64,000 bases of DNA from Mobula hypostoma (taxonomy: Eukaryota), in the NCBI RefSeq assembly GCF_963921235.1, contig NC_086118.1:47058001-47122000 (forward strand), given 5' to 3'. Each line of letters starts with the position of its first letter. Position 1 is the first letter of the stretch. Below the pieces are notes generated by a model. The model saw only the letters and a program-made list of their open reading frames with translations, did no database searches and was not told where the DNA came from. The position numbers were made by a program, and so were the translations under genes. Positions 1 through 64,000 of this stretch are shown here, piece after piece.

Positions 1-1520
1 AACCTGACTGAGGGTGACAAGCAAGGAAATCCAGAATCCAATTGCACAAGGGGGTATTGAGTCCCAGGTCTTGGAGTTTACTGATTACTTTTGAGGGGAT
101 GATGCTATTAAATGCTGAGCATCTTGATGTATGCATCTTTGCTGTCCACATATTCCAGGGTCGTGTGAAGAGCCAATGAGTTGGCATCTGCTGTAGATCC
201 ATTGTTTTGATGGCAAATTGGAGTAGATCCAAGTCGCTCCTCAGACAGCAGCTGGTATGCTTCAACATCTGCCTCTCAAAACACTTCTTCATTGTGGATG
301 TAAGTGCCACTGGGCGATAGTCATTGAGACAGGTTACCAGGCTCTTCTTGGGCACTGATATGATTGAAGCCTGCTTGAAGCAGGTGGGTACCACACATGC
401 TGGAGTGAGAGGTTGAAGATGTCCGTGAATGCACCAGCCAGTTGTTCAGCGCAGGTCTTCAGGACTCAGCCAGGTACTCCGCCTGGATCAGATGCTTTCC
501 TTGGATTCACTCTCTTGAAGGCAGCCCGCACATCATCTTCAGATATTGTGACCAAAGGATCATTGGGAGACATGGGGGTATGCAATGGTTCCTTCCTGTT
601 CTGGTGGTCAAGGCGAGCGTAGAAAGCATTGAGCTCATCTGGAAGTGAAGCTCTGCTGTTTCCTATGTCGCAAAATTTAACTTTATAGGAAGTTATGGCA
701 TTCAAACCCTGCCACAGCTGTTGAGCATCCCTCGTTGATACCAGTCTAGTCTAGAATATTCACTTCGCCCATGAGATAGCTTTCCGGAGATCATACCTGC
801 ACCTCTTGTAGCATTCTTGATCTCGAAACTTGAATGCCTCTGATCTGGTTCTCAGCAAATTCTTATGAGCATATTCCATTGTTCACCCAGGGCTTCTGAA
901 CGATTTTGTGGATACACACTCATCTACAGCTGTTTTAATAAAGTCTATTACGACTTTGGTGTAGTCATTCAGGTCCTCAGATGAGTTCTTGAACATCATC
1001 CAGTCCATTGACTCAAGGCAATCCTGTAACTGCTCCTCTGCCTCCCGGGACCACCTCTTAGTTGTCTTGATCTCTGAAGCCTTGCTCTTTAGCCTCTGTC
1101 TGTGTGCAGGCAATAGGAGTACTGTCAAATGATCCAACTTGCCAAAATGTGGTCTTGGAAAGGAACAATAGGCATTCCTTATCGTAGTCTAGCAGTGGTT
1201 TAGTGTGATGGGACCTCTGGTTCAACAGGTTACATGCTGGTGATAAATGGGCAGGGTTTTCTTCAAACAGGCCTGGTTAAAGTCACTGACTATGATTTGA
1301 AATGCATCCGTCTGGGCTGTTTCTTGCTTGCAGACAGCATTGTTCAGTCGCGCAAGTGCTTGCTTATAATCGGTCACTGGTGGTATGTAACCTGCAGTTA
1401 GGGTCACGCATGAGAACTCTTGAGGCAAATAGAATAGTCCACATTTAATTGTTAAGGTGTTCTAAGTCAGGGGAGCAAGAAGCCAACATAACCCCAATGT
1501 CTGGCTGAAAACACACTCTG
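1..1520 (-). mobile_element. Rex1/Babar-type LINE remnant (APE endonuclease to start of RT), frameshifted
   Basis: Minus-strand ORF pieces: YIPP...IIVSDFNQACLKKTLP..HQHVTC (APE), DH..VLLLPA..QRLK, LPDELNAFYAR..KASDPGGVPG, DLLQFA. Confidence 0.75.
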
Positions 1521-2074
1521 CCACATTTTTCCTAGTTGGTGGGGATCTCTGGTGATGGATTCTGCTTTCCGGCAACAGCATTTCATGTCGATATGTTCAA
1601 TGGTTGGAAGGGCTTTACCCGTGATGGACTGTGCTGTATCCACTACTTGTTGTAGAATTTTATGTTCAACTATTCATCAAGTTTTACCGGATTGGGAAAT
1701 AAATCAAATAAGGTGAAAATACAAATACTACACTTCTGACTTTGCGAAAGTTCATCTAGCTAACTCTGTTCTTCATTGTGACTATGCTATCCTTTCCAAT
1801 TTAATATTCAGATAAGATGAATGAAATATTCTTGCAGCTTGGCAAAATATTAGCATTAACTTAATGATGCTTTGAGGATTTTTTAAGTTAATGATTTACA
1901 AATGTTCATATTGTTAAAATATCACTATTGAGTGCAGTTTAAATGGTTCATTGTCAATTTGAACTTAGCAGAGTTTATGAAAATAACCAATGTGCAATGC
2001 ATTTTCATTCAGCATAGCTAAAAAAAACCTTGCATTATCAATTCTGTATTTATAATATTGTTCTAATCTTTCAG

Positions 2075-2183
2075 ATAAAACAAACAATCCTTGATGTTGA
2101 ATATCCTTTGATACAAAATGAATTGGCTGATATAGATTTTAAATTGGTTAAAGCAGAAAGACAGTTGTATTGGAATAGCCAAG
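2075..2183 (+). CDS. DNAH17: Axonemal dynein heavy chain (DNAH17-like), internal exon 1 of 15 in window
   Basis: ttttcag acceptor, GTATGT donor; IKQTILDVEYPLIQNELADIDFKLVKAERQLYWNSQ(G); 109 nt, phase 0 to 1, joins next exon in frame; resembles DNAH9/17 tail region (recall). Confidence 0.85.
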
Positions 2184-3494
2184 GTATGTTTTCTCCTAAC
2201 TCTACAAAAATACATGCTTTTATATCACAGTAATTGCAATCAGAAACAATAGTGAATGCTATTCTGTAAGTAAAGTAGTTCTAGTTAATAATTTTAATGA
2301 TAATGATGCACATTCCATGTGATTCAATTTTCAATTAAATTTTGTTACACTGATTTTGTATGTTCAAATTGTCTGAAATGCATTCAGGAGTTGAACAATA
2401 ATGTCACCCGGACAGAATATGAGCAGTAAAACTGCTGGAATTTGATGTAAGGATTTAGTAAAGTTTGTGTTACTGTAAAAGAGCATTTTGATGAAGTTCC
2501 TTCCTTGCAAATACTCAAGAAATGTTGAGGCAACAAATAGTTAACTTTGCAACTGAACTCTTATCCATAAGGGTTTAAGAAGAAGAGAATAGTGTGGAAG
2601 TTTTTGTTATGTATGTTGCTTTACAAGAGATTGCAGCTGCGAAGGTGTGCACAGCTTTTTGCCAGTGGGGGGAGGGGAGAATTGTTGCTTGCTGCCGCTT
2701 ATGCATGGGAGGGGTGGAAGCTGGGGGGGTACTTTGAGGTTCTTACATTTATCTGTTGTTCATTCTTTGGGGCAGTTCTCTGTTTTCGTGGATGTTTGTG
2801 AAGAAAAAGCATTTCAGGATGTATTTTATGTACATTTCTCTAACATTAAATTGGACCTTTGAACCTTTGAACGTCCTAATCTGGGCCCACCAAAATGCCA
2901 CTGATTCAACAGGCGTTTAATAGACTGCTTGAAAGAGAATTATCTAATATTAGAAATGCTTTAATGTCATGTGACTTACTTACACTGAAATCCTGGTTTG
3001 AACTCCTGTTGCCTGAGTAGAGTTAAAATGAACAGAAAGATTTCCCCCACATATAGAATTTAATGCTCTTCTATTGTTCTTTATTTTTTGAGCAAGAGCA
3101 GAACATCTCAAGTGTGTGTTTGTGTGGGGGGAGCGGCGGGGTGGGTGGATGTTGCACTTAAATATGCAGAACTGATTCCAGATTGGGGATTTATCTGTAA
3201 TATCATTTGGAACATCATTTGGAGAGTTGTCTGTGGGGATCAGCAATAATTTTTCAATCTGGTTAAATCTGATGAATAGTTCATTTTGAATCTAAAGAAG
3301 TGGAAACTGTTAAGCTTAAAAAACAATCCTTATTTATCAGTCAGGATTATTTCAAATGGACTATAAAGGGATGCTTTAGATGTTCTTCTATCTTTAATTT
3401 TCTTTTCCTATCATCAAGCAGAACTCTAAAGAAAATGATGGTGTCATGATGCGACATTTATAAGGGCAGAAGTTGCACAGCAATTTTCCCTGAC

Positions 3495-3645
3495 CCTTCC
3501 TTGGTCCAGTATGCTTTCCAACCAAAGGCACAGAGGTTGGCACCACCACCTGCTTGTCCTCTGTTAGGCAAAGATTCATGGTGTTCGGCATGAAGATAGC
3601 TATGGTATCATCCAGTACCTTTCTTAATTTGCTTTCATATGGATT
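3495..3645 (-). repeat. Orphan copy of the Gypsy/RBM25 chimeric junction (matches 6735..6885)
   Basis: Ungapped 151-bp match to 6735..6885, about 19 mismatches by eye (~87%); encodes KLRKVLDD...KQVVVPTSVPLVGKHTGP. Confidence 0.85.
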
Positions 3646-4329
3646 TGGTGTAAATGGGTGCTTGATGGTTGGGGCCTTTTTCTGTGCTGCATGTCTCAAT
3701 AACTCTAAGACCTTTAACGTGGGCCTTGCAGTAAGATGATCTGGGAGATATATAACCAACTCTTGGAGGAAAACCCATTCGTGCTAAGCAGACTATGCTA
3801 TAGACCACCAAGTCATCAAGGGTGGACAATTTGCTTCATTAAAAAAAAAGTAACAAGAATTGTTTCTGAATGTGGAGAGCTTCAGCGTAAAAGGCCATGG
3901 TATGGTATAAAGATTAATTTTTGGTTTAATAATTTAATGCATACATGTTCACAACATTAATGATTATGGTTGTTGAAGGAAAATTGTAGAAGGTACTTGG
4001 GACCAGGTTGGCTAAGTTTGATTACAACTATTTCCTTGAGAATGGATTGGTTGGATCAAGCAGCAAATTCCTTATGAAAGTAAAATCTAATGTTTTCTTG
4101 GTTCTTCTTCTTCGGCAGTTTCTCAGTATCAACGTTGACTTGCTTTTACTTTGGTGTTGGCTACTGAAGCCAACATGGAAGCTGCAGAACTTCCACAAAT
4201 GGGTAGGCAGGTTGGTAGTAGATGCACCGGTGCACTCCTTACCTGCTAAGTACAGCTTCTCATTAGCAAAGCCTTGAGGTTCTGAGTACCAACCTGACAT
4301 GGGTCAAGCATTCGCTGGAATCAGTGGGA

Positions 4330-4640
4330 GTGTTGCACTTCTTAAAGGAAGGTTTGAAGCCATCCTTGAATTTTTATCATTGCCTACCTGATAATTTCTT
4401 CCCTTGACAGAGCTTGGAGTAAAGTGTCCGATGTCAGGTAACATGAATTATGTGGCTTGCCTAGCATAACTGACTGAAAGTAAGCAGACTGTCAATGCTG
4501 GGAAAGTGGTTTAACTTCCAAAAACTTTGGAGGATTTTTCAAAGATATAGTTGTTGGTATTTTTTCAGTTGCTTGAGATGCCTGCTGCAAGTAGTCCAGG
4601 TCTTGAAAGCATAGGGTGATCACTGTGGTCCTGTAAGCAG
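4330..4640 (-). mobile_element. Old RTE/BovB-like LINE fragment (continues at ~5520..5577 and 8523..8650, split by Rex1 and Gypsy insertions)
   Basis: Joining the flanks of the Gypsy TSD restores an RTE-like post-RT segment on the minus strand (SLLSAKTDI..QCASTA..LKKR); highly degraded. Confidence 0.5.
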
Positions 4641-4647
4641 TTTAATT

Positions 4648-5515
4648 CTGCCATAGTTGGATGCATCAGCAAGGGAGATGAGGCTGAGTACAGGGCTACG
4701 GTGAGAAACTTTGTCACATGGTGTGAGCAGAATTATCTGCAGCTTAATGTGAAAAAGACTAAGGTGCTGGTGGTGGACCTGAGGAGGGCTAAGGCACCGG
4801 TGACCCCTGTTTCCACCCAGGGGGTCAATGTGGACATGGTGGAGGATTACAAACACCTGGGAATATGAATTGACAATAAACTGGACTGGTCAAAGAACAC
4901 TGAGGCTGTCTACAAGAAGAGTCAGAGCCGTCTCTATTTCCTGAGGAGACTGAGGTCCTTTAACATCTGTCGGACGATGCTGAGGATGTTCTACAAGTCT
5001 GTGGTGGCCAGTGCTATCATGTTTGCTGTTGTGTGCTGGGGCAGCAGGCTGAGGGTAGCAGACACCAACAGAATCAACAAACTCATTTGTAAGGCCAGTG
5101 ATGTTGTGGGGATGGAACTGGACTCTTTGACGGTGTTGTCTGAAAAGAGGATGTTGTCCAAGTTGCATGCTATCTTGGACAATGTCTCCCATCCACTACA
5201 TAATGTACTGGGTGGGCACAGGAGTACATTCAGCCAGAGACTCATTCCACCGAGATGCAACACTGAGCGTCATAAGAGGTCATTCCTGCCTGTGGCCAGC
5301 AAACTTTACAACTCCTCCCTTGGAGGGTCAGACACCCTGAGCCAATAGGCTGGTCCTGGACTTATTTGCATCTGGCATAATTTACATATTATTATTTAAT
5401 TATTTCTGGTTTTATATTGCTATATTTATACTCTATTCTTGGTTGGTGCAACTGTAACGAAACCCAATTTCCCTCGGGATCAATAAAGTATGTCTATCTA
5501 TCTACCTATCTATCT
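4648..5515 (+). mobile_element. Rex1/Babar LINE, 5'-truncated 3' end
   Basis: ORF 4977..5348 (LRMFYKSVVASAIMFAVVCWG...RSFLPVASKLYN); AATAAA followed by (TCTA)n tail; close relative of 11763..13560. Confidence 0.85.
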
Positions 5516-5577
5516 AATTTTCAAAATTCCTTTTCTTCAAGCAATCAAAAACTGTGCTGGCACATTGAGGTGCTGAT

Positions 5578-5777
5578 TGTTATGTTTTGTAACTTCAAAA
5601 CATTAAATTAATTCAATGGAAGATGTGGGGGTCCAGAATACAGGTGTAACTTCATCTTTACTTTAAGCAAAGTGCGTATGTATTGCACGGTAACATGACG
5701 ATGTATGCTATTAACGTAATTTTACACATAACCTGTATTAATTATTTAAATGAACAAGAATGCTTAATCAAACTATA

Positions 5778-5790
<13 letters not shown>
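5578..5790 (-). repeat. 3' LTR of Gypsy element (partly eroded by a microsatellite)
   Basis: Direct repeat of 8275..8480 (tgttatgttttgtaacttcaaaacattaaa...aagaatgcttaatcaaac), roughly 80% identical by eye. Confidence 0.85.

Positions 5791-5822
<32 letters not shown>
5777..5822. repeat. (TG)n(TA)n microsatellite
   Basis: atgtgtgtgtgtgtatatatatat... run. Confidence 0.95.
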
Positions 5823-5823
<1 letters not shown>

Positions 5824-6144
5824 TGTCTGCTTAGCTATAAACTCCAACTCAATAGAGAATGCATCTCAACTATATACACAGTTTACAATATAATACAACT
5901 ACTATGTACAGACATCCATAACATAGTAAATTTTTAAATTGCCCCATGCAGGCTTAAAAATTTAATCACTGTGGAGGATTTTTTACTCTTAAGATAATGC
6001 CTTTAGTGCCAAGGGGATCACTCTGTTTGGCAAGTGAATCTTGTGGCTGTCAAAACAATCTCAGGGTTCTGAGACCTCCTCCATGGTGGTTGTAGGAGTT
6101 GATTTTGAGACTGCAAGAAGTAGTTCTGTCAGCTCCGGACACCT

Positions 6145-6789
6145 TTCTTCTCCCTTTCTCTCTCTGAACCTACTTTGTTCCCTTTCTTTTTCTTACACCC
6201 CTTCTCTCTCTCACATCCACATTCTTTCTCTCCATCTCTTCCCTCTTTTTTCTTCTTCTATTTTGTATATCTTGGTCTTGGGAAGGTCCATTTAGTTTAC
6301 TGGTGTATTTTCTTATTAATTCTTCTCTGCTCCCTTTATGATCTGATCTCTCTGTTGGTTTCCTCATCTACAACATCAGACAAATCCTCTGTTTTCTTAT
6401 TTCCATAGACTCCTTTCTTTTTGCTGATCAGTTCTTCCAGCTGGGTGTTGGTCTTGCATCTACTTTTACAAGCAGCTTTTTGTCTTCCACTTGAAGTTCA
6501 TGCAGTAATCTTAATGCACACAGAGTAAATTCCGGTCTTTGTAGTCATAAAAGCCAAATGTTTGCAACTTTCCTGAAGGTCTTTGAACTCTGCTCCAGCT
6601 TAAATCAAAGTCACATTTTGGAAGTAACTACTTGATTAACATATCAGAGAATTTCTCAGATATATTGCCTACAAAAACTGTTGTAGTCAGACCAATGCTT
6701 TTGTCACTTTCACACTTCCTTTGAGCAGCATGCTCCTTCTTTGGTCCAGTGTGCTTTCCAACCAAAGGCACAGAGGTTGGCACTACCAC
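6145..6789 (-). pseudogene. RBM25: Processed (intronless) RBM25 fragment: RRM domain through start of the RE/RD-rich region, with stop and frameshifts
   Basis: Minus-strand translation across frameshifts: VVVPTSVPLVGKHTGPKKEH...TTTVFVGNISEKFSDMLIK*LLPKCDFDLSWSRVQRPSGKLQTFGFYDYK/PEFTLCALRLLHELQVEDKKLLVKVDA...DEETNR/DQIIKG/EELIRKYTSKLNGPSQDQD, then purine-rich ER-like repeats; collinear with vertebrate RBM25 N-terminus (recall). Confidence 0.88.
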
Positions 6790-8274
6790 CTGTTTGTCCA
6801 CTTTTGAGCAAAAGTTCACGGTGTTCGGCATGGAGACAGTCGTGCTATCATCCAGTACCTTTCTTAATTTGATTTCATATGGCTTCATTAGAGGGGATGT
6901 TGCATGCAAATTGTGGTTCCATCTCCAATCAAGCAATGGTTATCTCAGCCAGTCATTCACCTACAATGCTGATCCTTCTGTTTTCACCACATATAAGCTG
7001 AATGTGGCTTGTTGGTTGTTGTATTTCACAGTTATGAATGCTATTTCTACAGGAGGTTCCTTTTCTCTGTGGGATATCTGCAGACTTCAGTTTTGTATCT
7101 TTGAAATGCCATTCAAACTCACTTTGTGGAATGATGGAACTAACTGAATCAGTGTCTAATTCCATTTTAATTAATTTGCTATTAATTTCTTGCTTAAGCC
7201 ATATTGCTTCTCTGTTGTTAATTTCAAGGTTGCACAATCCTGTGTCACTCTCATCATTCTCAGATTTTTCATCAACAGCATGCAGATTAGTGCTCTTTTT
7301 GAAACTGCAATTTGATATTTTTAGCATTTTATGTTCTCTGATCAATCCATTTATTTTTGTCTGCCCAACATACACTTTGTATATGTCTTTGTTGTATTTT
7401 CTGCAAGTTTCACCTTTAAATCTGAATTTTTTGGTGTATGAGTCCCTGCCACAACAGTAACACAATTTGTTTGGCCAGGCCAGTTTCTGTTTAGACAATG
7501 CAATTTTGTTTATGCTCACTTTCATTCCTGACTGCAACTCAGATACATCTCTGTCTGCAGTTTCCATTGAAACAGAAATTTCTACTGCTCGTTTGAATGT
7601 ACGTTGTGCTTCATTTAGCAGCTGTTTTAGAATGCTTTCTTTTAAGATTCCACAAACTAATTGATCTCTTAAGGCCATTATCAGCCTGTAAATGCTCAGA
7701 CAATATCTTCAATTCTGCCATGTATGCCGAAATGGACCCCTTCCTTTTGATTCCACTTATGAAACCTAAAGCGTTCTGTAATCAACAGTGGCTTGGGTTC
7801 TTAGTGTTCCTGCATCACTTTACAATAGCAGCAAAGCTAATTTCTAATAGTTTGGTGGGAGCAGTCAAACTTCAAAGCAAACTGTATGCCTTTAAACCTA
7901 ATGCACTTAGCAAAATTGGCACTCACTTCTCACTGACTATTTCATTTGCTTCAAAATACTGTTCCAATAGTTCAGTATACATGAGCCAATTACCCAACGT
8001 GTAATCAAATTCGGAAATCTTTTCAATGTAGCTAGCCATTTCTGATTTTTTAAATGACTGTTATCACCTGATACTCATCTTTTATAAACCACGAATTCTT
8101 CAGTTTATGGCCTTTTTAAAAAAAACCTTGATTGTGTCTTCCCTTCAAAGAGCACACGCTGCTCTATTTCAACATTGTTCTCCTGTGTTTATTTTATTTT
8201 ATTTCAAATGTCTCACTGCACCGTAGCAGGTGCATAGCCATGTTAGGTTCCTTTTAGGAATACCTCGTTGCCAG

Positions 8275-8522
8275 AGTTATGTTTTATAACTTCAAAACAT
8301 TAAAATAATTCGAAGGAAGATGTGGGGAATCCAAAATATGGGTGTAACATTGTCTTTACTTTAAGCGAGGTGCGCATTATCAAGTGGTAGCATGATGACA
8401 TATGCAATTAATATATTTTTACACACAACCTGCAATTAATTATTTAAATGAATAAGAATGCTTGATCAAACAATACATATACAAGATTACTCAGATATTA
8501 TTGTAATATGAAATACACAACA
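8275..8522 (-). repeat. 5' LTR of Gypsy element
   Basis: Matches 5578..5790; adjacent to PBS; ends ACA next to TSD. Confidence 0.85.
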
Positions 8523-9165
8523 CTGATGTCTGTCTTTGCTGAGAGAAGGCTTCTGAGGTGGTAAGTAGGCCATGCTTCCAATGCTACATTGTGAATCTTT
8601 AATACTGGAGAGTAGTGTGATACACTGGAGGCAGGTTGGGAGAGGAATGTTACCTGATTAGGCAGATTTATCAATCACAGTTGATAATTATTTGAAATAT
8701 AGTAAATGGGGTCTTGCAATAACAACTGAATACTTGTTCAAGTATTTACTAACTACTAGTAGGTTGTGGTCTCATTGGCAATGTATAAATTGAATTTGAA
8801 ATAATTTAAGCAGAATTTAGCCAGTAATTAAAATAACCATTGTATTAAAATGAACAACATTCATGAGGTGAGATTTTGTATGATTGCTGGCCTCTGCAGT
8901 TGTAAATCATAAAGAATGGCTTATGTGATTCTAGAGTTTCAGTAAAGGATGATGAACATCCCTAGGTCAGAGCTGTCTTTTGGACTTTATTAGTTTTGGT
9001 GTTGGTGGTTGCACTCAAGTGAGTTGTGAAGTGGTTTGGCAAATAGCAGTTGTTATTTAAAGTTGCGACCCAATATGTTTTGGCTGTTTGCCTTTGTCAT
9101 AAAAATTATAATCAATATTGCTAATTGTGTGATAATTATTTCTTTGTGCTTCTGTTTCTTGTCAG

Positions 9166-9269
9166 GTGTTTGGGAATATATTCAGGAGACAAGAAGTATG
9201 TTATATGATCTTGAGCACAGAATTCAGCAAAGCAAAGACAATGTAGAAATCATGCGTCTCATAATGTTG
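9166..9269 (+). CDS. DNAH17: Dynein heavy chain exon 2 in window
   Basis: Pyrimidine tract + cag acceptor, GTGAGT donor; GVWEYIQETRSMLYDLEHRIQQSKDNVEIMRLIML; 104 nt. Confidence 0.87.
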
Positions 9270-10141
9270 GTGAGTACTGCTAGAAAAAGTTTCCATCCAC
9301 TAGTCCTGAAATTGAATTGCCCCCAACTAGGCACCCTCTTATTGTTTGGCGGCTTAGTAAAACTTGATCAGAAAAGATGCTACAATACAGTGAATGACTG
9401 GAAGGTTCAGTTCATTATCAATAAAATCTAGTTCAATATGTGTTTTGAAGTGGCAGTTTTAATTATTAGGACATTTATTGTCATTAACCTGAAGAAAATG
9501 GTTACTTCACTTTCCAGAACTTCAGTTTTGATTCAGTCAGGTTAACATTTTCTGACACAGACTTAATCTGACTAAACCAAAAATGTCTTTTTTAGAACTG
9601 ATAGATTTTGATTCAGAACATTATCTAGCAAATGTGAACTACTTAATCAAGCTGCATAAACCAATAGCAATGGAGAAAGAAGACTAATAACACAATGCAA
9701 ATGACTAACTGCTTCTAAGTATTTCCTGGCAGGGTTACTATTGCTGCTGTATATTTGAATAAAGCAAGACCATGAATAGCAAAATCTATTATCGCCTTAA
9801 AAAAACTTGTAGGGAGATAAAAGAAATGCACTTTTAACTTCTTAAAGCCAGCTGTCATTTTCATATATAACAAGCAGCTCAGATGCTTGGACCCAGAAAA
9901 AGATGGATAAATAACAAAAACGATGCCATGTTCTTTGCAGAATCTGTGCACAGGCACTTTAGAGCTGCATCTGGCTTTTCAATTATTTTAAATTTTCCAT
10001 GCAATTTTGGTAAAGGAGAATTATGCATTTGCTGTTTCCATTTCAGCCATTACAGTATTCCTCATTTTGTTTAATACACTTGTAGATATTTTTAACCTAT
10101 TGATTCATATTTTGATATCTAGGCAACTTTGGTGATGCTAA

Positions 10142-10760
10142 ACACAAGAGATTTTGCGAATACTGGAAATCTTGAGCAACACAAAATGGTAGAGTAACTC
10201 AGCAAGTCAGGCAGCACCTATGGAGAGGAATAAGTAGTTGATATTTTGGGCTGAAACCCTTAATCAGGATTGGAAAGGAAAGGGGCAGAAGCCAGAATAA
10301 GAAGATGGGGGGGGGGCAGGGGATAGAGTACAAACTGGCAGGTGATTGGTGAAACCAGGTGAGGGGGAAGGTGGGGGGTGGGAAGGGTGATGAAGTAAGA
10401 AGCCAAGAGGTGATAGGTGGAAGAGGTAAAGGGCTGAAGAAGAAGGAATCTGATAGAAGAGGACAGTGGACCGTGGAAGAAAGGGAAGGGGGAGAGGCAA
10501 CAGAGGTTGGTGTTGGGGAGGTGGGAAGAAGAAGAGCGGTGAGAGGGTAACCAGAATGGAGAAGAGAAAACAAGAGAAAGGGAATGAGGGGAATTACCAG
10601 AAGTTAGAGAAATCAATGATCATGCCATCAGGTTGGAGGCTGAATAGCATTTTTTATAAGTGACAGGGAGTGAAGATATATAGACAAGATACCTGTGAGA
10701 GTCAGTAGCTTTGTAAAAGATACCAGTAGATAGTCTGTCTCTAGGGATTGAGACAGAGAT
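10142..10760 (-). mobile_element. Penelope-like element 3' tail/pLTR, degraded
   Basis: Reverse complement of the LQPDGM..DFSNF end and purine-rich tail seen at 35440..35920; decayed hammerhead motif at ~10235..10270. Confidence 0.7.
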
Positions 10761-11762
10761 ATTGAGAAACAGAATATAGAAAAGTGTTTCCCTTGATTGC
10801 TAATCATTAATCAGATAACTGATAGGCATAAAATACCAGCTTTTTGCAACGAGTACCACCTGGATCAGTCAACTGACAGCTTAGAGTGGAAGGGAAATTG
10901 GTCCCAAATCACTCTTGTAATATTTTCTTTTGCAACTATTTTAACCAAACAAATACAATTAACTGAGAAGAACATACGCCATAGAAACAGGAGTTGAGCA
11001 TTTGGGACTTGCTCCACCATTTAGTACAATTGTGGTTGTTTGTTTATCTAAGAGATGCTTTATTGTACTAACCTTATATCCCTGGATTTCATTAATATCC
11101 TAAACTACATTGTTCTCTGTCATGAACATACTAATTAACTGAACTTTCAAACCTCTTTTGGGAGTGAATTCCAAGGATTTGCTATTTGATCAATGAAGAT
11201 ATTTCTTCTCATTGCACTCATGAATAGACAACTCTTATGTTGAGTCTGTGATCCTGGTTCTCAACAGCTCAGAGAGAGGAAACATCATCCCTACACTGTT
11301 AAGTACTGAGTGAATTTTACATTTTTAAACTACCTCTCACTTTTCTAAACTCCAGAGACATCTCATAAGACAGTCTTCCCTTCTCAGGAATTTGATGATT
11401 GCACTCTCATTCCATCCATTTTTAGGCTGGCCTGTACAAGAATTTGAGAGCAAAATCAGGGATATCTTGATCTAGCTTTTCTTTATATAGCTGCAGCAAG
11501 ATGTCCCTAATTTTGCCCTCAAATTCTTGTGCAATAATGGCCAACTTATTATCTGTTCTATTTGCTTGCCTGTTCCTGCATGTTAGTTAATGATCCACTG
11601 GACAAAAGGATATAACAATTATAACTTAGGCTACTGGTTAAACCAAAATAGCTGATGTATACATGATTAAGTTCATAAATATCTGAATTAGAAAATTATT
11701 TGGGATGAAGTTTATATAGAGCTAAATAAAGATAATTTGATCATTTTTCATTAGTACAGGCA

Positions 11763-13560
11763 TCATAGTCATAGTCATACTTTATCGATCCCGAGGGAAA
11801 TTGGTTTTCGTTACAGTTGCACCGTAAATAATTAAATAGTAATAAAACCATAAATAATTAAATAGTAATATGTAAATTATGCCAGATGGACATAAGTCCA
11901 GGACCAGCCTATTGGCTCAGGGTGTCTGACCCTCCAAGGGAGGAGTTGTAAAGTTTGATGGCCACAGGCAGGAATGACTTCCTATGACGCTCTGTGTTGC
12001 ATCTCGGTGGAATGAGTCTCTGGCTGAATGTACTCCTGTGCCCAACCAGACCGTTATATAGTGGATGGGAGATATTGTCCAAGATGGCATGCAACTTGGA
12101 CAGCATCCTCTTTTCAGACACCACTGTCAGAGAGTCCAGTTCCATCCCCACAACATCACTGGCCTTACGAATGAGTTTGTTGATTCCGTTGGTGTCTGCT
12201 ACCCTCAGCCTGCTGCCCCAGCACACAACAGCAAACATGATAGCACTGGCCACCACAGACTCGTAGAACATCCTCAGCATCGTCTGACAGATGTTAAAGG
12301 ACCTCAGCCTCCTCAGGAAATAGAGACAGCTCTGACCCTTCTTGTAGACAGCCTCAGTGTTCTTTGACCAGTCCAGTTTATTGTCAATTCGTATCCCCAG
12401 GTATTTGTAATCCTCCACCATGTCCACACTGACCCCCTGGATGGAAACAGGGGTCACCGGTGCCTTAGCCCTCCTCAGGTCCACCACCAGCTCTTTAGTC
12501 TTTTTCACATTAAGCTGCAGATAATTCTGCTCACACCATGTGACAAAGTTTCCTACTGTAGCCCTGTATTCAGCCTCATCTCCCTTGCTGATGAATCCAA
12601 CTACGGCACAGTCATCTGAAAACTTATGAAGATGACAAGACTCTGTGCAGTAGTTGAAGTCCGAGGTGTAAATAGTGTAGAGAAAGGGAGACAAGACAGT
12701 CCCCCGTGGAGCCTCAGTGCTGCTGATCACTCTGTTGGACACACAGTGTTGCAAGCAGATGTACTGTGGTCTACCAGTCAGGTAATCAAGAATCCATCAC
12801 ACCAGGAAAACATCCACCTGTATTGCTGTCAGCTTCTCCCCCAGCAGAGCAGGGGGGATGGTGTTGAACGCACTGGAGAAGTCAAAAAAACATGACCGTC
12901 ACAGTGCTCGCTGGCTTGTCCAGGTGGGCGTAGACATGGTTCAGCAGTTAGAAGATGGCATCCTCAACTCCTAGTCGGGGCTGGTAGGCGAACTGGAGGG
13001 GATCTAAGTATGGCCTGACCATAGGCCGGAGCAGCTCCAGAGCAAGTCTCTCCAGGGTCTTCATGATGTGGGAGGTCAATGCCACTGTTCTGTAGTCATT
13101 GAGGCTGCTGGGGTGCGGCGTCTTCGGCACAGGGACGAGGCAGGACGTCTTCCACAGAACAGGAACCCTCTGGAGACTCAGGCTCAGGTTGAAGACATGT
13201 TGAAGTACTCCACATATCTGAGGGGCACAGGCTTTGAGCACCCTGGTACTGACACCATCGGGGCGTGCAGCCTTGCTTGGGTTGAGATGTTTCAACTGTC
13301 TTCTCACCTGTTCAGCTGTGAAGCCCACCGTGGTGGTTTCGTGTGGGGAAGGGGTATAGTCATGAGAGCAGGGTGGGGGACTGTGAGGAGGGGTAGGAGG
13401 GGAGAGTGGAATATGTGTTGGTTGGGGGCCAACAACAGGTGAATCATGTGGGGGATGGGCAGGGGCCACAGTGTCAAATCTGTTAAAGAACAGGTTAAGT
13501 TCGTTGGCCCTGTCCACACTGCCTTCAGCTCCTCTGTTGCTAGTTTGCTGGAACCCAGGA
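11763..13560 (-). mobile_element. Rex1/Babar LINE, 5'-truncated, RT region near intact
   Basis: ORFs 12948..13517 (PVLWKTSCLVPVPK..LNDYRTVALTS..DPLQFAYQ) and 11909..12754 (PRGTVLSPFLYTIYT..KFSDD..LQLNVKKTKE); short (ACTATG)n tail at 11763..11780. Confidence 0.9.
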
Positions 13561-13777
13561 TCTCAATAATACTCTAATCACTTTAGATTTATTATTATTA
13601 ATACATATTATGGAGCAATATAATAATTCATATTAATTATACATAATTAATTGAATATAATAAATTAATATTAATGTATTTTCTATTATTTGCATTATGT
13701 GTTGCATAATAAAGTTAAGGAGAAATGTTTGGAGCAACTTGGATTTACCTAATTGGCCAATTAAAAATGGTGACAAT

Positions 13778-13935
13778 ATAGAACCATAGAACACTACAGC
13801 ACAGAAAACAGGCCATTCAGCCCTTCTAGTCTGTGCTGAAACAGTATTCCACTAGTCCCAATGACCTGCATCCAGTCCATAACCCTCCAGACCTCTCCCA
13901 TCCATGTACCTATCCAATTTATTCTTAAAACTTAT
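13778..13935 (-). mobile_element. CR1 LINE 3' tail fragment
   Basis: Reverse complement of a CR1-type end (..gggctgaatggcctgttttctgtgctgtagtgttctatggttctat). Confidence 0.65.
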
Positions 13936-14395
13936 CTTCACTAAGTCTTGATTCATCTCCTATCATAAGCAACCTCACGTTTAAATTCTCTCTTATGTAT
14001 ATGGCTACTTTTCCACCTTTATATTCTTGCCTGTCTTTCCTAAGTACATCCTTTAATATTATATTCATCAACATCCTCTGAGGTCAGCCAGGTTTCAGTT
14101 ATTGCTATTATATCATACTTATATGCATGTGCATATGATTCCAGCTTACTTATTTTATTCTTAATACTTACTTCTTGGATTTATAGAGGCCATCCTTAGA
14201 CTATTACTAATGTTTTTCATCTTAATCTGACCCATTTTTATATTTTTGAAGCCTTTTTATGTCCTACTATGTTATTCTCCACTAAGGTGTTTAAACAGTT
14301 GAGCCTAGCCTGTTCCAAGTTCCCTGCCCACCGTTCCCTAGCCAATGCATGATTTTGGTTGGATTGTGATAATTTTTTTTGAGTTTTTTTAACAG

Positions 14396-14536
14396 GAATG
14401 GTCAACGAACCCCTTGTTTGAAAGAGGAGGCAACAAAAAAGATTCATATTTGGACTTTGATGCCAGACCACAAATGTTAAACAAAAGGTACTCAGTTGTT
14501 CGCGAGGATGGAGTAAAACTTCATGCATTATTGGAG
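14396..14536 (+). CDS. DNAH17: Dynein heavy chain exon 3 in window
   Basis: ttttttaacag acceptor, GTAAAA donor; EWSTNPLFERGGNKKDSYLDFDARPQMLNKRYSVVREDGVKLHALLE; 141 nt; WSxNPLFER and LNKRY are DNAH17-like; absent from ORF track. Confidence 0.87.
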
Positions 14537-16624
14537 GTAAAATAGGAAGTATTCATTGTTTACATTGCCCTTTGTAAATGACCAGCATTGTAGATTGCAG
14601 AAAATTCAGGACTTTTATCTGTTTTGAATGTATTGAAATAGTCAGTGTAAATGTAACAAACGTATGCATGAGGGTTAGCTAAAGATGGAGCAGAGTTGTG
14701 TAGTGATAAAAAGAAGGAAATAGGCATGTTAATGGTATGATTATGTAGTCATTTGCCCTTCCCTTTGGTGCCCCCAGCAAGCTATGTTTGGCTTCCTCAA
14801 TGTGCTGCTTCAGAGCACAATGTATGAAAACACTAGAAGTGTTAACACAACTATGCCAGTTATACCAGTCTCTACATCACTAGCATCTCTAATATTAGCT
14901 CTTTAAATTGTCTGTCAGTCCTACTAGTGGAGCAGGAATATCCTCCAACCAAATAGTAGGGAGATGAAAGTCATTATCTTTAATTTATCTTGCAAATTTC
15001 CATTGCCATGTATTTAATTAAAACAGTGGTGTGCAATCCATTACTCTGAGAGCACTTAACAATATGGATGCTTCGAGCTTTTCCCAGGGCTAAAAAGTCT
15101 AGAAATTAAGAACACAAGCTAAGGAAAATCTGTGAATCATTTAGAACAGTGGTGAATTTCTGTCACTCAGAGATGTAAATATTTTGAATTTCCTATCCAG
15201 GCGAGTTGAGGGTCTTTCAGAGTATAAACCCTGCTACCCACCTATTGACTGCATTCTTTATGTTGATTGATCCAGATTAATTGCACCCTTGGTATCAGAT
15301 ATTAGACTGAGTTTAGCTAAACTTACATGACTGTGAGATCAGTAAGAACTTTTTTTTCCTGTAACATCAACAACTCTGATCTTTAGTTTTTCTGCTCCAG
15401 ACAATTTTTGCTTCATATTACATCAGTATGTATTTTAATATACTGTGTTCTTACCTAACCTGCCTAATTTTACCCTCATGAAGGTATCCAAAATTCTCCT
15501 GAGGATCCATTTATGAAAACTCTGTACATGATGTCTTATATTAGCTCTCAACTAAAGAAACCACAATCTTTATCTTGGTTTTCAAATTCCCCCTGGCCCT
15601 TACATATTTCTTATGTCCTCTACAACTACATTCTCTGATATATTTGTCTGGCTCTTGATCAGCTCAGATTTAAAATATTTTATTTATAAACATGCTTTTA
15701 GGTGTTTTAGACTTTCCCCTTCAAAGTGCTCTACAAATCTTACCTCTATTCAACCTTCGCCCACACCTCAGCGAGTTCCACGTTCGCCATGATGCTGAAC
15801 TCTTCTTCCGCCGGCTCCGTCTTCGAGCCTACTTCTTCAGCAAGGACTCTCCCACCCTCACCTATGACCCCTTCTCCCATCTTCTACCCTCCTCCTCTTC
15901 ATGGACACCCCGCTCTGGTCTTCTGCCAGCTCTGGATCTCTTTATTGCTAACTGCCGATGGGACATCAACCGTTTCAACTTTACCACACCTTGTTCCCAT
16001 TCCAACCTCACTCCTTTGGAGCGCTCTGCTCTCCACTCCCTCTGCACTAATACTAACCTTACTATAAAACCTGCCAATAAGGAGGGGTGCTGTTGTAGTC
16101 TGGTGTACTGACCTCTACCTTGCCAAGGCACAGTGACAACTCGCGGATACCTCCTCTTATTTACCCCTCGATCATGACCCCACTAAGGAGCACCAGGCCA
16201 TTGTCTCCCACACTATCACCAGCTTTATCCGCTCAGGGGACTCCCATCCATTTCTACCAACCTTATAGTTCCCACATCCCGCACTTCCCGTTTCTACCTC
16301 CTGCCCAAGATCCACAAACCTGCCTGTCCAGGTAGACCTATTGTCTCAATTTGCTCCTGCCCCACCGAACTCATTTCTGCATACCTCGACACTGTTTTAT
16401 CCCCCTTGTTCAATCACTTCCTACCTATGTTCTCACGCTTTGAAATTTTTCGATGATTTTAAGTTCCCTGGCCCCCACCGCTTTATTTTCACCATGGATG
16501 TCTAGTCCCTATATACTTCCATCCCCCACCAGGAAGGTCTCAAAGCTCTCCACTTCTTTTTGGATTAGATCTAACCAGTTCCCCTTTACCACCACTCTGC
16601 TCCGTCTAGTGGAATTAGTCCTTA

Positions 16625-16936
16625 AAGGCATCCATTAGTCTTGCGAGACCATGGATCTGTGCCTGGAAAGTCTTCACTCTCCAGGGCGCAGGCCTGGGCA
16701 AGGTTGTATGGAAGACCAGCAGTTGCCCATGCTGCAAGTCTCCCCTCTCCACGACACCAATGTTGTCCAAGGGAAGGGCATTAGGACCCATACAGCTTGG
16801 CACCAGTGTCGTCGCAGAGCAATGTGTGATTAAGTGTCTTGCTCAAGGACACAACACATGTTGCCTTAGCTGGGGCTCGAACTCACGACCTTCAGGTCGC
16901 TAGTACAATGCCTTAACCACTTGGCCACATGCCCAC
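16625..16936 (-). mobile_element. tRNA-derived SINE (CORE-like body) inserted in Penelope RT
   Basis: 12-bp TSD AATTAGTCCTTA at 16613..16624 and 16937..16948; minus-strand A box TGGCCAAGTGG, B box GAGTTCGAGCC, then GTGTCCTTGAGCAAGACACTTAA. Confidence 0.9.
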
Positions 16937-18393
16937 AATTAGTCCTTATTCTCAATAATTTCTCCTTTGGCTCCTCCCACTTCCTCCAAACTAAAGGGGT
17001 AGCCATGGGCACCCATATGGGTCCCAGCTATGCCTGCCTTTTTGTTGGCTTTGTGGAACAATCCACGCTCCAAACCTATACTGGTATCTGTCCCCCAGTT
17101 TTCCTTCGCTGCATCAACGACTGCATTGGCGCTGCTTCCTGCATGCATGCTGAGCTCATTGACTTCATTAACTTTGCCTCCAACTTTCACCCTGCCCTCA
17201 AGTTTACCTGGTCCATTTCCAACACCTCCCTCCCCTTTCTAGATCTTTCTGTCTCTATCTCTGGAGACAGCTTATCTACTGATGTCGACTATAAGCCTAC
17301 GGACTCTCACAGCTATCTGGACTATTCCTCTTCTCACCCTGTCTCTTGCAAAAATGCCATCCCCTTCTCGCAATTCCTCCGTCTCCGCCGCATCTGCTCT
17401 CAGGATGAGGCTTTTCATTCCAGGATGAAGGAGATGTCCTCCTTTTTTAAAGAAAGGGGCTTCCCTTCCTCCATCATCAACTCTGCTCTCAAATGCATCT
17501 CTCCCATTTCATGCACATCTGCTCTCACCCCATCCTCCCGCCACTCCACTAGGAATAGGGTTCCCCGTGTCCTCATCTACCACCCAACCTGCCTCCGGGT
17601 CCAACATATAATTGTCCGTAACTTCCGCCACCTCCAACGGGATCCCACCACCAAGCACGTCTTTCCCTCCCCCCCCTGCTTTCCGCAGGGATCACTCCCT
17701 ACGCGACTCCGTTGTTCATTCGTCCCCCCCATCCCTCTCAACTGATCTCCCTCCCGGCACTTATCCTTGTAAGCGGAACAAGTTCTACACATTCCCTTAC
17801 ACTTCCTCCCTCACCACCATTCAGGGCCCAGACAGTCCTTCCAGGTGAGGCGACACTTCACCTGTGAGTCGGCTGGGGTGATATACTGCGTCCGGTGCTC
17901 CAGATGCGGGCTTTTATATATTGGCGAGACCCAACGCAGACTGGGAGACTGCTTCACTGAACACCTACGCTCTGTCCGCCAGAGAAAAGCAGGATCTCCC
18001 CGTGACCACACATTTTAATTCCATGTCCCATTCCCATTCTGATATGTCTATCCACGGCCTCCGCTACTGTAAAGATGAAGCCACACTCAGGCTGGAAGAA
18101 CAACACCTTATATTCCATCTGGGTAGCCTCCAACCTGATTGTGTGAACACTGACCTCTAACATCCGTTAATGCCCCACCTCCCCCTCGTACCCCTTCCGT
18201 TATTGCCCATCCTCTGGGCTACCCCCTCCCCCTTTCTTTCTCCTTGGGCCTCCCGTCCCATGATCCTCTCATATCCCTTTTGCCAATCAACCGTCCAGCT
18301 CTTAGCTTCATCCCTCCCCATCCTGTCTTCTCCTATCATTTTGGATCTCCCCCCCTCCCTCTTTCAAATCTCTTACTAGCTCTTCTTTCAGTT

Positions 18394-18429
18394 AGTCCTG
18401 ATGAAGGGTCTCAGCCCGAAACGTCGACT
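18394..18429 (+). ncRNA. Minimal type I hammerhead ribozyme motif (Penelope tail)
   Basis: AGTC-CTGATGA-A-GGGT(CTCA)GCCC-GAAA-CG-TC-GACT: stem I AGUC/GACU, core CUGAUGA/GAAA, palindromic ACGU stem III, GUC cleavage triplet. Confidence 0.8.
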
Positions 18430-18754
18430 GTACCTCTTCCTATAGATGTGTGTTGCTGTCTATTATCAACCTATTGATCACCTTCTGTCTCAGTATCAAA
18501 TTTTAATATAATGGTCCTGACTAACACTTTGTAACATTTTGTTATAAAAAAAAGTACTGTGTGGATACAAATTCTTTCTATTTTTTCAATGCTAAGATTG
18601 TTTCTGATTTCTGATGTAAAATGAATAATATAGATATCAAATCACATTAATGACTTAGTAATGAATGATTACAAAATTTGCAGATGATGCTTAAATTGCC
18701 GGCAGTGCCAATAGTTGGTAAGATAGTCTAAGGCTACAGAATGATATGATCAGC

Positions 18755-19405
18755 TATTCAAAGTTAAAGTTCAAAGTAATTTTATTATCAGAGTACATAC
18801 ATGTCACCACATACAGCCCTGAGATTCTTTTGCCTGCGGGCATACTCAGCAGGCCTATAAAATAGTAACTATAAACAGGATCAATGAAAGAGCAAGTATA
18901 GCATGGAAGACAACAAACTATGTAAATGCAAACATAAATAAATAGCATCAAATAATGAGAGCATGAAATAACAAGGTAAAGAGTCCTTAAAGTGAGATCT
19001 TTGGTTGTGGGAACATCTCATAGATGAGTGTAGTTATCCTCTTTTGTTCAAGAGCCTGATGGTTGAGGGGTAGTAACTGTACTTGAACAAGGTAGTGCGA
19101 GTACTGAGGCATGTTTACCTTATACCTGATGGTAGCAGCAAGAAAAGAGCATGGCGTGGTTGATGAGGGTCTATGATGATGGATGCTGCTTTCCTACGAC
19201 AACATTTCATGTAGATATGCTCAATGGTTGGGAGGGCTTTACCTGTGATGTACTGGCCTATTTCACTACCTTTTGTAGGATTTTCCATTTAAAGGCATTG
19301 GTGTTCTCATACCAGGCTGTAATGCATCTAGTCAATATGCTTTCCACGACGCATTTATAGAAGTTTGTCAAATTTTTTGATATCATTATTAAATTTTGCG
19401 GAACG
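18755..19405 (-). mobile_element. Rex1-type LINE 3' end inserted in a degraded + strand CR1 (KFADD at ~18672, continuing ~19410..19780)
   Basis: ORF 19258..19449 NFYKCVVESILTRCITAWY; (TTTGAA)-like tail at 18755..18780. Confidence 0.65.
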
Positions 19406-20035
19406 AGGTGACGAATTGAGTTTAAACCAATAAGCATGAGGTGATACATTTTTTGGAGAGATCTAATAAAGGTAGAATGTAGGATATGAATGGTAGGACC
19501 TTAGGGAGTATTGAGGAATAAGGTTGAAAATAGCAGCACATGTAGTTGTGGAGTAGAAGGCATGCAGGGTGCTTGCTTTAACTAGCTGAGTTATAAAATA
19601 TAAGAGCAGGGAAGTCTTGGTACAACTTTATAAAATATTGGTTAAACTTCAGCTGGACAAGTGTGTGCGTTTCTGGTCACCATATTATAGGACAGCACGT
19701 GGTTGCTCTGGAAGAGGAGAAATGTTTCATTGATGAAGAGTGACTGCTTAGGCTAGGTTATATTTCTCGACAGCAAAGAGAATCCAACCTCATTTGATAA
19801 AAGGGAGTCATTAATGGCAAACAGAAGGCTTAGATCTTTGCAAAATTAATCATTTTACTTTCTTCACTTTCAAATGCAAGATTATGATTTTGGCCACTAA
19901 ATTCAGGCATCCCAAGGACTTCAGAAAACACCACAAATATGTTACCCTTCTCAGTACACAGACAACAGTTCTTCAGAAAAGTGATTGAATAATTGTATTA
20001 TACAAATAACAGATTTTAACTTATTCTGTTTTCAG

Positions 20036-20179
20036 GAAAATAGAATTCTTTTTAAGGCTGAAGAAAAATCTTCAAGTTGGGAGAAATATGTGAATTATGT
20101 AGATAAGATGGTTGTAGATGGCTTCCATGCAGTGGTCTTTAAGTCTCTACGATTTCTTCTCCACAACATGGAAAGTGAG
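20036..20179 (+). CDS. DNAH17: Dynein heavy chain exon 4 in window
   Basis: ttttcag acceptor, GTTTGT donor; ENRILFKAEEKSSSWEKYVNYVDKMVVDGFHAVVFKSLRFLLHNMESE; 144 nt. Confidence 0.85.
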
Positions 20180-20964
20180 GTTTGTAGTACTGAAGTTGAC
20201 TCACAGAGAAGCTTAAGTATACTTATTCAAAATCATATGAAAATAGCTATATACACAATACAGCAAAATTCAAGAACAGAAGAATTATGAGTAACATTTA
20301 AGATGGTTTTCCTCTTTTGATAAATATCAGTGTCAATTGAATATGACAAGCCTCAGCTGTGATACCCAGCAATCAGATATTTGGGTTCTGTGTATTATGA
20401 TCCTTTTGTAAGGTATGCCTACTTAAGTGAGGTTTTGGAGGTGATATAATTTGTATGCATATTCAGTGTTGTGAGCATGTTCAGCATGGATGCACATAGA
20501 TTCAGATATACTTAAAATTATAAATACTTATAAATTTAAAATATAATTTTCTCTACACAGTCTGAGAAAGTTGTATTTTAAATTTGTAAAAAATGAATAT
20601 TTGTCCAGTAGAAGCTGAGAAAGGAGAATTAATAATGAGGAGCAAGAAAATGGCAGAGACGTAAAACAAATATTTGGTATCTGTTTACATGATAAGAGCA
20701 CAAAAGGCATTCTAAAACTAATTGGGGATTGGGGCAAAATAGAGGAAGAAAATTAAAATGATCACTATCAATAGTGAATTTGTGAGTTAGTGAGAATATT
20801 GTAATTTTTAGTGAGATTTTGAGGGTGTCCTTGAACTTGTAAAGTCGCAATTTAAAACAGTTTAACAGTTTTCAGTATATATGCAACAGTAGCAATTCTT
20901 CTTCCAAGGCTGCTAGTTCTCAGTTTTTGAAGCTAAATTACCTTCTGATATTTTGGATCCCTAG

Positions 20965-21147
20965 GCTCATGTTACCCCACTGTTTGAAATACGTCTCGAG
21001 CTCACAGAGTCCGACATCGATTATCGTCCAACTTTAGGAATAGGCAGTGAATTCTATATGCTCATAGAAAATTTGATGAATGACGTCTATAAACTTGTAG
21101 GCCTCGTACCACGCTTAGCAAAACATAGTTCTCGGAAAAAGTATCAG
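20965..21147 (+). CDS. DNAH17: Dynein heavy chain exon 5 in window
   Basis: ccctag acceptor, GTGAGA donor; AHVTPLFEIRLELTESDIDYRPTLGIGSEFYMLIENLMNDVYKLVGLVPRLAKHSSRKKYQ; 183 nt. Confidence 0.87.
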
Positions 21148-22069
21148 GTGAGACCATAAAGGAGAGTAATTTCATGTGCTTTATTTGAAATTTTTTAAAC
21201 TATATAATATTTATTTTTTTAGTGGCATTCTTTTTGGAAAGGATAAATTTTATTCTCCAAATATGTCCTGACATATTGGGTAAAAATAAAAAAAAGTACT
21301 CATTTTTAAATTAGTACAATGTTGTAATTTTATTTCCTTAGAATTTAATTTTGCTCCCATTTTAATAGAGGTAAAAGTCATCAATTCTGCTCATCAGTTC
21401 AGTCATTATTTTGTTAAGTTTGTTGAAGACCATTAACTTCCTGGGAGGCAAACTGATGTATATAATATGAAGCAGAATATCCAAAAAAACCACATATGGA
21501 CAATCTGAAATAAAAACCAAAAGTGCTGGAGATACTTGAGCTGTGAAGCAACATCTACACAGAGAAGCAAAGTTTCAACAACACTTTTGAAGTGGGAAAA
21601 GGGAGAAAATAAGCTGCAAAATAAGGGAGAGGAGTTGAAAGTATACAAGTGGGATGTTTGTGATAGGATGGTGACCTAGAGAAACCAAATGATGCAAATC
21701 CTGTCTTGAGAGAAGATGTTAAAGTTAATTATGGCTAACTATAGATGTTAAAGTGAATTGTCTGTGTGTTATTATGTGTGCATAGTAAAGAACTTCAGTT
21801 CCCAGTAAGCAATACGAGGGATTCACTGGAAGCTACAATAGTGACCGGGTTGCACGTGCATGGGGTTGAGCAGCAGCTCAGTAATAAAATACTTGAATGT
21901 AAACCCACACCAAGTTTGTCTTTATTAAGAACAAACATACTATGGTGTCAGAGGATAGTGCGATGTCTTAACATGGAGGGTAAATGAATACTGTGCGTGA
22001 CTAAGAAAGAGACTGCATGAGTACGAAAGATGCTAGCAGCGAATGATGGAGAGAAGCTGGCCACAGTTT

Positions 22070-22565
22070 GAAGTAAATTTATTATCAAAGTACATATATG
22101 TCACCATATACAACACTGAGATTCATTTTCCTGCGTGCGTACTGTAAGAAGATCAATGAAAGATCAACTGAAGTGCAGAAGACAACAACTGTGCAAATGC
22201 AAATATAAATAAATAGCAATAAATAATAAGAACATGAAATAACAAGATAAGGAGTCCTTCAAGTGAGAATTGATTATGGGAACATCTCAATGGATGGGCA
22301 AGTGAGTATAGTTCACCCCTTTGTTCACGCCTGATGGTTAGAAGGTAGTAACTGTTCTTGAACCTGGTGGTGCGAGTCCTGAGGCTCTTGTACCTTCTAC
22401 CTTGATGGTAGCAGCAAGGAAGGAATGCATGACCTGGGTGGTGAGGACCTCTGATGACGGATGCTGCTTTCATGGCCAAATCTCCTACCTTTTGTAGGAT
22501 TTTCTGTTTAAAGTCATTGGTGTTTCTATACTAGGCCATGATGCATCCAGTTAATACACTCAAAA
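22070..22565 (-). mobile_element. Rex1-type LINE 3' end nested in Gypsy 5' UTR
   Basis: ORF 22153..22479 HPGHA..GRRYKSLRTRTTRFKNSYY; similar to 18755..19300. Confidence 0.7.
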
Positions 22566-22679
22566 TTTTAGATGTACAGTAAGGCAAGGGAGCACATTGT
22601 TCCCAAAGTTAAGCAGTCACCAGATTCATCAAGGGAGATTCAGGCAAGAGACCTAGAGTTCCTGTCATGGATAAGCTAC

Positions 22680-23627
22680 TTTGCATGATTTTTATTAATG
22701 ACCTAGATGTGGGGGTAGAAGGGTGGGTTGGCAAGTTTGCAGACGACACAAAGGTTGGTGTTGTGGGTAGTGTAGAGGATTGTCGAAGATTGCAGAGAGA
22801 CATTGATAGGATGCAGAGGTGGTCTGAGAAGTGGCAGATGGAGTTCAACCTGGAGAAGTGTAAAGTGGTACACTTTGGAAGGACAAACTCCAAGGCCGAG
22901 TACAAAGTAAGTGGCAGGATACTTGGTAGTGTGGAGGAGCAGAGGGATCTGGGGGTACATGTCCACAGATCCCTGAAAGTTGCCTCACAGGTGGATAGGG
23001 TAGTTAAGAAAGCTTATGGGGTGTTAGCTTTCATAAGTCGAGGGATAGAGTTTAAGAGTCGCGATGTAATGATGCAGCTCTATAAAACTCTGGTTAGGCC
23101 ACACTTGGAGTACTGTGTCCAGTTCTGGTCGCTTCACTATAGGAAGGATTTGGAAGCATTGGAAAGGGTACAGAGGAGATTTACCAGGATGCTGCCTGGT
23201 TTAGAAAGTATGGATTATGATCAGAGATTAAGGGAGCTAGGGCTTTACTTTTTGGAGAGAAGGAGGATGAGAGGAGACATGATAGAGGTATACAAGATAT
23301 TAAGAGGAATGGATAGAGTGGATAGCCAGTGCCTCTTCCCTAGGGCACCACTGCTCAATACAAGAGGACATAGCTTTAAGGTAAGGGGTGGGAAGTTCAA
23401 GGGGGATATTAGAAGAAGGTTTTTTACTCAGAGAGTGATTGGTGTGTGGAATACACTGCCTGAGTCAGTGGTGGATGCAGATACACTCGTGAAATTTAAG
23501 AGACTACTAGACAGGTATATGGAGGAATTTAAGGTGGGGGTTTATATGGGAGGCAGGGTTTGAGGGTCGGCACAACATTCTGGGCCGAAGGGCCTGTACT
23601 GTGCTGTACTATTCTATGTTCTATGTT
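22680..23627 (+). mobile_element. Young CR1 LINE, 5'-truncated, open RT C-terminal frame
   Basis: IFINDL..KFADDTK..WQMEFN.EKC..LYKTLVRPHLEYCVQFWS..RRRMRGDMIEVYK..FFTQRV; (TTCTATG)n tail. Confidence 0.92.
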
Positions 23628-25998
23628 AGTCCTCCCACACTTAGGCAGTCTACTGGCAGTCTAAGTGTTAACTGGAAACACTTCAAACAGTAATTCAATA
23701 TATATTTAGCTGCTAGCAGAGAGGGAGTGACTGATGAAAAACTGAACGTGCCTATATTTCTGCATGTAATTGGTGAAGATGCTTTGGACATCTGTAACAG
23801 CTTTCAAGTTGATGAGACAGCTTTTACGTTGGACATTCTGATGACAAAATTTGAGAAATATTTTGTCCCAAATAAAAGCATCACGTTTTAGAGATATGTC
23901 TTTTTCCTGTAACCAGAAACAAAGTGTTAGCTTTGACTAATACGTAGCTGAGCTTCACACACTGAGTACGACCTGTGAACTTGGAGATTTGAGAAACTCA
24001 CTAGTTAGAGACAGAATAGTTTGTGGAATTCCAGATAATGGATTGAGAGAAAGACTTCTGCATGAAAAAGATTTGACACTGGGACAAGCTATGAATACAG
24101 TACGTGTAGGGCAGCGTGGATCACACGAGCGCAAGCTAAGGAGCTGCAAAGAGCAGAAACGGCAGTGCATGCTGTGAAAACAGAGGGGCAGAACACAAGG
24201 AATTTCCCAAAGCAGCAGCTAAGCAAAGAGGAAGGCTGAAACAGCAAATGTGGAGGTAAACACATTCCAAAGATGTGTCCTACGTAGGGATAGTCATGCA
24301 ATAATTGTGGAAAGAAGAATCATTTTGCAAAGTACCGCAAAGCTGGGCCTACCAAGAGAAAGGTGCACATGTTGATGGGGAAATGGAGGAATTCTTTGTG
24401 GATTCTCAACGGACTGCTGGTGCTGGTAAAACAGAATGGGTTATTCCAGTGGCTGTGAATGAGACAGTAATTCCATTCAAACTTGACACCAGACCCAGGT
24501 GAATCTGTTATCCATGGATGATTACAAGACTCTTACAGTGAAGAACAAGATTTATCTAGTGAAATTAAAAGTGACAGGCTACACTGGAGAGAACATTCCA
24601 GTTAAAGGGGCTGTATAGTGACCTTCAAACACTCGGGGCATCATCTGTAAGTCACAGCTACTGATTGTAGAAAAGAGTATAGCCAGTATTAGGTTTGAGT
24701 GCATATGAAAAGCTCAACCTGGTGAAAAGAGTTTTCAAAGAGTCTGTCTGGATTCACAAACTAAAGATAACCATACAACACTCATGTAAGAGCATGCAGA
24801 TGTCTTTGAGAGGCTTTGATGCTTACCTGGTGTACACAAAATTCATATAAATAAAACAGTGACTTCTGTTGTCCATGCATGTGGGAAAGTTCCATTTCCA
24901 CTTAGAGACAAACTTACACGGGAACTAGCAGGCATGAAATGGATGAAAATTGAAGAACCAACAAATTGGGTGAGCTTACTGGTCATTGTGAAAAAGAAAA
25001 ATGGAGCATTGCGGATATGTCTAGACCCAAGAGATCTCAATAAAGTCATTGAGAGAGAGCATTTTAAATTGTCAACATGGGAGGAGTTCATGTCCTGGTT
25101 TGTAGGTGCCAAGTGGTTTAGCAAGCTCGCTCATCATCTGGGTTTTTGCAGATGAAGCTTAATGAGGAAAATTTGAGACTGTGCACTTTTAACATACCAC
25201 AGGGAAGGTATCACTTTCTTTGGTTACCATATGGGATTCTGTCCACACCAGGTCTACCATAAAACCATCCACATAATTCCCATACACGCTGGGAAAATAT
25301 ATGTTTGCTGCTGTTGCATTGTCTCAAGCATTCAACAAGAAAGAAATGAGTGACCATGAGGTTAATGCAGATATGAGCCCTATGTTGACATGATTGTCAC
25401 CTCCCTTCCAATATCTCCCGATAGAAGAGAGCAGATTAGGAAAGCAGCAGCATCGATAAAACAATGAAAGAACTCAAATATACAAAGTGGAAATGATGGC
25501 TAGCAGCTAAGAATGACTGTCCAATATATATTCAGGATTATTAGGCATGCAGAGCTGAACTGTCAGTAGTGAAAGATAGAGTCTTCAAAGGAAACTGGTA
25601 TGTGATTCCACTGCAGCTACATAAGGAAATGCTCCTAAAGATGCACAAAGGGCATCTTGGTGAGGAAAATTGTAAACGCAGAGCTCATGAAGTTTTGTGC
25701 TGGCCAAGAATGAACCAAGACATCACAGACCACTGCTTCATGTGAAATATGCCTTACCTACAGACCAAAGCAGCAAACAGATTCGGTTACACCACACCCT
25801 GTACTAGGCCGTACTTCAAAGTTGGAGTGGATTTGTTTGTAATGGGAGGAGTCATATTGTTGTAACAGACTACCTTTCCAAGTACCCAGAGGTTGCAACA
25901 CTGCAATCAACATCCAATAAAGCAGTCATCGCCTTCCTGAAAATTCTGTTTGCAAGGCATAGAGTTCCATATGAGGTAGTATCAGTCCAAAATTTGCC

Positions 25999-26196
25999 CT
26001 TTCACCTGTCAGAATAGCAAAGTATATTATTTTTCTTTGACCATAGATAGATCTGGAAGAGATGACTGACTTGTCAGAAATACGAGAAGAAATAATGTCT
26101 CGAGTGATAAATGTTATGAAGCAGGCTGAAGACTACGAGGACTCATTTGATGATTATTCATATTTGTGGGTGGATGATTGCAATGAATTTCTTAAA
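25999..26196 (+). repeat. Partial duplicate of dynein exon 6 with its splice acceptor
   Basis: 198 bp matching 27487..27684 with 2 substitutions; frame ends EFLK-TAA (26197..26199). Confidence 0.93.
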
Positions 26197-27534
26197 TAAT
26201 GGCCTAGCAGAGAGTTCATTCAACATAGCGAAGGATCTCATGAAGAAAGTGCAAGGTGGGCGAGAGGGTTTCCACAAAAGTCTAATGATTTATAGAAGTG
26301 TTGCACTGCAGAATGGCCTTTCACCAGCCCAAATGATGATTGGGTCGACGCATTCTCACTAACCTTCCAATGCATGAAGACCTGTTGACCCTTAAAGAGC
26401 ACGCAAGATCAAATTGGCTAAAGTGAAAGGGAAAGAAAACAGAAACAGTATCATGATAAGACTGCAAAAGCATACCAGTCCTGACGCCTGGAGATCAGGT
26501 GCAAATCTGAGATTATGATTCTGGCACGTGGTACATGCAAGGATATATGCAAGAGGAAGTAGCTCCACATTCCTACCAGATCCAGATGGAGCGAGGGACA
26601 CCTCCTGACAAAGAACAACATTTTATCTATGACCACAAGCTCCAACCCATAGCTGTAATGCATCGTCTGTCAGTACACCAAAGGGGCAAGCATGTGTAAA
26701 AAATGAACATGTTGATCAAATGAACATATGAGCAATAAAGCATTGGTTACATTACAGGTGGAATATTATGTACAGATCTGATCAGCAATGATAGGAAGTA
26801 CCTGATTTCATGGGAAAGTGTGCAGAGGAGATTCACTGGGATGTTGCCTGAGATGGGCTGTTTTCTCTGGAGCAGACAAGGCTGAGGAAGATTTGATGAG
26901 GTAGAAAATAATATGAAAAGCATAGATAAGGTAGATGGTAAAATGACTTTTCCTGATGGCAGAAGTGTCTAAATCAGAGAACATATATTTAAAGTGAGGA
27001 GTAAGAGATTTATAGAGGATGTTTGGAAGAATATTTTTTCACCCAGAGGGTGACTGAAGTTTAGAACAAACAGCATCAGGTGCAGTCACAAATTTTAAGA
27101 AACTTGTTGATAAGCAGTTGAACTGTCAAGCCAAAGTAGCAGAGGATCAAGGGCTGATAAAAGGAGTTGGTTACAGAGGGGTACATATGTAGTATTTGAT
27201 GGTCAGTGTAAGAGCCTGTTGGCAATTCAGGACGCCAACTAGAAATTAGGATGCAAAAATTAGTTGATTGGAGTTAGAAGTGACTGAGCTCATGCTGGCC
27301 TCATCTGAGATTTTTAATTGCTCCAGCAACCCCTATTTCAAGTTGAAATTGGAGCTATGGTAATATTGCACTTGATTTTCTTTTGTTAAAAATTAATAGA
27401 TTAATAATGAACAAACATTTGGAAGCAAAGTTAAATGTATTATTTTGGTTTGATTTGTAGATTTGTTTACTATAAGGGCATTTAATCTTTCACCTGTCAG
27501 AATAGCAAAGTATATTATTTTTCTTTGACCATAG

Positions 27535-27789
27535 ATAGATCTGGAAGAGATGACTGACTTGTCAGAAATGCGAGAAGAAATAATGTCTCGAGTGATAAAT
27601 GTTATGAAGCAGGCTGAAGACTACGAGGACTCATTTGATGATTATTCATATTTGTGGGTGGATGATCGCAATGAATTTCTTAAAGAATTTCTAATATATG
27701 GGCGAGTACTCACGCAGGAGGAGATAGAATCCTATGGTGAAGGAGGTGTCCCTCCAACACCACCTACTCTTCAACAGTTTAAAGATCAG
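27535..27789 (+). CDS. DNAH17: Dynein heavy chain exon 6 in window
   Basis: ccatag acceptor, GTAATT donor; IDLEEMTDLSEMREEIMSRVINVMKQAEDYEDSFDDYSYLWVDDRNEFLKEFLIYG...PPTLQQFKDQ; 255 nt. Confidence 0.9.
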
Positions 27790-29249
27790 GTAATTTTATG
27801 TTGCTTCTTTCTAAATACAGTACATAGACAAATGTGTAGAAACTACAATGTTCTCACCATATCCAAACAAGTTCTATAATCTTTATTGAAGAGAAACATC
27901 AAGATCCTTTTTGGTGTTACCACATACAGAATAAAGTAGTGCCCTGCTCATTGGGTCTACATTTACACACATGCTTTAGTTGAGATAACAACATAAAACA
28001 TTACAAAGGCAAGGACCATTGCTCCATATACCCATTAGTACATTTTGTTAAAATGCTTAGGTGGAATGATTTATTGATCTGAAGAATAAAAAATGAACAG
28101 AGTGCTGAACAAGCTGCCAGCACATGTGGTGCATGCAAGTTTGATTTCAACATTTATGAGCAGTTTGGACAAGTATATGGATGTTAAGGTTATGGAGAGC
28201 TATGATTCTGGTGAAGGTCAATGGGAGTAGGCAGATTAAATGGTTCAGCACGGACTAGATGTGTCAAAGGGTCTGTTTCTGTGCTGTACTTTTCAATGAC
28301 TATGATTACCATCAAAAGAACTTTGTAAACAACCACTTTTTAACCTTTTCATTTCTGATAGCTTTCTGAGTTGGTTAATGGTAGCAGCAAGGCAGGTGGA
28401 TTAGCTGACAATAGGGCACATGCAGAGGCATTGCCAAAGAAAAAAATGATAGGAGGAGAAATAGTTGGAACAATTACAATCCCAAAGTCTTAAAACTTGA
28501 GACTAGGATAAGACTGTATGTTTTGGAGAAATTGTATATGAAATAGAGTTTCCTAGGATGTCAAACAGGCGAATTTCCCATTTGCAGTAAATACAGTACA
28601 TTCCTCCTTCTTCCTCTTCCACTCAACATCTCTTTCTTTCTTTCCAGTACACTCTATTTCCTTCCCTCCTTAGTCCTTTACTTCTTTCGTTTCTCCTCTT
28701 CTTTCTTTCTCTGTCTTCCCTTTAACTTCTAATGTCCCTCATAGAAAGAAACAAATGCATGTACAAAAATAGGTTATTCAGTTTATCACATGCATGCCAC
28801 CTAATATGGGCCTTAAATTAATCTAAATTTCTGGTTCTTGTTCCAGAGCTTTATAGGTTATGGTTCTTTGTGGTCATCCAGACATTATTAAATGTGATGG
28901 GGAATTCTGTGTCCACATGCAGTGTGTTTCACTACATCCATTATTATTTGGTAAAAATGTTTAATCAACTCCTTTGTGAATGTGCAGCTAATCTGTGCCC
29001 CCAAGTTTGCCTATTTCTCCATCTCAGCAACAGTAGCACATTAACAACCTTCTAGCCTCCTGGTATAATGTGCAGCCAAGAGGACTGGAAAATAAGAGAC
29101 TAAGCCACTGTGTCCCCTTGTTTCCTTTAAGAACCAAGGCTACATTTTATCTGAGCATGGTGATCTCTTCATTTTGAAAGTTATTCTCCTTTCTTCAGTC
29201 CCGTATTCATTACCTTTATCGATTTTGTCCTCATTACACTTCAGTTCAT

Positions 29250-30340
29250 CCCACTGACTGCAGTTTTGCCCTATTGTCTACAGGTCCTTCCTCACAGTCT
29301 CACTACACACATCCACTTGTATACCAACTGCTGTATCCTCATCCCTATCACACCTACCAAATTAGTCTAAGCCCTTCCCAACAGTTCTAGCAAACCTGCC
29401 CACAAGGATATCAGTCTCCCTTGGGTTCAGGTGTAACCTGTCCTTTTTGTACAGGTCATACCTTCCCCAGAAGAGCTCCCAATGATCCAGAAATCTGAAA
29501 CCGTACCCCCTGCACCAATTCCTTAGCCACACATTTCATCTCCTAGATTATCCTATTCTTACCCTCACCAGCATGTGGCACAGCCAGAGATTACTACCCT
29601 GGAGGACTTGCTTTTCAGCTTTCTACCTAGCTCCTTATACTTTCTCTTCAGGGCCTCCTACAATTTCCTACCTATGTCGTTGGCACCAATATGTACCACG
29701 ACTTTGAGCTGCTCACTCTCTTAGAATGCTGTGAACCCGATTTGAGGCATTCCTGATTCTGACACCTGGGAGATAACATGCCATTTGGGTGTCTCTTTCA
29801 TGTCCACAGAATCTCCTGTCTGCTCCTTTAACAATGGAATCTCCTATCACTACTGCTCTCCTCTCGTCCTCCCTTCTTTTATGAACCACAAAGCCAGATT
29901 CAGTGACAGAGATCCAGTCGCTGTAGTAACCTCCTAGTACTTCACTGCCCCCCACCCCCAACAGTCTCCAAAGCAGTATACGTATTATTCTTATTATTGA
30001 GGGGGCACTCTGCACTGGCTGTCTATTCCCCTTCCCTCTCCTTGTAGTCACCTAGATGCCTGCCTCCTGCAACTTAGGGGTGACTACCTTCCTGTAGCTC
30101 CCATCCAGCAGCTCTATATTCTCCCATATGGGCTGAAGGTCATCAAGTTGCAGCTCCAGTTCCTTAGCATGGAGGTCTTGCAGAGTTCCCATATCTCATA
30201 CAAAGAACATTCCTCTAACCCTGGACCCTTTATCACCATACAAGGTCTGTACTACTGGATAAAGAAAGAGAAAATATAACTTACAAGAAGCTTACTTAGA
30301 GTCCCCGCCTGTTCTCACCTAAGTCTGTTGAGCCAAAGCC
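29250..30340 (-). mobile_element. CR1 LINE 5' region/ORF1 remnant (SGNH/GDSL esterase-like)
   Basis: ORF 29713..30051 RRAVVIGDSIVKGADRRFCG...CYLPGVRI; related to 44571..44888. Confidence 0.75.
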
Positions 30341-32397
30341 TGATCACTCTAGTGAAAACTTTCTTGGATGTATTTCAAAGATATAGGAACATGGGAAGAA
30401 GGAGCAAAAGTAGGTCATCCAGCCCCTCAAGCCTATTTTGCCACTCATCAAGATCTTGATTGATCTTCTATGTGAGCATCATGTTCTGTCACTTACCCCA
30501 AAATCTTTGACTTCCCCAATGTCCATCAGTCTAGATTCCACCACCCTCCAGTGTAAGAATTTTAAAATCTCACCCCCGATGGTGTGAAGAATTTTCTCCA
30601 CATCTCTACTAAATGTTAAACCTGTGCTCCTGGTCCTAGACTCCTCATTCAGGAGAAACAACTTCCCTGCATCCAGCTAGCCTAGGTCTTCAACAACTCC
30701 ACTGGATTCAAATCCTAGAACTCCACCTCAACACTCCACCCGAAGGAATGCACTACACTCTCACAAGCAATTAGGGCTATGTAACACGTGCTAGTCCTAC
30801 AAGTAAGCTTATATCTTGAATAATGAACGAGTTTAAAAGAAAAATACTTCTTTGTCTTTGCCCTTAGCATCATTCACTATACCAATGATTTAAGGGAAAG
30901 CATCTCCCTTTTTGTGCATGTACTTAGCACAAAGCACAAAACCATAAACCTAGATGAAGTGTTGAACTGATACTTAGGCTTAGATACACTATTGACACAC
31001 ACGCATCAAAGCTGTGCACCTACAAGGCTGCTTTGGAAATTTGCAATACAAATATCAAAATAGATATGATTTTTTTTGTTCAGCCTGACATGATTTTCCC
31101 ATCTACTGTACAGTAAATCTCAAGGTGAAAAAAGAGTGTAATTTAACATCGTAGTATGAGGTGATAAGAGAGAATTCTGTTCTTTCATTACTCTTTTTTA
31201 TGTTTTGTCCCAGTTAAAGTTAGGTTAGTTAAAATCCTCTACTATTGTAGTTTTGTTGTTTACTTATGTATTTTAACCTCTATCTCCAAGGACAGTTTGG
31301 TGGTATATAGTGCATGCCCAAAACAACTATTTTTTTTTGTTTAGTTCAATTTGTAACCTGCTTCTTGACGTTTCCTCCCTTTTCCCTCTCTACTCTTACC
31401 CTTCTCTTTTTCATCTCCCTTTCACTATCCATTCTCACCCATTTTCCTTTCAAATGTTTGCAGTGCTTGTTCTCCTGCCTCTGCAACATCAAATGTATGG
31501 CTTTCACAGCTGGCTCTTAGGGGGAATAGCATAGCTGGCTATCAGTATCTCTGTGAAAAAGGTTTGTTTAATACCCCTTGCTAAATTCAATAAATCCTTT
31601 CAAGTTGCTCTGTGTAAGAGTCATGCTTTGGTTTGGAAGACTCCCCCCTGTGTTTCACAGAAGTCAATCCAAGAAGAATCTGTCAGCTGCAAGAGAAATT
31701 TAAATGATTTTTGAAGTCACAGGATATTTGCATTGCAGAAGTCATGCTATTTGATTTTTATTGATCTGCAACTGGACATTTGTATCTTGGGTGTCAAGAT
31801 TTGGAAAATCATAGGAAAACTAGGATGTACCATGCAAAGTTTCCAGTGAAAAAAAGAAGTCTTATTTGGGATTGTTGGCAGCCGTTTTCCTGTTCATGGG
31901 GTTAAGACAAAATCCTCTATTTTTCACAAGATAGGAAAGTTGAGGCAACAATTACAGCTCTCATTCTTCACCCTTAACAAACTCTACTCAAACTCAGTCC
32001 CTGATAAGCCTGACAGTAATATAGGACCTTTTTAAGTAACAGTTTAGTAGGTTCTTCCTGGTGTTTATGTTCAGTTTATTGTGCATGAATTGCACAATGC
32101 AGCAGATGCATAAATGTGGTTGAATATAAGGTCATTTGTACAAAAGGTGATTGATATATTTTTTCATCATGCTTTGTAATTCATACAAAACTGACTGATT
32201 CTAACTGATAAGTATTAGGAGTCAAACTATAAAGTTCTACAAAGTTCAAGTCAAAGCATCCAGGAATAATAAAATTTGCAGAAAGTATCTGATATAAAAT
32301 TTAGTATTTTCCTTTAATCTATGTATTTAGATTTTGGAATGCATATGGCATCAAGAGAAAGATGTTTATGAATATCTGTATTCACTATCTTCTTTAG

Positions 32398-32567
32398 ATT
32401 GACTCCTATGAAGTATTATATGAAGAGGTATTAAAGTTTGAGACTGTAAAGTTATTAGCTCCCTGGTTTAAAATTGATTGCAGACCTTTCAGGCAGGCTC
32501 TTCTAAACCTTATAAAACGCTGGAGTCTTTTGTTCAAACAATATCTTATCGACCACGTAACCAACAG
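32398..32567 (+). CDS. DNAH17: Dynein heavy chain exon 7 in window
   Basis: tctttag acceptor, GTAATA donor; IDSYEVLYEEVLKFETVKLLAPWFKIDCRPFRQALLNLIKRWSLLFKQYLIDHVTN(S); 170 nt. Confidence 0.9.
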
Positions 32568-33499
32568 GTAATATTATGAATCAGATTTAACTTGATGCAG
32601 AGGACAATAGCGTTCATTCCACATTTTATCTATTTTTGTGATATAATTTAAGTATAAGTAATTTGTGCTATTATGGCATTGTAAATGAATGAGGATGCAT
32701 TAAAGATTCTTTATGAGCCAGTACTTACTGACTTGGTTCTCCTATCAAGAGTTGTTCCCTTAGTATTCCCTGTACCAAAACTTATCTGAGGTTCAGTCAT
32801 CTTCACGTTCACTATCCAGACTTCAGCAGTGTGGATTCAATGGCACGAGGCACTTCAGTGGTATAGTGTGGAGACTAACCATGAAACTACCCCGAAAGGC
32901 TTGACAGCTAGCAAAGCCCTGTCCTCATTTTCCCTGGTACTTGAAGCTATAGGGGATATTTTTAATTGATTTTAAATGTATTTACAATTCAGGGACATTA
33001 AAAAATTGTTAATATTGAAGTTAGTATGGTAAAAACTAATTAAATTTAGAGAAAGAATGTTAAAAGTACACAAATATTCAGAAACATTAAAGTGAAGTAA
33101 AGAGATTAGGCTGATAAAAGCATCAAACACAGTTTGTATACTGGCCTCATTAGACATTTCAAAACCTTCAGAACTAGTAGAGTGACCTTTGATTTCAAGA
33201 AGAAATGTAGAATAATATACCATCCAAATGCATTCACTTCACAACATTCATTAAAAAATGTGTCAATTTTTAGCTTTTAAATGAGATTGATGCTATGTTC
33301 ACATAAGTATTTAGTTTTCACTTCTAGACATTGGATATAACTTTCCTCCCCAATTTTGCAGAATTTCTGTTGCTTCAACAAGATAAAAAAAAAACCTTGC
33401 AACACATAAGTTGAACAGAATTGCTTCCTATAATTTCCTGTCATAAACCCACTACAGGATCACTCTCTTGTGCCGTTCTGTTTAGACCAACAAGCCTTC

Positions 33500-35922
33500 C
33501 ATCTTCAACCCTCCTCCTCTTCATGGACACCACGCTCTGGTCTTCTGCCTGCTCTGGATCTCTTTATTGCTAACTGCCGACGGGACATCAACTGTCTCGA
33601 CTTCACCACACCTTGTTCCAATTCCAACCTCACTCCTTCTGAACGCTGTGCTCTCCACTCCCTCTGCACCAATCCTAACCTTACTATAAAACCCGTTGAT
33701 AAGGGGGGTGCTGTTGTAGTCTGGTGTACTGACCTCTACCTTGCCGAGGCACTGCGACAACTCGCTGATACCTCCTCTTATTTACCCCTCAATCATGACC
33801 CCACTGAGGAGCACCAGGTCATTGTCTCTGACACTATCACCAACCTTATCAGCTCTGGGGATATCCCGTCCACTGCCACCAACCTTATAGTTCCCACACC
33901 CCGCACTTCCCGTTTCTACCTCCTACCCAAGATCCACAAACCTGCCTGTTCGGGTAGACCCATTTTTTCAGCTTGCTCCTGCCCCACCGAACTCATTTCT
34001 GCATACCTCGACACTGTTTTATCCCCTCTTGTTCAATCCCTTCCCACCTATGTTCATGACACTTCTCACGCTCTGAATTTTTTCAATGGTTTTAAGTTTC
34101 CTGGCCCCCACCGCTTTATTTTCCCCATGGATGTCCAGTCCCTATATGCCTCCATCCCCAACCAGGAAGGTTTCAAAGCTCTCCGCTTCTTTTTGGATTC
34201 CAGACCTAACCAATTCCCCTCCTCCATCACTCTCCTCCGTCTAGCGGAATTAGTCCTTACCCTTAATAATTTCTCCTTTGGTTCCTCCCACTTCCTCCAA
34301 ACTAAAGGTGTAGCCATGGGCACCCATATGGGTCCCAGCTATGCCTGCCTTTTTGTTGGCTTTGTGGAACAATCCATGTTCCAAGCCTATACTGGTATCC
34401 ATCCCCCACTTTCCCTTCACTACATCGACAACTGCACTGGCACTGCTTCCTGCATGCATGCTGAGCTCGTTGACTTAATTAACTTTGCCTCCAACTTTCA
34501 CCCTGCCCTCAAATTTACCTGGTCCATTTCCGACACCTCCCTCCCCTTTCTTGATCTTTCTGTCTCTATCTCTGGAGACAGCTTAGCTACTGATGTCTAC
34601 TATAAGCCTACAGACTCTCACAGCTACCTGGACTATTCCTCTTCTCACCCTGTCTTTTGCAAAGATGCCATCCCCTTCTTGCAATTCCTCTGCTGCATCT
34701 GCTCTCAGGATGAGGCTTTTCATTCCAGGATGAAGATGTCTTCCTTTTTTAAAGAAAGAGGCTTCCTTTCCTCCACCATCAACTCTGCTCTCAAATGCAT
34801 CTCTCCCATTTCACGCACATCTGCTCTCACCCCATCCTCCCACCACCCCACTAGGAATAGGGTTCCCCTTGTCCTCACCTACCACCCCACCAGCCTCCAG
34901 GTCCAACATATAATTCTCCGTAACTTCTGCCACCTCCAAAGGGATCCCACCACCAAGCACATCTTTCCCTCTCCCCCTTTCTCCTTTCCGCAGGGATTGC
35001 TCCCTACGCGACTCCCTTGTCCATTTGTCCCCCCCATCCCTTCCCACTGATCTCCTTCCTGGCACTTATCCTTGTAAGAGGAACAAGTGCTACACATGCC
35101 CTTACACTTCCTCCCTCACCACCATTCAGGGCCCCAGACAGTCCTTCCAGGTGAGGCAACACTTCACCTGTGAGTCAGCTGGTGTGATATACTGCGTCCG
35201 GTGCTCCCGGTGCGGCCTTCTATATATTGGCGAGACCCAGCACAGACTGGGAGACCATTTTGCTGAACATCTACGCTCTGTCTGCCAGAGAAAGCAGGAT
35301 CTCCCAGTGGCCACACATTTTAATTCCACGTCCCATTCCCATTCCCATTCTGATATGTCCATCCATAGCCTCCTCTACTGTAAAGATGAAGCCACACTCA
35401 GCTTGGAGGAACAACACCTTATATTCCATCTAGGTAGCCTCCAACCTGATGGCATGAACATTGACTTCTCTAACTTCCGTTAATGCCCCTCCTCCCTTTC
35501 TTACCTCATTTATTTATTTATCAGTCTATCTGCTTATTTATTTATTATTCTTTACCCCCCCTTCTTTCTCTTTTTTTCTCCCTCTGTCCCTCTCAATATA
35601 TCTTCCTCTGGTGCTCCCCTCCCCCTAGGCCTCCCGTCCCATGATCCTCTCCCTTCTCCAGCCTTGTATCCCTTTTGCCAATCAACTGTCCAGCTCTTGG
35701 CTCCATCCCTCCCCATCCTGTCTCTCCTATCATTTCGGATCTCCCCCTCCCCCTCCCACTTTCAAATCTCTTACTATCTCTTCTTTCAGTTAGTCCTGAC
35801 AAAAGGTCTCGGCCCGAAACATCAACTGTACCTCTTCTGAGAGATGCTGCCTGGCCTTCTGCGTTCCACCAGCATTTTGTGTGTGTTGCTTGAATTTCCA
35901 GCATCTTCAGATTTCCTTGTAT
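33500..35922 (+). mobile_element. Penelope-like element, 5'-truncated, long RT frame plus frameshifted GIY-YIG
   Basis: 8-bp TSD AAGCCTTC at 33492..33499 and 35923..35930; 526-aa ORF with [29 protein letters not shown] (catalytic D lost); ORF 35025..35483 GVIYCVRCSRCGLLYIGET. Confidence 0.92.
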
Positions 35923-36302
35923 AAGCCTTCACTGTTCTTGTTTATTTATAATCAGGCCCACTGACCATGTAGCTTCAAGACTTTTGCTTTTATGCTTTCA
36001 AAACACAGATTTAGAACAAACTGCTGTTGCCTGGATCACCTTAATCAATAAAATAGAAGAGCTTCTGATTGCATGGTATAAAAAGAGATTCTTAAAATTG
36101 GCAGATACTTTTGCAAAGAATTTTTTTTTGTGGTGCTGCTTTGCTGCTTCTTCACTGCTTCTTCCATATGCCGATTTCCATCTTGTTAATCTGCTACCAT
36201 TCTTCCCAGTAAAAAGACTTAAAAAATAGAAATACTGAAAATATGAAACATATAACAGAAAATGCTGAAAATAGCACATTAGGTTGAATCTATGGTGAGA
36301 GA

Positions 36303-36496
36303 TGGTTGGTGGTGTAGTGGCATCAGCACTGGACTCCAAGGCAGATGCTCCTGAGTTCAAACCCAGCTGGGTCCCAACCTGGGCAGCAGCAGCATCTGTG
36401 TGGAAGAAAGGCCTGGCAATCTACTTCTGTATCTTGCCTTGAAAACCCTATGGACCCTATGGTCCATGAGGTCGCGACTTAATAACTGAACAACAA
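36303..36496 (+). mobile_element. tRNA-derived SINE with RTE/BovB-like 3' tail
   Basis: 11-bp TSD ATGGTGAGAGA at 36292..36302 and 36497..36507; A box TGGTGTAGTGG, B box GAGTTCAAACC; tail CCATGAGGTCGCGACTTAATAACTGAACAACAA. Confidence 0.85.
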
Positions 36497-36605
36497 ATGG
36501 TGAGAGAAACATTGCTGGTATTTAAAATTGTTTATCTTTCATCATAGATAAATTAGAGATATCGCACTTGGGACCTCATCAAAAAGTTTTTGAAAATCCA
36601 AATAT

Positions 36606-36632
36606 ACTATATATATATATATATATATATAT
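36606..36632. repeat. (TA)n microsatellite
   Basis: Direct TA run. Confidence 0.9.
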
Positions 36633-37875
36633 TTACTTTATATATATAAAGTATTAATCTTGACAATAGGTGTCATATTTTCAAGGTATTCGATAACCTT
36701 GATCATCTAAGACCAACTCCTTCACTGCTAGTTTTTTATTCTTTTATTTGCCAGGCGCATGTATGCCTAACATTTAAGTGAACCATGTGTAAAGAGTACA
36801 TTGCTTTACCCAGAAATTATTCTCCAGACATGTACTTGTCTATCAGCATTTCTAAACCTGCTTGCAATGTTCAAGCATCCTGATCAGTCCCTATTGCACA
36901 TACCTTAGTATATGTGCAGATTGTAATCAATACCTTTAACTAGAAACCTGATGAATATTTAAAAACTTCAAAATAGTATAATGTAACTATCTTTTCTGGA
37001 AGTCACATTGTTTGTCCCTGATGTACTCTCCTTCTAAAGAGAATTTAATACCATATGTATCATTTTTCTAGTTCTTAGTTTGTTTATCTGTATATTAGGT
37101 TAAATAAAAATATATGCATTTCCATTTTCTTCCAGTATCTCTAGCTGCTTTTGAAAATCTAGACATTTTCCATAAATTTTCCACTATAACCACCTGATTT
37201 AGTCATGTATAAGGCGACCAACCACCCACTGATTCCCAAAGTTCTTTGAAATCTTTAGTTAGTTCTCACTATTTGACGATACATCTGTAACCCTAACTGT
37301 GTTGATATTTAAATAACTGCAGGCAATAAGTAAATTGACAGCTCATTTCAGAAAGTATTCTGTTAATATTGCCTTATGATGGTGAAATTTATTGAGGAAG
37401 CCCCTTCGAAGGTTAATCATTTTCTCATTGTCATAGTATTGGTAATAGAATATAAACTCCTTGTGAAAAGTGAGATATGCTTTTTAAATGTTAAGTTACA
37501 TTTCAATATCAAAGGCCAGATATTTCTTTATGGCTCTCCTGAAGCACTCAGAAAAAAAGAAAACCCGTAAAGAGAAGACCTCCAGTACATGACGTCTCAT
37601 TCTAAAATGAATTGTTACTGGAGAGTCTAGGATGTTTAGTTTATTATTTCTCTTCACTTAATAAACTGAGCTAGAGGTTCTATGTTTAAGACTTAAAGAA
37701 TCTACGCTTTACATACTATCTTTGCTGTTATTCACTCAAAAAAGCATTCAAAAGAACAAACCAACTAATGCTGTAATTCCCAATTGTAACTGAATTTGAT
37801 CATCTTCATTCAATTTTGCCTTTTGTTTTAATTTAATAGTTAGTTTATAAAATATATGGTGAATACTATTCTAAT

Positions 37876-38499
37876 GAAACGCCTGGATGATAGACTTGAT
37901 TGGAGCACCAATGCAGAGGCTATATACAAAGGCCAGAGTTGCCTCTACTTCCTGAGGAGACTAAGGTCCTTTGGTGCATGCAGACCTCTCCTTCACATGT
38001 TCTCCATTCTGTTGTTGCCAGTACAACTTTCTATGCAGTAGTATGCTGGGACAATGGCATCAACATGGGTGATGCCAGCAGGTTCAAATAAACTGATTAG
38101 AAAGGCTGGCTCTGTTATAGGAGTCAAACTGGACACACTGGAGGCTGTGGGAGAACAAAGGACCCGACAGAAAATCCTTGCAATTCTGAACAACGTTTCT
38201 CGCCCTCTGTATGCCACCTTGGCTGAACAGAGGAGCACTTTTAGTTATAGACTAAGACAACTGCGCTGCTCCAAAGAGCGCTATATGAGGCCATTCTTAG
38301 ACTCACTCATTAGGCTCTATACTAAATCAACCTATAGCTGGGGAAGTGATGACCCCCTCCTGTTAGACTGTTTGAGGTAACTTATTTTTGATTCTTTCTT
38401 ACTTCTAATATTTTTATATTTGTATATATGTGCACTTGTAATGCTACTGTGGCACTGTAATTTCCTTTGGGATCAATTAAGTATCTATTTATCTATCTG
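37876..38499 (+). mobile_element. Rex1/Babar LINE 3' end immediately upstream of dynein exon 8 acceptor
   Basis: LDWSTNAEAIYKGQSCLYFLRRLRSF, NKLIRKAGSVIG; (TCTA)-like tail; TCTAAT flanks both ends. Confidence 0.8.
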
Positions 38500-38527
38500 T
38501 CTAATTCAAGCCACTTTGATTTTCCAG

Positions 38528-38750
38528 CTTGAATGCTTTAGAGGCTTTTATCAAGGAGACAAATGCTGAACTATCAAAAACAGTGAAGGAAGGGGATTTG
38601 AAGGGACTGATACAAGTTATAGGATATCTAAAAAAAGTAAAAGAGAGACAAGTAACCACAGACAACATGTTTGAACCTTTGAAGCAAACAATTGAACTAT
38701 TGAAAACCTACGATGTGGAGATGCCAGAGGAAGTTCACACACAGTTGCAT
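38528..38750 (+). CDS. DNAH17: Dynein heavy chain exon 8 in window
   Basis: ttttccag acceptor, GTAAGA donor; LNALEAFIKE...KVKERQVTTDNMFEPLKQTIELLKTYDVEMPEEVHTQLH; 223 nt. Confidence 0.92.
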
Positions 38751-39444
38751 GTAAGAAGTAAAACCTTTGATTTATAAATGTATATATTTTAGCTTTCATT
38801 CATAAATGAAAACCATTCGAGATGGTGTTCCTAATAGTGTCACCATTATAATGTACCTAATTGATTACTGTAAGTTATCCCATTGTGTTGGTTCAAAGGG
38901 GTATTGATGGCATGTATGAGAGGAGCTACAGTCAGTGGCAGGGGGAAGGGAAATAAGGAAAGGGGAGTTAGAAATAATAGTCTAACTGACTACTGTAAAG
39001 TACCTTGGAGAAGAAAGGTGTTCAGAAAATCAAAGGAGATAATGGGTGTTTGAGAGAGAATAAGGTGGGGGGGAATTGGATGAATGGAATTGCTCAGAGA
39101 GCTGGCCTGGACGTTATGGGCATACTCTCCTATTATGATGTAAGGAAATATGGGCAAATCATGTTAGAAATTAATCTTCCTGATATTCTTGGGAAGATAT
39201 TTCAATTGGAGACATCATCTAGGATGTTACTGCACTTTTGTTTCATGTAGGAATATTATAATATACTGGTATTCATATGGTCTGCGACATTCTAGGTAGA
39301 AAATGTCATTTTGCAGATAAAAATAGCAAAAGAATTGGCCTGGATCCTGCAGAATTTCACCATCATCACCACAGAAAATTGCCAGGAACTTAGATTTCCA
39401 TGCAACTGTTTGCAAACACTGAAATGAAAGTTGATGTCAGCAAT

Positions 39445-40178
39445 TGGATGACGAGTACGCTCCAGTCTACATTAACGGAGACATAGTGGAGAGAGTGTCC
39501 AGTTTCAGGTTTCTGGAAATACATATCTCAGAAGACCTTACATGGTCCACTAACACCACTACAATAGTTAAGAAAGCACAGCAACACTTGTTTTTCCTCA
39601 GGACGCTGAAGAAAGCTGGTCTACCTGAACAGATGCTGGTGACCTTTTACTGCTGCACCATAGAGAGTATCTTAACATACTATTTATGTATCTCAGTTGT
39701 ACAGCAGCTGATAGGAAAGCACTTCAGCGGGTCGTCTCTAGCACACAGAAGATCATCAGGACACAGCTCCCAGCCCTGGAGGACACATACAGCTCTCGCT
39801 GCCTAAGGAAAGCTACAAGCATCTGTAAGGACAATACACACCCATGTAATCATCTGTTTGAACTTCTTCCATCTGGCAGACATTATAGGATTTTCTATGC
39901 CCACACTTCCAGACTGAAAAATAGCTTTTTCCCCAGAGCTATAATTGCTCTGAACCAATCCACCAAGCATCATCCATAAATTTGTTATATTGCTACTTTA
40001 ATACTGGTTTTATGGTTGCTGGTTGTACTGGCTGGTTACTTGATTTTATTTATTGTTTATTTTTTTTGTTCGTTGTTTTATAGCATTGAGTATGGGAGTT
40101 GCAAACTCATTTTCGCTGTTTTGGTGCATGACAAATTGTACTATGCAATGACAATAAAGATATTTCATTTCATTTCAT
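39445..40178 (+). mobile_element. Rex1-type LINE 3' end
   Basis: VERVSSFRFLEIHISEDLTWS..KKAQQHLFFLRTLKK..LLPSGR..RLKNSFFP; AATAAA + (TTTCA)n tail. Confidence 0.8.
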
Positions 40179-40234
40179 CTGCCACTATGGATCAAATTGA
40201 GTTCTGATGCTAGATTCAATTTAGGGTGAGAGAA

Positions 40235-41600
40235 TTGAATTAAATTGAATTGACTTTATTTCTTACTCCTTCATATACACGAGGAGTAAAAATCTTTACA
40301 TTATGTCTCCATTTGAATGTGCAATGTGCAAATTATAGTAATTTGTAATAAATAGTATGTACAGTAGGATATATAACAGTATAGTCAATATTGCTTAGAA
40401 TCACAATTGCGTCAGTGTGAATTCATCAGTCTGATGGCCTGGTGAAAGGAGTTGTCCTGGAGCCTGTTGGAGCAAGACGTTGGGCTGATTACCCAAAATC
40501 TGTGTTTGATAACTCACCGGTGAATTCTATGCCTGGTCTGAAGCAGTGTGAGAGGTATTCTCCATTTTTTTTGATGGAAAAGCCTCAAATAGAAATTTGG
40601 TGCTTTAAAATACACTCAGCCAAGCTATTGAAAAATACTCTTCGAAATATCTAATGGTGTTCTTTAGACTTTATTTAAAGTAATTAAAGATGTTAGCAAT
40701 TGTTCTGACAAATTTAAAATTATTTTGGGGAAAGAAATTGTTTTTAAATCTGGTAGTCCTGGTGTGGATGCTATGTAGCCTCTTCCCTGATGGTAGTGGG
40801 ACAAACAGTCCATGAGCAGGGTAGGTGCGATCCTTCATTATGTTACTGGCCCTTTTCTGGCATCTTCCTTTGTATATGTCCTTGATGGTAGGTAGGCTGG
40901 TGCCATTGATGTGTTGGGCAGTTTTGATTACCTGTTGTAGATCCTTCCTGTCTGTTACAGTGCAGTTTCTGTACCATGCATTGATGCAGTTTGTTAGGAT
41001 GCTCTCTATGCGTATCTGTAGAATGACGTGAGTATAGATGTGCATAGTTCAGCTATCTTCAGCCTCTTCAGAAAGCAGAACTGTTGGTGAGTTTCCCTGA
41101 TTGTGTATTATGTGTTCTGGGTCTATGAGAGATTGTGCAAAATGTGCATTCCTGGGAGCTTGAAATTGTTCACAGTTTACACTGTTGTGCCATCGATATA
41201 AAGGGGATGTGAGTGGTGCATGTTCTTCTGAGGTCTATAATCGTCTCCTTTGTCTTGTTGACATTAGGACAGTGTTTATTTGCCTGGTCCCGGCCTTAAG
41301 ACCTTTTACCTCCTCTCTGCAAGCCATCTCATTGTTGTTGGTGATGAGCCTCAGCACTGTTGTGTCATCAGCGAACTTGACAATGTGATTACACAGGTGT
41401 GTGGCTGTGCAACCCTGTGTGAGCAGAGTGTATAGCAATGGGCTCAGCTTACAGCCCTAGGGGGCACAAATGTTGAGGATGATGGGGAGGGAGGAGCTTT
41501 TGTGTACCCTGAATGTCTGAGGTCTATTGGTTAGGAAGTCCAACTCTCAGTTGCACAGGGGTGTATTTAGACCAGGGAGTAGGAGTTTGTTCACTAAGGA
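40235..41600 (-). mobile_element. Rex1-type LINE fragments
   Basis: ORFs 41235..41438 (LYTLLT..IVKFADDTTV) and 40671..41045 (IESILTNCINAWY..LPSGKR..RTTRFKN). Confidence 0.7.
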
Positions 41601-41689
41601 CGGAACAAGCTCTTTATAAAATTGAATAAGTATGCCAAAAGTTCGAGAGTATCAGGGAGCAGAAGTGAGTGCAATTGCTTTTACCGGGG

Positions 41690-42240
41690 CGAAGGTGCTT
41701 GGGAAGCTGAGAGGTCTGAAGGTAGATAAGTCGACTGGACCAGATTGACTACACCCCAGAGTTCTGAAAGAGGTAGCTGAAGAGATTGTGGAAACATTAG
41801 TAATAATCTTTCAAGAATCATTAAATTATGGCATGGTTCTGGACAATTGGAAAATTGCAATGTCACTTCACTCTTGAAGAAGGGAGGGAGGCAGAAGAAA
41901 GGAAAATATAGGTCAGTTAACCTGATCTCAGTGATTGGGAAGATGTTGGAGTCGATTGTTAAGGATGAGGTTTTGGGCTTCTTGGAGGTACATGGTAAAA
42001 CATGCCAAAGTCAGCATTGTTTCCTTAAGGGAAAATCTTGCCTGACAAATCTGTGGGAATTATTTGAGGAAATAATGAGCAGAATAGACAAAGGGGAATC
42101 AGTGGATGTATGTACTTAGATGTTCAGAAAGCCTTTGACAAGGTGACACCCATGAGGCTACTTAGCAAAATAAGAGCCCATGGTATTACAGGAAAGATAT
42201 TGTGGATAGAGCTTTGGCTGATTGGCAGGAGGCAAAGAAT
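41690..42240 (+). mobile_element. CR1 LINE RT N-terminal fragment
   Basis: ANVT.L.KKGGRQKKGKYRSVNLISV.GK..SQH.FLKGKSCLTNL..VD..Y.D.QKAFDKV. Confidence 0.8.
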
Positions 42241-42930
42241 GACAATAGACAATACACAATAGGTGCAGGAGTAGGCCATTCGGCCCTTCGAGCCAGCACC
42301 GCCATTCACTGTGATCACGGTTGATCATACACAATCAGTATCCAGTTCCTGCCTTATCCCCATAACCTTTGATTCCGCTATCTTTAAGAGCTCTACCATC
42401 TCTTTCTTGAAAGCATCCAGAGACTTGGCCTCCACAGCCTTCTGGGGCAGAGCATTCCATATATCCACCACTCTCTGGGTGGAAAACGTTTTTCCTCAAC
42501 TCCGTTCTAAATGGCCTACCCCTTATTCTTAAACTGTGGCCTCTGGTTCTAGTTCATCAGCGGGAACATGCTTCCTGCCTGCAGCGTGTCCAATCCCTTA
42601 ATAATCTTATATGTTTCAATAAGATCCCCTCTCAGCCTTCTAAATTCCAGAGTATACAAGCCCAGTCGCTCCAATCTTTCGACATATGACAGTCCTGCCA
42701 TCCCAAGAATTAACCTTGTGAACCTATGCTGCACTCCCTCAATAGCAAGAATGTCCTTCCTCAAATTTGGAGACCAAAACTGCACACAGTACTCCAGGTG
42801 TGGTCTCAGCAGGGCCCTGTACAGCTGCAGAAGGACCTCTTTGCTCTTATGCTCAATTCCCCTTGTTATGAAGGCCAGCATGCCATTAGCTTTCTTCACT
42901 GTACTTGCATGCTTGCTTTCAGTGACTGAT
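42241..42930 (-). mobile_element. CR1 LINE 3' end
   Basis: ORF 42549..43097 LYRALLRPHLEYCVQFWSP..RRLRGDLIETYKI; (TATTGTC)n tail at 42241..42262. Confidence 0.85.
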
Positions 42931-42932
42931 GC

Positions 42933-43481
42933 ACAAACCCCATTTCCAGAAGAGTTGGGATATTTTCCAAAATGCAATAAAAACAAAAATCTGTGATATG
43001 TTAATTCACGTGAACCTTTATTTAACTGACAAAAGTATAAAGAAAAGATTTTTAATAGTTTTACTGACCAACTTAATTGTATTTTGTAAACATACACAAA
43101 TTTAGAATTTGATGGCTACAACACACTTAACAAAAATTGGGACAGAGTTAAAATAAGATTGAAAAGTGCACAGAATATTCAAGTATCAGTTCAAAAGGAA
43201 CATATCTCAATGCAAGATTGCAGAGAATTTAGGTCTTTCAACATCTACTGTACATAATATTGTGAAAAGTTTCAGAGAATTCAGAGACATCTCATTGCGT
43301 AAAGGGCAAGGTCGGAAACCACTGTTGAATGCGTGTGATCTTTGAGCCCTCAGGCGGTACTGCCTAAGAAACTGTCATGCTACTGTGACAATTATAGCCA
43401 CCTGGGCTTAGGAGTACTTCGGAAAACCATTGTCACTCAACACAGTCCGTCGCTGCATCCAGAAATGCAACTTGAAACTTG
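42933..43481 (+). mobile_element. Tc1/mariner DNA transposon fragment (TIR + transposase N-terminal HTH)
   Basis: TIR-like CAAACCCCATTTCCAGAAGAGTTGGGA; translation ISQCKIAENLGLSTSTVHNIVKSFRE..KGQGRKPLL..EYFGKPLSLNTVRRCIQKCNLKL. Confidence 0.8.
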
Positions 43482-45450
43482 AAATATAAATTTCGCTGCT
43501 AGGGCCACTGCAATTTCTGCACTTGCCTCCCACAGGGTCAGAGGGATCACTTTGTACGGTCCTGGGGATTTTTCTACCCTAATTTGCCTCAAGACAGCAA
43601 ACACCTCCTCCTCTGTAATCTGTATAGGGTCCACGAACTCACTGCTGCTTTGCCTCATTTCTATAGATTCTGTGTCCATCTCCTGAGTAAATACAGATGC
43701 AAAAAGTCCATTTAAAGTCTCCCCTATCTCTTCTAGCTCCATGCCTAGATTTCCATTTTACTCTTCCAGAGAACCAATTTTGTTCCTTGCAATCTTTCTG
43801 CTCTTAACATATCTGTAGAATCCCTTAGGAATCTCCTTCACCTTGTCTGCTAGGACAATCTCATGCATTCTTTTAGCCCTCCTAATTTCTTTCTTAAGTG
43901 TCATCTTGCATTTCTCATACTCCATAAGCACCTCATTTGTTCCTACTTCCCTATACCTGCTTTTTTTTTGGTAACCTTGGCCTCAGTTTCTCCTGGAAAC
44001 AAAGGTTACCTAAACCTGTTATCTTTACCTTTTATTCTGACAGGCACATTCAAGCTTTTGTACTCCCAAAATTTTACTGTTGAAGGCCTCCCACTTACCA
44101 AGTACACCTTTGCCAGAAAAAAACCTGTCCCAATCCACACTTGCCAGATCATTTCTGATACCATCAAAACTGGTCATTCTCCAATTTAGAATTTCAACCC
44201 ACAGACCAGACCTAACTTTTTCCATATTTACTTTGAAACTAATGGCATTATGATCATTTGATGCAAAATGTTCCTCTACATAAACTTTTGTCACCTGCCC
44301 TGTCTCATTCCCAAATAGAAGATCAAGTATTCTACACTCTCTTGGGAATTCTGTGTGTGGATTAAGGAAACTTTCCTGAACACATTTGACAAACACTATT
44401 CCATCTAGTCCTTTTACAGTATGAGAGCCTCTGTCAATATGTGGATATTAGTCTCCCTCCAGTTCAGCTGAAGATTGTCTCTTCTGTACAGGTCCGACCT
44501 TCCCTGGAAGCAAACTCAATGATCTAAAAATTTTATGCCTTCCCTTCTACACCAACTCTTTTGCTACGTGTTAAACTGTTTGATGCTCCTTATTTCTGGC
44601 CTCACTAGCATATGGCATGAGTTGCAATCCCGAGATCTCAACCCTGGAGGTTCTGTCTATTAACTTAGCACCTAACTCCCTGAACTCACTTTGCAGAACC
44701 TCTTCACTCTTCTTACCTATGTTATTGGTACCTACATGGACCACAACCTCTGGCTGCTCATCCTCCCACTTAAGAATGCAGAGGAATCGATCTGAGATTT
44801 CCCAGACCCTGGCATCTGGAAGGCAACATACCATCCAGGAATCTTGTTTTTGTCCACAGAATCTCCTTTCTGTTCCCCTAACCACCATGACTTTCCTCTG
44901 CTAGGTCATCCTCTCCCCCAACAGTATCTAATATGGTATACCTGTTGTTGACGGGATTGGCTGCAGTGTTACTCTGCACTGGCTGTTTAACTCCTTTCCC
45001 CTTCCTGATTGTCACCACTGTCCTATGTCCTGCACCGTGGGTGTAACTACCTCTCTGTATGTCCTATCTATCAACCCCTCAGCCACCCAAATGATCTGGA
45101 GTTTATCCAGTTCCAGCTCCAACTCCTTAACACAGAGTGTCAGAAACTGCAGCTGGATACACATTTTGCAAATGAAGTTGTCAGGGATACAGGAGGTCTC
45201 CCTACCTTCCTACATCCCGCAAGAGGAGCATTCAACTATACTGCTTGGCATCCCTACTGTTCTACCCATGCAAATAGAAAGTAGGGAACAATAAATAAAC
45301 TTGGGGGAGGGGGGACATCTACCTGCAGCTTTTGCATCTTCTCTCAGACTTGCCTCTCCTTGTTGAACCCTCAATGCGCTAAAGCCTTAAATAACCACTC
45401 TAACACTGTTCCCTCCAACAATGACTGCTCTGCTTGCCTCTGCCTTATTT
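43482..45450 (-). mobile_element. CR1 LINE 5' half (ORF1 esterase, APE, start of RT), degraded
   Basis: ORFs 44571..44888 (CCLPDARV..VVVHVGTNNIG), 44025..44396 (ILDLLFGNE..SNDHNAISF), 43437..43742 (KSPGP). Confidence 0.8.
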
Positions 45451-46029
45451 TAATTTGTTCTTGCCAATCGCTGATCAAAAAACATTAATAATTATCTTAA
45501 CTAAATTACTAATTTGATAATTAATACTCGATAAATTTATTAATAATTATTTTTAAACAAGGAGTTTTCTACTAAAATGCAAAGCCATTAACAAGGCTTA
45601 GTATGGCCCCTCCACTATTTGCATTATCTACATGCTGTATTATGAAACTCTTTTATGTGCACCTAACAACTTCTGCTTCATCTAACCTTCTTGCATGGAG
45701 TAAGTCTCAGTCAATATTGGGGAACTTAAATTGTTCCACAAATGGCAATCTTGTTGCCTTTACCACTTAATATAATCCGCTTTCATATCTTTCCGTTATC
45801 TCCCAGTGACTATTTGGCAGTCTATTGTATAGCACTGTCAGAGTGATTGCACCTTTCTTTTTGATTTTTTCTGGTATTGCTTCAGTAGATCATCCCTGAA
45901 ATACAGTATGTTCTGTTTGAGAGGTGCTGTAACAATCTCCCTGATCAGTGCTTAAGAAGCATTGAGACAAGTACTTGAATCAGCAAGACTTTGTATACCA
46001 CAGAATAAACAGAGGTAATTGGAAACAAT

Positions 46030-47800
46030 TGTACAAGAAGCATTGTCTCTGCCTGCGCCTGCCCCACGTGTCCTCATACAGTCCCTCTTGGTTCAGTCCC
46101 TTCCCACCTACACCCACAACACTTCACGTTCTCTTGATCTCCTGTACAGCTTTCAATTCCATGGCCCCGATTGCCTCATTTTCACCATGGATGTCCAGTT
46201 CCTATACACTTCTCCATAAAACTCTTCAGGTCTTTCTCACAAAGCAAACAACCAGTTCCCCTCCTCCACCACCACCCTCCTCCATCTGGCAGAACTGGTC
46301 CTCACTCTCAGCAATTTCTCCTTCTGCTCCTCCCACTTTCTCCAGACTCAAGGGTAGCTATGGGCTCCAGCAATGCTGCCTGTTCACTGGCTACATAGAA
46401 CAGTCCAAATTCCAAGATTTCCCTGGTATTGCTCTCCAACTCTTCCGTTGCTACATTGACATCTGCATTGGTGCTGCTTTGTGTACCCTTACTGAGCTCA
46501 TCAATTTCCTCAATTTTGCCTCCCCTTAAATTCACTTGGCTTACTTCTGACACCTCCCTCCCCTTTTGATCTCTGTCTCCATCTCTGGAGACAAACTGTC
46601 TACTGACATCTTTTATAAAGCTACTGATTCCCATGGCTATCATGAGTATACCTCTTCCCATTCTGTCTCCTTTTAAAATGATAGTCCCTTTTCTGAGTTC
46701 CTTTGTCTCCACCATATCTTTAACCAGGACGAGGCTTTCCTTTCCAGGACATCAGAGATATCTTCCTTCTTCAAAGAATGGGGTTTCCCTTCCTCCACCA
46801 TTGATGCTATCCTTACCGGCATCTCCTCCATTTCCCGGACGTCTGCGCTCACCCCATCTTCCAGCCACCTTAACAGGGATAGAGTTCCTCTTGTCCTAAC
46901 CTACCACCCCATGATCCTCCGCATTCAACACATCATTCTCCACAACATCTGTAATCACGAAAAGGATCCTACCACCAAACACATTTTTACCCTCCTCTCC
47001 CGCCCAAACTCTCCATTTTACTCAGGGATTGCTCCCTCCATGATTCCCTTGTCCATTCATCCCTCCCCACTAATCCCCACTAATCTCCCTCCTGGCACTT
47101 ATCCCTGCAAGCTGCCAAGGTGCTACACCTACCCATTCACCTCCTCATTCACCTCTGCTCAGGGCCCCAAACACCCTTCCAGGTGAGGCAACACTTCACC
47201 TGCAAATTGGGGGACAGCTTCGTCAAGCACCTCGGCTTTATCCATGAAAAGTGGAATTTCTCAGTGGCCAACATTTTAATTCCTATTCCCATTCCCATTC
47301 CCATTCCAAAATGTCAGTCCATGGTCTGCTCTTGTGCCACGATGAGGCCACTCTCAAGGTTTTTCATCTTTTCATCTGGCTAGCCTCCAATCTGATGGCA
47401 TGAACATCAATTTCTCCTTCTGGTAAAAAAAAATCCCCTCTCCCCTTCCCTCTTCTCTAATTCCCACTCTGACCTCTTACCTCTTCTCATCTGCCTATTA
47501 CCTCCCCTATTGCCCCTCCTTCTTCCCTTTCTCCCATTGTCTACTCTTCTGTCCTGTCAGATTCTGTCCTCTCCAGCCCTTTACCTTTTCCACCCTCCTG
47601 GCCTCACCTTTCACCTTCCAGCTATCCTCCTTCCCCTCACCTTTTCACTCTGGTGTCTTCCTTTCCAGTCCTGAAGAAGGGTCTTGGCCCAAAACATTGA
47701 TTGTTTATTCATTTCCAGAGATGCTGCCTGACCTGCTGAATTTCGCCAGCATTTTGTGTTTTGTTGCTTTAGATTCCAGTATCTGCAGAATTTGTGTTTA
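46030..47800 (+). mobile_element. Older, heavily degraded Penelope-like element
   Basis: [26 protein letters not shown], same tail with decayed hammerhead at 47667..47702. Confidence 0.8.
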
Positions 47801-47981
47801 GAGGTAATTGGAACCAGCATAGATCAGTATGATAGCGAAGGGCCTTTTTATGTGCTGTATAACTAAATAAATCTCTGTGGCTTCATTAATCTAATTTGAT
47901 GCAAATCTGCTTTCCATTCAAACCCCTAAGTTGTTTTCAAAGGTACTTCATTTGATAATATAAATATATTTTTGTGCTTAG

Positions 47982-48098
47982 GATCTACCAGAACAATGGA
48001 ACAATACAAAGAAAATTTCTGTTATTTGTAAGCATGCTGTGTCACCTTTACAATCTGATGAAGTTAATGTCATTAGAAGGAAATGTTTACGATTTGAG
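47982..48098 (+). CDS. DNAH17: Dynein heavy chain exon 9 in window
   Basis: gcttag acceptor, GTAAGA donor; DLPEQWNNTKKISVICKHAVSPLQSDEVNVIRRKCLRFE; 117 nt. Confidence 0.9.
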
Positions 48099-48301
48099 GT
48101 AAGACTTGCCTAAGAAGGAATCTTGCTGCCATCAGCAAACTAATATTTACTGCTATTAAACTGATGTTAATTTTCCAATATATCAACAATATTTGTATTA
48201 TTCTTAATGGGAGTCACTGAAAAAAATGCAAGGATTTAACCTTCACATACAAACTGCTGGTAGAACGCAGCAGGCCAGGCAACATCTATAGGAAGAAGTA
48301 C

Positions 48302-48337
48302 AGTCGATGTTTCGGGTCAAGACCCTTCGTCAGGGCT
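48302..48337 (-). ncRNA. Hammerhead ribozyme motif, partly degenerate
   Basis: Minus strand AGCC-CTGACGA-A-GGGT(CTTG)ACCC-GAAA-CA-TC-GACT; core intact, stem I mismatch, stem III palindrome broken. Confidence 0.6.
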
Positions 48338-48812
48338 AACTGAAAGAAGAGATAGTAAGAGATTTGAAAGTGGGAGGGAGAGGGGGAGATCCGTAATGAT
48401 AGGAGAAGACAGGAGGGGGAGGGAAGAAGCTAAGAGCTGGAAAGTTGATTGGCAAAAGGGATACAGAGTTGGAGAAGGGGGAGGATCATGGGACAGGAGG
48501 CCTAGGGAGAAAGAAAGGGGGAGGGGAGCCCAGAGGAAGATGGAAAGCAGACAAGCAGTGATTGTGAGAGGGACAGAGAGAGAAGGAAAAAAAGGGGGAG
48601 AATAAAAATCAATAAGGGATGGGATAAGAAGGGGAGGAGGGACATTAACGGAAGTTAGAGAAATCAATGTCCATGCCATCAGGTTGGAGGCGACCCAGAC
48701 GAAATATAAGGTATTGTTCCTCCAACCTGAGTGTGGCTTCATCTTGACAGTAGAGGAGGCCACGGATTGACATATCAGAATGGGACCCCTCTTGCTATCT
48801 CTTCTTTCAGTT

Positions 48813-48848
48813 AGTCCTGACGAAGGGTCTTGGCCCGAAACGTCGACT
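48813..48848 (+). ncRNA. Minimal type I hammerhead ribozyme motif (Penelope tail)
   Basis: AGTC-CTGACGA-A-GGGT(CTTG)GCCC-GAAA-CG-TC-GACT, all core positions intact. Confidence 0.8.
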
Positions 48849-50289
48849 GTACTTCTTCCTATAGATGCTGCCTGGCCTGCTGAGTTCCACCAGTATTTTG
48901 TGTGTGTTGCTTGAATTTCCAGCATCTGCAGGTTTTCTCGTGTTTTAAGTATTTAACCTTGTTCTCTTTGCACCTTGGGTATTCAATTCTGAAGTGATAC
49001 ATGTGCAAAACATATTTATTTGAACACCCTTTGATCAGGACATCTTTCTGGAAAAAATGGTAAAAAAAAAAGGCGGTGAAGCTAAGAACCCATCCTCTTT
49101 CTCACCTCCAAAGAAGACTCTTCCTTGCTGCTATTGCTTGTCAAGCCCCAGACTAGCTTTGATGGATAAATGGTTGAGAACAGGAAAAATACTGGAGTGA
49201 ATTGTTAAGGAAGTGGTGGTAGATCACATAAAATTATAATAGGAATGGGCAGGGACTGTGTGTCTATGAAAGGAAAAGATGTTTGACAAGTCTATTGGTA
49301 TTTTTGTCAATGAGAACCAGAATAGATTAGGGCATGCAAGTCGATGTGATAGCTGTGGACTTTCAGAAGGCTTTCAAATAGGTGCCAAACAAGAACATTA
49401 CTTTAAATTAAATCAGAGTTCACAATATTATAGGAAATATTTAGTCATGAATTGGGTATTGGTTAATGGACAGAAGACAAAATAGAAATATTTGGGTTGG
49501 GTGTATGTGATGAATGGTATGTTGAAGAAATTATTGCTAAGGGTTCAGTTGTTCACAGTCCATATCAGTGATTTACAGATTGGTTCTAGTATATATCCAA
49601 GTTTGTTGGTGATAAAAAAAAATGGCAAAATAGGTTTTGAGCAGAAAGCAGAAATGGTTCTTTGGTGTATAGACAATGGGCAAGTATTTAACATATAGAA
49701 TATATGATGGAGTTATCCACTTTGGTAGAAACAATAGAAAGGTAAAGTAAACACATTCTTAAAAGATAGAAAATTGCAAGAAGTTAGTATCCAGAAGGAA
49801 CTGGGCAAATCAGATCCTCATATTTTCTTATAATAGAAGGAAACTCTACCTAAGTCTATGCAAATTCACAGAGCATTTGCACCATCCTCGTTCTCCATGT
49901 TTTGTGTAATTTAATCTTTCTCACATATCCATCTACTACCTCCTTTTTCTTATTGCACCTACCTATAATGAGGCTAATTCATAGTAACCGATTAACGTAC
50001 CAGCATTTTGTTTTGAAATGCAGTGAATTTGGAGCATCTGGGAGAAATCCATGTGGCCATAGGGAAAATGTGAACTACGTAGTGCTACCTGAGGCTAGAA
50101 CTGAATTTGGGTCATTTGAGCTGTGTTTCACTTGTGTTCTAATCACTAGTATGTAATAAAAATGCAGGCACAGCAAACAATTATGCATGACCCTGATGAG
50201 ACTGCATCTAGTATATTGTGTACAAGTACATCCCAGGCATGGGCCTTTTGCCCTATGACGTCTGTGCTGAACATGTTGTCAATTGAAAT

Positions 50290-51231
50290 TGATCATTGCC
50301 AGCACCAGGTCTGTATTTCTGCATTCAAAGCATGTTTGTATGCCTGTCTAAATGCCTCTTAACCATTGCTATCATATCTGCTTCCAACTCCAAGTTTGCC
50401 CAATCTCTCTTTATAGCTAATACCCTGTAATTCAGGAAACATCCTGGTGAACCTCTTCTGCATCCTCTTCAAATAAGACCAAAACAAAATTCTATACAGC
50501 TATAACATGACTTACCAACTTTTATATGTAACATTTCAACTGATGAAGGCAAATATGCCAGATGCATTCCTTACCAACTGATTCTGGTTTATGTTGCCGC
50601 TTCTGAGAATCTATAGACATGCGCCCCAAGATCCCTCTATACCTCTATGCTTCAAGTGGTCCTACCATTTATTTTATATCTTCCCATTTGACCTCCCAAA
50701 GTGCAACAACGCACGTTTGTCCAGATTAAATTCCATCTAACATTTCTCTGTCCACATTTCCATCTGGTTGACATCTTGATGAATTTTTTGATAACCTTCT
50801 TCACTATTCACAAGTTCACCAATTTTTGTGTCATCTTCAAATTTACTAATCAGCTCAATCATATTTTCATCCAAGACATATATCACATATAACAGAGGTG
50901 TCATCCTTGATCCCTGCAGAACATCACAGGTCACAGATCTCCAGGCAGAGTAACACTCTCCACCACTGTCCTCTGCTTTCTATGACGTTTTTTGAATCCA
51001 AGCTACCAAGCCATCATGGATTTCATGTGGCTTAATGTTCTGTGTCAGACTGCTATGAAAGACCCTGTCAAAAGTTTTACTAAAGTCCATGTATTTAGCA
51101 ACCACTGTCTTGCCATCTCAATCATCTTTGTCATCTCAAAATGTAATCAAGTTTGTAAGACATGACATCTTCTGCACAAAGGCATGCTAACTATTGTTAA
51201 TAAGTCCATGCTGTGAATTGATCCTAACCCT
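50290..51231 (-). mobile_element. Old CR1 LINE fragment (continues 54866..55450 and ~55940..56100), split by L1 and younger CR1
   Basis: ORF 50737..50934 VLQGS..SKFEDDTKIG; ORF 55024..55218 K.SGPDGIY.RLLRE; flanks rejoin across the L1 TSD. Confidence 0.7.
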
Positions 51232-51242
51232 AAAAATCTTCT

Positions 51243-54200
51243 TTCTTCGCTTTTCTTTATTAATCTTTTTATTCATTTAAAAAGAGCATATATACAAACA
51301 AGGGAATTATCTTGAATATATATATCAATAACAATACAAACAGAAAGTGAACTAGACGTTATCAAAATCATACATAGTATTAAGCTAATATGTAGTATAT
51401 AATAAAAAAGAAGACAGCTAATTCTCCTCTTATCAGTTCATAGAGAAAGAAAAAAAACTTTAAATTTTTAAAATGAGAAGAAAAAAAAACCTTACACTAT
51501 ATGACAAAAGGAAAAAAAGGGACTGGACAGTCCATTCTGAGGATACGACCAAACAAAAAAGACTTTCTGACCAAATCTAAAACTTTGAAAAAAAAATTGG
51601 AAGAGCGATAAATCAAATCAAATGAAAATATTGAATAAAAGATCGCCAGATTTGCTCAAATTTAAAGGAGGTAGCAAATGTCCGACTTCTTATATTCTCT
51701 AAAATTAAACAGGACATAATGGAGGAAAGCGAATAAAAGACAGTAGGTGGATTAGAGTCCTTCCACTTCATTAAAATGGCTCTCCTAGCCAATAAAGTTG
51801 AAAAGGCTGTCATATGTTGAGCGGAAACAGGAATATTTCCTGCTTCCGATAGGATAATCCCAAAGATAGCCATAAGTAAATTAGGTTGTAGGTCCAGATC
51901 CAAGACTTTTGATAGCGTTTTAAAAACATCTCTCCAAAAATTATCCAGCTTTATGCAAGACCAAAACATATGAGTTAAAGTGGCCACCTCAATATTACAT
52001 CTGTTACAAATAGGATTGATGTTGGAAAAAATACATGCTAGTTTATCCTTTGACATATGGGCCCAATGCACTACCTTGAACTGTATCAAGGAATGGCAGG
52101 CTCAAGTAGATGAGTTATTAACCAAATGAAAAATTTTACTCCATTGATTATCTGAAAATGACTCTTGAAATTCCAATTCCCAAGCACATTTAATTTTATC
52201 GTTAGATATCATTCGTAAATTCAATACCTGTTTATAAATTATAGCTATCAACCCTTTTTGAAGTGGTTTAAGCTGAAAGAGAGCATCTGTCATATTAGGT
52301 GGATAAGCAGAAGGGTAATCTGGCAGCAAACCACGTAAAAAAATCCTAATTTGTAAATAGCTAAAAAAAGTGTACATTAGATAAATCATATTTATCCACT
52401 AACTGAGAAAAAGACATTAAACAATCCCCTAAAAACAAATCTGAAGAAGTTGTTATTCCCTTTGTTTTCCAAATTAGAAAGGCCTTATCCAAAATTGATG
52501 GTTTAAAAAAAATTTAAAAGGATATTACTAGAAAGAACAAAATTATTTAACTTAAAAAATCTGCAAAACTGAAACCAAATTCTTAATGTATGTTTAATAA
52601 TGGGATTAAAGTCTTGTCTACTAATCTTAGAAAACAGAAAGGGAAGAGGAGCTCCCAGTAAAGAGGCCAAAGAGAACCCCTCCACCGAGTTTTCCTGCAA
52701 ATCCAACCATGAAGGACATTCATGTATGTCAGAATAATGAATCCAAGAAGTAATATATCGAATATTAATTGCCCAATAATACATTCTAAAATTTGGCAAA
52801 GCCATACCACCGTCCTTTTTAAATTTCTGCAATAAGGGTTTACTCAACCTAAGATTTTTATTATTCCAAATATAAGATAAGAATATAGAGTCTATTCTGT
52901 CAAAAACGTTTTAGGAACAAAGGAAGGAACTGCCTGAAATATATATAAGAATTTCGGTAGCACTATCATTTTAATAGTATTAATTCGACCTATTAATGAT
53001 AATGTCATAGGTGACCATTTGGAAAGCATCTGTTGGGTGTAATCAATTAATGGAAGAAAATTATATTTATACAGGTCCTTAAAGTTTTTAGTAATTTTAA
53101 TACCAAGATAAGTAAAGTAATTTTTAGCAATACTAAAAGGTACTTGATGATATTGATCCGGGTAATTATTAATGGGAAATAACTCACTTCTATGTAAATT
53201 AAATTTATATCCAGAAAAACTACTAAATTCAGAAAATATAGATAACATAGAAGGAATAGATTTCCTAGGATCTGAAATATAAACTAACAGGTCATCTGCA
53301 TACAACGAAACCTTGTGTACTTTGTCCCCTCTCTTAATACCCTGAACAGTACTGGAATCTCTAAGAGCAATAGCAAGGGGTTCTAAAGCCAAGTTAAATA
53401 ATAGGGCTAAGAGGACAACCATGCTGAGTACCTCTGTATAATCTAAAGTAAGGGAAGTGTGGAACTCCAAACACAGCATGATTTGCTTTTGACTTTTCCC
53501 ATTGAGCAGCAACCTCTTAAATCTAAAAGTCAATTTTATATACATGGGGACAGGTCAGGCAAATTATTGGCTGGTCAATTAAAAGCAAATATGGCTAGAA
53601 GACAGATCCTGAAAATACGAAGACCTGATTTAACCGAAACGGTAGATCCTTATTAAATTAATAAGGTATTTATGGATTTCTACTCTAACCTTTATAAATC
53701 TGAATTTTCAGACAATATTACTTTTATGAATAGATTTTTGCAAAAATTGAATGTACCTAAAATTTCTATCCAGGATATGAATATATTAGATGCACCTATT
53801 AAACAAGAAAGAAACAGGTTCATCTGAATGCACTTGAGGAGAAGATGGCGGCACGACGCAGCGTGCAGCAGCCACTCCTGTGATGAGTATCTGTTATCTG
53901 TCAAGTAGGGTGCCGTGCACCATCCTGATTTGATGGAGACAGACGTGAGAGTGCGGAGGAACATCTGGTGAAACTTCTGAAATGCCTGTTTTGCTGCCGC
54001 TGCTACTGTGTGGTCCTGAATCTTGGGAGGGGAAGGCCCTGAGTCCTTGGCTTTGCTTGTTGCTCGGCGGCCAGGGAGGGGTCGAAGCGCTCGGCAGGGA
54101 TGGTGCTCGGTGTCGGGGGGCTGGTCGGAGGCTCCGAAGTTCTCCGACGGACTCAGAGTCGGCTGTGGTCGGGTGCTTCCAGGGTGCTGCATCGGCAAGT

Positions 54201-54854
54201 TTGCAGCGCTGGAGGTTCACGGCAGCGAGAGTTTCTCCCTTCTACCGTCTGTGTGAGATGATAGGCTATCGGAACTTTGAGACTTTTTTTTACCATGCCC
54301 ATGGTCTGCTCTTTATCAAATTACGGTATTGCTTTGCACTGTTGTAACTATATGTTATAATTATGTGGTTTTTTTGTCAGTTTTAGTCTTGGTTTGTCCT
54401 GTGTTTCTCTGATATCATACTGGAGGAACACAGTATCATTTCTCAATGCATGCATTTCTAAATGACAATAAACGAAGACTGAGTGTCCTCATAATCTAAT
54501 CTAATCTAATCTATAGACCAATCTTTCTACTGAATGTGGATTTTAAAATTCTTTCTAAGATATTGGCTAATAGACGTGAGAATATTTAACCTAGTGTTAT
54601 TTCCAATGATCAAACTGGATTTATTAAAAATAGATATTCACATTTTAACATTTGAAGATTATTAAACATTATTCACTCTTCTCCATCTAAAGAATCTGAA
54701 TGTGTTGTTTCTCTTGATGCAGAGAAAGCCTTTGATAGGGTGGAGTGGTCTTACTTATTTGAGGTTGTGGAAAGATTTAATTTTGGTCCGGAATTTACTT
54801 CCTGGATCAAATTGATCTATCAAGCCCCTATAGCTGCGGTTATAACTAATAATC
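51243..54854 (-). mobile_element. L1/Tx1-clade LINE, 5'-truncated with 5' inversion
   Basis: Minus 51243..~53455: GCPL..LALEPL, VSLYADDLL, YLGI, GGMALPN, CNRC..THMFWSC, A-rich tail; plus ~53456..54854: FYIHGDRSGKLLA, YRPI.LLNVDFKIL, DQTGFIKNR, SLDAEKAFDRVEW; TSD AAAAATCTTCT at 51232..51242 and 54855..54865. Confidence 0.88.
53815..54512 (+). mobile_element. Non-coding GC/CpG-rich retroposed element with (AATCT)n tail, nested in L1
   Basis: Begins near AAGATGGCGGC (53842..53852), CpG-rich body, AT-rich 3' part with AATAAA and aatctaatctaatctaatct tail; no TE-like coding motifs. Confidence 0.65.
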
Positions 54855-55450
54855 AAAAATCTTCTCCAATAATTTCTCTACAACTGCTGTAAGACTCACT
54901 GGCCTGTAATATATTGATTTGTCTCTATTGTTGTTCTTAAACAGAGAAGCAACTTTGGATTTTTTCTAGTCCTCTGGGATATCACCTGTGGTTAAAGAGA
55001 AAACAAAGATCTCTGTTAAGGCATCAGCAATTTCTTTTTGCCTCTCTCAATAACCTGGAATAGATCCCATCAGGCCCTGAGTACTTAGCCACCTTAATGT
55101 TCTTCAAGAGGTCCAACACCATCTCCTTCTTGATATCAGCATACTCTAGAATATTAGTATACCTCTCCTTGATCTTACTATCTTCCATGTCTTCTGAATA
55201 CTGATGTGAAGTACCCATTTAGTACTTCACACACTGGTTCCAGTTCCGGACATAAATTTCCTCTCTTTTCCTTGAGTGGTACTCCACTCTCCCTAGTTAC
55301 CCTCTTATTTTTAATGAATTAATAAAATGCCTTGGGATTCTTTTTAAATCCTACTTGTCAATGACATTTCATAACTCCCTTTAGACCTTCTAATTCCCTG
55401 TTTTTCCTGCTTCCCTTATGTTCCTGAAAGGCTTTATCTGATTCAGCTTC

Positions 55451-55935
55451 CTATATAGAAAGGATGTGGAAGCATTGGAAAGGGTACAGAGGAGATTTAC
55501 CATGATTTAGAGAGTATGCATTATGATCAGAGATTAAGGGAGCCAGGGCTTTACTCTTTGGAGAGAAGGAGGATGAGAGGAGACATGATAGAGGCGTACA
55601 AGATACTAAGAGGAATAGATAGCGTGGATAGCCAGCGCCTCTTCCCCAGGGCACCACTGCTCAATACAAAAGGACATGGCTTTAAGGTAAGGGGTGGGAA
55701 GTTCAAGGGGGATATTAGAGGAAGGTTTTTTACTCAGAGAGTGATTTGTGTGTGGAATGCACTGCCTGAGTCAGTGGTGGAGGCAGATAGACTAGCGAGG
55801 TTTAAGAGTCTACTAGACAGGTATATGGAGGAATTTAAGGTGGGGGCTTATATGGGAGGCAGGGTTTGAGGGTCGACACAACATTGTGGGCCAAAAGGCC
55901 TGTACTGTGCTGTACTATTCTATGTTCTATGTTCT
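55451..55935 (+). mobile_element. Young CR1 LINE 3' end (same subfamily as 22680..23627)
   Basis: ORF 55516..55869 nearly identical to C-terminus of 22667..23563; (TTCTATG)n tail. Confidence 0.9.
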
Positions 55936-56235
55936 ATATATCTTACATATACTTCCTTCTGCTTTTTGACTGGATTCGGTCATCCAAGGTTCCCAAACCT
56001 TGCCATATTTGTCCTTCTTCCTCATAGGACTATGTTGCCTGAATTCTGATCAGCTGGCTTTAAATGACTCCCACATGTCAGATGTGGTCTTCCGTATTAA
56101 CTTATAGAATGAGGGGAACACATTGGTATTTAAATCTATGAACTGGGATTTTCTTTAAGCCTTAAATGACAATTAAGATATGAGAGTAGGATGTACTTGA
56201 ATAATAATTTACCTTTTTATGTTCTTTTTTTGCAG

Positions 56236-56322
56236 ATTAACCAACATGGTTTTAGGCAAAAATTTAAATTAAAGGCTCCTTTCAAGTATGACAATCCAAA
56301 CCCATATAAAGCTTTAGATAAG
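56236..56322 (+). CDS. DNAH17: Dynein heavy chain exon 10 in window
   Basis: tttttgcag acceptor, GTAATA donor; INQHGFRQKFKLKAPFKYDNPNPYKALDK; 87 nt. Confidence 0.88.
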
Positions 56323-56700
56323 GTAATAATTTACATTTTTGTCAGTTGACTTGAAATTGTTCTGCACCATATGATTCTTTCTCAATAATAGCAAGGTCAT
56401 TATTTGAAAATATTGAACTCAATGTTGAGGCTTGTTTTCTGCTCATCCATTCTTGATTGTTTCACCAGCTCTATAAGTTCATAATTAATGGAATTATTTT
56501 TCCTATTACCATTTCCTTCTCCCAGTTCAAAACTTTCCTTGATATAACCTCTTCTATGTGTTATTGCTCCTGTGCTGTTCTTCTTTTGTTTTACAGTACC
56601 TTCTGTAGCTGGTTTGTACTCTTTCTTTATTTTCTTGTTGACTCTATTGTACAAGTTGTCTTTGAAAATACTAAAACATTTTTTCCGCATACCTTTATAG

Positions 56701-56853
56701 GCTCAAAGGAAAATTCTTGCTATGGAAGATGAATTGCAAACACTGTCACAATCAGCTGCACTGTTTGAAGTTTTAGTTCCTGATTGCAAACAGCTGAAAG
56801 CTTGCCGCAAAGAAATTGCATTATTGAAGGATCTGTGGGATATGGTTATTCTC
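56701..56853 (+). CDS. DNAH17: Dynein heavy chain exon 11 in window
   Basis: ctttatag acceptor, GTAAGA donor; AQRKILAMEDELQTLSQSAALFEVLVPDCKQLKACRKEIALLKDLWDMVIL; 153 nt. Confidence 0.9.
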
Positions 56854-57542
56854 GTAAGACTTGTGCATCACTTGCATTAAGATTTATAATTTTGATCAGT
56901 GAATTGTTTATTACCATTTGTGATGTCTTTAGAATGGATTCAATTTTGAAATTAGTCAACTGGGGGAAGAATTTGTTGTGAGTGTTTCAACCAAGAGGTA
57001 AACTTGGCAATGTATTAACATGTGGACAATTAATGTCTCTAGGTCTGTATTTGTTGAAGTAAGTTCAAAGTATGCTGTGTTACCTTGTCATAATGACTCC
57101 TCATCAGCTTGCCGGCATGGGTATTAAATGTGAATATACCAGCAGTGCCCAGATCCTGAAAATAAATATTAAGAAAACTCCCTTTGCTGTCCATTTCCTT
57201 AAAAACCTGCTATCTTTTCCCTCAGGTGCCTACCACATTCCATTTGGAAACCCCTGATTAATTCTGTTTCCATCGCCCTTACAGGTAGTGAATTCTAGAC
57301 TGTATTCACTCTGTATTAAAAAAAAAGTTTCCATATACCACACCCCTCCTTCGAAAAAAACGGAATCTATGCCTTAAAGTACTATTGAACTATTTGCTAA
57401 AGGGAAAAGCTTCACTCTATTCTTTCATAACCAGCCATGATATTTTATATCTATTTGAAATCCCTTTACACCCCTTAGAGAATCATAGAAAATTTATTAT
57501 AGGACAAAGATAATTCTGCCTATCATATCTGTGCTGGTTAGC

Positions 57543-57727
57543 ATCTCCCTCCCCCTCCCACTTTCAAATCTCTTACTAGCTCTTCTTTCAGTTAGTCTTG
57601 ACGAAGGGTCTCGGCCTGAAACGTCGACTGTACCTCTTCCTATAGATGTTGCCTGGCCTGCTGCGTTCCACCAGCAACTTTTATGTGTGTTGCTTGAAAT
57701 TCCAGCATCTGCAGATTTCCTCATGTT
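57543..57727 (+). mobile_element. Solo 185-bp Penelope tail unit with hammerhead
   Basis: 8-bp TSD TGGTTAGC at 57535..57542 and 57728..57735; matches tails at 35740..35920 and 48789..48946. Confidence 0.88.
57594..57629 (+). ncRNA. Minimal hammerhead ribozyme motif (C3U variant)
   Basis: AGTC-TTGACGA-A-GGGT(CTCG)GCCT-GAAA-CG-TC-GACT. Confidence 0.65.
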
Positions 57728-58384
57728 TGGTTAGCTTATTCTTACTTTTGTGTATGAGCTGTGTAAACTCATAAGCTATGGGTCTTCTTGGACATAAGTG
57801 GGGACTTTTTTAACGTGATGAGAGTTTTCATCTCTTTTATCTCTACTAATCAACTTCTGGATAGAAAAATGGTCCCTTGTTATCTTTCTGTTAATTACTT
57901 CAAACTATGACCTCTGTTTTTTGACTCTGACTCAGCCTGCTAAAGGAAGTAGATCCCTTCTGTTTACTCTATTAAGGCTCCTTGTGATTTCATACACCTC
58001 AATTGTATCTCCTTTCAGCCCCACAAACTTCCCCTCCTCCTCCAAGATGTCCACCCTTTCATAGCTAGAATTTTCTCCTCCTGATAACATCCTTGTTAGC
58101 CAGAAACAGCTGCACCTTCCCTTGTATACTCATATTTTCCCAGCAAAATAGTGAGCAGAAATGTTCACCTTACTCTAATTGGGCTCTGACATATTTCGTA
58201 TACAGTTCCAGAATAATTTCCATGGTCTTACACTCGGTGCATCAATTGATAAAGGAAGCACACTGCATACTTTATTATCTATCTTCCTTACCAAGAGTTT
58301 GGGGTTTTTTTTGAACTTCTAATAGTATGTGGAAATATAATTTGAGATCTCTGATTTGCTTCACAACACTAATCCTTCCATTTA

Positions 58385-58830
58385 GTGCGTCTATAGAGAG
58401 GAATAAACAGTTGGCATTTTGGGCCAAGACTCTTCATCGGGACTGGAAAAGGTGGGGACAGAAGCCAGAATACGAGGGAGAGGAATACAAGCTTGCAGGT
58501 GATAGGTGAGACCAGGTGAGGGGGGAGGGTGGGTGGGTGAAGTAGGAAGCTGGGAAATGATAGGTGGAAAAAGTAAAGTGCTGAAGATGAAGAAACCTAA
58601 TAGTAGGGGGCTGGGAGTAATTTCCAGAAGTTAACAAAATCTATGTTCATGACATCAGGTTGGTGGCTACCCAGACGAAACATGATGTGTTGCTTGTCCA
58701 ACCTGAGTTTGGCTTCTTTGTGACCATGGACTGACATGTCAGAATGGGAATGGGAAGTTGAATTGAAATGGGTGTCCTCCGGGGGGTCCTATCTTTGTGG
58801 TGGATCGAGCAAAGGCCCTCGATGAACAAT
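58385..58830 (-). mobile_element. Penelope-like GIY-YIG end and tail, degraded
   Basis: Reverse complement of FNS...RLGS.QPD.MN.DF end and tail; decayed hammerhead ~58408..58445. Confidence 0.7.
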
Positions 58831-58899
58831 TACTGTATAGCAGAAAGCTGATAATCTGATAAAAAAACAACATATTTACAAATGGTCTCCAATTTTCAG

Positions 58900-59148
58900 G
58901 TCAGGTTAACGATTGATGATTGGAAGACAACCAAGTGGAAAAACATTAGTGTGGAGAATATGGATTCAGATTGCAAGAAATTTGTAAAAGACATAAGAAC
59001 AATGGATAAAGAGATAAGGCCATGGGATGTTTATTCAGGACTAGACAATTTAATTAAGAACACCATGACTTCACTGAAAGCTGTAAGTGAATTGCAGAAC
59101 CCAGCAATAAGAAGTCGTCATTGGCAACAACTCATGCAGGCAACTAAG
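58900..59148 (+). CDS. DNAH17: Dynein heavy chain exon 12 in window
   Basis: ttttcag acceptor, GTACTA donor; VRLTIDDWKTTKWKNISVENMDSDCKKFVKD...SLKAVSELQNPAIRSRHWQQLMQATK (DHC_N2 region); 249 nt. Confidence 0.93.
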
Positions 59149-60265
59149 GTACTAAAGAAGGGAATTTTGTAATATTTTACAAAATCTTACAAATGTCATG
59201 CTGCAAACAATAATAACTTCCACTCAGAACCTTCTGTTGATTGGAGCAATTGGATGTGTTATATGGCAGTCTTGCATTCTGTTCCTAATTCTTATGGTTA
59301 TTTTTATACCTTTAAATGTTCTTTAGTTCTCTCTCAATATAAAGTGGACATTTTCACTAACTTGCTCAGAGGTATCTTTTAGGCTAAAGTGTGCACTGCA
59401 CTGGCTATTGTGGGATTGATAACATTGAGCAAAATAATTGCAGGACAAGATTACAAAAACTGTCTTAGTAAGAGTACTCAGAATTTAAATAATTATTTTT
59501 CAGACCGGTATCCTTGAGTTTCCCAATTGAGAATACTTGTCTCATATTCTGTTACCATCCCTTTGAGCTCAACACAATGTTCAGAAAGGTAAATGTTGGT
59601 TTGCCGACAACAACAACACCATTGCAGTTGTTATCTTGCCCAACAGATCCTACTGTTTCTTATACTTGTTATGTACATAGATATTATTTTCTTTATTATT
59701 TCAATGAATATTTTACTATTATAAAGCAATCTAAGCTTGCAGTTTGTAATTATACCCACACCATTGATAAGAGGGATGTACAGGTATTAGTTGCACAGAC
59801 TCATGTATTTGGAACAAGTTAGAATCACAGGAGAGACAACATCCAGTTCATAATCTTGCTTACATTCCCCATATGAATGAAACATGATCTGTCCATTTCT
59901 TGTAATTTTGGTGCCATATTGCATGCGAAGTTCTAGCAATGTTGTGTTAGCTAATCTTGACTGGTACTACAGAATGCAAATGTTGATTATATTTTCAGCA
60001 CAGCAGACTTAAGATGAGAAAATCATTCATGCTTCCTGCTTTTGAAGCCTGATTGTGAAAGTGTGTGAAGGAATCTGCTGTGAAAGGTCATAAAAGCCAA
60101 AAGCCATTGGTATTCACCAACTTTGCCTTACTATTTGGATGAGAGTACTTGCAGCTAGATGATGTAAAGAAAGGAGGAAATTCATTTTGAATGAGAGAGA
60201 AAACTGATTTTAAATGTGTGGAGAAATTATGGATTTAAAATTTACTTCATTTCATTGTTTCACAG

Positions 60266-60388
60266 GTCAATTTTGTAATGTCAGAGGAAACAACTCTTGC
60301 GGACTTATTGAGCCTGCAGCTGCACAACTTTGAAGATGAAGTGCGCAATATTGTGGACAAATCTGTGAAAGAGTCTGGAATGGAGAAG
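60266..60388 (+). CDS. DNAH17: Dynein heavy chain exon 13 in window
   Basis: tttcacag acceptor, GTATTG donor; [41 protein letters not shown]; 123 nt. Confidence 0.92.
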
Positions 60389-61114
60389 GTATTGGATTCA
60401 CTTCATTAAATAAGAGATAAACAGGAAGACTTGTAACTTTCAAATTTTAGTGGCCATACTAGCCAAAAAGTAAAGGAAAGATTTGGAAAAATATGTACTC
60501 TGTAAAAATTCACAGAACCTGTGAGTTTATGCCCTTAACTGTTGAAGTGTATACCCAAAATGAGAAGTTTAACAGTGGAAATGCAAGTACATAAATCTTC
60601 TCTTTGTAATTTAACGTTCTGTTAAAAAAAAGTTTGATCAAGATGCATTTCAGTCACTGGGCTCTGTTTGAAGGCTAACAAAAGGCAGCCTACAATCACT
60701 AAATAAAAATTGTCATGTTACATATAACTTTAAATGTTACTAAATACAGTGGGCACTGCTAAAACCTTTTGGAGCAAATTTCCACACCACTTACAGTAAA
60801 GCTCTATAATTGAGGCTTGATGACCTTTCCTTGAGTTAGATCATTTGGATCCCATGTTAGAATGGCTTCCATCTATCCTTGTTCTCCCTCTCCTTTTGGT
60901 CTTCAATGGGTCTTGGTGCAAGTTGTACAATGCACTGATAGAAAATAAGCATAAAAAGGCAGGATTCCAAACACATTTTATTGCTATCATAATATTTGCA
61001 CTGTGCCCACTGTAGTTATTTGTGTATATTTGAAGGAAAATCGAGCATCAGAAATATAAGTCAAAGATCAGTTAATTGTAAATTATTTACAGACATGAAT
61101 TCTCTATTTTACAG

Positions 61115-61462
61115 GTGTTGAATCAGCTGGATAACATTTGGAGTGTCATGGAATTCGAACATGAACGTCATCCCCGGACAGGAATTATGTTGTTGAAAAG
61201 CAGTGATGAACTTGTAGAGACATTAGAGGACAATCAAGTACAGTTACAGAACCTAATATCTTCTAAATTCATTGCATATTTCCTTAAGCAGGTCTCCAGC
61301 TGGCAGAATAAGTTGTCCACAGCAGACTCTGTCATTGGTATCTGGTTTGAAGTACAGAGAACTTGGATGCACCTTGAGAGTATTTTTATAGGTTCTGAAG
61401 ACATCCGTACTCAGCTGCCTGAGGATTCCAAGCGCTTTGAGTCCATTGATATTGATTTTAAA
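61115..61462 (+). CDS. DNAH17: Dynein heavy chain exon 14 in window
   Basis: ttttacag acceptor, GTAAGT donor; VLNQLDNIWSVMEFEHERHPRTG...LEDNQVQLQNL...WFEVQRTWMHLESIFIGSEDIRTQLPEDSKRFESIDIDFK; 348 nt. Confidence 0.94.
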
Positions 61463-62566
61463 GTAAGTTGGCTTTATGGATAAAAACATGCTTCTGTGAA
61501 ATCTTGATTATACTTTGCCATTCATTTCTTTCACTTCAGTGTAACCTTGAGAATGAATAAGTAAATGAAGTATAGATGGAGGTAATAATTGCAAGCAAGA
61601 GATTTAACGCAGAAAGCTAAATGAACAATCAATGCTTCTTCCAAAGCAAAATATTCAAATACACTTTGGAAATGACAATTTTAAACTTCTTAGGCCAGTG
61701 AACTGGCACATTCAGAAATACAAAATTGAATTACTTATTTAAGCAATGAATTTTGAGGTAGAATTTACTGTAACTGATAATTTTGACAGAGTTTGCTCAA
61801 AAAACAGATGATTCCCCTCCAGCAATGCATATATCATTATAGAAGTACCTCATAAATGTTAGATCATTGTTTTATTGCCATTCATGTTGTTGATTCTATT
61901 TTAATTTTTCCATTTTTGATGCTATCAAAGTTATATAATTCTCAAATTAACAAAGTTTTATATTTCATATACCTATTTATATAATAATTGTTTCAACAAT
62001 TTAATTCGTCAGGGTATGAAGTTATTTTTCAGTTAAGTAAAGAGTGTTAAGCATTGCTGAAGAAGGATAATTGCTTAGAGCCAAAGGTGTTGTTTGCTTT
62101 GCTTAGGGGCTAAATTAGTTATCTCCTAAGAATAATTATGAGCTTCATGGGACATCAATAATTTTCCTGTATTATTTCTGATTTGGGAAGCACACCAAAT
62201 TTGTGTTTCTTGTTCAATTATAATGATTTCTGCAACACTGTTCATTGCATGCTCATTTTCATACTACTTTAAGTCAGTAGATTTCCTTTAAACGGAAGAC
62301 ACTTAGAAGTTAGATCAAGATTAAGTTGAATAGAAAAAAGGAGCGCTATATAGGAGGGAAGATTAGATTGATCTTAGAATATGTTAAAATGTTGGCACAA
62401 CATCGTGGACCAAAGGGTCTGTACTGTGCTGTAACTTTCTTTGTTCTGTAAGACATGCTTATTCTTCCCATTTATGATGCAGTGTAATTAATGTAGGTAT
62501 AACATTTCCACTGAACCAATGACCATGACATGACTAGATAGCCAATTATCATTTTTTACTTTGCAG

Positions 62567-62658
62567 GAAATCTTGGCAGATGCAATAAAAACTCCAAGTG
62601 TAATCGAAGCAACAAATAAACCTGGTTTGTATAACAGATTGGAAGAAATACAGGGACG
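62567..62658 (+). CDS. DNAH17: Dynein heavy chain exon 15 in window
   Basis: ctttgcag acceptor, GTTAGT donor; EILADAIKTPSVIEATNKPGLYNRLEEIQG(R); 92 nt; gene continues beyond window. Confidence 0.9.
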
Positions 62659-63029
62659 GTTAGTAATTTATTAATTTTTACAGTTATATTAATAAAGCAT
62701 TTTCTTTTGCTCTCTGTCATTTCTGGAAAGAACAACCTGATATATTCTCTTTGGCTTAGTGATAGACAGAACAGGAAGATAAATACATGGATAAAAGTCT
62801 GGGTGTGGAGTTTCCATCTCATGAGTTATTGGAAATAAGTATGAGGACAAGCTTCACCTGAACTGAGGTGTCCTAAGGAAATACTAAATAGGATTAAGAT
62901 AAAGGATGTAGTTAGAATATTTGAAAAATCAATACACAAAGAATTGGACGACAGTAAAACAGAGCAGGATTTATAGAGAAAGAAAAGTAAGTGGGATAGC
63001 TGTATGAATTTTTATTTTATTTATTTTTT

Positions 63030-63290
63030 ATTTAGCGATACTGAGCAGAATAGGTCCTTCCAGCCCTTTGAGCTATGCTGTCCCAGCAACTACCCAACAA
63101 TCCCTATTTAACCCTAATCTAATCATGGGATAATATACAATGACCAATTAACCTACCCAATGGTCTGTGGAAAGAAACCGGAACACCGAGGGAAACACAT
63201 GCATTCCCTGAGGAGGGCATACAGACTGTTTATAGATGATGCCAGAATTGAACTCCAAACTCCAATGCCCGTAGCTATAATAGTGTCACA
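63030..63290 (-). mobile_element. Degraded SINE (V-SINE/HE1-like)
   Basis: Minus-strand B-box-like GGAGTTCAATTC, GTGTTTCCCTCGGTGTTCCGGTTTCTTTCCACA core, CR1-like tail, A-rich end. Confidence 0.5.
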
Positions 63291-63634
63291 CTCTCCCATT
63301 ACAGTAGTGTGATAGCATAATGGTAGTGGAGTAAAAGAACATAACTAATTAAAAAAACAGTATTGTCAAAGGAGAAGAGGAAATAAATGCTTTAATTTGG
63401 GTGTTTAATGAATGAAATAAAAGTAAAATAAGAAATTGCAAATGCAATTATAAACTATGAAAAAGGAATTAAGCAAGAAGATAAAATTTCAACAATCCCA
63501 AAATAACTAGAAATAAGAGTTAGAAAACGGAATATTTCTACTTAAGTTACTCCACTTATGTTAGAATTCGTAATGTGAAATGTGTAGATTCTTGGCATGT
63601 TTAGTTCAAAGTTAATTTGTTATCAAAGTACATA

Positions 63635-64000
63635 CAGTGCATATAAAAAGTATTCACCCCTCCCCCTTGGAAGTTTTCATGTTTTATAGTTTCACAACAT
63701 TGAATCACAGTGGATTTAATTTGGCTTTTTTGACATTGATCAACAGAAAAAACCTCTTTTGTGTCAAAGTGAAAACAGATCTCTGCAAAGTGATCTAAAT
63801 TAACTACAAATATAAAACACAATATAATTGATTGCATAAGTATTCACTTCCTTCAAGTCAGTATTTAGCAATTACAGCCTTGAGTCTGTGTAGATATGTC
63901 TCTATCAGCTTTGCATGTCTGGACGCTGCAATTTTCCCCACTCTTCTTTACAAAACTGCTCAAGCTTTGTCAGATTGCTTGGGGGTTGTGAGCAAACAGC
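63635..64000. mobile_element. Tc1-like DNA transposon end (IR/DR type), runs off window
   Basis: TA then CAGTGCATATAAAAAGTATTCACCCC; internal repeat GCATAAGTATTCAC at ~63834..63847. Confidence 0.75.

Follow-up and report, generated by a model that had tools for sequence, protein, structure and literature searches.

A decayed Gypsy-type LTR element in a dynein intron carries a fragment of spliced RBM25 RNA and probably belongs to an old, amplified family

The stretch of DNA that we analysed (the window, 64,000 nucleotides) contains, on its minus strand, a decayed Gypsy-type LTR element at positions 5578-8522 (Table 1). The exons on either side of it, both on the plus strand, match consecutive residues of dynein axonemal heavy chain 17 (DNAH17), which indicates that the element is intronic and antisense to the dynein gene, as the initial annotation had proposed. 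The geometry is thus the correct one for intronic RNA antisense to RBM25, the host gene represented in the element, and such RNA is possible. A splice-signal scan of the plus strand over 9166-62662, a region that starts with the exon matched to DNAH17 (9166-9269), yielded some eight more candidate exons of a dynein heavy chain. The window also holds, on its plus strand (23878-25128), the decayed gag-pol remains of an unrelated Gypsy-like element, in which RT-like sequence is kept (tblastn with the fish Gypsy Gag-Pol protein P0009, E about 5e-8), and two inverted repeat copies that are 93% identical (4649-5497 and 11771-12608), which we take to resemble a LINE. One of these copies lies between the element and a second, shorter fragment that is described below.

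Table 1. Position, strand and basis of the features of the element and of its surroundings, in window coordinates
Feature	Positions	Strand	Basis
Host exon (axonemal dynein heavy chain) preceding the intron	2075..2183	+	PDB DNAH17 residues 734-762, E 4e-4
Isolated second copy of the Gypsy-RBM25 5' junction, in the same intron	3495..3645	-	87.4% identity to 6735-6885
Left target-site duplication copy, CTGAT	5573..5577	.	Sequence
3' LTR, alignable part	5578..5777	-	82.6% identity to 8276-8475
TA/CA microsatellite in place of U3 start and polypurine tract	5778..5829	-	Comparison with other copies
Internal retrotransposon sequence on the 3' side; likely 3' untranslated region and C-terminal integrase tail	5830..6149	-	Highly repeated in runs X1, X5 and X9
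Purine-rich stretch, likely RBM25 RE/RD repeat region	6150..6229	-	84-96% purine per 25 nt; not alignable
RBM25 exon after the RRM, ends in lysine-rich motif, frame shifts	6230..6401	-	Piecewise alignment to P0008
RBM25 exon encoding the C-terminal RRM half, with a stop and frame shifts	6402..6561	-	Borders from P0015, P0016 and P0018
RBM25 19-codon RRM exon	6562..6618	-	Alignment to P0008
RBM25 exon with RRM start, one stop	6619..6789	-	Protein alignment
16-codon block of shark RBM25 transcripts, joined as in isoform X2	6790..6837	-	P0007, P0008
5' junction zone, fits both the upstream RBM25 exon's last codons and the Gypsy linker	6838..6846	-	P0008 and P0009 alignments overlap
Aspartic protease and protease-RT linker, stops and one frame shift	6847..7200	-	tblastn with P0009; Atlas
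gag, broken by stops and frame shifts	7201..8039	-	tblastn with P0009; Atlas cluster
PBS-like motif just inside the 5' LTR	8263..8273	-	Position
5' LTR	8275..8522	-	Sequence, LTR alignment
Right target-site duplication copy, CTGAT	8523..8527	.	Sequence; organisms A, B and C have contigs across the LTR-flank border
Next host dynein exon	9166..9269	+	PDB DNAH17 residues 765-792, E 1e-3

The outer LTR ends are TG and CA, and the 5-bp target duplication is present on both sides. On self-comparison of the window, the LTR pair (5579-5777 against 8276-8475) aligned over 201 nt (E 1e-49), with a K2P distance of 0.19, or of 0.16 without CpG sites. The initial annotation had described a complete element. 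Its outer ends, target duplication, two LTRs, PBS-like motif, gag and protease were indeed found, but the start of U3 in the 3' LTR and the purine tract have given way to the microsatellite and the 5' LTR does not finish in CA at its inner side, the inner ends of both LTRs being damaged. The PBS-like motif presumably matches the 3' end of a serine tRNA. In other copies, which we found in public sequencing runs (see below), the LTR ends at 8522-8524, and a direct joint from 8524 to 5830 with a short purine tract was present in each of three DNA runs, in 12 contigs per run. The last 8 nt before 5830, at the border of the damaged 3' LTR (5822-5829), occur again in the flank outside the 5' LTR (8525-8532), either by chance or through repair templated by the opposite end; an alternative LTR end at this match was discarded in view of the end position in the other copies.

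The upstream part of the element was identified with the help of P0009, in which matches to the RVT_1, RVP and gag domains are found. P0009 aligned with the element from 8027 to the linker behind the protease, with 41%, 41% and 32% identity in three frames (E 6e-62), and the first Atlas match (0.93) led to a cluster in which 23% of the members carry Asp_protease_2 and 21% Retrotrans_gag. By contrast, the RT part of P0009 found no match within the element (best E 2.0), in agreement with the earlier view that the RT is gone. Downstream of the insert, the segment at about 5970-6150 had been labelled as the C-terminal tail of a Gypsy integrase, which we assume it to resemble; this label received no support from three database searches, as no integrase match was obtained for the segment, including in searches for the tail of the parent element. 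A Pfam search with nine ORFs and four further pieces of the window gave no significant match. The order of the parts is gag and protease upstream of the insert, and a repeated 3' part and an LTR downstream of it, with the RT missing. In each of the three DNA runs, the leader between the PBS and gag (8056-8267) had a contig depth of about 160-530, far below that of the other parts of the element, which suggests that it is much more diverged among the copies or that it marks a small subfamily.

The best match of the insert (among 6 matches out of 21 candidates) was an RBM25-like protein from a shark, Heptranchias perlo (66% identity, E 8e-29), which bears out its assignment to RBM25 and is suggestive of a cartilaginous fish; a PDB search with the RRM piece gave no match. 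Native exon borders were deduced from predicted proteins that read into introns, in a set of 43 matches, 41 of which were RBM25. Right after the first RRM exon, 32 of these 41 leave the gene, as expected for intron read-through, and 14 of the 41 enter this exon through an intron-end glutamine codon. The next border is marked by P0015 and the following one by P0016 and P0018, while P0001 and P0007 depart from RBM25 at the end of the exon corresponding to 6230-6401. The insert reads through four exon borders (at about 6790/6789, 6619/6618, 6562/6561 and 6402/6401) without introns, which indicates that the template was a spliced RNA, as had been claimed.

The extent of the RBM25 sequence had initially been set at 6145-6789. 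The presence of the RBM25 RRM, with frame shifts, stood up to analysis, but the similarity reaches to about 6846 rather than 6789. The additional sequence starts with a 16-codon block that is also carried by the shark isoforms X1 and X2 (P0001 and P0007) and by P0008 of the same cluster, and that is absent from the five bony-vertebrate-type proteins compared (P0002, P0003, P0005, P0016 and P0018). It would represent either an extra exon or an extension of the upstream exon. Its presence in native shark RBM25 disposes of the idea that 6790-6837 is unexplained or Gypsy-derived filler. The match with P0008 goes on past the block and takes in the three final codons of the exon before it, up to 6846. 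The element and the second fragment in the window both lack the 4 residues that X1 has beyond X2. Shark RBM25 thus appears to have, before the RRM exon, two acceptor choices that are 4 codons apart, and the retrocopy keeps the shorter joint. At the other end, the approximately 80 purine-rich nt at 6150-6229 likely derive from the RE/RD repeats of RBM25. The native protein has a 28-residue segment after the lysine-rich exon end (about 6230), and this segment could be aligned there in none of the three frames. The copy, which had been described as contiguous, is therefore intron-free, yet the native segment that precedes the RE-rich region is not matched in it.

The 3' junction lies near 6150. 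At the 5' junction, the Gypsy and RBM25 alignments share a few codons at 6838-6846, as microsimilarity between the two partners would give; this overlap was seen at the protein level. A 23-nt motif covering the junction had no match in viral contigs, and its single match in a bacterial-type contig (L001) was dropped as a chance event. The same 5' junction is present a second time in the window, in the fragment 3495-3645, which was missed in the initial annotation and was detected by self-comparison of the window (87.4% identity with the element over 151 nt, K2P 0.14). Of 29 residues of this fragment aligned with P0007, 23 are identical. It has neither an LTR nor an evident target duplication and may be what remains of another copy, or a patch derived from one by copying. 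A cluster of mismatches at the junction between the two window copies was considered as a sign of a second crossover and was not retained (P 0.16).

To assess repetition, contigs of four public runs, including the DNA runs X1, X5 and X9, were placed on 5830-9000 at 80% likeness. Summed over the RBM25 bins, the depth amounted to 1,734-18,573, 1,295-16,072 and 3,207-35,580 in organisms A, B and C, respectively, values that denote heavy repetition rather than a copy number and that count RBM25-like contigs regardless of LTR flanks. Depth in the gag-protease bins ranged from 3,478 to 146,875, while the flank, which is single-copy, had a depth of 12.4 in A, 11.3 in B and 12.8-14.6 in C. Position 6803, in the shark-type block, carried another letter in 59, 65 and 63 contigs of the three DNA runs. 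Among the 30 records listed (out of about 110,500 pieces in all), three (records 8, 17 and 25) bridged the 5' junction at 6846 with at least 31 letters on each side; records 24, 26 and 27 came near to bridging it and were left out of the count. Each of the three bridging records showed 42-45 differences in about 260 letters (about 83% identity), indicating that they are other copies. Together with the second copy of the junction in the window, they substantiate the multi-copy family that had been postulated. No bridging of the 3' junction was found among the 30 listed records. No RNA run was listed as holding the sequence. Contigs of X22, presumed to be an RNA run, were found over the element, but carry-over of DNA from a high-copy repeat explains them equally well, and X22 was therefore not used as a measure of expression.

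The border between the LTR and the flank was bridged by contigs of all three organisms (records 6, 22 and 30). There were 0 differences in A (X1 is possibly the window's own sample), 3 differences in B, and 34 differences plus 11 gap letters in 515 in C. The insertion is thus older than the split of A, B and C, and the distance between the two LTRs is about 3 times the difference between the flanks of A and C. The finding of diverged copies in three organisms, some of them bridging the junction, combined with this shared insertion, argues that the Gypsy-RBM25 hybrid forms an old, amplified family, as judged from sequence comparison.

The reading that we favour, with a probability of about 0.86, is that an RBM25 mRNA was packaged together with the RNA of the element, that two template switches occurred during reverse transcription, and that the product was then copied repeatedly in trans. 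The capture was likely a single event. The reverse transcriptase would have jumped from the 3' internal part onto the purine-rich region of RBM25, copied about 700 nt of it, and switched back in the protease-RT linker, one RBM25 segment being skipped during capture or lost afterwards. The product would have retained the LTRs, the primer site, the purine tract and the leader, which would have allowed its transcription, packaging and re-integration as a non-autonomous element. Conservation of these cis signals with loss of the RT points to copying in trans, likely with the enzymes of intact relatives. The sequence at 5578-8522 would then be one dead copy, in which the RT region has been replaced by a spliced RBM25 fragment, and which inserted in the dynein intron before A, B and C separated and has decayed since. 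The target duplication and the two LTRs enclose the whole chimera, consistent with the earlier proposal that it was inserted as one unit.

Another origin would be a Gypsy element that had lost the region from RT to integrase and received, at the deletion joint, a LINE-primed RBM25 cDNA with duplication of a 9-nt target, the composite being multiplied afterwards. The observation in its favour is a 9-nt word that is found near both junctions (6141-6149 and 6857-6865), with a P value of 0.017-0.055 on shuffling, although the size of the window used for this calculation was picked after the word had been noticed. The 5' copy of the word is preceded by TT, as is presumably the case in the target consensus of the LINE endonuclease, and the purine-rich 3' end of the insert could have permitted internal priming. 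However, this word, a candidate target duplication of the insert itself, does not directly abut the junctions. About 10 nt separate it from the RBM25 match, and the codons in this interval align with the Gypsy linker of P0009. Furthermore, the insert stops in the middle of the gene and no poly(A) was found at its 3' end, as had been expected if it were not a later, L1-type retrocopy. We consider this origin to be very unlikely.

An equally low probability is given to an insertion of the element within RBM25, followed by splicing of a read-through transcript onto an RBM25 exon and by a single recombination that generated the 3' end. This is the route of retroviral oncogenes, given in the background part of PMC4299795, and position 6789 is indeed an exon start preceded by CAG. 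Yet the block upstream of 6789 is itself native shark RBM25 and the similarity enters the last codons of the preceding exon, so that the 5' junction is not at a known exon start, which disfavours this route. As to the multiplication, copies might have arisen mainly by segmental duplication or gene conversion at the DNA level and less by repeated retrotransposition, as suggested by the LTR-less fragment 3495-3645, which is present 3.2 kb away from its counterpart within the element. This is hardly credible, since the flank at 8586-9000 is single-copy in three runs while the interior of the element is highly repeated, since, beyond the end of the LTR at 8276, contigs continue with unrelated letters (in each DNA run, 196-223 reads with an agreement of 0.36-0.37), and since the element has a target duplication of its own.

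The 5' junction is in frame from the protease side to the RRM in both window copies, as had been noted for the element, though an in-frame joint has a probability of 1/3 by chance and the two copies have a common origin. In P0009, gag, protease and RT are in one frame, and the source element could therefore have made a Gag-protease-RRM protein; a functional fusion of this type is possible. The copy at 5578-8522 has stops and frame shifts and does not present an open frame under purifying selection. Comparison of the window copies over 50 codons gave pN 0.121 and pS 0.146 (pN/pS 0.83), with 5, 8 and 6 mismatches at the three codon positions. This dN/dS-type comparison, which the initial annotation had suggested, thus gave no sign of selection and would fit neutral decay of the window copies, on little data and for these copies rather than for their source. 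No annotated Gag-protease-RBM25 fusion protein was found in a first search (1 match among 777 candidates), nor did any of the 43 matches of a second one (41 RBM25 and 2 unrelated repeats) extend over the protease side, both being weak negatives. We think it unlikely that the source kept an open Gag-protease-RBM25 RRM fusion and that the RRM, or the captured RNA, aided export or packaging, hence the large family. If true, this would be a retrotransposon using a splicing-factor domain taken from its host.

A 2026 preprint on vertebrate retrocopies reports 14,081 retrocopies in cartilaginous fishes (10.64898/2026.06.26.734816); RBM25 is not named in its main text. Our literature search (on RBM25 and on chondrichthyan Gypsy retrocopies), which covered papers and not the repeat libraries Repbase and Dfam, listed no paper on a Gypsy-RBM25 family. 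The mechanism of capture is known, while its occurrence on a large scale has seldom been described. Many copies of one captured mRNA provide a fossil record of a splice form of RBM25 in cartilaginous fishes and permit testing whether the RNA-binding domain, once captured, was ever of use to the element. Such copies can, in addition, mislead the annotation of RBM25 genes and the mapping of RNA.

In acutely transforming retroviruses and in maize Bs1, host coding sequence replaces genes of the element, and a helper is needed. Compared with these, the RBM25 element is devoid of env, and neither a growth effect nor an intact protein is shown here. Capture of host mRNA by crocodilian endogenous retroviruses has been described for CrocERV29 (KIT-ligand) and CrocERV31 (nectin3) (Chong et al. 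2014, PMC4299795). As in the cases described there, the capture is ancient, took place in a non-mammalian vertebrate, was followed by copying and is common to related species. CrocERV29 and CrocERV31 are described there as having 9 and 6 ORF-bearing copies, respectively, under purifying selection, with no domain lost or with env replaced (PMC4299795), whereas the RBM25 chimera is of the Gypsy type, has lost its RT region and has a broken insert, with no selection seen. The closest resemblance in structure is with the products of LTR-mediated retroposition, published for fly, mosquito, zebrafish, chicken and mammals (Tan et al. 2016, PMC5131818). As reported there, these contain a partial spliced mRNA placed between two segments of a single LTR element that are not contiguous in it, lack a poly(A) and a target duplication of their own, and often keep the coding sequence in frame; the RBM25 mRNA is likewise framed by a 5' and a 3' portion of a single LTR element, both in the same orientation. 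Re-mobilisation of such retrocopies as non-autonomous elements is also described (PMC5131818). The cases reported there have one or few insertion sites (18 for nine fly retrocopies) and are mostly young (PMC5131818), unlike the RBM25 chimera, which is old, common to three organisms and highly repeated. The latter would be a clear example, in a vertebrate, of an LTR-mediated retrocopy that turned into a large mobile family, and it would indicate the extent that re-mobilisation, as proposed by Tan et al., can reach.
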